64,000 nucleotides of DNA, taken from Octopus vulgaris. Its lineage: Eukaryota. Positions within the stretch are counted from its first letter, which is position 1. Every line of letters begins with the position of its first letter. Shown piece by piece: positions 1-64,000 of the stretch. A program made the translations under genes and the position numbers. Under the pieces are notes generated by a model, which had not been told where the DNA came from, did no database searches, and saw only the letters and a program-made list of their open reading frames with translations. The stretch covers positions 64,294,001 to 64,358,000 of the forward strand of contig OX597814.1 in assembly GCA_951406725.2 (NCBI GenBank). Direction: 5' to 3'.

Positions 1-198
1 CATGACCAAAACACCAGGACTTACAAGTGTATATAACTTACAGAAAATAGCACTACTAGGTACCGCACATATCTTACGTAAAGTAAGTTTAATACATGTG
101 AAAATAAGAACATACAACAAACCACAGCACATAGCCAAGGCACACAGAGCTGCGATCGGTAGTGCAGTGAAAGCACGTGATAAAAATAAGACGACTGA
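1..198 (+). mobile_element. 3' end of R4/Dong-like (RLE endonuclease) non-LTR retrotransposon with 3' UTR, ending in (AAT)n
   Basis: Translation LQKIALLGTAHILRK matches the C-terminal motif of RLE-type non-LTR ORFs; a short UTR then an AAC/AAT microsatellite follow. Confidence 0.75.
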
Positions 199-494
<296 letters not shown>

Positions 495-1052
495 ACATGC
501 CCTGATGCAGTACCAGGCAGTGGCTCTCATGGCTTCTGATCTTAACTGATTGGAAGTGTTATCATGTACATTGTTTTGTCTTGGTATAAAAGATGGGCTA
601 CAGCAAATATTCTGCTCAATACCACAGATTTGCTTGTCAGTTGTTTGACCTTAACCAGTTGAGCATGTCCCTTAGTGGATGACGATATGTGCATCTCTGA
701 TCACGAGCAGAAGTAGTGGGGGAGCATCATAGCCATGTGTTGAGAAGGATTCTTTGGGGTTTGAATAATTCACCTCTGGAAACATGGGTGTTTCGTTCAA
801 CGTCCTTAAACAACCCTTATTCAGAGACCTTTTGAGCGGGATTTGGTACTCGATCTGAAGAAAATTCTAACTGGGCCCCACCTGCAAGGTCATGTGCTGT
901 TTATCTTGATATGAGATCACCATGTCGCGCACATATGGTTGTGATGCATGTGCCTGGTGTACCCTTATCAGACGGGTAGTCATGATGGGTATACTGGGCT
1001 TCGTATATTTTACCCCAGTGTCACTTTGATGGCATGCTCTGCTCGCTCACTC
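495..1052 (+). mobile_element. 558-bp non-coding element X embedded in (AAT)n, copy 1
   Basis: Same length as 2671-3228 with about 16 substitutions by eye; (AAT)n on both sides; no ORF. Confidence 0.8.
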
Positions 1053-2224
<1,172 letters not shown>

Positions 2225-2358
2225 ATGATGATGATGATGATGATGATGACAACGACGACGACGACGACAGCAACAACAGCAACAACGACAGCAACAACAA
2301 CAACAACAACAGCAGCAACAACAACAGCAACAACAATAACAGCAACAATAACAATAAC

Positions 2359-2411
<53 letters not shown>

Positions 2412-2413
<2 letters not shown>

Positions 2414-2457
2414 TTTACCCCAGTGTCACTTTGATGTCATGCACTGCTCTCTCACTC
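2412..2457 (+). mobile_element. 3'-terminal 46-bp fragment of element X in (AAT)n
   Basis: attttaccccagtgtcactttgatg.catgcactgctctctcactc equals the 3' end of X. Confidence 0.85.
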
Positions 2458-2637
<180 letters not shown>

Positions 2638-2670
2638 AATAATAATAATAATAATATTAATAATAATAAT

Positions 2671-3228
2671 ACATGCCCTGATGCAGTACCAGGCAGTGGC
2701 TCTCATGGCTTCTGATCTTAACTGATTGGAAGTGTTATCATGTACATTGTTTTGTCTTGGTATAAAAGATGGGCTACAGCAAATATTCTGCTCAATACCA
2801 CAGATTTGCTTGTCAGTTGTTTGACCTTACCCAGTTGAGCATGTCCCTTAGTGGCTGACGATATGTGCATCTCTGATCACGAGCAGAAGTAGTGGGGGAG
2901 CATCATAGCCATGTGTTGAGAGGGATTCTTTGGGGTTTGAATAATTCACCTCTGGAAACATGGGTGGTTCTTTCAACATCCTTAAACAACCCTTATTCAG
3001 GGACCTTTTGAGAGGGATGGGCTACTCAACCTGAAGAAAATTCTAACTGGGCCCCACCTGCAAGGTCATGTGCTGTTTATCTTGATATGAGATCACCATG
3101 TCGCGCACATATGGTTGTGATGCATGTGCCTGGTGTACCCTTATCAGACGGGTAGTCATGATGGGTATATTGGGCTTCGTATATTTTACCCCAGTGTCAC
3201 TTTGATGGCATGCACTGCTCTCTCACTC
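2671..3228 (+). mobile_element. Element X, copy 2
   Basis: Near-identical to 495-1052. Confidence 0.8.
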
Positions 3229-3301
<73 letters not shown>

Positions 3302-3304
<3 letters not shown>

Positions 3305-3417
3305 GTTTCTGATCTTAACTGATTGGACGTTTTATCATGTACATTGTTTTGTCTTGGTATAAAAGATGGGCTACAGCAAATATCCTGCTCAATACCACAG
3401 ATTTGCTTGTCAGTTGT
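3302..3417 (+). mobile_element. Internal/5' fragment of element X, followed by (AAG)n at 3418-3526
   Basis: Matches about 529-644. Confidence 0.8.
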
Positions 3418-3526
3418 CAGAAGAAGAAGAAGAAGAAGAAGAAGAAGAAGAAGAAGAAGAAGAAGAAGAAGAAGAAGAAGAAGAAGAAGAAGAAGAAGAA
3501 GAAGAAGAAGAAGAAGAAGAAGAAGA

Positions 3527-3970
3527 ATTGGAGCATTGGGCATGATAGAAAGACATGAACGAAAACGTAGAAGCTATATTTTGATCCTCAACACTATACA
3601 CTGTCCAAAAAAAGCCCTGCTAGGAACAGCCCACACCCTACGCAAGACACTATGAATTCAATTATACAACCTAAACAAAATAACCCACAAACACAAAACA
3701 CACTCTACACAACAGTTATCCAGTGAAATACACTTGCACCAACAATCCAGAAAACCAAGGCATTACACATTCAACAAACAATATAAGCAGTGATACAGCA
3801 AAAGGCGGCACCTCACCTCAAAAGAAATAAACTAGCACAATACAATACCAACAAGAGTTTGCGCACTGTCAACAACAGGAAAGAGCACGCAATGTTGTAC
3901 ACACCCCAGCAACACGGTGGTGTAGCAGGTGATGCAGTAGAAATTTGCCTCAATCTACCAAATATTGAAC
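3527..3970 (+). mobile_element. R4/Dong-like 3' end and UTR (related to 1272-2224)
   Basis: IGALGMI..KKALLGTAHTLRKTL; UTR ends ctaccaaatattgaa as at about 2210-2225. Confidence 0.8.
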
Positions 3971-3991
3971 AATTATATAATAATAATAATA

Positions 3992-3993
<2 letters not shown>

Positions 3994-4053
<60 letters not shown>

Positions 4054-4985
4054 TTCTTTTATTAGCCACAAAGGTTCACATACAATATCATTAAAGGACA
4101 TGCAACAACATAAACGACAAAAATAGGACGATACAATGGGTTTTCTGCGTGTAAACAATATAAATAACAATTAATATTGAACAAATTACAACTCCCAATA
4201 AGGGAGGCGCTTTAAGGTCTTCGTGGAAAAACCCATAAAAGCCACGGGTGCCTGATCAGCAGGGCAAGAGCCCTTCTTTAATTCCTTTTTTACAGGTGCA
4301 CGCTCAGAATTGGTCTTTTCACACTGGATAATCTTCCAACATTCACCCACCTTTCAACAAACTTGCTACAAGGCAATACTTCCCTCTCCACCCTCATCTT
4401 CCTTTTCAAGTGAAACTTGAAAAAGTTGATGAGGGCTTGGCCAACGAAGAAAGTGTCTGTCTTTAACCTTTCAAACGGGCCCACCAGAATACCGCTTTCG
4501 CTACAGCCACTAGACAAATAGAAATTGGCTGCTCCTCCCGGCCAAAAGAGGACAGCGGGGCAATCTTCACAATGGATTCAGCTGATAGCCGGATCCGTCC
4601 TAAGTGCGACAACAGGTGTTCGATATAAACCCGCAGGTCAGCAATACTTGGACACTGGACTAGGGCGTGCAGAACGGTTTATCGCTCTGGGCGCACCTCG
4701 AGCAGGCCCGGCTGACGGCACTTCCATGCCTGTAGAGTTTATGTCGTACAAGCAGCACTCCTCGGTAGCACTGCCAGGCAAGGGATTTCTGGACGTTATC
4801 CATAGGTCCAGGCCCGAAAGTTCTCCGAAACAGACCGGTTAGTTGATCTTCATCCATTCCCAAAGTTTTCCCGAGAAATTCGCACTTTCCCTCTACTAGC
4901 CCTCTATAGAACGCTAGAGTGGAACCCTAAACTGACCTCATTGCCCGCCTGTCGGAGGGCTGTGAGCGCTTAACGGCACTCGAGG
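3994..4985 (-). mobile_element. Tx1/L1-like LINE 3' end with (AAT)n tail
   Basis: KSLAWQCYRGVLLVRHKLYRHG..CSRC (zf-RVT-like) and GQALINFFKFHLKRKMRVERE; (TAT)n on + at 3994-4050. Confidence 0.75.
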
Positions 4986-5945
4986 TGCCAAGCGCCCCTC
5001 CTCACTTTACTTCCCTACAATATGTTTTAACTCCAAAATGCCTCAACTTATTCATTTACACTCTGATGCATTCTTACCGAATACTCATGCCTTCATTCAA
5101 CTTTGATGGAAACTTTTCCTACCATGGATATTCTATTGTGTAACATCTACATGAATTTTACAGCGAGAAAGGGATACATTAGAGCAGTTGCATCAAACTC
5201 CCTCATTCACCAGACAGAAAGCAGAGAGCGAAGGTTGAATTGGCTTTGATGACTAAGTCCCAGTATAGGCACAATCCACTGATAGGAAGGAGAAAAAAAT
5301 TAGATATGTATATGTGTATATATGTTTCTCGATTTGTAATCATGTATATGTTTAGAGAACTTTAGTTCAACGTTTTGTATTTTGATCCAGAGAGGAAACA
5401 CTCTTAAGATTAAGTATCTCGGTGTACGAACAGGCAAGAACCACTTGTGTATATATGTTTTCTTTATTTTTTTACACTGCTTTTATTCTTAGTATTGTCG
5501 GGTTTTTTTTCTTTTTGTCGTTGAGCATTTCTAGTAGACATTGCGAAAGAAAATTTTCAAACCGGTAGTTGGGGACTAGTGGTGGTAGTGAGGATGGCTG
5601 AGTTGGGTAGTTGGGGTATGAGTAGTAGGGTAGTATATCAGTGGTGATGGTTAGCTGTTGTTAGTACTGGTAGTGGATACCGGTGGTGTAGCAAGGTAGA
5701 GGTGCTGCTACTGCTAACGATGATGATGGTGCTGGTGATGGGGTGGTAAAGATTATATCCTTGGTACAAGTATTTGCTGGGGTGGCGATGATGAGGAGGG
5801 GAAGAGGAGAAGAAAGAGGATGAGGAGGAAAAAGAGGAGGAGCAAGACTAAGAGCAGTAAAAAGGGGAGGAGGTAGAAAGAGTAGAGCGATTGTAGTAGG
5901 GAAATGATCCAAAGTGAATACAGATGATGATAGTCCTAATGCAGC

Positions 5946-5996
<51 letters not shown>

Positions 5997-5999
5997 GTA

Positions 6000-6036
<37 letters not shown>

Positions 6037-6209
6037 GTCTATTTATCTATGTGTGTGTGAGAGAGAGAGAGAATTATGTATATTACATATGTCTATATAT
6101 AAATATATATACAGAGAGAGAAGGTGAGAGAGAGAGTGGGGTGCAGGCGTGACTATATGGTAAGAAAGTTTCTTTCTAGCCACACAGTTCCGAGTTCAAT
6201 CCCACTGCC

Positions 6210-6960
6210 ACGGAAACCGCATAGTTACTTATTACTAATTTTCTTTCAATAAGCACGAATTGAGCGAATTGAGCCGAAGTGATCATGCGAGATATTCTTG
6301 TTAAATAACACCTACGTAATTATATCGTATCAAATGAAGAAGGATTTACTGGACAACAAATTATTTCGGTGCTACTATAGAACGATATCTACCATCCATT
6401 TTCTACCATCCATTTATGTCGTACAAGCAGCACTCCTCGGTAGCACTGCCAGGCAAGGGATTTCTGGAAGTTATCTACTATTAATATCTACTATTAATTT
6501 TCTAATTTAGTATAATATCTACCAACTGTTGATAGTATGAATCCTCTGGATTTAAAGGTTGATCACCACTCAACATTCGACCACAATTATATTTACGACA
6601 ACCAGCAAACTGAACCTCGTTAATCTTTATAGGACTTTTCTGTGTGCCAGTCGTTTGACCCCTTGTTTAGTGTGATATTAACACGCTGCAAACTTCACGA
6701 CGCATATTAAACCAGTCTGTAATAGTATTAGGCGACTTTCCGGATTTCGTGAATAAAATAGTACACTAATTCTAAAATTTCACCCACACTCAATCTTCCC
6801 ATGTAAATCGGTATAGTGGAAAAACTGACTTCTTTCCCGAACTGAGCGATATGCTTGGCACCCTTTTTTCGGACATTTCAATATTGGTCGGAATTCTCCC
6901 GTTCTATTCCTCCTACTTTTTTCTTGCGCTTGTGTTCAGTTTTTATGTCAAGGAGGTACA
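6210..6960 (-). mobile_element. Merlin/IS1595-like (ISXO2) transposase relic
   Basis: Minus strand 6541-6660 gives PIKINEVQFAGCRKYNCGRMLSGD, resembling the IDE..F.GRRKYNRGR motif; CPKKGC..RSVR..FF lies upstream. Confidence 0.6.
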
Positions 6961-7836
6961 CTTCCTACCTAGTCAATAAGATTGTGCTCTCTCAAAAAGG
7001 ACGCTACTTCATCTTCACTTGAAATTATTTTGTAAAAGTTTCTGGCCAGCATGGTGTGAACAACTAGATGGGCTAGAATTAACAGCTGAAGGCCGTAATT
7101 GGGTTGTTTGGTAGAGTGCATTGTCATTTAAAGTAGGTCGCAAATAGCAAGGTAGATATCATACTATAGTAAGTAGCACCATTATTTCTTTAATAATATA
7201 AAGTGATTTACCCAAAAGTCGTGATGGTCATGGCTAAAATAATTTTGATCATAGATTTGATTAAATCAGAGCGAACCTGTCTCCTAAACAACGACGGTTC
7301 CTCCTCAGAAAGCAGGTTCTATAAAATTCTTTCCTTGTCTAAGATTTTTCATGCAGCTGACATGCAATTATCCAAATAGATTATTAATCGTGTCGATTTC
7401 ATCAAACGCTGGATGGAGTTGAGAGCATGAAAATTCATAGACGCAGACTTTTATTTGGGCCAAATCAATAAAAGAAAAAAAGAATCCCAGAAATTTATCA
7501 TGGTCTGTATCGTCCAGAGACAATTATTAAACTTCATGAAAACTGAATGGGTTTGCGCCGGTCAGTTGGAAATCTTAGAATTTACATCTCTTCACGGCAT
7601 GAAGGTTCTTAATTTTTGGGCTTGCAGAGTTCGTCAGGAGGCGGGCTACAAAATGGTTGAAATTAAAACTGCATGATGGAACGAATATCTCGGCACAGTG
7701 AATTTGTTTCACTGGACATTATTCTTTTCTATTCATTCAATAACTGCCAAGAACGCGATTCAGTGTCTCATTTTCTCACCGTCTTCCATTACTCTCCGAA
7801 ACTCCCTCATTTTGTTTCTTTCTGTTTCTCGCCATA

Positions 7837-7911
<75 letters not shown>

Positions 7912-8493
7912 TTAGTGTCGCTTCTGCTTGGATTATCATGTCAACCATTCTACAATTATACGATGTTGCCGATTTATGCATTTTACACAAATATCAATCC
8001 AGATTGTTGGTTTTTGCAATTGTAACTCTAAAAGTACATATAAATATTCATTATGCAAACATATATATGTGTGTGTGTGTTATTATGAACGTATATGCAT
8101 ATAGAAACATACACACATATAGATATATGTTTGTATATGTATGTGTGCGTGCGTGTGAGTGTATATATATATATATACGTACACATATACTTAGGCACAA
8201 GCATATATATCACGGTTGCCTTGCTGATTCCTAAATAATTGGCACCATACGGTGACTCGACTCTTGCCAATTAAATATGCAGCAAAGGATCAAACTAGTT
8301 GCTTTTTCTTCGACACGGTTTTACTTTCTTTCGGTAAAGCAAAAAGTCATAAGATATTCTTGCCTGGAAAATGTGATCAAACACACACTTATACACGCAC
8401 ACAGGTATACATACACACATGCCCACACACAAACACACACACGCGCGCGAGCGCATACACACACACATGTATACATACACATGTGTACGTGTG

Positions 8494-8586
<93 letters not shown>

Positions 8587-10054
8587 TTGTCTATGTGCGT
8601 ATATCTATGAAATATGCAGAAACTATGGAAAGAATATGCTCGGATAGTTTTATCAATACATTTTCTAAAGAAAACAACTTTTTTCATTCATTTATGTATG
8701 CATATATTTATAGTATATACATATGCAGAATACATACGCACACAAACATATGTGGGTATGTGTATATATGTGTGTGTGTGTGTATACACACACACAAACA
8801 TGCGCGTATAAGTGTGTGTGTGTGTATGTCTAAGTGTGTGTTGTATATGTGTGGATAAGATCACTTTACTTTTTTTACGTCAGCAACTTTCTGTTAAATA
8901 CGGTTCTAAAATATTAAATCAAGTTTAGTTTTATACTCAAAAACTTCCCTCACGTAACTCACACATACAAACATCCCTACACCCAACCACCACCACCATC
9001 ACCACCACCACCACCACCACAAAAACCCCGTTAGATATACACATATACATGTATGCCTGCATACTTTCCTGTTTGAGTATGGACACGTTAGCGTGAGTTT
9101 CTTTCCGAATATGTGCACATGCGTTTGTTTGTCAGTGTGTTTGTCTGTTATGTGTTTATGTATGTTATCAGTTTTTTGTAGTCAAGTGTCTAAAAATTCT
9201 GATATAAGAAAATATGTAAATTCTATTTCTGTTGCTCCACCCTCTATTTAAGTATTTATTTTAAAAACTGCCTAATTAATTTTTCTTGTCATCACCTACC
9301 TTTGACAGCAATTGTTTGCATACCACCTACAGCGATGAAAGCTAGCCGATGTCTTCTGTCGCTTGACCTGCTAGAAATAGCAGCCAAATTTTCTCCAACT
9401 CGGCCTTGAGGAAGTAAAACGAAGTCGGAGATATTCGAACAGACAAGTTAGTCATATCTGGAATGCCTTAAATAACAAATTTTCTCAGTTTAACATTATC
9501 AACAGCACTTACGACAGTATCGGCAGTAACAAAATGACAGAGCTTCTACCAGGTTGCTCCATATGACAGAAGTAGCAAGGAAAATTTCCTTATAGACATC
9601 CTTGGCCAATGGAGTCCAAGATGTACTATGACAGAAAATATACGTAACCTTCGCTGGCTGAGTTGTTACCATCGTAGGTCTTCTTAATTGCAGTTGACTA
9701 AACGTCGACTTGGCTCGCAATGCCAGCAGCAACAACAGCAGCAGAAATTGCTACAGCAATAACAGTACTGTCGACAACGAACGTTAAAACACTTGAGGGG
9801 GTACCTTAACACGCACGCACACATATAAAGACACATATAAAACACACACACACACACACACACACACAAAACACACATATAGAGCAGATAAGAACTATTA
9901 TAACCAGCAAACAAGGGGTCTCAACGCGGTTATTCGACATGATAAGTGCAAAATAATCCTCTCCCCTTTCCTATACATCATGTTCGGAATAACACTCAAC
10001 ATGCATATATGCATGCATACATACATACATACATACATACATACATACATACAT

Positions 10055-10104
<50 letters not shown>

Positions 10105-10463
10105 GTAAAGTTTTGTGACTGAATTTGGTAGATGGAAACTGAAAGAAGCACGTCGTATATGTACATATATATATATATATATATACATTGACAGAATGAG
10201 ATAAAATATCCGAGGCAGTAAATAGATTACATATCAATTATTCTTGATAAATGTTATAAAATCTATTTACTACTTTGGATTTTTTATCTCATCCTGTCAA
10301 TTTTTATGTACATGCATTCTAATATATGACCCACGCTGGACTCCTCACTCGTATCATTATCGAGCCTGGAGCTTAACCATGGTCTAGCCATAGCAGTTAC
10401 TTAGCGTTTACCCGATACCGTTTGGGTCTTCCTGACACCAATACCTTTTTCATACCCTTGAAG

Positions 10464-10527
<64 letters not shown>

Positions 10528-10799
10528 TGTATGTATGTACGTATGTATGTATGTATGTATGTATGCATGTATGTGTGTGCATGTATGTATTTGTGTGTCT
10601 GTCTTTGGTCCCCCCACTATCGCTTGACAACCGATGCTGGTATGTTTACGTCCCCGTAAATTAGCGGTTCGGCAAAATAGACTGATAGAATAAGTACTAG
10701 ACTTACAAAATATAAGTCCTGGGATCGATTAGTTCGACTAAAGCCAATCCTCCAGCATAGCCGCAGTCAAAATGACTGAAACAAGAAAATTTCTCAAGA

Positions 10800-10955
10800 A
10801 GGTTCTATCGGAAGCAACTGTCCTTCGTTACGCTTTCCGGCTGTATTACCAAACATGACCAACTGAGACTATGAGTATTATCCAACCATTTCCAACTTGG
10901 TCTACCCCCAAGGCCTCTTGCCGGTTGTTTCGGCTTTGAAGAATCCATCTTGCGA
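10800..10955 (-). mobile_element. RTE-like LINE C-terminal fragment
   Basis: GKRPWG*P..W pattern resembling G.RP.GRP..RW. Confidence 0.4.
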
Positions 10956-10959
10956 TTCT

Positions 10960-11290
10960 ACTCTGCGACATTCTAATGCTAAAACTGGCTGGGCACTCTG
11001 TCGGTTACGATGAGTGTTACAGTTAATTCGATCTACTAAACAGGCTGCTAGTGAAAGTAAAGTGCAAGTGGTTGAGTATTCCACAGACATGCGTGTCCTT
11101 GTCATAATTTCAGGGAGATTCAGCATGAGACACCGAATGTGACATGACTGACCCTTTGAACTATATGTACATGTCATACTTGACCCCGGAGCGGACTGGG
11201 GCAACGTAAATACAGTGTCTTGCTCAAGGACACAACGCGCTACTTACGATCGTGAACCGAGTACACTAAACACTGAGTCACGCGCCTTCA
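10960..11290 (-). mobile_element. tRNA-derived SINE, degenerate
   Basis: Minus-strand head gtgaaggcgcgtgactcagtgtttag... followed by CORE-like ttgagcaagacact. Confidence 0.6.
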
Positions 11291-12094
11291 CTATTAATAA
11301 TGCTCAAACCAATAAATAAAACTTAAAATTGAAAGCCCGCATGCATATTGACTTTCCTAATATTCTACCAGAAAAATTTTAAATGGTAAAAATAAAGACC
11401 TATGATTGTGCACAAGGCCTCGACTGATTTGAAGTTACGGTAAACCGACATTCCACGCAATGAGATTAAACACGTAATTTAATTATTGCGATGTGTATTT
11501 TTTAATCATTCAACCTTTATAGGTCCATCAAATAGTTCAGAACTATGTAGCAGTGGATACTATCCACTGATTAAATGTTTAGGGATTGACTGTATTCATA
11601 AGCAGCACGTCTAATGTGGATTTTTTTTCTGTCGTGTCTTCAGGATTGCTTTTAGAAACAGTCAGATGTTTTCCTAATCAGAAACTATTGTTGAATAAAA
11701 ACGTTCGCTTCAGTTTTTTTTCTGATCTAGACAATATTCGTGAAAGGACAGAAAAACACTTTTAATGAGATGTTATGAATACTTTTAAGTAGCGAGATCA
11801 AAGAGAAACATCATTGAAATCCAAAACCTCTGAAGGAGACTTACACAGTTCGTGGTAACGATCAGTGGCGATCATTCAGTTCAATGAGCTGTATAACATA
11901 ATATGAGGTAGTATTTATAAACTATAAGTAACCAACCATATATATTGGATATTCATCTGAATCTATGTAAAAAAATAACTTTTTAAAAAAGTTCGGAGTC
12001 GTTTAAAGAAGAAAAATATTAGAAAAACAACTTCAGAAGAGTTCAAATTGTCACAGTATTCCAATTCGAGTTGCTGGTGCCAGCGTCTCTCTCT

Positions 12095-12136
<42 letters not shown>

Positions 12137-12319
12137 ATATATATATATATATACATATTATGTATGTATGTATGTATGCATGTATGTATGTATGTATGTA
12201 TGTATGTATGTATGTATGTATGTACGTACGTATGTATGTATGTATGTATGTATGTATGTATGTATGTATGTATGTATGTACATATGTGTATATATATATA
12301 TATATTGTGTATATATATT

Positions 12320-12730
12320 CGTTTACTTGTTTCAGTCATTGACCGGGGCACGCCTTGCAGGGTTTTAGTCGAACAGATCGACCCCAGACTTATTTTTTAA
12401 AGCCTAATATTTATTCTATTCTGTCGGTTATCTTTTGCTGAAGCTCTACTTTACGATGATATAAACTCACCAACGCCGGTTGTCAAGCGGTTATGGTGGG
12501 GAGGGGGTGGGGGACAAACACAGCCACAAAGGCACATACACATAAACATATACATTCATATATACGTTGGGCCTCTTTCAGTTTTCGTCTACCATATCCA
12601 CTCACAAGGCTTTGGTCGGCCCGAGGCTATAGCAGAAGACAGTTGACCAAGGTTCCACGCAGTGGGACTGAACCTGGAGCCATGTGGTTAGGAAGCAAGC
12701 TTCTTACCACAAAGCTACGCATGCGCCTAC
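12320..12730 (-). mobile_element. Bipartite tRNA-derived SINE family A
   Basis: Reverse complement of 13588-13954. Confidence 0.85.
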
Positions 12731-12789
<59 letters not shown>

Positions 12790-12793
<4 letters not shown>

Positions 12794-13043
12794 AAATGCG
12801 CCCTATTTTAAAGCCTAGCCAGGCTCATGGGCCCGGTTTCCCGGTTTCTAAAGCGTATGTATTCCCCAGCTAGACGGGACACCAGTCCATTGCAGAGTTA
12901 CTCATTTTTGCCAGCTGAGTGGACTGGAGCAACGTGAAATGAAGTGTTTTGCTCAAGAACACAACGCGTTGCCTGGTCCAGGAATCGAAACCACAATCTT
13001 ACGATCATGATGCTGATACCCTAAACACTAAGCCACGCGCATT

Positions 13044-13046
<3 letters not shown>
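12790..13046 (-). mobile_element. tRNA-derived CORE-like SINE family C
   Basis: Minus-strand A box tggcttagtg and B box ggtttcgattcc, then ttgagcaaaacact. Confidence 0.75.
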
Positions 13047-13093
<47 letters not shown>

Positions 13094-13587
13094 CACGCAC
13101 ATATGAACTTACATACGTGCACATACATATATAGGCTGCGTGTCTTTGTATATACATTTTATCGTTTGAAGCTGTTAAATTTGTTCCACTTTGTAAGATT
13201 TACTTTCTACAACATTCGACCCGAGCTGGACAATAAATATAGGCCAACCAAAAATGAGGACACGCCTACCATTATCGCCAAAAGATCCTCCAATTGCTAC
13301 CTTATCTGAAGGTGTCGTGTGTTAACCATACCAACATGGACTAGACTAATAAAGAATGAAGTAACAACAAAATAAAGATTACCATCTTACGATCGCTACC
13401 ACAAACGGTCATTTATAGAACAACATTAAAGTAGCAACCAAATTCATCTAAAACCGATCAGATGTTATTTTGGATGACAAACAAAATTTGGTCTGCTGTG
13501 GAACTTTCCCGGAGAAACAAAAGCTAAAGTACATATCATGCACTGCTACACAAACCAGTCATTCATACATACATTTATCTATACATA

Positions 13588-13954
13588 GGCGCAGGAGTGG
13601 CTGTGTGGTAAGTAGCTTGCTTACCGACCACATGGTTCAGGGTTCATTCCCACTGCGTGGCACCTTGGGCAATTGTCTTCTACTATAGCCTCGAGCCGAC
13701 CAAAGCCTTGTGAGTGGATTTGGTAGACGGAAACTGAAAGAAACCTGTCGTATATACGTATATGTGTGTGTTTTTGTGTTTGGGTTTGTCCCCCAATATC
13801 GCTTGACAACCGATGGTGGTGTGTTTACGTCCCCGTAACTTAGCGGTTCGGCAAGAGACTAGGCTTCCAAAGAATAAGTCCTGGGGTCGATTTGCTCGAC
13901 TAAAGGCGGTGCTGCAGCATGGCCACAGTCAAATGACTGAAACAAGTAAAAGAG
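13588..13954 (+). mobile_element. Full-length bipartite tRNA-derived SINE family A (most abundant; more copies or halves at about 10595, 14710, 26400, 33140, 33500, 34042, 41315, 45200, 46850, 49025, 49625, 58140, 60270, 63045)
   Basis: A box TGGCTGTGTGG, B box GGTTCATTCCC, ccttgggcaa core, internal TA/TG microsatellite, 3' domain ending gactgaaacaagtaaaaga. Confidence 0.9.
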
Positions 13955-14263
13955 ATGCGCTAAAGAGAAAGAGATATACACACACTTATAACTCAGCTTT
14001 GAGCGCATTGCTTCTTATATAACAAACAGCCGTAAGCTAATGAGGTTGGATATGTTATTCCTGCTCCCTTGTCGTTCAGTACTTTATGTATGTGTGTATG
14101 TATGTATGCATGTATGCATGTATGTATGTATGCATGCATGTATGTATGTATGCATGTATGTATCTATGCATGTATGTATTTATGCAAGTATGTGTGTGTA
14201 TGTGCGTGTGGTAATGTACTCGTACGTACACAGCAAGATTTTCTTAATCTTTCATATGTGAAG

Positions 14264-14705
<442 letters not shown>

Positions 14706-14904
14706 CTCTCAGTTTCTGTCGACCAAATCCACTCACAAGGCTTTGGTCGGCCCGATGTTATAGTAGAAGACACTTGCCCAAGGTGCCATGCAGTGGGACT
14801 GAAACCGGAACCATGTGGTTGGTAAGCAAGCTACTTACTACACAGCCACTCCTGCTGATGAGGAAAAGTACAAATAAACATGCATATATGTGTATGTACG
14901 TATG

Positions 14905-14959
<55 letters not shown>

Positions 14960-15093
14960 ATCAATCTGTCTACCTATATATATATAATGTCTTTCATTTA
15001 TATCATTTGATATCCTATCACCTATGCTACTAGCTGGCATATACAGGTGCTTACATTTATCAAGTATTCACCCTGAATTTATTGTACCTACCT

Positions 15094-15127
<34 letters not shown>

Positions 15128-16111
15128 AATAAAAAATGGAGTTAACGCAGGTTTAAACAAGTATTTTTACTTTCGACACATGTTTCGAAAATTCCACTGA
15201 TACTATTCAAAAGAATAAATGGTATAAACAATGGAGAAACAAATTCATTGAACGAAATGAATTTGTTTCTCCATTTTCTTATTTGTATTATGAATTTACA
15301 GTAAAAATATTTTTTACCTTCACCCATTTAAAATAATAAATGAATTAATTGCAATACAATTAAAAGCATTTATGTATTAAGAAGTTGGGTACTTTACCAG
15401 CAGTATATTGGATAACTGATATCCCATAGTGGGTTACATTCATAACCCCTATCTTACTTTGTACTATGTGTGTGTGTGTGCGTGTATAAATAAATACATA
15501 CAATATATATATATACACACACACATACATATATATGTATGTATGTATGCATTTGTGTATGCATGTATGTATATATATGTAGGGCAACCGAGTATGTGGC
15601 TGATCAAAATAAGCGCTAACACACTAACCCGGAAGAAAGTATATATATCCATATATGGTACATATAGGTAAGCACAAATACACAGACATTTAGGGCAGAG
15701 ACAGAGAATAGAAATAGAAGCAAAATGAAACCAGTAACTTGATAATGTTGTCTCTGAACAGGAACTGACGTCAATCGTTAGGTCGTTGGTTACGCCATGG
15801 GAAACCATAAATTTCCTTAATTTTATGCAGCCACAGTGAATAGGAGCAAAACACTTCAGTCTTCGAACTGCAAACAGAAGAAACAAAAACTTTCTTCTTT
15901 CATGTTCCTCATTAAATGCATACATACATACATACATTCGATATATACATATGTATTTGTATGTCAGTATGATTTTTTGTGTGCGCGTGTGTTTGTGTGT
16001 GTATGTACTTTTAAGTATGTATGTATATATATGTATGTGTGTGTGTTGGTGATGTCCCTACTTGATGTATTTTATATTTATTTATATACATATATATATG
16101 TATGTATATGC

Positions 16112-16142
<31 letters not shown>

Positions 16143-16331
16143 AAAAGCAATTATCTCCAATACTTCATGAGTATAGCCTCACCCACTAAGATGTTTGGAG
16201 AACTCATATGTATTTTAGCTGATGAGTACGGGACACTTTTATCTGCTGCAATTTTTGCAACTTTTAATAAAGCCTGTCTTTGTATGAAACAATTGTACTA
16301 AAAACTAATCCATTCTTGTTGCTTCTTTCTC

Positions 16332-16365
<34 letters not shown>

Positions 16366-16434
16366 GTCGATATATATATACATACATACATACATACATA
16401 CATACATACATACATACATACATACATACATACA

Positions 16435-16469
<35 letters not shown>

Positions 16470-16471
<2 letters not shown>

Positions 16472-17052
16472 AAGTTTTGTTTGTGGTCTTTAACAAAAAA
16501 ACGAGATTGCCTGGGATTCAACGGTTCTGTCTTCATCTGTAATCCATAGGATTCCATAATTCCTTTAGCTTTTAGGTTAGCCTGCCTGAGAGCATTCATA
16601 CCAGTGATCTTGTAGTTTGTATGGATCTCCTTTACCAGCAATTCCAAATAGTGGCTCTTGGTAAGCTTATAGAGGTCTCCAGTTTTATCAGATTGAACAA
16701 GGATGCAATCTATGCTATTGATTTCCTTAGAGATGTTGTGAAGATATCTAAGATGTTTGTTTCTGAGGGGTGAACGGTGAAATTTTATATTCTTCGCGAA
16801 GGACCACAGATCATCCTCGAATTGCTTCAATCTAGGGTTGGGTGGAGGGCTGCCCTTCGATTTAAATAAATTTTTATACTCAGAAGAAATATCATCACTA
16901 GTCTGTTGTAAGTCCTTATTGTCGAAGAAGAAGGTGAGCCATCTGATGCGGTTGATAAATGCATTGGTCTTATTGATGAGTTCCTTAAGGAAAGAATTCT
17001 TTGGGGGAATAGGAATATCCTTAAGCGAAGCGTTGATATTAAACAACTCCAT
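16470..17052 (-). pseudogene. Penelope-like element ORF, N-terminal part (inverted relative to the RT core)
   Basis: MELFNINASLKDIPIPP..FINRIRW..SDKTGDLY..KDHKQNF; open frame running into a microsatellite. Confidence 0.85.
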
Positions 17053-17254
17053 TTGCGGTAACGGTTATATTATCTTATATTATAAGATAATCTGTTGATG
17101 TATATGTAAATGGATGAATGAATGAATTATCCTTTGTTTACCGTTAACATGGAAAATTCAATAAACAGTTACCAAGGTATCAAAATTCACGCAAGTAACA
17201 AGGAAGTAGCGACCTATTCAAAGGTAGAAACTCCGAGTTAATGTGCAGTATATA

Positions 17255-18030
17255 TATCTGTCCTTCCAGCTCAGACATCGGTATACTTAGTAAATACATC
17301 TTAGATAAGTATATCCCTACATTAATCAATAAATTAAAACTTTGCTTATGGTCTAATTCTTTTCAAGTTGTAGATTGGTTTACTGCTATTACTAATAAAG
17401 TTAACACTAAATTTATTCAGTTTGACATATCTAGCTTTTATTCATCATCAACCCTATTATACTCAATAAGGCACACTGGCATGCACACAATAAAGCAGGT
17501 CTCTCTAGAGAGGAAATTAATGTGGTACTGGCTGTTAGAAAATCAATCATTAAGTTCGATAACAAGTTGTGGGTCCGGAAGGATACTCCCAATGCGTTCG
17601 ATGTCGTAATGGGAAGTTCAGATTCCGTCAAATTGCGGATTTAGTCGGCATATATATACTTCATGAAATGGCCGACCAGTTCCCAGACATCTGTGGAGGT
17701 CTATATCGAGATGATTGCTTGCTTTACCTCCAAAACATTTCCAATCAAAAAATACAGAAGGTTAAGAATAGATTAGTTAGGTTTTTTCGTAGAATGGGCT
17801 TTCACATCGTTTTTGACGATGAGTGAACTAAAGCTAACTTCTTAGATAATACTCTTAATTTGCAAAGTAACTCATACTTCCCATACCACAAACCTTCCAC
17901 TAACCTCAAATATATTAGTCTTTCCAGTAATCACGCTAAGGCAATTACTAAGAATTTAGTTTAAAATATTCCAGTTAGATTGTCTAAACTATCCGCCAAT
18001 GTTGACATTTTTAACGATAAGGCAGAATAA
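17255..18030 (+). pseudogene. Penelope-like reverse transcriptase core, frameshifted
   Basis: FIQFDISSFYS, FDVVMGS, GGLYRDDCL (YRDD), NFLDITLNL, YHKP, SNH motifs. Confidence 0.9.
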
Positions 18031-18108
18031 AACCAATGTTGTCTTCGAAACATATATCGAAAGTAAAAGAATTTGAAAAACATCTGCGTTCAACTCCATT
18101 TATTTACT

Positions 18109-18195
<87 letters not shown>

Positions 18196-19043
18196 TGCCC
18201 ACATGTGACAAAATTTTTGTTACGTTTTTGGTCCCAACCAAGAATACAGATAGAACTTGCTTTCTATATTATGTCCCAAAAAGTTTTTTATCTCATTATA
18301 CCTTTTATTTTTTCATATATTTTTAGATTTTTACACATAATAATTTTTTCTGTACTCTTCCATTATGCATTTTTTCCTGTGCCTATATAGATGTGTATAT
18401 AGATTCATTTATACACGTGTGCGAATATGTATGTATAGGCGGGTGTGTATGGTATATAGATGTGTGCGTGTGTGCAGGCATAAGAATACATATATATAGA
18501 CGTTTTTACTTAGTATTTTTATAATTTTTTCGGTTTTTTGGGGTACGTATGTATAATCCTTTTTTTGTGTATGCGTGTGTGTGTATGCGTATATAAACAT
18601 GTACGGGTATGTACATATATGGGCGTGTGTGTGTATGCGTGCATAAGGGCATGTCTGTATATGAACGTGGTTTTTACGCTTTGTATATTTCCTAATGTTT
18701 TTTCTGTATTGTTGTTTTTTCTGTATTGTTACCTTTAAACCATGTTTTTTCTTGTGCTTGTGCGTATATAGACGTATGTATGAACTTTTACGGTACGCGT
18801 GTATGTGTATGAGTTTGTATATATATGCGTATACATTTGGCGAAAAATGCGAGTGAAGATGTGTACGTTTTCGTAGTGACGTATACGTACGCACGTGGGT
18901 GCGCGAGCGCACATGTGAGCGTATGACTAGCCATACTTACGTGTTTTCTATGAACTTTTAATCTTAATTTATATAAGTAGCGGAATTATAACACAGTAAT
19001 TTCCCTTTATATAACGGTATTTTTTCATAGTGTTTTTCAGATG

Positions 19044-19110
19044 GCCAGATGACCGAAGAGATGATGTGGATTTCCACTTCGGTATCCGAAACTAAGAGTT
19101 TTATCTTGGC
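19044..19110 (+). ncRNA. Type I hammerhead ribozyme-like motif (core CCGAAGA, a U4C variant)
   Basis: Stem I gccagatga/ttatc(t)tggc; CCGAAGA 19053-59; stem II gat../..tatcc; GAAA 19088-91; stem III ct/ag; GUU site. Confidence 0.55.
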
Positions 19111-19139
19111 TATTGAATAATTATCACATATTAATTTAC

Positions 19140-19176
<37 letters not shown>

Positions 19177-19939
19177 TCTGTCGAACCTTGTCTGGAGGCT
19201 AAAACAGAATGGAGTGGAATACACATCCCACTGGTACATTATAAAAACGCTGCACCCTATAACGGGACTTCACGAATATACAACATATGCGTTGAAGAAA
19301 CCCAGGAAATAATCACATCCAAGGAAAACGTGATAAATAAACACTCTGAGCTTGTCATGTAAGCAGAGGAACAAAATATCATTCATGGAATTTGAAAAAT
19401 ATATTTTGAAAAAGAAGTAACAAATTATAGAATTGTGAAGGAACCCAAACAAATAAACGAAAATACTAATGTTTAAGATGATACACACTATAACAACGGA
19501 AACAATGAAAAGGTCACCATAAGAAGGGTGGTATTAATTGATTCGGTCAACAAACCCCAATGTATTACAGCTGACCACCTGGTGGGTTCAGAATTAATTG
19601 ATGAGAGTCACGTCTTGAATGAAATAGAACAAAAAGATGTGATACCATGCATAAATCTGCTGAATGAATGACCATCCTTAAAATCCACCACCACCACACA
19701 CACACCTCCATCCCAAAATTACTACCATTCCTTCCTCTACTCCCATCACCTACCTCTCCCTACCAAGTACATACAGAAATCCCCACATAGCTAGATTGGC
19801 CTTCATAGTGGCAAGAAGGGATAAACATTTCTCTGTGATTCGTCCAATAATGTAGTATCACCTGATGAATTGAATTAATGGTGATGATCAACCGGATACC
19901 CACGGATAATACGAACTATACTCTACTAATCCCAAGGAT

Positions 19940-19990
19940 ACCGACTCTGATGTTAAAATCATGTGATTTGTGGAAACGCGCGTAGTGGTC
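19940..19990 (+). ncRNA. Degenerate minimal type I hammerhead
   Basis: CTGATGT 19947-53, aaatc/gattt stem, GAAA-CGCGCG-TA (palindromic stem III typical of Penelope hammerheads). Confidence 0.5.
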
Positions 19991-20089
19991 TAGGAATAGA
20001 AATAATGATCGTGAGTGTAACACCCTAAACCAAAATCGCGCTAGTGCATATTTGAGGAATAACGACAAATGAATTTATATTAGATAATA

Positions 20090-20872
20090 TCTTTATATAT
20101 AAAAGTGAGGTTGTGTGCAGTCTGTCTCCTACGATTTAGATTCCTAACTACTCCCACATTTTGCGGTGCAGTTTAACCAAAACCGGGTATCTTATAGTCG
20201 TGATTCATATGGAGCCCTTCTGGGTATTAGCGCGCGTCTACGATGAGTCTACGATTTAAAAAAAAATTACCATAAATTTTTCCCATTTTTAATGCATTTT
20301 TGGCATATATTAGGGAAGTAACTCTCTAAAAATGCATTATTAAATCTCAGAACGTAAAAAGCTACAGTAACACCTCCCACTTTGTGGTTAGTCATATTGA
20401 GATGGCTATTATACTTTACATCTCTAAAAATGCTTAGGCGCAGGAGTGGCTGTGTGGTAAGTAGCTTGCTAACCAACCACATGGTTCCGGGTTCAGTCCC
20501 ACTGCGTGGCATCTTGGGCAAGTGTCTTCTGCTATAGCCCCGGGCCGACCAATGCCTTGTGAGTGGATTTGGTAGACGGAAACATATATATATGTATGTG
20601 TGTGTGTGTATGTTTGTGTGTCTGTGTTTGTCCCTCTAGCATTGCTTGACAACCGATCCTGTGTGTTTACGTCCCCGTAAGTTAGCGGTTCGGCAAAAGA
20701 GACCGATAGAATAAGTACTGGGCTTACAAAGAATAAGTCCCGGGGTCGATTTGCTCGACTAAAGGCGGTGCTCCAGCATGGCCGCAGTAAAATGACTGAA
20801 ACAAGTAAAAGAGTAAAAGAGTATATAGTTATTTCCCTTACAAATCCGAGCAACGCCGGGCGATACTGCTAG
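20090..20872 (+). mobile_element. Non-autonomous Helitron with SINE A (20437-20821) inserted
   Basis: A|TC 5' end, GC-rich subterminal hairpin ccgagcaacgccggg, CTAG|T 3' end; 3' part shared with 52062-52435. Confidence 0.85.
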
Positions 20873-21328
20873 TACAATATAAATTCTTTCTTCATTGTAA
20901 TTATCTTCGCTTCGTAGGCCAATCGCTTGATGGCAAGAAATATTCTTAAGAATGAAGAAATCTTCAGGATCAGTACACCATGAGGCGGTCAGTCTTCTGA
21001 TACTCGGACCGTTTATTTTTTTACCATAATTGCATGTTAGTTTTAGAGAATCCTTGATTCTGACGATTATCTTTCCTTTTCATTTCGTGTTAGTACCAAT
21101 TGGCAATAGATTAGACGTTTTCTTTTTTTTCTGCTGATGACTATAATTGTGCTTCTAATTAGAGCTGGTTGATTGATGAAGTTCTTATGAATATAGAATT
21201 TTTTTTTCACTTTCTGTGATGGTAGTATTTGTTTGTCATGAGATCTATAGTGACATCCAGGAGGAGGAGATTAATTTAGTGGTAACATTAACACATAAAC
21301 CGAAATATTTAACGCTGCTTATAAGACA

Positions 21329-22563
21329 CGGGGGTTGGACAAAATAATGGAAACACCTGGCATCATATCATCATAATTTTGAAATATCTATAAAATAGTC
21401 AAATGATTGTTTATTTTTATGGGTTTTTTTATTTATTATTAGTGTTGCTTAATATGTTTTGCTAAAATTACTGTTTCTTTTCGGATATTATCAGAAAACG
21501 GTAATTAAGATTCATTAGAATGACAGATCTATCGAACTTTCAAAGAGGTCAAATTGTTGGTGCTTGTATGACAGGCGCTTGCATAACGAAAGCAGCCGAA
21601 ATGTTTCGTGTATCAAGAATTACTGTCTCGAAAGAAATTACAGCCTTTGCGAAAAAGGGAAAAACCTCGCCGAAACAAAACTCTGGAAGAAAACCAAAAC
21701 TTTCAGATAGAAAACGTCGGACTCTTACGCGAATTGTTAGAAAGGATCACAAAAGTACAGCTCCCAAAATTACTGCAGATCTTAATGACCACCCCGAGAA
21801 CCCAGTTTCCACAAAAAATATTCACCGGCAGCTGCACAAAGCCGGATTTCACGGGAGGGCTGCAATCAGAAAACCACTACTTTCAAAAACAAACGTTGCA
21901 AGGCGTTTACAGTAGAGAAAAAACCTACAGAATTGGTCCCTAGAGCAGTGGAAGAATGTTATTTTCTTGGGCGAGTCATCGTTTACCCTATTTCCGACCA
22001 CCGACCGAGTATACGCGTGGAGACAGCCAAAAGAAGTATTTGACCCAGACTGCCTTCTTCGAACACGGAGGAGGATATGTGATGATCTAGGGTGGGGGCT
22101 ATATCTTGGAAATCCGCCGGCCTAATGGTTTCCCTTAATGGCAGAATTAATATTCAAAACTATTTAAGCATTTTACCTGATCAAATTCATCCTATGGTTG
22201 CGGAAGTGTTTCCGGAGGGAAACGCAATCTTTCAGTATGATAATGCAACAATTCACACAGCGAAAGTTGTTACTGAATGGCACGAGGAACATTCTAGTGA
22301 AGTTGAACATCTTATCTGGCCACCACAGTCCCTAGATCTCAATATCATTGAACATTTATGGTGCATTTTAGAAAAACAAATAAGGAGTCGATATCCTCCA
22401 CCATCATCACTCCTGTAAATTCCTTTGGAAGCAATTCAGACTTTGTACGAGTCTATACCGCGTAGAATTCAAACTGTAATTACTGCCAAAGGCGCTCCTG
22501 CCCTATATTAAAATTAATTTGTTTGAAATTTTTAGCTGTTTCCATTATTTTGTCCAACCCCTG
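21329..22563 (+). mobile_element. Tc1-like transposon with disrupted DD34E transposase (about 21520-22511)
   Basis: TIR ggggttggacaaaataatggaaaca at both ends, TA on the right; MTDLSNFQRGQIVGA, FQYDNATIH, SLDLNIIEHLW. Confidence 0.95.
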
Positions 22564-23699
22564 TACATCTAGGGTGCCCAGGATAAAATAACCTGACACG
22601 ATCAGCTACGTCGTAGCTCTCCATGGATACGTCACCTATTTCCTTTAATACCCAGTCCTAATTAAAATGAAACAGAAGTGGCAGAATGATATCCAGGAGG
22701 TTGGCAATCTCTCGTAAAGGATTTTAATATGGAAATGTAAAAAATCACGATATCAAATAGGATTATGTAATTTGCAGGCTGGTTTGTTCTTGTTGCCACA
22801 GAACTAGTTGATGTCTGTAACATTGGAGTCTTATACAATCAAATTTATGGCACTTCTGATAGAAGAATTAAATGCGTTGACTATTAAAGAAGGCGGGGAG
22901 ATTAGTCTCTTCAATGTTTGTGTTGTATGTGATGTTGATTTTCTTTTATAGTACTTGAACTTGTATGATCACAAAGCCAGCAATATTAGGGGAGAGGATA
23001 AATTGATTATATCAACTTTACTACTCAACTGGTACTTATATATCGACCCCAAAAAGATGAAAAGCAAAATAGACCTTGACAGAATTTGAACTCAGAGCGT
23101 ATAGAACCGGCGCAGTAAAGATATTGTCAGATCACCGCCTTCTTTTGACGAAATAATTTTAAAATGAAACTAACCATGTCTGCTACGAGATTTCCACACC
23201 TAGTTTATTCTATGTTCTGTTTCTAAACTCAGCACTTCAACATTCACTAACTTCAAGTATTATACTTCTGAATGTTCCACCCTATTTTTAGCTAGATTTC
23301 CTTTTCCCTTCTTTATCAAGTTATTTATCCTTGTCTCCCCCTCCTCTAATGCTCACAACATTCTATCTCATTCTTAATCTATCATTTGACTCCATTGTAA
23401 AACTCTCCTCTTCTTATGCACTCCTATTCCATTTTGTCACTTCCTCTTTCTTCATTTTGTCCAATTCCTCGCGTCTATCTTTAACTTACTCTTACTCCGT
23501 CACTTGTGTGTGTGTGTATGTGTGTGTGTGCGTGTATGTGCGTGCGTGGGTGCGTGTGTGTGTGTGTGTGTGTATTCTTTATAATTTGGGTACAAGGCCA
23601 GATATTTATATGTATATATAATATACATACATATATATATGCACACATACATATATACATATACACACACGTGTATGTGTGTATGAATATATATACTCT

Positions 23700-24100
23700 T
23701 TTACTCTTTCACTTTTTTCCATCATTTGACTGCGGTCATGCTGGAGCACCGCCTTTTAGTCGAGCAAATCGACCCCAGGACTTATTCTTTGTAAGCCTAG
23801 TACTTATTCTATCGGTCTCTATTTTGCCGAACCGCTTAGTTAAGGGGACGTAAACACACCAGCATTGGTTGTCAAGCGATGTTGGGGGGACAAACAGACA
23901 CACAAACACACACATACACACACACACACACAAACACAAATATATATACATATATACGACGGGATTCTTTCAGTTCCCGTCTAACAAATTCACTCATAAG
24001 GCTTTGGTCGGCCCGAAGCTATATTAGAAAACACTCGCCCAAGGTGCCACGCAAGTGGTTGGTAAACAAGCTACTCACCAAACAGCCACTCCTGTGCCTG
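23700..24100 (-). mobile_element. SINE family A
   Basis: Reverse complement of 13588-13954. Confidence 0.85.
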
Positions 24101-24545
24101 TGTATATATATATATGCATATATATACATGTACATGTATGTGCGTGTGTATGTGTATATACGTGTCTGTATGGGTGCATCTATGTATATGTGTAAACATG
24201 TTATACATAACTAATTGATTGTTTGATGAAACATTCGGTTAATCAATCAGTCATTTGTGTTTGCTAAAATCTTTTCATCGCCATCCCCAACCTCTTCAGT
24301 GACATGATCACTCTACCACGGTTGAGCTTTAGAATGTTGGTGTTGAACTTTAATATAGAAGACAGTGTCCGTTCATGCTCCCGATATCGCTCCCACACCA
24401 GCATCCTTCATACACTAGTCAGCATCTTCTGTGGTAAGGCAAAACTCTATTATGATATTACAATACTTATACCGAGTATCCTTATCATTGTATCAGTTTC
24501 AGTCATTAGACTTCAGCCATGCTGAGGCATCGCCTAATGAATTTT

Positions 24546-24846
24546 AAATTGGTAGGATGGGGTTGACATAAACTCTTTTATTATTATCCGTTAAAGGGAC
24601 CTACAATAGAAAATATAGGGCGCTACAATGAGGTCTAGATGGGCATTAGGAGTACAGAAGGTAAAAATAGATATAATCAAAGTATTATTAATACATATTA
24701 TAATATATAGATTTTGCTATACTGTAATTATATCTATTTTCCCCTTTGTACTCCTAATAACCATCCAGATTTCCTTGTAACGTCCTATATTTTCTATAAT
24801 ACTGATAATAATAAAACAGTTTATATTACCCCCACCCTACCAATTT
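24546..24846. mobile_element. About 300-bp foldback/MITE-like imperfect palindrome
   Basis: aaattggtagg/cctaccaattt, atagaaaatatagg/cctatattttctat, ttaggagtaca/tgtactcctaa, aaaatagatataat/attatatctatttt. Confidence 0.8.
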
Positions 24847-25379
24847 TTCTAGGCATTTACCACTATCTAAATGACTTTCTCTGAGATTTTTTTATGTGGT
24901 CAAGTGAATCTATGGCCATAGAGAATTAGGGTTTGGAAGAATATTTAACAATAGTAATTTATGACCAGCAACTAGAATTTAACTGTCAACTCCTAGTGTC
25001 TTGATATTACCTGCATTAGATCTTTTAGTGGTGATACGAGGATAGATAAAAATTGTAGCTAAATTACCACTGTCATGACCCTCATTGCGTCTCCACATCT
25101 GCCATGTTGTTTCTCTTTAAGCTTATTCTGCAACATTAGTAGAAGCATGGAATTCTTTCCATCTCTAGCTCTGATAACATATTTGCTAAAAATTATAATT
25201 GAATATCCTGACTATTGGAAATTTGTATTTTGCAACTGAAGATGGCGCTGCATTTCAAATTGAAGTTAAGCTTGCGTTGTTCAATTAAATGGGACCGCCT
25301 GAAACGGCTGTATTTCATTAATACCTTGACATCATTGTTATTTATTTGCTATATATATGTATGTGTATAGATACATATA

Positions 25380-25780
25380 TAAGGTAGCGAATATTCTTAG
25401 AAATATCACCACCAGTGGCCTAGCATGTATAAATAGTCAATAGACAACATATTTTCAATATAAAATAGTGTACATTTAAACACAAAAGAAAACTACCTTT
25501 AACGGGTAATTTTTACACGCTAGAAGAAGCAGTGCAAACGACCAAAACCACATATAATAGCAATTTTCAAAGGGAATGAAAAATAAAAACTTTTACCATG
25601 TTATTTTTTGCGGTTACAACTAGGTTTCAAATTTCTTTAGCAAATAAAATAAATTGCTAGGCGAATTCTCATCAGTAACCGTATCTTCAGAGACAAATAA
25701 CACGTGTTTCATCATTATATGTTATAAATTTTCAAAATTCAGCGTGCAAGCGGCATTTCTCGACTTGCGATTAAAAAAAA
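25380..25780 (-). mobile_element. Penelope pLTR-like repeat with a type I hammerhead at 25611-25681; related copies at about 32800-33080 (+) and 44330-44478 (-)
   Basis: Minus strand cggtta-CTGATGA-gaatt..tagcaa/ttgcta..aattt-GAAA-cctag-tt-gtaaccg; cgcctagcaa.ttattttatttgctaa recurs at about 32824. Confidence 0.6.
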
Positions 25781-25794
25781 TTGATTCTGTACAG

Positions 25795-26396
25795 AATGTT
25801 CTTCTCAATGGTTGGACCAAAATGAAGCACAGAAAACCTTCCATAAATCCGAGCTCTTCAAAAAGAAGGTTATGGTGACTGTTTGGTGGTGTACTATTGG
25901 ACTCATCCACTATAACTTCTTAAAACACGAAAAAACTATTACTACAGAAACATATTGCGATGAAATTGTCAAAATAAACGAAATCTGCTAACCCTCAGTC
26001 CCAGACTGATCAACAGAAGTGGGCCAGTCATTCTTCATGACAATACTCGATCACACGTTTCACTAATGACGCTCCAGAAGTTGAGGGAACTTGGCTACGA
26101 GATTCTTCCCCACCCAGCTTATTCCTCAGACTTTTCTCCTACTCTCTACCACCTTTTCAAGTACCTTGATGGTTTCCTGCGAGAGAAGGACATCAAAAAT
26201 CAAACCGATGCTGAAAGTGCACTCATCAGCTCCAGAACTCCAGATTTTTATGTTACCAGAATAAACAAATTTGTTACTCGTTGGTAAAAATGTATTGATT
26301 GTAATGGTACTTTGATGAATAAAATTTCCAGTGTTGAAATATATTATGATGAATTTTATGTTTCAAAACGTTGCTTACTTTTTACTCAGCCTGATA
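25795..26396 (+). mobile_element. mariner (DD34D) transposase 3' half relic
   Basis: KKVMVTVWW, ILHDNTRSH, LPHPAYSSDFSPTLYHLF. Confidence 0.9.
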
Positions 26397-26617
26397 TTTA
26401 TTCTTTTTCTTGAAAAGTTTTTTGTCGAATGAATGAACTCCAAAATTTGTTTTGTTTTTTAAATCTAGTACTTATTCTATCGGTCTCTTTTTCCGAGCAG
26501 CCAAGCTGAGGGAACGTAAAGAAACCAACACTGGTTGTCAAGCGCTTGTGTTTCTGTAAATGCCTGTCAGTCAGTCCAATTTTATGGACGTGTATATATA
26601 TATATATATATGTGTGT

Positions 26618-26670
<53 letters not shown>

Positions 26671-26883
26671 CATGAATGTATGTATATACGATCACACACA
26701 GGCACAGCTACAGAGATGCAAATATACATGCGTACATGAGTATGAAAATGTATCTGTTACATATATATATATATATGATGTAACAAAAACGCAATAAAGG
26801 ACAATAAAACATTCGGACAGATAGACGATACAATGGCGAACAGGAGAAACAACAATTAGAAGGAGAGGCAAAAAAACCCAGCT

Positions 26884-27026
26884 CATTCGTGGCCTTCTTT
26901 CCTCAGACAAGTTACCAGAAGTCCTGACTGTTTCGGGCAGTTACACTTGAGACAGTTCGATCTGGTTGCCCCCAAAAAAGTCTAAGCTAAGAGCATTAGA
27001 TTTTTTTGTAAGAAAGCTAACGAATA
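26884..27026 (-). ncRNA. Permuted hammerhead-like RNA, copy B
   Basis: Minus strand: gggca-accaga..ACTG-TC-TCAAGT..tgccc-GAAA-CAGT..tctggt-a-ACTTGT-CTGAGGA. Confidence 0.65.
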
Positions 27027-27112
27027 TGTACGGCAACAAAGACAAAAAATGGAGAACATGATACACAATTACAAATATAAACAAGAAGAATATAACAGCA
27101 AGTGTTATTATT

Positions 27113-27271
<159 letters not shown>

Positions 27272-29509
27272 CCAGAAATACAGACAGACAGACAGACACA
27301 GAGGTACATACATACATTTGCTAATCTATATTTTCCCTAATGCCTCTGCGTCTTATGTCTCTGTCTAGCTCTCTCTCCCTCTCTCGCTCCCTTCCTCGTT
27401 GTCTGTTTTTTATATTCATTCTCCTCTTTAAATATCTTTTGTTTCAGTCCACATGGGTCATTGTCCCTTTTTCCTGTTCACCAAAAACGCCCTGTTCAAC
27501 CTATTTTCCTGTTCCACTTCTCATATTAATCTCTAATTCATCTTATATTACTTTTCGTTTTTTTATATTTTTTCTTCTCTTCGTCCTTCTTCAAAAGCGT
27601 ATCCGTTTCCGTGAATGGTCCACTTTGCTTATAATTCTGACATAGTGTTACATTGAGACAAAACTGAAGTGTTCTTGCCAAGCAGGGTTCCTCTTAATGC
27701 AAAGAGGCAGCTTCTTGAGCTGAACAGGGAATCACTATGCGGGCACTAAACTGCAAGAAATAACAGCCAGCCAGTTAAATCTCCATCAAATCAAACTCTA
27801 TTATCTTAAAAATGAAAACAGGGATGTAGTCCTAGCTACACTTCACGTTAAAAAAAAATATGATAGTATCACATTTTGGGCGATTTTAGTAACATACCTG
27901 CACCAGAGTCAAACAGCAAGCAACATGTGAAGTACTTACATGTTTTTTGCCTCATATCATGACCTCAATGTTTACATTGAAAAGCTACAGGAAAACACCA
28001 CGAAAACCTACGGTTATTAGGAGTGTGGAAATGCATATAACACACGTATGTACACTGATATATTCAGACTAGTGTACTAATGTCCTCATATTTACTGTTA
28101 TAATCACAACTTTCGGACACTGTACTCTCGGCCCTTTTTCATGTAGAGTTATTTTTATTATGTTGCTCATCTTAAGGATATTTTCCTGCTTATTACTCTA
28201 CTTGTGGTGTTGCTTGCTTGACCAGCTTATGCATATATTGTTTGACTGACTCAAGAATTGAACCTACTAGTGAAACTACTGCACCTAACACTTCAATGGC
28301 TATGTTATGACAATCAATACCTATGTTCCCTCTCTTATTCTTCAAAGGACAATTACGTAATTACAATGAGGAACTTTAATCACAACTTCTTATGGTCGTA
28401 GGAGTAAAATTCAATATGTTACAGTTATGCTCTTCTTAACCGCATACATTAATAACTGTAGGATAGGGTAAGATCGAATGATTTACAGATACACTTCATA
28501 ATTACGCGGCTCAGAGTTCGAAAGTACTATCTGAAACTTGGCTTATCTCTAACTATGAAAGTAGGTAAACTGAAAATACTTGGAAGCTAATTTAATCAAC
28601 TACAACAGTTATTAAAAGAGCCAACCATGTCAAATATTGTGTCATGCTGATCCTTGCTGAGGATTACGTTAAGAGCAAGCATGTGTATCAGTAGAATACT
28701 GAAGAACTTGGACACAAAGTAACCGAATAATTTAAGTATACTTCATAATTAGGAGATGCCCTATTTAATTTCATAGCGCAGCATCTGGAGGAAATATATT
28801 TTACTTTAACCTTGAGTTGATTCAAACCGTGTGAGAGAAATTAGGTAGATGGAAACTACGTTGAAGCCTGTTAGATGGTTTGTACTTGTAATTCAAAGCT
28901 CCAGCTTTGTCATACTATGTTACCCGCATTAAGTTAAGTGTAAACAAGAATGTGCTGAGTTCAATCACTTAAACGCTAATTCGTTGTGCAGGTAATTCAG
29001 TTTATCGAACAAGTTGCTACTTAACTGGATTATTTAAACTCATTTTTTATAATTCAGTCTGTAAATATAGTTCTGTTGACCCAACATTTGGAACCTACAT
29101 TATTCACATTACCAACATTTCGTCGTAACTGACAGATTCACTTTTAACAACTGCAACGAACGAAAAATAAATAAACACTGCAAAACAAAATCAAAATTGA
29201 TCTATTTGCAAGTTCATACTCAGCTTCAGAGTGCTCAAATCCTTTATTAGCCTCTTCCTCCTGTACAATATAAATGCTCATATTTTTCTCTACCTTATAT
29301 GGATAATCTCTCATTTAACTTTCAGGTACATTGTATTGATGACATTTATGTAATTACAGTTGAAACTCGACTAATGTGTGAGCATTTACAACAATATCAG
29401 AGTGGCAACCATAGATAATTCAAGTTCAAATCCTGCCTTGTTTGATGCTTTCCCGATCATATTTTCTGGTTTTCGTACAAGAATCATTTGAGAAACACAC
29501 ACACACACA

Positions 29510-29594
<85 letters not shown>

Positions 29595-31512
29595 ACACAC
29601 ACATTCAGATTCACGTGTTTAAATAGTAAATGCTTCTGAGGATAGATCTACTCGATCAAGTTTAACCCTAAACTAAATAACAATAACAGCATCTTTAACA
29701 ACTTCTTCCTTTTCCTTTATTATTACCCTGCATTGACTTCTTATTTGTACAAATTAGACCACCTAACCAATAGAAGCCATAAATTACTTTTAAAGTACTC
29801 TTCGAACAGATCGCGGAATTCGAATCGTCAGTACTCTTATCGCTACCTCCAACTGGACATTTACTGCATCTCACATCCTCTTACTCTGAAATCTTACCAC
29901 AATTGCTATTGTATCTTTCATGCATCTATGACATGCATCTATAAAACAGTAATATATTCTTACATACGTCTAACATAATAAGTGAAGCCCCTTGACAAAT
30001 GGCACTGTGTTGATAGATTTTTTGTTATTAACTTGTATGATATTTTCTCATTCTCACATAATGATTTCTGGGATATGTAAGTAGGAAGCCAAACTGTTAA
30101 CTATGAATAAATTCTAACTGAAAAAAGACTTCCGTCATTTTGTTAAGCACCAGCTCTTATGATATAACAGAGAAAAAATATAGCACTTGAATAGTCTTCA
30201 AAGCATACATACAAGTGCTTGAGTATATTTCTCTCTGTGCTTGCGTGTGCGTGTGTTTGTGTGTGTGTATGTGCATATATTTTCTCTGGTAGGGGATAGG
30301 AATATTGCTATAAGGAGGTTTCAGTGGGTTCATGAATGTTTTATTTATTATACTTTGGAAATTCAACTTGCTCAAATTTACATATACTATAATTTGAATA
30401 TATGTGTACTTACATGCATACACACTCATACATAGATATCGTTTTAAATATATTCACACACATCACACGCACACACACACTCACACGTGCGCATATATGA
30501 AAATTGAGTGCATTTATCGCACTGACCATCACATCACAGTGAAAAATTTCTTAAGGATACCTTCCACACATATACAACATTGTAAGGTGATTATAATTCT
30601 AAATCAACTGAAAGTATAAACTTTCAAGAAAAGGGTCGTTAGTGTTAATGAAAATTATTCTCTAAATCACTAAATCAGCGATCTCTCGATATTTCAATTA
30701 ATCGCAAATTAAATGGAAATATGCAAAGGGTAGGTGAGTCTAGTGTTTAGTAGAATTGATCACAGCTCTTGTCATTTGTTGGTTATACTAGACCACTTCG
30801 ACAAAGCGTAATTCACTGACAGCGATAAGAAAAGCAGAACAACTGATAAATGTAGCATTTTTGTCTGCAAATAATTAACCGACAAAGGAAAGGAAAGTAA
30901 TGACATAGGAAAAATCTCCCTTGTGGGCGTTTTGCATTGAGAACGTAAAAATAAAGTGCAAGTTACACTTAAATTAATTCGTCAAAAATAATTTCTAGCC
31001 AATTGGAATGATAACTGATGAGAAGTCATTTGTCAGAAGAGGGGTAAGTCACTGACGTTAATGACAATTAATTACGAAATCAGTAAGGATCAGAACTCCC
31101 GAAATTTCAATAGACTAAAATTTCTATGGAGATATACACGGAAGGTATGAATCTGTTCTGTGGTAGCTACTGTAACAAATATCTTTGGCGAGTAATTTTC
31201 ACAAACGTAAATTGCTTTTCTGTGATTAAGTATGATTTTCAGGTCGCTACTTGAAGTATCAGAATCATTCATTCCAATAATTACCACAGGAACCATTAGT
31301 ATATGTAAGAAAGGTTACAGGTTTAAAATATGATTATATATTCTTTTATTCGTAGCACTCACTCACTCACTAACTCTCACTCACACTCATTCTATATGTG
31401 CGTGAGTAGGTGTGTGTAGGAGTACGAGAAAGTAAGGTTATCATAGAGAGGAGTTGTGACAGACAGGATATATGTTCCTTCCTCGTTGCAATAGCATTCA
31501 TTTGTCTTAGAC

Positions 31513-31786
31513 CAGTGGTTCCCAAAATAAGTGGTACTGCTCCCCCACTGGAGGCAGTGGAAAGATCCAGGAGCGGGGGTGATGATTGGGTGGCCAAAAG
31601 AGGACGATGAATGTAAAAACAAGAAAATAATGGCTTAATATGGTTAAGTTCTATTTGTGAAATACAGTATTTTTTTAATTTGCTGCAGAAAGAGGTCTAT
31701 GTTTGTGGTGGTGGTGTGTGGTGAGGGCTACGAATGCAACGTGGGTTCCAAGGGGGCGGTAACCCGAAAAAGTTTGGGAACCATTG
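31513..31786. mobile_element. hAT (Charlie-like) MITE
   Basis: TIR cagtggttcccaaa/tttgggaaccattg; 8-bp TSD tcttagac/tcttatat. Confidence 0.85.
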
Positions 31787-33866
31787 TCTTATATAAATAT
31801 GTAGACAATATTTTGTTTTCTTTAAAAGTATATTAGACCAATATTTTAAAAGTCCTCTTCAAGTTTTGCCTATGTATGTATATATGTATATATATATATA
31901 TATGTGTGTGTATGTGTGTGTATAATTCAGTTTTGGGAATTAATAGATAAGCGGGTATTCTATTTCAGATCATACACAAAAAGTAACCTAATGAGTATAT
32001 CTGAAAGTAAGCTCATGGTATCCATTTGCACATTACGAAATAATGCTTTAAAGGATATAACCAGTATATCAGCAGGGTGTATAATATACTTCCTTAATTA
32101 TCTCCTACTTAAGTTAACACTTAAATTTATTAATTATGACGGAACTACAGTATTGGAAGATTACAATATATATACATACGCACAAATGAATACAAATATA
32201 TATACATATATAAATATATATACGCAATCATCAGATTTACAATTATTCCAACACATCTTCAGGTTCTTTTTCAAAGTATTGTTAATTTTACATCCCTTTA
32301 AAAATAAGCGTCAAATTAAGCAATAAATTAAACATTGAAAATTAAAAATAAAAATTATACTTTGTAATATTAAGAATTAAAACTTATAAATTATACATTA
32401 TAAATATGAATTAGTATATATATCAACCTTATTAAGTCAAGTATATAATGTCAAATACAAAATATAAGATATAAAGTCATACATCAGAATAAAAATGTAT
32501 GTGTTTAAATGTAAAATATACCAAGAAAAATGCAAATACATAATAATAGAGGATAATTTAAATTAAACTATGCATAGTGTAATTACCCACCTTGGTACTA
32601 ATCACGTTTAAATTCCCATAGTTCCCTGCTATCTTCTTCCTCTAATCGCCATTTTGGAAAGAAATATTGGTTCCAACAAAAAGGAAGATATGTATTTGCA
32701 TTTTTCTTTTAGAAAATTTTACTATCAGTGTAAAAATATTAGTCAATATACGAGCACGGGGAACATGCTTGATTTGCCTCATACTTATATGTTTAACCTA
32801 GGAGTACCTGTTGATGAAGACTTCGCCTAGCAAATTATTTTATTTGCTAATAGATGGTAAATGATCACACAGGAGATACATGGCAAGTGTTTTTATTTTT
32901 CATTTCCTTTGAAATTTATCTCTAATAGCGGTTTGGGTTTTGGCTATTCTTTCTAGCGTGCCTATGATGGATACCTCTTATGTGTTTAAATGTACACTGT
33001 ATTTATATGAATAGTATATAGTCTATTGACTAATTTTTCTACACGCTAGGCCTCAGACTCGCTAAAAATTTTCTTACCCTGATATTATTAATTATTGATA
33101 TTTTTTTGGCAAATTTTCGAAGTAACTCTAGCATTATTTTATATACGCGACAGGATATTTCAATTTCCATCTATCAGGCTTTGGTCGGCCCAGGACCATA
33201 GCAGAAGACACTTGCCCGATATACCACGCTGTAGAACTGAAACCATGTGGTTGGGAAGCAAACTGCTTGCCATACAGCTACACTTGTACCTATGATTATT
33301 CTCATTCTTCGCTGCATAATTGCTTCTAATTTTCTTCAGACATTTCGTTTTGGCTTCAACTCATGTAGTGTGAATAACAGTAGAGGTATGGTATAACTAA
33401 AATATGTTACCAAAGTATGCTTTCGTTGTTGTTGTTCTTGAAACCTAATTCAATCTGCATCAAAAATACAAATACTAAGCTGTCTTTTTATCTTTAATCT
33501 TTTACAACACCACTTGAAGGATTTTAGTTGGATAAATCAACCCTAGTGCTTAATTTAAAGTCTGTTACTTATTCTATCGGTGTCTTTTGCCGAAATGCTA
33601 GGTTACAGGTAACGTAAACAAACTAAAATCAGCTGCCAAGTGGTGTGTGTTTGGGGAGCGGACAAACACAGAAAGAAAAGCAACACACGCGCTCGGACGC
33701 ACACGCATACCCACACACATATACGGGCTTCCACATAATTTCCATCTACCAAATTCACTCACGAAGTATTTGTCGTCCCGACATTAAAGGGAAGACACTC
33801 GCATAAGGTGCCCTGCAGTAATACTGAACCCGAACAACCATCGTATATATATTTATATATACATAC

Positions 33867-33940
<74 letters not shown>

Positions 33941-33960
33941 AGATATAGATTTATAGAGAA

Positions 33961-34043
<83 letters not shown>

Positions 34044-34647
34044 CGCAGGAGTGGCTGTGTGGTAAGTAGCTTGTTTACCAACCACATGGTTCCGAGTTCA
34101 GTCCCACTGCGTGGCACCTTGGGCAAGTGTCTTCTTCTATAGCCTCGGGCCGACCAAAACCATGTGAGTGGATTTGGTAGACGTCGTATATATGTATATA
34201 TATGCATGTGTGTGTTTGTGTGTCTGTGTTTGTCCCCCTAGCATTGCTTGACAACAAATGCTGGTGTGTTTATGTCCCCGTTACTTAACGGTTCGGCAAA
34301 AGAGTCCGATAGAGTACGTACTGGGCTTACAAAAGAATAAGTCCCGGGGTACTTATATACGTAATATAATTATAAACAGGGAAAATTTTATCCATTTCTC
34401 CGCAGATGAAAAAATGCTGAACAACCTTAAGCAATTTTCGAACCTTATTGGGTTCTCAGCAGAGGCGTCCACATGGTTTTAACAATCTCCAGAGTAACAA
34501 TCAGCCAAATTGTTTGTATATACATATATGTGTATATGTGCGTATGTGTGTGAACCGCTAGAATAAGTACTAGGCTTACAAAGAATAAGTCCTGGGGTCG
34601 AATTCCTCGACTAAAGGCGGTGCTCAAGCGTTGCTGCAGTCAAAATG

Positions 34648-35738
34648 ACCCAGGGCAGCACTACCTCCTCTAGGCACTTGATATAGGCCTCCATGTTGAG
34701 TCTGGAGGCATAACGTCGCCATCATTAGTGATCACACCAAACATCATGATATTGACTGGATGTTTGATTTTTATCACCTTCGGTACATGTTTAGGGGATA
34801 CGGCAACCCAACGGTTGTTCTATGTGTTTACCATCTGATCCTGGCAAAAATTTTCCTTTCTCGTCTGAGAAAAACCAAAGCATATTCGGTTGTAAAGGAT
34901 GTTTGAGTTTGTTCAAAAGCTTTGTAGAGCAGTCTTTCCTCTTGTCCTTGGTGATTTGTGATAAAAATTGGCCTTTTCTCATCTTTTATTAGGAATACCG
35001 AACGCCTTTATGCACTACCTGCCTTATAAGAAACTCATGCACTCCCATATCTCTGTCGATGGACCTGATTGACTTGGAGGGATCATTATCAATCATGGCC
35101 TGGATCTCACCAATAAATTCAGGAATTCTTTTCTTATCAGGACGATCAGAGTGAGTTTTCTGAGTTGCCGTACCTTTCTAATCACCATTAGACTCATCCA
35201 ACTTTTCCCGAATCCTCTACACTGTCCCCGGATTGACACCCAAACATTCTGAAATGTTCGTATTGGAGCTTCCGGTGCGAATGCCAAGCCGAACAAAATG
35301 TTGTTTACAATTTAGGGCAAACGAATCGGTGGATGCTCCACTTTAGCAATTAGTGACGGAAAAGTGCGATGACGTCCTAGGAGAGACACTGGGCATTGAC
35401 GAAAACGAACTGGTTGGTCTGTTCCTGAGGCCCATCCGGTCGGAGACTACCATGGTTAATTTCCGAAGGGCGCTACCGGTTCGAGATAAACCCTACAGGC
35501 ATGGATGTGCCGTCAGGCGGGTTTGAACGAGGTGCGGGAAGAGCGACGAAGCTGTTCTGCATGCATCCATTCAGCGTCCGAGCATTGGTGACTTGTAGAG
35601 TTGTGCCGAATAGATGCTGTCGTGCATGACGGTGCCCAACTGACCCTACTATACTATGTAGTCGATAAAATCAAAAACAAACATGCACATGCACGAAATC
35701 AAAAATATAAATGGTGACAATTTACCCATCGCACCCTG
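34648..35738 (-). mobile_element. Tc1/mariner-family relic interrupted by a Tx1-like fragment (about 35300-35640, +)
   Basis: LWFFSDEK motif; terminus cagggtgcgatgggtaaattgtcacc followed by TA. Confidence 0.65.
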
Positions 35739-35762
35739 TATATGTATATATGTATGTGTGTG

Positions 35763-35820
<58 letters not shown>

Positions 35821-36669
35821 TTATGAGTGTATTTGCACAAGTTGAGCTGCTGCAGTTAACGGAAATAGATGGATTCATGTGCTGATTATATCTAGTAATG
35901 TGTGGAATGTAAAAAATGATTTTTTTAAATAAATGAAACCAAATTCGCATTGGTATGATAAGTATGTGGTAAAAATGGTTGATATTTTCTGGAGACTACT
36001 TCTAGATCATTCTTTCTACACAGACATTTCACCGCCAACTTCTCATCGTTATCTACTTCTCTCTTTTTTTTAAACATGATTACTTTTTCTTCTGTTTCTT
36101 CCTTTTACTCCTGTCTTCGTTTCAACCTAACTTTCCTGCTTTCGTTCACTCTTTCCTTTCTTCCTTCTTTTTTCTTTCTTTCTTTCCTTTCTTTCTCTCC
36201 TCCACCTCCTCCTCCTCCTTCTCATCCTCCTCCACCTCCCCTCCACCTCCTTCTTCTTCTTCTTCTTCTTCTTCTTCTTCTCCTTCTTCTTTTCATCTTC
36301 CTCATTTTAATCATCATCATCATCATCATCATCATCCTCATCATCATCATCATCCTCGTCCTCATCCTCATCATCATCATCATCACCACCATCATTGTCA
36401 TCATCATTAGGGAGTTGAATTGGCAGAGTTCTCAGAGCATCAGACAAAATACATTGTGCATTTCTTTCTCAGGTCAAATCCTACCGAGATTTCAACTTCG
36501 CTTTCATCCCTCCGGAGACGATAGAATAGAACGTCAATTGGAGAAGGAGGTTAATGTCATTGACTACCCTACCCCTAAATTACTGTCGTGACCCCTATAA
36601 TGTCGTTAGGTGCTCATGTCCCCCCTATAATGTCGTTAGGGCAATGGAATCAGTGGATGTTCCACTTTA

Positions 36670-39070
36670 AGAGTTAGTGACGGTAAAGTGCGACGACATC
36701 CTAGGAGAGACACTGGGCGTTGACGAAAACGAACTGGTTAGTCTGTTCCGGAGGTCTATCCGATCGGGGTCTACCATGGATAATTTCCGAGGGATGCAAC
36801 CGGTTCGAGATAAACTCTACAGGCATGGATGTGCTGTCAGACGGGCTTGAACGAGGTGCGGGAGGAGCGTGGAAACTGTTCTGCATGCACCCATTCAGTA
36901 TCCGAACATTGCTGACTTGTAGAGTTATGCCGAATAGATGCTGTCGCGTATGAGACAGTCAATCTATCGGCAGAGTCCTTCATTTAATCGGGCATGTAAA
37001 GCAGTTTTCCTAATCCTGCCAGGTGGCTGTGGTAAAAGAGGTCGTCTGGTAGACGAGGTTGAAAGGCATGAGGACAGAGACATTCTTGTTTGGTAGAGCC
37101 CTCATTGACTTTTTCATGTTCCACATACAGGCACACTCATTAACACAAACATGCACCAGCCCATATCTGGGACGGACTCTACAGACTCTGGTTCCTCCAC
37201 ATCACGGAGTGAAGACGAGGATAAATCCCACAAGCCGAAAAGGGAAAAACGAAAGCACAGGAAAAAACACCTGGCTTCACACTGTCACGCACACACTGGA
37301 GGACACAGAGAGCGCATCCGCAGGAGGCATAAACACATCGATAATAGCACCAACTCCTCCAGCTCCACAACCGTCAACACAAGCAACGTTACCATCACCA
37401 GCACAACCAACACTATCAAACCCCACCTCGCTCCAGAAAGAAAACTTACAAAAGAACAGTCAACCACAGACTCCAAATTTTGTGCTAGTGAGGAGAGCCA
37501 ACAAAGATTTGATGACCTTCATAGCTCGAAATGAAGAGATTGAGAGGAGTGCAATATATGACACAAGCACTCTTAAAATGCCCGAAGAGCTCATGTTAGT
37601 GTGCAAGCTGCTAACAGCATATAAAAACATTATGGAGGTTTTTTCCTCCGACGTGGGAACCCCTAATGTAAAATCCACCAACAGACTTTTAAATTGGTTC
37701 CTAGAGGAGCCCGAAGCAGAGCCGGAGGTCGAGCCACCCGGTCGCAAACAACACTAGGAGGGTAAGTAACCCCGCTCGTTTCTTTTCTCTCCACTCTTTC
37801 CGGTCAAGATGGCGATTATTAGAGTAGGTGGTATATAACAATCGATGGTGGATAGTTCTGAAAAAGGGTTATTAGAGTAAAGTCGGTAGAGTTTAGCCGA
37901 GGTGTTTGTAAAAAGAATGGCGCTTGTCGTCGAGTTACATCATAGAGAGGGTGAGTAAATAACCTGGCATGAGTAGGGCTCTGATTAATTTGGATCAATC
38001 AAAAACTTTTGAAAGGGTCAACCATCTATACTTGGATGCTGTTCTCGCGGCGGCCAGTTTCTGTCCTGTTTTCAGAGGCTGGATCGCTCAATATACAACA
38101 TCTGTTCAGTGGTCAAAGTAAATCTCTACTTACCGGAATCGTTTAGCATCGCATTTTCAATCTATCAAGAATGACTTCTCACGCACCTTCTATACATGCC
38201 ATTGCTACGGAAGCTGTCCCTGAAGGGTCGGACAGAGGTGGCGAATGCGCACATCGCTTCCGTCATCTTCTAGCGCCTGACCGTCGTCCTTTGCCTAGCT
38301 TCATGGAGGATCAAGTTGGAGTGCTCGCTCTTTCACTTTCTGTGAAAGGGGCGCTGAGTGGAGGACTGGGCATGCCGTGGCTAATGATGTGCATACATGC
38401 AATGAGGCTGCGACATCTCCAGCGTTTCCTTAACGGTGAGCAGTTGTGGGTCGCCGCTTGTCATACAGGATTTCCCGCAGCTCGTCTCATTGACCGAGCA
38501 ACAGTCCTGGTTCAAACGCAGACTGACAAAGGGTTCTTAGCAACTGAAGTGTCGATAAGAGCTCACAGTCCTCGGCCAGTCGAGCAATGAGGAAGGTCGA
38601 AGTTCTATATTGGTGTTCTATAGAGGGTTAGTAGCAAGCACGAGCGACGACGTCCCCGTGAAAACTCTGGGCATCGGCAGGGATCAATTAGCTGGTCTTT
38701 TCTGGAGGAGCTTCAGGCGGGGCTTATCGATAATTTCCAGAAATCTCTGGTTTGGCAGTGCTACATGGGTGCTGTAATGATTCGAGCTCTACAAGCACGA
38801 ATGTTCTGTCAGACGGACCTATCCAAGATGTGCGCAAGGCGATGAAGCAATTCTGCATGCACTCGTCCAGTATCCGGCTATTGCTAACTTGTGAAGCTTT
38901 GTCAAACAGCCGTTGATGCGTGTAGGATGGATCCAGCTATCAAGCCGATTTCATCGTGGGGATTGCCCCACCATCTTTTGAACAGAGAGGGAAGGCAGTT
39001 TTCTTCTGTCTGGTGATTATAACGACAGACGTAGTGTGGTAGACGAGGTCGAAAGGACTGAAGACATACT
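36670..39070 (+). mobile_element. Composite Tx1/L1-like LINE: ORF2 3' fragment, ORF1-like C-terminus (to 37757) and a deleted ORF2 starting at 37809
   Basis: RALINLDQSKTFERVNHL (RT motif), GGLGMPWL, KSLVWQCY; homology to 4290-4863. Confidence 0.7.
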
Positions 39071-40304
39071 CTCCTCTTGATTTCTATCCACAGGTTTCTT
39101 TACATCTTCATTCATTATCGGTTTGGTAATGAGGTTAATTTGTTCGACTAAAACTCTTCAAGGCGTGCCCCAATGTGTTCGAAGTCGAATGATAAAATTC
39201 AATCAAAACTACCCTCTGGCCCAATAATTGCATCGATGCAACCAGGGAAGGGACTGCATGTCAAGATTAGAAGAATCTCTTCTCATACCGCTCAGCAGTT
39301 TCACAACGACAGTCCTCAAAATTTCATTTGCAGCATGGTGTCATTGGCCGGCTCACTTCCCCTACGGCAGTCCAATCACAGCCTTCCTGAGCTGCATCGC
39401 CATGGTCCACATTAATCCACTAGTGTTGTAGTCGATGATGTCGTGACTATCTTAACGATGCTTGATCGCAGAAAATATATGTCTTTCTTGGTCACTGATG
39501 TCACTGACACTGAAAGCATTCATGTAGAATGGGTTCGTCTCCCTCTGCGCATTTTGGATACTTTCGTGCCGGTAAGGTTTGTCTCCAACTGGCGATGCTT
39601 CCCGTAACAAAGCCAGGTTAAATACTTCTAGACGATATCCATGTATCCCAGATTGACAGTTCTCTGGAACAGGCTAGCTACAATGGTATTGTTCGTTTCC
39701 ACCGCTAATCTTTTATAGCATATCAACGTAGAGCATTTACCGCCTACATTACCCGACTAGTAGAAGGCTATGAGTGCTTGAAAATTCTATGTCATGCACC
39801 AAGGCTTTGTTTCTTGTTTGAGCCAGGACTTTAACTTCACCAAAGAAACGAAATGATAAAAGATGTGCCTGACAAAGAGCCACAACACCAGTTCAGTGTC
39901 CTGGAATATTTGTAGATGCTGCATCCTCTGCAGATATCTACGCATCATCAGCTAAATCGTACCCAACCTTCTGTGAAGAAGTTGATAGATGGACCACCTG
40001 AAATGAAACGCATCCTTTTTGAGTATTGAAAGAGCAGAAGCTCCAAATTAGTCAGACGTGAGCTGTGACAAGGCATGACAATATTAGGTGCAATAGTTTT
40101 GAATAAATTGGACAGGATGGTCTCGGATAGAATTGCTCTCATCATAGACCTGCCCATTCAGAGATGACTTGGGCTACTATCGTGTAATGAAAACCCACAG
40201 CCATTGTGCATTAAAAGATTTATGGTCTATAGTATGGCGTTTGAATGGCGGAATTGTTTGAGCGTTGTAAAAATGTCTTCTAATATTTCTTATGCCTCTT
40301 TTTA

Positions 40305-40510
40305 AGGCGGTGAGCTGGCAGAATCATTAGCATGCCAGGTAAAATGCTTAACAGCATTTCGTTCATTTTTAAGTTCTGAATTTAAATTCCGTCGAGATTG
40401 ACTTTGCCTTTCATCCTTTCGGGGTCGATAAGATAAGCACCAGCTGAGCGTTGGAGTTGATGTAATCAACAAGGTCCCTCCCCTGGTCTTGTACCAAAAT
40501 TTGAAATTAA
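40305..40510 (+). mobile_element. tRNA-derived SINE family B with a Nin/Deu-like domain (copies at about 22965-, 36410+, 40960+, 42360-, 42528+, 42780+)
   Basis: ggcggtgagctggcagaa head; gcctttcatcctttcggggtcgataa domain. Confidence 0.75.
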
Positions 40511-41371
40511 TATTTTTCTGTCCCTTAGGTAGAATAAATATAGTTAACAATTTGACGTGGTTAACTTCACTTTTTACCAGTAAAGAGCTGAGATCAACTC
40601 CTGTCTTTTATTTTCTCTCTCTCCCTCTTTCGCTCTTTTTCTCTCCCCCCCTCCCTCTCTATTTCTCTTGCTACGTGGGAGAAAGAAATGTGGGGAAATT
40701 TAGTTTCCTTTCTCTTCAAGACAACTATTTCCACTCTATCACAGTGGAAGATTTGCAATCATCGTGACTCCGACAGAGCATGGTACACCACCGACACCAC
40801 TATGATGGTGGTGAGGAGATGATGATGAGGGGGATGTGACTGATGACAACAACGAGAACGTTGGCGATAATTATGATGGTAATTATAATCCTTGACACAA
40901 TATTGTTACATAATAAAAACCTCTTTGAATAAAAAATGAAACAAATGGTATGAACGACTCGAATTGTAGAAAGGCAATATTTATTTCGTCCCTCTTTACG
41001 TTCTGAGTTCAAATCCCGCCGAGGTCGCCTTTCACCCTTTTCGGGGTCGATAAAATGAATACCATTTGAGCATTGGGGCTCATGTAATTGACTTACTCCT
41101 TCCCCAAAAATTTCAGGCCTTGTACCTATTGTAGAAAGGAATATTTATTAACCACCCAGTCAAATATGTCCCAAACTTTTGATCAACTTTTGTTTATCAG
41201 AGACTTGACGCTTACGCCAGTCGAATACGTTTAATCAGAAGAGGTTTATCTGATGAAAAGTTATGACTTCCTTTCTTCCTTTCTCCAAAGTAGGGCAGCA
41301 TCCTTTATCTTATGCTTGTTTCAGTCATTGGACTGCAGTCACGCTGGGGTACTGCCTAAAAAAGTTTAGTC

Positions 41372-41620
41372 CAGTGGTTCTCAATCAATGTCCATGTGAG
41401 CCTTGGGGGTCCATGTAAGATTCTGTTAAAATTTATGTCCAATAAATTTATTATTCTTCTACAATACAGAAAATATTTTAACAATTTTTTTTATAGAATT
41501 CCTAATATTTGATTCTAAAAATATTATAGGATTTTGTTAAAAATCAAATGGCTAAGAGAGGTCATCCAAGTAAAATAGGAATCAAAAGGGTCCATAGGTA
41601 AAAAAAAAGTTGAGACAATG
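41372..41620. mobile_element. hAT MITE inserted in a SINE A copy
   Basis: cagtggttctcaa..ttgagacaatg; TSD gtttagtc/gtttaatc; partial copy at about 62970-63035. Confidence 0.75.
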
Positions 41621-43424
41621 GTTTAATCGAATAAATCGACCCTAGCCCTTTTTATTTATTTCTTTTTTTTAAAAGCCAGATACTTCTTTGTCGAACCCCT
41701 CAGATGTTAAGCGATGTCAAGGGACGAAGACAAATATAAAGACAAGCATACACATATACACATGTGTATATGTATATATATGACAATCTTTTTTCTGTTT
41801 ACGTCTATCAAATCCACACATAAGGTTTTAGTTAGTCTTAGGCATATAGTAGAAGACATTTCCCAAGGCACCAGACCGTAGGACTGAAACCGAAACCGTG
41901 TAGTTGGAAATCAAACTTCTTACCACGCTACAAACGCCTGCACCTAGAATACTTGTAGCTTCATCGAAATATAGAAAAGGAGAAACTGTTTTATTAGTCA
42001 TACGTTTGGTCTAGCTTTGAGAATGGAATAACGTTAAAAGAAAAATATATGTAAGAAAAGAAGACCTTGGATACACAATGATTCTCAAAAAGCGGAATGG
42101 TCACAGTTGACATGTGTCCTTTTGCTTGGGAGAGGACAAGGGATAAACCAAAACAACAACGCCTCCTGCTAATATGACCATTTAGACTGCTAGGAATGGC
42201 AGCCAAATTTCCTTCCAACCACATCATACCATCTTTAAAGAGTAAGGACTGACACATTAGGTAATAGGAGCAAAAATACGGTGAGGGATTGTCGCCGAAG
42301 TAGTGCCATCGCTTAAGGGGTTTCTTAAAAACAGCAGCGACCGTCAAAAAGTGTATGGTCGTTGTTATATTGGTTTCAAATTTTGACTCAAGACCAGTGA
42401 TTTCGGAGAAGTGGGGGATAAATCGAATACATCTACCCCAGTGCTGAGCATCTTTCGTGGCGTGGTAACGGTTCTGCCAGCTCACCGCCTCATAAATTTT
42501 CTTATATTAATATAGGTTATATTAAAATGCGGTGAGCTGGCAGAATCGTTAGCACGCCGGCCAAAATGCTTAGTGGCATTTCGCCCTTATTTAAGTTCCG
42601 GGTTCAAATGCCGCCGAGGTTGACTTTGAATTTCATCATTTCGGGGTCATATGATAATATATGATAAGGGGTTAGTCGATATAATCAACTAGCCACCAAC
42701 CACAAAACTTCAAAACTTTCTATCAAGTAGACTGCGGCCATGGTGGAGCATGTGTAAGGCATTAAGCTGGAATACTCCTTAGCGCGGATTAATGCTTGGC
42801 GCGGACAAAATGTTTGGTATTTCTTCAGGTTCTTTACGTCCTGAGGTCGGTGTTGCCTTTCATCATTTCGGCGTCGACAACATAAGTACCAGTCAGGTAC
42901 TGGGGCTGATGTACTCGACTTAACCCTCCCCTCAAAATTGCAAGCCTTGTACCAAAATTAAAGAATATATTATAATCATCCAAATTTTTACCATAACGCC
43001 ACTTACACACACACACACGCGCGCGCGCGCGCACGAGCATACACACACACACATACACACACACATACACACACACACAGTCATATTCATATTCGTTTAT
43101 ACTTACTCTGTTATAAGTTTCAGTGTCTAGATTGTGGCTATACTAGAATACCGCCTTCAGGGTATTTTAGTCGCTCTTGTCAACGAACTCAGCGATTTCA
43201 GGCTGTTACTCATTTTATCGATCATTTTACGTGTTAAGACGTACAAATTAAACAGCACCTGTTTCTAGCCGGATATAAGCATAAACATTCAGGCGCGCTC
43301 AGAAAGAAATGTATGCATATGTACGATTTGTTCGACTAAAAAGGCGGTGCTCCACCATGGCCGCAGTCAAATGTCTGAAACAAATAAAAGAATGTGTATG
43401 CATGTATTATGTGTGTGTGTGTAT

Positions 43425-43537
<113 letters not shown>

Positions 43538-43565
43538 AACATATATATATACATACATGCATACA

Positions 43566-43600
<35 letters not shown>

Positions 43601-43612
43601 TTATATACACAC

Positions 43613-43663
<51 letters not shown>

Positions 43664-43895
43664 AAACATTCAAACACTGAGAAATTTTAAAATTGATGAT
43701 ATCACCAGCAGTGACATAGGTGGATCGCATGCGCAATAGCATTAAATAGCTATGAATTATAAATTTGTTCGACGCCTATGGATGCTTAACAAGCATCCAC
43801 CTGCCAGAAATAAGAACTAAAGTCTTAAATTTATCCACTGTACTGCACCAAGATAAAAGAGAAAAACAGTATGCAAGGTAAACAGAAAGGATTAA

Positions 43896-44225
43896 CCCCT
43901 TACCCAACAATTATTTTGAAAATAAATGTATTTTTTCAGACATATTTTTTAATTGTTTTATTTTACTATGTTTTGAATGGTGATTTCGAGGTATATTTCA
44001 AACCTTATTTATTATGAATTTTAATTCAATAATATTGATTTTAAATTACCGCTTTGGGCAGAAACGAGTTAACCCGTTTTTTTTCATAAAAAGAGTTTAT
44101 AATAGACAAAGGAACTCGTTTGCTGTCGATTTTGGCGAGTCTATCTTTTGACGAGTTAACTCGCCAGAGATAGAAAAAAACGATTTCGGTCAAAACGCAT
44201 ATATTCGTTTCTGCCGGGTAAGTGG
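43896..44225. mobile_element. piggyBac-type MITE
   Basis: TTAA on both sides; TIR ccccttaccc/gggtaagtgg. Confidence 0.65.
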
Positions 44226-44269
44226 TTAAAACATTTATCAGCACAAATAAAAATATTATGCAATTAGGG

Positions 44270-44333
<64 letters not shown>

Positions 44334-44473
44334 ATAAATATCGTGTACATTAAGACACATCAAGAGGCTTCCAAATATGAAAGCCTTGTGCTAGAAAGAG
44401 CAGTAGAAAACTCAAACCACTAATTAAGGATAAATTCTCGAAAGGAATGAAAATTAAAAACGTTTACCATCTC

Positions 44474-44516
<43 letters not shown>

Positions 44517-44648
44517 ATTTATTTTATAGAAGGAGCTTCTACAGGACTAGAACTGTTTCATTCAAATGAAATCATCAGGAAGCTTCCTGATGATTTCATT
44601 TGAATGAAACAGTTCTAGTCCTGTAGAAGCTCCTTCTATAAAATAAAT
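44517..44648. repeat. Perfect 132-bp palindrome with no spacer, axis AAG|CTT at 44582/44583
   Basis: Checked base by base. Confidence 0.95.
44581..44631 (+). ncRNA. Minimal type I hammerhead ribozyme (mirror copy on the - strand)
   Basis: AGCTTC-CTGATGA-t.ttc/gaa.t-GAAA-CAG..CTG-TA-GAAGCT. Confidence 0.75.
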
Positions 44649-44716
44649 TAATTTACTCTGCTATGTATTGAGTACCTTACTTACTGTGGTTAACCCCGAC
44701 TCAACCCGGGACCTAC

Positions 44717-44776
<60 letters not shown>

Positions 44777-44856
44777 GCATACACATACACACAGTAAAAT
44801 GTATATGTATATATATATATTATTAAGTTTGTTCAGAGTTGCCTCTCTTAGGTACT

Positions 44857-44900
44857 TCCCATTGACAAGAGTCAAAAACTCGAAATATCGGTGTCTGAGA
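44857..44900 (+). ncRNA. Decayed minimal type I hammerhead
   Basis: tccca-TTGACAA-gagt/actc-GAAA-tatcggtg-TC-tgaga; differs from CTGACGA by two transitions. Confidence 0.5.
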
Positions 44901-45051
44901 TTCCCGAGAGATAGCGACACAGAACGAATCGGGTATTTTTACATCTTTTTACCGTAAGAAAGATTTTTTTTGTCCACGGTAACTGCGGTGTATTTGCCTT
45001 TAATCGTTGAAATATGTGACAGACATATTTCAACTAACCTAAGTTCTGTTG

Positions 45052-45186
<135 letters not shown>

Positions 45187-45438
45187 TGTGTGTGTGTCTT
45201 TGTGTCTGTGTTTGTCTCTCCGCCATCGCTTGACAACCGATGTTGGTGTGTCCTCGTAACTTAGCAGTTCCGCAAAAGACACCGATAGAATAAGTACTCC
45301 TCGGCTTACGAAGAGTAAGTCCAAAGGTCGATTTCTTCGACTAAAAGGCAGGACTCCAGCATGGTCACAGTCAAAATGACTGAAACAGTAAAAGAATAAA
45401 AGAGTATATGCATATTCATGTGTGTGTATATATACATG

Positions 45439-45497
<59 letters not shown>

Positions 45498-45688
45498 GTG
45501 TGTGTATGTATGTATGTATGTATGTATGTATGTAGCTGCGATGTGTCCCTAAAGTAACCACTTTTGAAATGGTTGGATTGGGTTTTAAAAAGCGTATTTA
45601 ATTTTACTTTATTACAAATAAATTTCATACATTAATTTTTTGTGTGTGTATGTGTGCTCGTGTATGTGATTATCCACGTATATACACA

Positions 45689-46315
45689 CTAGCTGAATAG
45701 TCCGTCCGATGCCGGCTAATTTTTACAATAAAATGTCTTACATAATTTTTTGTTTATTCCATGTCAAACCATGTCTTCCCAGACAGATAAGTCTCTTGAT
45801 CAGGACAGATTTGTGCAATTTTTCGAAAACTACTTAGTTGCGGATTTCTTTTTTCTGTTCGACCATTTCACGTGACTTTCTTCATTAAAACTTACTAAAA
45901 CTTTAGAAGTTCTAACAACTTTGGTCGTCGTAATGCTTTACTTTCGTTTGTTGAATACAATTTCCTCCTCGTAATGAATTTGTTTTCATTTTGTGACAGA
46001 CAGTTATCATGCAGAAAAAGCCGGCTTCCAAACCCTGTTTTCTGTTTAGTTAAAATTGATTAAACGTTAAACGTCAGTAACATTTTTCTGTAATTTTTCT
46101 GGAACAAATATATAGGAAAATGCGAAAATTATTTCAATATACAAAATTTGAAAATCTTGACGTAACTTTAAAATTTCACAATATCTGACTGCAACAGGGA
46201 AGACCCTACAAAAATAGAGAAACAGTTATAGGACGTCTCACACACACACACGCACAAACACACATTTACAAACACACACATAGGTAATCACGAGTTTAAA
46301 ATGATGTATAGTAGA
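45689..46315 (-). mobile_element. Helitron-like non-autonomous element
   Basis: Minus strand 5' TCTACTATA; 3' hairpin then CTAG|T. Confidence 0.6.
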
Positions 46316-46337
46316 CATATATATGTATGTATGTATG

Positions 46338-46425
<88 letters not shown>

Positions 46426-47093
46426 TGTCTGTGTATGTGTTTCTTTGCGATGGACAGTAGAAAAGCCACCTTCCCTCTCCCTCCTTAAAGCTACGTATTC
46501 CTCACACACACTTTCTTTCCTTTCTTCGGCATTTTAAATGTGTGTATGCATTTATCTATGTATTTACGAAAGTATGTATGCAGCGTCGCGTGTATATGAC
46601 GGCTGTATTAACGTTAACATCCCATGGCCACTCCCTATTTACCCCGCACTAACACTCTTTGCACCCTTCTCATTTTATCATACAATAGCCTAACCCCACT
46701 AGGGGACCCATTATAGATTTTTATTGAAATCCAATTAGCCTATATTTGAACTGGATGCTAGTTTTACACGTATGCAAAGTTCCTTCAAGATTAGTTTACT
46801 GGTGTAGACAGCAAGATGGTAACAGACAGACAGAAATTTTCACTTATATTCTTTTATTCTTTTACTCATTTGACTTCGGCCAAGGTGGAACACCGCCTTG
46901 CAGGGTGTTAGTCGAAGAAATCGACGCCAGACCTATTTTTTGTAAGCCTAATACTTATTCTATCGGTTTCTTTTGCCGAAACGCTAAGTTGCAGTGACAT
47001 AAACACATCAACACCGGTTGTCTTGCGATGGGGTGAGGACAAACAAAAACACAAAAACACATACATAATTATATACATACATACATACATACA

Positions 47094-47127
<34 letters not shown>

Positions 47128-47252
47128 CATACATGTGTATCGGACCACGGTAATGGTAACATCGTTCTTTTCGTCTGCTGTAAGGCTTAATTCTCAACAC
47201 GCCAGCTGAATTCAATTCGTCTCCAGTCGAAAGACGCATGTTGCTAATATCC

Positions 47253-47295
<43 letters not shown>

Positions 47296-47357
47296 GTTTT
47301 TTTGTATTTATATTCGTGTAACATCGTCCGTTTTTTTTTTTGTCCTTGTTTCGTATA

Positions 47358-47499
47358 CATTCGATCCTTTTTCCAAGGAATCTAATGCTCATACTTCAGT
47401 TTTTCCTTGGGGCTGGCCAGATTGGAGCAATCTCAAGATTAATCAGCCGAAATTGCGAGGATGATCCGGTTCTTGACTGAAGATTAAAGGCTTCGAATG
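47358..47499 (+). ncRNA. Permuted hammerhead-like RNA, copy A
   Basis: ggctg-gccagatt..GCAA-TC-TCAAGA..cagcc-GAAA-TTGC..gatccggt-TCTTGA-CTGAAGA. Confidence 0.7.
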
Positions 47500-47557
47500 A
47501 CCCGTCCGTGTTTTTTGCATCGTCTATTTGGATGTTTTGCGTTCTTGTCCCATTTTG

Positions 47558-47590
<33 letters not shown>

Positions 47591-48038
47591 TTCTTTTCTG
47601 TTCTCCAATATATATATTTATATATATATATAATTATGACGCGAAACTCTGTAACCCTTTGCTTGACCTTCCCTTCCTTCCTGTCTGTCTTCCTCTTTGC
47701 CTTCTCTCTCCTTCTTATTTTTCACCCTTCTGGTTTCCTTTCCTCTCTATCTCTCTCTCACTCTCACTCCTCCTCATCTCTCACACAGCCGAGTCGACTA
47801 CTTCCTTTCGCTGGCGGCCTCCTACAAGTGAACATGCTTTTTTCCTGCGCTCTTGAATTTTTCCATCGTTTAGGCTAAAAAAAGGCCCTCAATGTTTGTT
47901 TCCTTGTCCTGTTTTTATTCTTTATTTGTACTGTATTTTTTTGTATTTGAATTTTCATTTTGTATTTGTTTTTTATTTGTATTGTTTTTACGTCCTGTTT
48001 TTGTCACATTTTTTTCTTTCCTTGTTTTTACTCCTCTG

Positions 48039-48160
48039 CAAAGGAATTTTATTTAATTCTTTCGGAGGAAGGGCTAGTTCGACGAGTTGTGTTCTGTCCT
48101 TACCTTCGAAACACGCATGGAGTCGAACTAGGGACAGCTGACGAAGGGGAATTTTCCTTG
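48039..48160 (+). ncRNA. Permuted hammerhead-like RNA, copy D (divergent subfamily)
   Basis: gaagg-g-ctagttcgac..TGTG-TT-CTGTCC..ccttc-GAAA-CACG..gtcgaactag-GGACAG-CTGACGA. Confidence 0.75.
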
Positions 48161-48407
48161 TATTGTTTGTCTTGTACTCTGTTTTTTCGTTGTTAAAAAA
48201 AGTCCCTTTCCATGTTTGTTTTTACGTTTTCGTTTCTCGTTGAGTTCTACGTCTACTTGTGGTGTCCTGTACTCACATATATATATTTATATATGCATGT
48301 ATATATACATGTAGATGTAGGTACGTACATATATGTATGTATGCACATATTTTATTTATTAATTTATTGCATGACTGAGCGCCCTCGCGTCGTTTCGTTT
48401 CTTTTCT

Positions 48408-48492
<85 letters not shown>

Positions 48493-48553
48493 ACATATAT
48501 ATATACATATATATATATATACATATATATGTATATATATAAGTGTGTGTGTG

Positions 48554-48863
48554 TGGAGGAGCAATAGCCCAGTGGTTAGGGCAGCGAACTCGCGGCCGTA
48601 GGATCGCGGTTTCGATTCCCAGACCGGGCGTTGTGAGTGTTTATTGAGCGAAAACACCTAAAAAAGCTACTCGAAGCTCCGGCATTGGGTGGTGGCGATC
48701 CCTGCAGTACTCCTTCGCCACAACTTTCTCTCACTCTTTCTTCTGTAGGCCTGCACGCTTAGTCAGCGGGGTGATGTCATTTGAAGGCTAAAAGAATGCG
48801 AAGCGCATTGTGACCAGCGATGTATAGCAACATCTGATAGCCTGGTCGGTCACGGTGATCACG

Positions 48864-48868
<5 letters not shown>
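48554..48868 (+). mobile_element. tRNA-derived SINE family D
   Basis: A box tagcccagtgg, B box ggtttcgattccc, tail (cacggtgat)2. Confidence 0.8.
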
Positions 48869-48913
<45 letters not shown>

Positions 48914-48984
48914 GTAAAAAATAAATACAAACATGGACAAGAACAGAAACACCAAGGAGACGACACAAGAACCACAGGACGGGA

Positions 48985-49021
48985 CATTCGAAGCCCTCAG
49001 TCATCAGTCAAGAACCAGATC
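48985..49021 (-). ncRNA. Partial permuted hammerhead, copy C (CUGAUGA strand only)
   Basis: Minus strand gatctggt-TCTTGA-CTGATGA-ctgagggc-ttcgaatg, homologous to 47463-47499. Confidence 0.6.
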
Positions 49022-49183
49022 ATCGGGCTTCTGCCTACCAAATCCATTTAATCAGCTTTAATCAGCACGAGGCTATAGTAGAAGACACTTGCCCAAGGTG
49101 CCACGCAGCTGGACAGAACTCGGAACTATGTGGTTAAGAGGTAAGCTTCTTACCACTCAGCTACGCCTGTGCCTGTATCATTT

Positions 49184-49296
49184 ATAATCGTCAGAAGATG
49201 GAGAGTGACTCAAGGACCTAGAGTCTCGTGCGTTTGATAATTGCCAACGCACGAAACTCTCGGCCCTTGAGTCACAGTTTAACTTCTGCCGATTAT
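49184..49296. other. Long imperfect hairpin
   Basis: ataatcg.cagaag/cttctg.cgattat, gtgactcaagg/ccttgagtcac, tcgtgcgtt/aacgcacga. Confidence 0.8.
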
Positions 49297-49377
49297 CAAT
49301 AAAAAACGAATACGCATTTTATTCTCGTGTTTGCATCACCAAACCTGTGTATGTGTGTGTGTGTGTGGTTGTGTGTG

Positions 49378-49410
<33 letters not shown>

Positions 49411-49881
49411 CTGTGTGTCTGTGTGTGTGTGTGTCTGTGTGTGTGCGCGCGTGCGTGCGTGTTCTTGCTTTAAGAATATGTATTGTTCATTCTTATTATT
49501 TGAAATCGACTGGTCATTTCAGCAAAATCCTGTCTACAGAATTGGCTCTCTCTCTCTCTTCTTTTCTGTTTATCAATAATTTATTGGTCAACTTGTTCAC
49601 CGAACTACACAGCGAATTTCTAAAAGCACCTTAACTTAGCGGTTCGGCTTAAGAGACGTATAGAATGAATACTGGTGCCGATTACTTCGACTAAACCCTT
49701 CAAGACTGTCCCAGCATGGCCGCAATCCAATAACTGAAACAAGTAAACAGAGAAAAAGAAAATATATATGCGCGCACGCACACACACACACACACACACA
49801 TACATATACATACTTATATACATGTATATAGACGTTGACATTTTCCAATCACCGCCCAAACATGAATTTCGCATCTCTCTC

Positions 49882-49937
<56 letters not shown>

Positions 49938-50980
49938 CTTCATCCTTAGTTATTTCACTTGACTCCGCCTTCAATTCTTTCTCCAACCATCTTACAAGCA
50001 GTTCATATTCCTCCTCCTCCTACACCTCTTTGTCTCCTGGCTTCATCCCTTCCCTACACTCTTTCCCATCCCCTCTCTCTCTCTCTTTCCTTCTTCTGTT
50101 TCCTCTCTCTCCATCTGTTCAGTCCTCTATTATTTTACTATGTCCTGCCTTCACCAGCCTCCAACCATTTTCCTTCGAGCCTAATTTTAATAACTCCGCC
50201 TCATCCTGGTTTCCTCCCCATCCACCATCTCAATGCAGCTTTCTCCTCTTTCACCTCCTCCTGCATCTTCTCTTCTTTCACACCGTCTTCCTTCACCTCC
50301 TCATGACGACCTGCTTTCTGATGCATTACCTTAACCGCGTATTCTTCTCCCTCGTCTTTCTCGTTCCTATTCACCTCTTCCTGCAGCTCTTACTCGCTCA
50401 CTCTCTCTCTATAACACACACACACATTCTCTCTCTGTTACACATACACAAACTTCATGCCACGCCTCCCACTTTTTCTCCTACCTGTCATCTGCTACAG
50501 TTTTACCGTGTCTGTGTGTTTGCTTATCTAATTCGATACATTCACAGTCGACAGTATACACAAAGCGAAGGGATATCAGTCACTAGGAAGCATTTCTATC
50601 AACTGGTAACAGCAGTTGGCAGTATATACGTATATAATGAGAAGAGAGTCTATGTAACGGAGGAAGTATTTCTAAGCAGTGTCGCTCAGTTAGCTAGAAA
50701 TAGCAGCTAAATATCATTCACATTAGACTTTGCTGTCTATTATAGCGAAGCCTGTATTTACAATCTGGTCTCAAATACAGGGAAATGACTAGATAATCAA
50801 AGTTGATTATCGGTCTGTTTGGTCATGGCTGACCTGGGGCTAAATAATGACAGCCACCTGATCATATCTCTCTCTCTCTCTGTCTTTGTTTCTCTCCTTC
50901 TTTCTTTCCTTCTGTATCTGCTTGTCTCCCTCAGTCTTTGTCTCTGTCTGTCTCTCTGTTTCTATCTGTCTGTCTCTCTA

Positions 50981-51011
<31 letters not shown>

Positions 51012-51599
51012 TTCTCTCTCTCTCTCGCTCTCTCTCTCGCCCTCGAAATTATACATTCACTACTTCCACGTCACATATTGTCCTTTTCTGTTCTTCATTT
51101 CCTCTTTAAAAATAGTCGAATAAAGCGTAGAATACGTTCATTCATATGTTATACATTGTTGCAAATTTATATTACATGCATATATTAACTAACGGCACAC
51201 ACACACACACACACACAAACACACACAAACACGCACGCGCGCGCGCATGCATGTGGTTTTTATTTCCATATACTTCGGAATGACCACAAAACCAAATATT
51301 AATATTTTGAATGTATTTAACATGTGCGTCTGCAATAGTTACATAACAATAACTTAATATAGAACAAAAAAACTTCGTCAGTCGACATTTCATGACAGGA
51401 AGGTATCTTTTATCTTTTAATTATTTTATACGATGGACAGCGGTCATGCTGGGGCAGCCTGGTACTTATTCTATCGGTCTCTTTTGCAGAACCGCTGATA
51501 TACGGCTAATATACATAAACAAACCAACAGCGAGCAACAAACATACACAAGCACGCAGAAACATATATATATATATCTTAGACAACTTAGATTGGTTTT

Positions 51600-52860
51600 G
51601 GCCATTATCGGCTCAGGCTACGACTAACTCAATAGCACCACCTGGAAAAGTCTTTTAGTTAATTATTTCGGGGCACGATGGACCACCCAAGTAGAGAGTT
51701 GTTGTTGGTTGAGACGTATCCAGGTGTAGGTCGTTTATCCGGTATTTCCTGGAGGAATTTGTCTAGGTACCGTTTGAAAGTTGTGGTGTCTTTTTCTACT
51801 TTAATTTCTTTCGGGATAACATTGAAAAGTGCCGGACCATTTGTAGTGAATAAATTGTGTCGCAATGTTTTTATGTGAAGTGATCTCGATCTTTGTAGGG
51901 GACGCATTGCACGGGGGCCTAGTCTTGGGTGCATTGTAAACATAATACCGATATCATTTAGATAATATTGGTGGAATATTTTCCACATGGTGCAAATAAG
52001 GTATCGCTCACGTCGGCGTTGCAGAGTATAGAGTTTCAGCTGTTTAAATCGAGTCCAATAATCTCTCTCTATATAAACGGCAGTTTGTCTGTGCGTGTTT
52101 CTGTGTGTCTGTTTTCTCGTACCCTCACTCTGACCACAGCTTTCAACCGATTCTGATGAAACTTGACACACACATAGCCCAATGTCATAATTCAAAACTA
52201 ACGCAGCGAAAATTTTGAAAAGTTCCCCCAGTTCTGAAAAAAATCGATAAATTCGACATGGGGTCGAGAATCAGAAACACGAACCACAAACTGTCTAGGA
52301 GACGCAACTCCACCTTTTTTAAATCTCAAAAAAAAATTTACCATCATTTTTTTCCATTTTTTTGCTATAACTCTCTAAAAATGCTTTATAGTTATTTTCC
52401 TTACAAACCTGAGCAACGCCGGGCGATACTGCTAGTCAAGTATAAATGGCATCATCATGCCATTTATTTTTTTAGTGATTGATCTTTGTGGCGCTTCAAT
52501 CCTCATTATAGCTTGTTTTTTGTAGGGGAACTCGAATGGCAGCAGTATTCGAGGTGGGGGTCTAGCGAATGTGGGGAAGAGAAGGATGATGGCTTCATGA
52601 TCCCAAGATTGAAAAGTTCTGAGAATCCAGGTTCTGCGGATAACATCGACTTATTTATTGATACGCACACTCCAGCTAAGGCTCCTGTTGAAGTTACCGA
52701 ACTCTCTAATAGTATCCGACGGTTCAAGTAGGTCTCCCGACGGTAGTATGTATGGTTGTTTGAGTGTGCCCTCTTTTCCAAAGTGAATACGCTCAAATTT
52801 CTCTTCGCTCAGCTGAATGTTGTTTTTTGTTTTTTGTGCCCACTGGATTACTGCACATAG
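51600..52860 (-). mobile_element. CR1-like LINE 3' region interrupted by a Helitron
   Basis: PHLEYCC, LYTLQRRRERYL, FKRYLDKFL motifs. Confidence 0.85.
52062..52435 (+). mobile_element. Non-autonomous Helitron
   Basis: A|TC...gagcaacgccgggcgatactgCTAG|T; no TSD. Confidence 0.9.
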
Positions 52861-52861
52861 G

Positions 52862-52932
<71 letters not shown>

Positions 52933-53203
52933 GAGTGAGTGGACAGACGAAAGAAAAAGAAAGACACGCAATGCATTAACTGCTGCATAATAGTTTGACT
53001 CTTACAGAAACCTATCACATTCGGGCTCATATATATATATATATATATATATGAGTGTGTGTGTATGTATGTATGTATGTATGTATGTATACACATACAT
53101 ACATACATAATACATACATACATGCATACATACATACATACATACATACATACATACATACATACATACATACATACATACATACATACATACAAGCATA
53201 CAT

Positions 53204-53248
<45 letters not shown>

Positions 53249-53249
53249 T

Positions 53250-54000
53250 TGAAACACCTTAAATTTCAAACAAATTTATGGCAGTAATTACAGTTTGAAT
53301 TCTACGGGTCATGGCCTCATCACAGATCCTCCCCCACCTTTAACAGTTTGAAGAAGGCAGTCTGAGTCAAATGTTTCTTTTGGCTGTTTCCACACGTATA
53401 TTCAAACGGTGGTCTGAAATATGGTAAAGGATGACTCGTCCGAGAAAATAACATTCTTCCATTGCTCTACAGACCAATTTCGTAGGTTTTTACTCCAATC
53501 TGAACGCTTTGTAACGTTTGATTTTGAAAGTATTAGTTTTCTAATTGCAGCCCTCTTGTGAAATCAGGCTTTGTGCAGCTGCCGGCGAACAATTTTTGTG
53601 GAAACTGGGTTCTCGAGGTGGTCATTAGGCTCTGCAGTAATTTTGGGAGCTGTACTTTCGTAATCCTTTCTAACAATTCGCGTAAGAGTCCGTGGTCCCT
53701 ATCTGAAAGTTTTGGTTTCCTTCCGGAGTTTTGTTTCGACGAGGAGATTTTTCCCTCTTTCTCAAAGGCTGTCATTACTTTCGAGAGAGTACTTCTTGAT
53801 ACACCAAATATTTCGGCTGTTTTTGTTACGCAAGCCATACGAACACCAACAATTTGACCTCTTTGAAAGTCCGATCGATCAATCATTTTAATGAATTTTA
53901 ATTTCCATTTTCTGATTATGTCTGAAAAGAAACAGTAAGTTTAGCCAAACATATTAAGCAACAATTGATAATAAATGAAAAAAACATAACTAAAAAATAT
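53250..54000 (-). mobile_element. Internally deleted Tc1 copy (same family as 21329-22563)
   Basis: DFQRGQIVGVRMA..KQNSGRKPKLSDRD. Confidence 0.9.
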
Positions 54001-54098
54001 GGATAGATAGACAGACAGATAGATAGATAGATAGATAGATGGACAGATTCTCCATCATTCTCTCCCTCACGTTCTGTCTGTCTGTCTCTCCCTCTCTC

Positions 54099-54137
<39 letters not shown>

Positions 54138-54210
54138 TCTTTCTCTCTTCTTTGCAATTATTTTTTATCCGCTTGATGTTTTCACATGTGTATCTGTTTG
54201 TGTTGCTCTG

Positions 54211-54260
<50 letters not shown>

Positions 54261-54744
54261 TCTTTCTTTCATTTAACTACTCACTCACAAACACATACAT
54301 GCACACACACACACACACACATACACACATACACACACGGACACAATCTCCAGCTCCCTCTCTCTCTCTCTCTCTCTCATAATCTTTATGTCAGTTTATG
54401 TATGTCCACTTTCTCCCACGGTGCACATACACATGCAGATTCTACCTCTCCCTCCCACATTTCCCACCACCATACACACTTATCAAAAGGTTCACACATA
54501 TTCCCTATGCAAGACCCAATCTCTCTTACAAACACTGGCAAAAATCTGACACTCATACATATACATATCTACACATACTATCAAACACACACGCACACAA
54601 TACACACACGCACACAACACACACACTGTACACACTCACACATATATACATATACATAACAGTTTCTTTTCCTACTTCACACCGTTCCAAACCATCCACC
54701 TTTATAATGTGCTGTCTGTGTGATATCTGGTAAATGTAATATCC

Positions 54745-54821
<77 letters not shown>

Positions 54822-54889
54822 ACATATAAACACAGAAACACACTAAACACACACACACGCACACACACACACACACACACACTCACACA

Positions 54890-56995
54890 CAGAGCTAGGC
54901 GTAAGTTCGTTAATCCCTTAATAGTTAATTGACGAAGTTAACATCTTCGTTAACAATTTAACTTTTTAAGTTAACTTTGAAAATCATTATCGGACTAATT
55001 AACTTCCGTTAGATTTAGCTTCCGTTAACCCCAAAATTTCATAAAACCGCTAAACGTTTAAAAGTTTCTATTGTTTTTAGATTTTCATAGCACATTTAAT
55101 ATTGTACGCGTCACTTATAAATAACTTCTAGGGCTTCATTTGGCCCTGCCTGGATTTGAAACCAAATCCACCTGCTTGCTGCTTGCAAAGACAGCGGGAA
55201 ATTTCTTTGTCTTGTCAAGAGGGAACAGTGATTGATGTTTTCCACTTGATCCGTGGCCTCGCTGAGATGGATGTCAACAGAGAAAATATTGACTTTCATA
55301 AAGTGATAAAAATAAATGGAAGGAAAAAAGTTGGTAATATTTTGGTGTAAACGCAAATATTTCGGTGTGAACACAAATAGCTGTTACGTGGTAGCAGGGC
55401 ATGCTAGAAATAACAGCCAAATCTTTCCTTTTCTAGAAAAAGGAGCCATTTATGCGTGATTTCGTTGTCACATTCGTTGAAAGCATGCAAAATAACCTGG
55501 TAAACAAAAAAAAAACCCTTGGTCGGAAACTTCGAGGTCCCCACCACCCACCCACCTTTCTTTTCCGGAAAAAAGTGACTTGTGACAGATTTGGAGGTCA
55601 GATAAGGTGAATACACCTGAAAAAACTCTGGGAATAAATTATTCCATACCGAGGTACGAAATATTTACCGAAGGGATAAAATCTTGCACCGATTATACCT
55701 GTATTTTAATTAATTTAAATTAATGTACCTCATCTTTAAAAGTGGCAAAACTTTTGTCGGCTGCCATCTGGGATAATTTTACTAACAAATCAAACAGGTA
55801 AAATGCATTAAGAATACCAATTTTAGTGTTTATCCATAATGTTATTGCTTTTACACTTGTTAATTAGATTTACCTTCCCATAAAAGTCAAATTTACTCAG
55901 CTAAAATTGCATAACTATAAACCAGTGGTACATAAAGCACCCACTGACATAATTTCAAATCTGTATGTAAAAAATTTACAAAGTTACAAGCAAATATTGT
56001 GGACACCCCTCCTGAACCTGAATAATTCAAAATAACGTGAACAAAGAAGCATTACATTTGACAGGTTAATATGAGCACAAAAATGTTTTTAGGTGGGTTT
56101 TTTTCTTACACTCACACATTACACGGTCACTCGGTCGGGACTACACGTGTGTTTCTTTGGCATCATCACTCCATAAAAATTGTTTATGAGGAGAGAAATA
56201 TTGAAAAATATGTATGTGTGAGTGAGAAAGAAACGAGGAACTTGGTTTTGGGATGTGCTAGAAACAACAACCAGATCTCCTTTAAATCACACATTTTCCT
56301 CTGAAGTAATTCACAATTTTTTTAAAACTGAAAATGTTTCTCTTGCGGGTTTTAAGTGGGTAGTAAAAAAAATGGCCGAAATCGTGTCGGACTGGGATGG
56401 TTAGGGGCAGGGGAAGTGAAGAAAACATTTTTTAAAATTTTTCTTTTTTTTTTTTCGTGAAAAGATGCCTCCCATCATTTTGAAGACTTTGGTGAAGTTG
56501 GAATTTCCCCGTCAAAACGGGGAAATTCCAACTTCTGTGGGCCGTCTGATCCGAAACTCCGTTTTCCAGAAACTCCCCCGCCCCCTTCCAAAGATTTTGC
56601 ATGCAAATTTCTTTGTAATCCTAATCTACACCGTTTGAAAGGTATTTGTATTAAATTTCATTAAAAAAAACACCTATTTTCCAGAAAGTTATGAGGGGGA
56701 AAATGTCAGGTCCTGTGAGTTTTCCGAAATTCCTCTCGCCAACCCCATCGGAAAATTTTTGCAACAAATATTTTCAAGTACACAATTTACAGAATATAAG
56801 CGATTATTTGGTGAAAGTTTCTTTAAAAAGTATCCATTTTTATGGAAGTTATAAGACAACAAAGTCAGTGGGGGTATTAAACTGTAGTTATGCTTTTTTC
56901 GATGAAAGTTAATGTTAACGGATTAACGTTAACTTCCGTTACGTTTACAAAGAATTAACGGATTAACGATTAACGAAGTTAACTTTTCGATGGTA
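54890..56995. mobile_element. Possible non-autonomous DNA transposon (hAT-like) with GTTAAC-rich subterminal repeats
   Basis: cagagctaggc start; ttcgttaatc/gattaacgaa repeats mirrored at 54900-55030 and 56905-56990; right TIR not seen. Confidence 0.45.
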
Positions 56996-57262
56996 GAGGG
57001 AGAAACACAGACACAAACACACACACACACATACATACATGCATACATGAATACATACATACATACATACATACATACATACATACATACATACATACAA
57101 ATATATATAAATATACATGCACGACGGGATCCACTATACATATATACATATATGTATAGAGAGAGAGGGGGGGAGAAAATGCTAATGAAAGGGGGACGTG
57201 TGCATGTCAGTCTCTCTCTCTCTCTTTCTCACTCTTTCTGTCTGTCTGTCTCTGTCTGTCTG

Positions 57263-57296
<34 letters not shown>

Positions 57297-57412
57297 AGGT
57301 TTTATCAAACATTGTACGTTTGAATGTATGTATTTGTGTGCTTAGTTGCATGTCTATATATGTGCGTGTGCCTATATCTGCTGCCTACTTTACTGACACA
57401 TAGGACACACAC

Positions 57413-57490
<78 letters not shown>

Positions 57491-58530
57491 AAATATTTAT
57501 AAACATATCTCTCCTTTCATTCTCTCTCGTTTCCTCTCTCTCTCTCCTTTCATTCTCTATCTGTCTGTCTATCTGTCTCTCTCTTTCATTTCGCTCTCAT
57601 CCTTTCCCTTTTCACCTTACCAACTTTGTAACACCTCGTATGTGTGCATATGCGTGATAGAGTGCATGTGTGTGCGTGCGAGAGAGAGAGAAGGGGGAGA
57701 AAGGGAGAGAAAGAGAGAGAGCGAGAGAGGGAGGGAGGGAGAGATAGAGAAAGTGAGAGTGAGAGACAGATAGAGAGAGAGAAGCAGAGAGAAAGGGTGA
57801 GATAGAGAGAGGGAGAGGGAGTGTGTGTGTGCGTGCGTGCGTATGTGTGTGTGTGTGTAACTTCTGAACATCGTATTTTTCACACATGTGAACACATGCA
57901 TTCGCATACACCTTCTCGTGGATTCGAGTCGTTCACACACACACACGCAAACACTCAAGCAAAACATGCACACTCATATACATTCAAATACATAATTATA
58001 CACTCATACAGACACGCATACACTAACACGCACACAAACACACACACATAGTCATACAAACAACACATGCATGCGAGCAACCATTCATACATATACACTG
58101 CAAGCACAACCACAGGCGGAAACACAAACAAACCCACACCTTGAGTGGATTTTAGTCGAGTGAATCGACCTCAGTACTTATATTCTTTTAAAGCCTGGTA
58201 CTTATTCTATCGGTTCATTTTGCTGAACCGCAAGTTTACGGGGACGTAAACACACCAACACCGATTGTCAAGCGGTGATGTGGGACAAACAGAGACACAA
58301 AGACACGCACACACAAATACGCACCCCACCACATATATATGTACGACGGGCTTCTTTCAGTTTCCACTCACAAGGCTTTGGTCGACCCTAGGGATATAGT
58401 AGAAGACACACTTGCCCAAAGTGCCACGCGGTAAGACTGAACCAAGAACCATATTGTTGGTAAGTCAAAAACGAACGTAAGGACGTGCACAAGAATTATA
58501 TTTGTTTAACGTTCGGTGAAAGGAGAGAGT

Positions 58531-58563
58531 TTTAACGTTTCGAGCATGGCTTTTCGTTGGAAA
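58531..58563 (-). ncRNA. Decayed minimal hammerhead
   Basis: Minus strand ttt-CCAACGA-aaagc-cat-gctc-GAAA-CG-TT-aaa. Confidence 0.4.
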
Positions 58564-58649
58564 GGAGAAAGGGAAAAGTCCGAAGAAAATAGAAAAAAGA
58601 AAATCGCTAACGGTCCATGTGTGGTCCCATTTTTTAATATAAATATATA

Positions 58650-59897
58650 CACAGACATGCAGGAAGTAAATAGATACCTTTAATTTTTAAAACTCTTTTA
58701 TTTAATACGCAAAGCGAACAATTGAAATGTAATCGATAGGTAGGACACATACTTTAGCATTTAGTTGACATTCCCTTTGCAATTTTTAATTCAGAAACTC
58801 TTTTTGGCATTGAACTGAGCTTTGTGATTGTCTCTTGTGGAATTTCTGCCCACTTTCTGTGCAACAATCGAAACAATTCATCTTTAGATTTAGGTTTCTG
58901 TCGAAGTTTTCATATAGTTCTATCTAGTATGCTCCAAAGATTTTCAATTGGGTTCATGTCAGGAGATTGGCTGGGTCAAGGAAACTTTTTGATCCCATTT
59001 TCAGTTAACCATTTTTTATTCCTTTTCGCTGTGTTGCATGGAGCCCCATCTTCTATGACTAAAAACTCAGTTTTCGATATGTTATCGTGTGAATACATAG
59101 GAAGTAGTCTTTGCTTAAGTATTTCGATGTATTTTTCCAACACATTCGATCAACTCAGAACGAACATTGCTGGTGACAGCTCCCCATACCATTACAGAGA
59201 TACCGCCATGTTTCACAGTTGGTTGGAATCGTTTCAAATCAAATTCTTGATTGGGAAGCTTCCAGACCCAAACACGTCCACTGTCTGAAAATAATGTAAA
59301 TCTGGATTAATCTGTGAAAATCACTCTATCCCAAAATGAACTGGATTTTTCTGACATCTCCTTAGCTCATTTCTTTCCTTTCATTATATTAATTGGTTGA
59401 AGTAGAGGTTTTCTTCTAGCTGCTCATCCATAATACCCAAGCTTATGCAGATATATAACACACGTTCTTGGACTATCTTCTAGCTGTTTTGCAATGTCAG
59501 AAACCTTCGAACGGGGTTTTCTACAATTCTCTTCAAACAGCGAAGCTTCCTTTCCAAGGGCCCAGGTCGGCCGGGACGAGAATTTATTGATTCTACTCCT
59601 TGGCTTTTGAATTGCACTATTAACAGTAGCAAGAAGAATTTGAAGATTTTCAGCAATTTTTCGCTGGCTAAGACCAGCCTCAGATTACCCAGCGATACGA
59701 CCCTTTGAAAATCTGACAGTTCTGTTGAATCTTTTTGTGTGTGGCTTGGTTACTCTTCGCAAATGTTTAAAATAATGGCACCTGGAATGAAAAAGAATAA
59801 TTACATTGTAAATTCTACACCGCTGAAAATATATTAAGATACTTAGACCAGAAATTTTGAAAATTAAAGGTGTCTATTTACTTCCTGCATGTTTGTG
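58650..59897 (-). mobile_element. Second Tc1 family element with a dead transposase
   Basis: TIR cacagacatgcaggaagtaaataga/tctatttacttcctgcatgtttgtg; TA on both sides; SQSPDMNPIENLW. Confidence 0.93.
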
Positions 59898-59905
59898 TAT
59901 ATACA

Positions 59906-59944
<39 letters not shown>

Positions 59945-59999
59945 ATATACATACATATATATATGTGTGTGTATATATATATATTGATATTACACACAT

Positions 60000-60049
<50 letters not shown>

Positions 60050-60825
60050 GTGTATGTATGTATATGTACATTTATATACATATATATATATGTGTGTTAA
60101 CGAGTAAGTTTTTTTTATATATGCATATATATGTATATATCTATACACGCGCGCACACATACGCACGCTCACACACACATAGATATATAATATATATGTA
60201 AATGCTTGAATCTACGTTTTATGTACATAAATATATATTCATAAACATGCCCGAACACACATATATACCGGACTGCGGCTATGCTGGGGCATCACCTTGA
60301 ATGGTTTTAGTTAAACATATCGACCCCATTGCTTATTTCTTAAGCCTGGTACTTATTTTACCGATCTCCTTTGCCGAGTCACTAAGTTACGGGGACACAA
60401 ACAAACCAACACCGGCTGCCAAGCGGTGGTGGGGAAGACCAACCCAAACATAGACACACACACGAATGAATACGTACATACGATGGGGTTTTTTCAGCTT
60501 TCATTTGTCACACCCTTTGGTCGACCCGTGGCCATAGTAGAAGATACTTGACACATATGCCAAGCAGTGGGATTGAACTCGAAACCATGTAGTTGAGAAG
60601 AAAACGCCTTACTACACAGTCACGTCTGTGCATCTATTCTTCATTTACCTATTGCAAATTCTGAATTTTATTAGCATATTTAAATGCAAAGAAATAGAAA
60701 AGAAGAGAGATAAGAAAGGAAAAGAAAGAAAAGGAAAAAATGTGTGTGTATGTGGTGGGGGGATAAAGCTGAAGAAGATGGAGAGGAAGTGGGTGTCAGG
60801 TCACCTATCTAAAAACAAATAGTGT

Positions 60826-61050
60826 GCTCAACCGCGCCCTGCTGTAATGATCACAATGGCGTTGCCGAGGGGAATGGCCAGCGACACTCGCTGCAGCAGC
60901 CACTCCACCTCGCGGGGCTCATTTCTTTGACGGGCCGTCATTATCCCTATTTTGCGGAGGAACTCGGCAATACGGAGTCTTAGAACACCTGAAGTCTCGA
61001 CAACAACCGGCACAAAGTGATAACCGCCGACCATGGCCCCCTGCGTTATT
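60826..61050 (-). mobile_element. CRE-like RLE non-LTR retrotransposon C-terminal fragment
   Basis: YHFVPVVVETSG..FLRKIG..PRE..LLQRVSLAI.LGNA. Confidence 0.7.
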
Positions 61051-61232
61051 GAGTCGCAGTTTGGTCTGGTATTTCTCGCTGCCAATCCTCAGATAACTGT
61101 TCTAATAATGTTTGAAGTTACTTTGGATATCTGTTGCGGGTAACGCTGAAAACAATACTGATAGCGGGAATTACTAGGTAGTTTCATTTTTGCTGAAACA
61201 ATGAATAGAAATGAATACTACAAATGTATTAA

Positions 61233-61456
61233 CCCTTTCGTTACCAACCCGGCTGAAACTGGCTCTGGCTCTGAGTAAAAATGTCTTGTTTTCATAAATT
61301 TTGAATTAAAATCTTTCTCCAAACCTTAGTCACAATTTATGTTCCTAATACTAGCTTAATGATAACTAAGTTATTTTACTAAATTCTTTGTTATATTTTA
61401 AGTAATTAATTGAAAGAAACACAGAGCATCTCAAAATAAATACAGTAATGAAAGGG
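61233..61456. mobile_element. piggyBac-type MITE
   Basis: TTAA TSD; TIR ccctttcgttac/gtaatgaaaggg. Confidence 0.85.
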
Positions 61457-62058
61457 TTAAAAGTTTTAAAGAATTTATGAAGATTTAAAACAATTTCTAA
61501 AGATTGGTCTTTAGAATATGCCTGTGGTTCGTGTGTTCTTTTATAGAGATGTTTTTTACACTTTTATGCAACAATTTTTCTCTTGTCCTCTCAGCTCTTC
61601 ATTCTCTCTCTCTCTTTCCTTCTCTTTCTCTTTCTCTTTATCTCGTTTGCACGCTCGCGCGCGCACACACGCACACACTGTTTTATCACTTGCCTCTTTG
61701 TCTCTCTCACTGTCTTATCGCTCACGTTCTTTCTTTCACTATTTTATCCCTTCTCTTTCTCACTTTCTTTCTCCCCTTTACTCATTCTCTCTTCTCTCCC
61801 TCCCTCTCTCTTTCTTTCTTTCTCTTTGTCTCATCTTTTCCCTTTACCTTCCACTCTGTATATTCCAGTCTTTCCCTCCGCCCACAGTTTCTTTCCTGAT
61901 CCATATTACTTCTCATTGATTCACTTTATTATTCTTACCGTTTCTCTCACTTCCTGTTTCTATCTATCTGTCTGTCTGCCGGCCTGTCTGTCTGTCTGTC
62001 TGTCTGTCTGATAGTCTGTCTATTTATCTATCTATCAATCTATTTATCTGTGTGTCTG

Positions 62059-62163
<105 letters not shown>

Positions 62164-63256
62164 AAAATCACATCCCTTCAACAACAGTTGCTTAAAAGAT
62201 GATTCTGTTTGGTTCTGTCAGACACTTCGTCGTTCACAGGTTGAACTTAACTACTATGCAGTCCCTCCCGGGACAGCGTAAACTGTGACATAGGCAGTTG
62301 AAATAATTTATTGATACGATCAAATGGAACCCTTGAATCTACATCTAGTCCTCACATATATGACGTTCACCCATATAACTACAATTGATTGACGATCTTC
62401 TCCTCACAGCCATCTTTTTCTTTTCAAGCTATTCTATTCTGTTGTTTTCACTCTATTCTAACGTTGTTTCAAGTCAAATCTTAAGTCAGCAACTTTTTGG
62501 TGTGTGTGTGGGGTGGGTAGAGACGATTAAATCGAACACACTATATGACTGGTACATATTTTATCAACACCACAGAAGAGAAAGTCTACAAATTTGTAAG
62601 CCGGATTAAGGCCTACTGATGCCCTAAGCAAAGGCCAGCAATGGGATCCCTCGAACATTTAATTGTCTGACAAATAAATGTATTAAGAGAACGTGATCCA
62701 TATGAATATTTGACAGCTAGTTCAGTGGGACCGAATCGGAAACCATGTGGCAGCAAAGTGAGTTTATTTTTTAACTTTACAGCCATACCTCCACCTATAA
62801 GGGTTTTCCGAGGAATCGATTACAAAAAAAAAAGAAAAAAAGAAAGAAAAAGAAGCACTGATACCAAATGTACACAACAGTTAAGGAAATGTCACTTTGA
62901 TTTCTTCCAACGACATAAGATAAAGAATTTGGAGGGAAAACAAGACGGTTGATTGAACAAACTTTAGAACAGCAGTTCTCAACCATTTTTTACTTATGGA
63001 CCCCTTTGATTCCTATTTTATTCCAGTGGACCCCATATATATTTCTTTTATTCTTTTACTTGTTTCCCTCATTTGACTGCGGCCATGCTGGAGCATCGCC
63101 TCGAAGGGTTTTTAGTCGAACAAATCGACCCTAAGACTTGTTTTTTTTAAAGCTTAGTACTTATTCTATCGCTCTCATTGCCGAACCGCTATACTACAGG
63201 GACATAAACATACCAACACCGGTTGACAAGCGGTGATGGGGCACCAATACAAAGAC

Positions 63257-63289
<33 letters not shown>

Positions 63290-63291
63290 CA

Positions 63292-63327
<36 letters not shown>

Positions 63328-63331
63328 TATA

Positions 63332-63878
63332 CGAGCAAAACGCACCCGTCCAATGGACGGTACTGAATCATATCTGCTGAATATAAAGCAATCAGTGTTT
63401 TCTTTTCATTAAAAAATAATTAAGCATGCCTTTATTTCAATAAAATCTTTGGTTTTGTTAAACGAAGTTAAGGCAAAAAAAGAAAAACTTCTTGAGAAAC
63501 CAAATAGTCTTTCCTTCCTTTATGCTAAGTTTGAAGAAAATATCTCTTTTGCATCTTACTTTTTTGGTCTTAAATATACTGCATTTTGTGGCGTTATTTC
63601 AAACCAGCCGGTTTTTTTGCGCAAACTGCACGTGCATTTTTCTTGTGTACGCGTAGTATCGATCGCAACAGCTGATACTTGCGTATACAAAGGCACATTT
63701 CCACGGCTTTATCGATCGCATTCTCACCTGGAATCGATCTTTGTAATTTTTTGAAGACTTATACACGCCCTGATACCGTTAGTATCTACATATCAAATTT
63801 AAGCGCAATCGGAAGGAGGATGCCCGAGATCCTAGAAGAAACACACACAGACAGACAGAACGGATTTTATATAATAGA
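63332..63878 (-). mobile_element. Helitron-like element inserted in the internal microsatellite of a SINE A copy (63045-64000)
   Basis: Minus strand A|TCTATTATATAAA..(tctg)n; 3' hairpin ccgtcca-a-tggacgg; ends CTCG rather than CTAG. Confidence 0.65.
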
Positions 63879-64000
63879 TAAATATATAGGCACGACGGGC
63901 TTCTTTCCGTTTCCATCTACCAAATCCACTCACAAGGCTTTGGTGGGCCCGAAACTACAGAAGAAGACACTTGCTCAAGGTGTTCTGCAATGGGACTGAA

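What the first reader, a model, noticed from the sequence alone, without database searches (positions are those of the whole stretch)
26884..27026. Independent minus-strand copy supplies covariation for the permuted hammerhead
Against copy A, the stems change sequence but keep pairing: stem III ACTG/CAGT vs GCAA/TTGC; pre-GAAA stem GGGCA/TGCCC vs GGCTG/CAGCC; outer stem TATTCGT/ACGAATG vs CATTCGA/TCGAATG; pseudoknot ACCAGA/TCTGGT. The core is CTGAGGA with a GUC site. One U-U mismatch sits at the base of stem I.
Basis: seen in the sequence. Interest (0 to 1): 0.75.

Follow-up and report, generated by a model that had tools for sequence, protein, structure and literature searches.

The report
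Core-split knotted hammerhead in animal retroelement
This stretch is a worn copy of a predicted self-cutting RNA (hammerhead ribozyme) whose strands come in a knotted order with the catalytic core opened and re-closed by extra helices; the fold sits in thousands of mobile repeats of this animal genome and at the tails of Naiad jumping genes reported to lack such a ribozyme, but cutting has not been tested.

Summary
The copy belongs to a non-coding, ~790-bp Penelope-type repeat family (B); copy A is its sister family. A core pattern matches 18,187 places in the genome against 296 for the reversed control. A-versus-B alone is confounded by ancestry (1 borderline pair), but a nine-group alignment of 86 copies gives 10 of 29 proposed pairs significant under a tree-aware null (stems I, II, III and the 'pseudoknot'), none in the closing helix X. 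Order is cut site-GAAA-CUGAnGA, as in type SGC, but the G10.1 strand is detached from CUGAnGA and lies upstream; a standard stem II is rejected. Two corrections: the 'pseudoknot' is stem III continued through a predicted kink-turn, and the U-U at stem I is a private mutation (0 of 29 siblings), so this copy is likely impaired. Truncated copies of families A and C begin 5-8 times more often just after the predicted cut. The same fold ends published Naiad consensus sequences. The scan noted this fold before, in this and other genomes; I found no paper describing it. New variant of a known ribozyme; cleavage untested.

The parts
26778..27105 (-). 5'-truncated remnant (~330 bp of a ~790-bp monomer) of non-coding repeat family B, between microsatellites; fixed 3' end followed by (TA)n
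   Evidence: 87-92% to the 39 best siblings, 2095 first-look candidates
27020..27026 (-). outer stem P0, 5' strand
   Evidence: (91% paired, no two-sided change)
27010..27017 (-). helix X, 5' strand (pairs with the strand that follows CUGAnGA)
   Evidence: covariation not significant (best E 0.29)
26973..27008 (-). hairpin Y, between helix X and the G10.1 strand
26967..26971 (-). stem II 5' strand, starting with G10.1, detached from CUGAnGA
   Evidence: 2 of 5 pairs E<0.001; G in 80 of 83 rows with a letter
   Evidence: 2 of 7 pairs E<0.05; GA in 70 of 86
26951..26956 (-). stem III 3' strand and GUC triplet; predicted scissile bond between 26951 and 26950
   Evidence: (3 of 4 pairs E<0.05); cut site inferred by analogy
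26945..26950 (-). stem I 3' strand
   Evidence: 3 of 6 pairs E<0.05
26931..26939 (-). stem II 3' strand (C11.1) and core GAAA
26914..26930 (-). stem III 5' strand, 3-nt bulge, GA, and 3' strand of the kink-turn helix
   Evidence: bulge A>C private to this copy and 1 sibling
26900..26912 (-). stem I 5' strand (private A>T at 26907 gives U-U) and core CUGAGGA
   Evidence: T in 0 of 29 siblings
26884..26899 (-). helix X 3' strand and P0 3' strand
47358..47500 (+). copy A: same fold in sister family A (~850-bp monomer; AUC site)
48028..48150 (+). copy C: same fold in a more distant family C, inside a complete ~820-bp monomer at 47590-48410 (GUU site)

Best explanation
The stretch is a decayed copy of a predicted self-cleaving hammerhead carried near the 3' end of a non-coding Penelope-type repeat that is likely mobilised by Naiad retrotransposons. 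Shown: strand order is [G10.1 strand of stem II] - [cut site] - [GAAA] - [stem I-CUGAnGA]; stems I and II are pseudoknots; these helices covary across families; the strand after CUGAnGA cannot form stem II. Inferred: the molecule is the same strand circle as Eckert's SGC/CSG/GCS types, opened at a fourth place, between A9 and G10.1; helix X and hairpin Y would close that gap as a four-way junction so that stem II still stacks on the A9-G12 pair; a kink-turn would bend stem III back into the helix that ties stems I and II together. Inferred function: tandem transcripts would cut themselves into unit-length RNAs that serve (linear or circular) as templates for reverse transcription into (TA)n sites; the pile-up of genomic 5' ends just after the predicted cut is the footprint expected of that. 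This particular copy is likely impaired (U-U at the first stem I pair, single ribozyme, 5'-truncated).
For: 18,187 core matches vs 296 control. 17 of 21 unselected copies with stems I+III have an upstream 5-bp stem II, 0 of 21 a standard one; 0 of 114 viral chance matches have stems I+III. Pair counts 89% paired, 15 of 35 pairs with two-sided change, slid controls 24-47%; family C group 89%, 13 of 38; standard stem II 20% paired. Tree-aware test on 86 copies: 10 of 29 pairs E<0.05, top 8 of 3003 column pairs all predicted, standard stem II 0 of 5. Only 7 of 86 have G after CUGAnGA. 5' ends next to (TA)4, minus-strand loci: family A 60 before the cut, 489 in the 16 nt after, 99 in the next 16; family C 13 before, 107 after. 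Same fold ends Naiad_Obim and Naiad_Ovul consensus sequences and that family has 728 matches here, with RT-like fragments upstream in L176, L177, L338. Monomers 792-849 bp in partial tandems and inverted pairs, longest ATG frame 84-149 aa.
Against: No cleavage assay and no raw RNA reads. Helix X has no significant covariation (0 of 7; 54-91% paired) and is not above decoy; P0 has no two-sided change. The tree-aware test is my own R-scape-like code; groups were joined by nine hand-set structural anchors, the core letters were forced by the search pattern, and 40 of 187 hits were dropped as truncated or unassigned; A2/A3 were picked after a pairing filter. In the all-pairs reading only 2 pairs reach E<0.05. 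The 5'-end test failed to inform for family B itself (16 minus-strand hits, control 483), anchors differ in how many copies they match, and the hot spot at +10/+11 lies in a TA-like linker, so microhomology contributes. No sequence link ties families A, B, C to a Naiad ORF; RT fragments had no Pfam hit. Nested folding programs do not produce the knotted core.
Confidence: 0.76

Rival explanations
1. The fold is real and selected but is not an efficient cis ribozyme: it cuts only with a protein or a second copy, or it mainly serves as a binding element for the reverse transcriptase.
For: Break between A9 and G10.1 has no precedent in the papers searched; Penelope hammerheads cut poorly in vitro and act as dimers (PMC4209133, passages); 8 of 9 predicted Xenopus retrozymes did not cut (10.64898/2026.07.22.740005); SGC types are slow.
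Against: Full core, NUH triplet (H = C, U or A in 82 of 86 rows counts) and all three stems are kept across unrelated sequences; genomic 5' ends pile up right after the predicted cut in two families.
Confidence: 0.13
2. It is an ordinary type-SGC hammerhead: the strand after CUGAnGA pairs with the pre-GAAA strand (allowing a short insertion) and X, Y, P0 are flanking structure.
For: Block order S-G-C and the helix linking stems I and II match type SGC; family C can form a weak G-U-rich version (2 of 29 picked copies score 4 of 5).
Against: 20% paired in A2; 0 of 5 pairs covary, 8% paired at 10.1-11.1; predicted probability 0.000 in four families.
Confidence: 0.04
3. The pairing is an artefact of shared ancestry of a few repeat masters and of structure-guided alignment.
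For: A-versus-B alone gives 1 borderline pair; cross-group columns were anchored by hand.
Against: Four major and three single-copy perfect stem II helices of different sequence; tree-aware null exceeded by 10 pairs; same layout by eye in a coral Naiad.
Confidence: 0.04
4. The ribozyme reading is right but families A/B/C are moved by another partner (a HERO-like element or a canonical Penelope), not by Naiad.
For: L343 carries the same fold downstream of a fragment that looks like the C-terminus of a HERO-type element (motif recognition recalled, no Pfam hit); a canonical minimal hammerhead palindrome is also in the window.
Against: Fixed 3' ends in (TA)n, partial tandems and inverted 5'-truncated copies match the Naiad description.
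Confidence: 0.2

Closest known systems
Type-SGC and type-CSG hammerheads (Eckert et al. 2023, PMC10085705; read parts 1-6 of 8, supplement searched for 5 terms, figures not seen)
   Same: Non-circular order of cut site, GAAA and CUGAnGA; short linker from stem I to stem II; a helix joining the other sides of stems I and II, directly connected to stem III.
   Different: The paper assumes CUGAnGA and its adjacent stem II strand cannot be separated by more than 1-2 nt and so counts six permutations; here they are separated, with helices X and Y at the gap and a predicted kink-turn on stem III. Its SGC/CSG examples came from metatranscriptomes and metagenomes; these are in an animal genome in thousands of copies.
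Non-LTR retrozymes (PMC7229834, passages; bioRxiv 10.64898/2026.07.22.740005, parts 1-3 of 5)
   Same: Non-coding tandem monomers with one hammerhead each, many copies, proposed non-autonomous partners of Penelope-like elements.
   Different: Described with type I hammerheads only; here a knotted core-split form and 790-850-bp monomers; circular RNA not shown here.
Naiad Penelope-like elements (Craig et al. 2021, PMC8557442; passages, supplement part 1 and searches)
   Same: (TA)n insertion, partial tandems, inverted truncated copies; the same fold ends the Naiad_Obim and Naiad_Ovul consensus sequences and a coral record.
   Different: Reported to lack canonical hammerheads (only 'core' and 'half core' motifs noted); families A/B/C encode no protein.
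Pseudoknot (PK) hammerhead, PDB 8YDC (PMC11300833, parts 1-2 of 6)
   Same: Hammerhead core embedded in a pseudoknotted frame; A9-G12 sheared pair stacked on G10.1-C11.1.
   Different: A9, G10.1, C11.1 and G12 close a contiguous short stem there; here the backbone is open between A9 and G10.1.

Membership tests
Hammerhead ribozyme | Core CUGAnGA, GAAA and NUH triplet | tested here: met
   CTGAGGA, GAAA, GUC in this copy; pattern 61-fold over control
Hammerhead ribozyme | Stems I, II, III around the core, with G10.1-C11.1 and A15.1-U16.1 | tested here: met
   this copy has U-U at the first stem I pair (decay)
Hammerhead ribozyme | Site-specific self-cleavage | not testable with these tools
   only indirect: 5' ends of truncated copies
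Classical types I/II/III | Circular order CUGAnGA-GAAA-cut site, nested three-way junction | tested here: not met
   order is cut site-GAAA-CUGAnGA; no Rfam hit
Type-SGC hammerhead | Block order S-G-C | tested here: met
Type-SGC hammerhead | Helix joining the distal sides of stems I and II | tested here: met
Type-SGC hammerhead | Block C intact: stem II strand within 0-2 nt after CUGAnGA | tested here: not met
Kink-turn | 3-nt bulge followed by tandem G-A/A-G between two helices (definition recalled) | tested here: met
   GA on the non-bulged strand in 70 of 86 rows; the bulged-strand GA was forced by my pattern, so it is no evidence
Kink-turn | Sharp bend, L7Ae-family binding | not testable with these tools
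   needs structure or binding assay
Non-LTR retrozyme | Non-coding tandem monomer with one hammerhead per unit | tested here: met
   tandem spacing 699-850 bp listing; this copy itself is a truncated single unit
Non-LTR retrozyme | Type I hammerhead | tested here: not met
   core-split permuted form
Non-LTR retrozyme | Expressed as circular RNA | not testable with these tools
   only assembled contigs were available
Naiad-dependent element | (TA)n target, fixed 3' end, partial tandem and inverted copies | tested here: met
Naiad-dependent element | Sequence shared with, or mobilisation by, a Naiad ORF | tested here: inconclusive
   family D is the published Naiad tail; A/B/C share the fold but no linking sequence was found

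The most novel reading that the evidence does not exclude
A seventh natural hammerhead wiring: the SGC/CSG strand circle opened inside the catalytic core and re-closed by a four-way junction, active as a monomer, present in over ten thousand copies in one animal genome, and being the missing ribozyme of Naiad retrotransposons from corals to cephalopods; nematode Naiads keep the intact type-CSG form, which suggests the split form arose by re-opening a tandem repeat. A conserved extra contact between N1.6 and the second base after A9 may lock it.
Probability: 0.6. Interest if true: 0.85.

Novelty: new variant of a known kind. Interest (0 to 1): 0.7.

Why it matters
It breaks the stated rule that the CUGAnGA block cannot be interrupted, which every descriptor search has relied on, so a very abundant class of animal ribozymes would have been missed. 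It offers a direct, cheap test of the open point that Naiad elements thrive without hammerheads, moves non-circular permutations from environmental RNA into animal genomes, and supplies many natural variants for structure work and for a model of how permutations arise from tandem repeats.

Tried and rejected
Rfam at gathering and E<=10: no hammerhead. Random 400 kb of genome: no full copy, two partial hits, too sparse for a density. All-pairs covariation on the A/B alignment: 1 borderline pair. Standard stem II: rejected. Simple score for helix X: not above decoy. 5'-end test for family B: uninformative. ORF upstream of A, B, C copies: none; apparent long shared flanks were other repeats. Pfam on RT-like and HERO-like fragments: nothing at threshold; Atlas gave unnamed clusters and one RVT_1 lead at 19% of members. 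Peptide look-up in the Naiad supplement failed because long lines are cut. Sequencing runs: no RNA holder listed; contigs laid on copy C could not show ends, strand or circles. Look-up by sequence among earlier findings: nothing. Literature searches that returned no description of this wiring; Weinberg 2015, Perreault 2011 and Lunse 2017 were not read, figures and Stockholm alignments of Eckert 2023 were not seen, and subscription papers are not covered.

Full report
Observation. BLAST of the window finds copy A at 47336-47500 (68% identity), and a motif scan finds a third, more distant copy C near 48108. A strict descriptor for stems I and III around a cut site-GAAA-CUGAnGA order gave 5 hits in 464 kb (window plus 40 random 10-kb stretches), of which the three window copies have a perfect 5-bp upstream stem II; the reversed sequence gave 0. 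Rfam has no match.

Host element. The window lies in a 2.8-Gb genome; a 21-nt motif from a published octopus Naiad tail matches 728 times against 0 control, so the host is inferred to be octopus-like. B, A and C each head a family with 2095, 3511 and 2610 first-look candidates, of which the tool scored 40 each. Members have a fixed 3' end running into (TA)n, variable 5' truncation, partial tandems and inverted copies; monomers are 792, 849 and 822 bp with no long frame. The finding is a ~330-bp 5'-truncated remnant of family B. It differs from the majority of its 29 siblings at 4 of 143 positions; the T that makes the U-U pair is in 0 of 29. A and B are homologous (65% over 450 nt).

Anatomy. 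P0, X, Y, the 'pseudoknot' helix and stem III are nested and appear in the minimum-energy fold (z -2.96); stems I and II cross them. The bulge plus tandem GA between stem III and the 'pseudoknot' helix is a kink-turn signature (lead from earlier scan notes; definition recalled); the GA that my pattern did not force is present in 70 of 86 rows.

Relation to known permutations. Eckert et al. define three blocks that cannot be interrupted and six orders; type SGC has the order seen here, a short linker from stem I to stem II and a helix tying stems I and II. Here block C is broken: after CUGAnGA only 7 of 86 rows have G, whereas the upstream strand starts with G in 80 of 83. Among the first 30 pattern loci, 21 of 32 matches have stems I and III; 17 of those 21 have the upstream stem II, 0 a standard one, 1 a decoy; 0 of 114 chance matches from viral contigs have stems I and III. 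Joining the ends shows the same strand circle as SGC/CSG/GCS opened between A9 and G10.1 (inference). In families C and D helix X follows A9 directly and hairpin Y abuts both X and G10.1, which would give a four-way junction with the A9-G12 pair stacked on G10.1-C11.1 as in the PK hammerhead structure, where that segment is contiguous.

On MAFFT alignment A2 (20 A/B-group copies, chosen after a pairing filter) 89% of cells pair, 15 of 35 pairs change on both sides, slid controls pair 24-47%; the standard stem II pairs 20%; the C group gives 89% and 13 of 38. These shuffles ignore ancestry, so I wrote an R-scape-like test (G-test with APC, null by moving parsimony substitutions along the tree). 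On a sequence-only alignment of 64 A/B copies only 1 of 10,440 pairs reached E=0.05: A versus B is one branch and proves little. On 86 copies from nine groups (sequence-only within groups, hand-anchored between them; 40 of 187 hits dropped as truncated or unassigned, then thinned) 10 of 29 proposed pairs had E<0.05 in the two-set reading (II 2, kink helix 2, III 3, I 3, X 0), 2 in the all-pairs reading, the top 8 of 3003 pairs were all proposed, and the standard stem II scored 0 of 5. The best unproposed pair links N1.6 with the second base after A9: Watson-Crick in 72 of 86 against 65 of 86 for its stem I partner, a possible tertiary contact, not significant (E 1.7).

Abundance. The core pattern matches 9104+9083 places against 156+140 for the reversed pattern; many subfamilies appear.

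Footprint of cutting. Counting minus-strand loci (one row per locus in the listings) where (TA)4 lies within 15 nt of an anchor: family A has 60 in the window -24..-9 before the predicted cut, 489 in +1..+16, 99 in +16..+31. Of 24 distinct loci listed, by eye 22 start after the cut (4 exactly at +1) and 2 before. Family C gives 107 after against 13 before, controls 22 and 16. Against this: anchors do not match equal numbers of copies, the hot spot at +10/+11 is TA-like, and family B was uninformative. No raw RNA reads were available.

Partner. Craig et al. report that Naiads insert into (TA)n and lack canonical hammerheads. Their Naiad_Obim and Naiad_Ovul consensus tails carry this fold; that family D is in this genome with RT-like fragments upstream (recognised by eye, no Pfam hit; weak Atlas lead). 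By eye, the record filed before Naiad_Anas (a coral by the metadata order) has the same split layout with a perfect X and Y, and the record before Naiad_Hpol (a nematode by that order) has an intact type-CSG hammerhead. I looked only at the 8 passages that six short motifs returned, not at all 54 Naiads. That A/B/C ride on Naiad is inference from shared target and ends; L343 shows the fold also behind a HERO-like fragment.

Mechanism. Shown: sequence, order, covariation, copy number, 5'-end bias, presence in Naiad tails. Inferred: four-way junction, kink, self-cleavage of tandem transcripts to unit RNAs, possible circularisation as for type I retrozymes, reverse transcription by Naiad RT. This copy is most likely a damaged bystander.

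Novelty. Ten searches found no paper with a hammerhead opened between A9 and G10.1 or with permuted hammerheads in animal elements; a single extra nucleotide there is known; the July 2026 retrozyme preprint uses type I models only. The scan itself has noted this fold many times in this and other genomes; those notes are unchecked, and I used them as leads for the kink-turn, four-way-junction wording, HERO link and 5'-end test. Verdict: real; new variant of a known ribozyme class; interest 0.70.

Noticed in passing
window 44517-44648: Perfect 66-bp-arm palindrome next to (TA)n holding a canonical minimal type I hammerhead (CUGAUGA, short stem II, GAAA, GUC) on each strand: a tail-to-tail Penelope-type repeat end.
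   Followed up: partly
PMC8557442 supplement, Naiad record before Naiad_Hpol: By eye a complete type-CSG hammerhead with a 13-bp stem I/II linking helix at a nematode Naiad 3' end; Eckert et al. knew two CSG sequences, both metagenomic.
   Followed up: partly
L343:300-962 (G000:C1:74073600-74078500): Same core-split fold downstream of a fragment resembling a HERO-type C-terminus (recalled motif), with an open 319-aa mariner-like transposase frame at L343:3201-4157 nearby.
   Followed up: partly
anchored alignment: N1.6 covaries with the second base after A9 better than with its stem I partner; possible base triple.
   Followed up: partly
window 21505-21912 (+) and 53536-53940 (-): Two decayed Tc1-like transposase fragments in inverted orientation, 88% over 347 nt (family recalled).
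   Followed up: no
window 51662-52270 (-): 203-aa frame resembling the C-terminal part of a CR1/L2-type LINE ORF2 (recalled).
   Followed up: no
window 17199-17606 (+): 136-aa frame with a QFDISSFY motif typical of a Penelope-type reverse transcriptase (recalled).
   Followed up: no
window 48882-49024 (-): A further fragment similar to the 3' part of family A, inverted relative to copy A.
   Followed up: no
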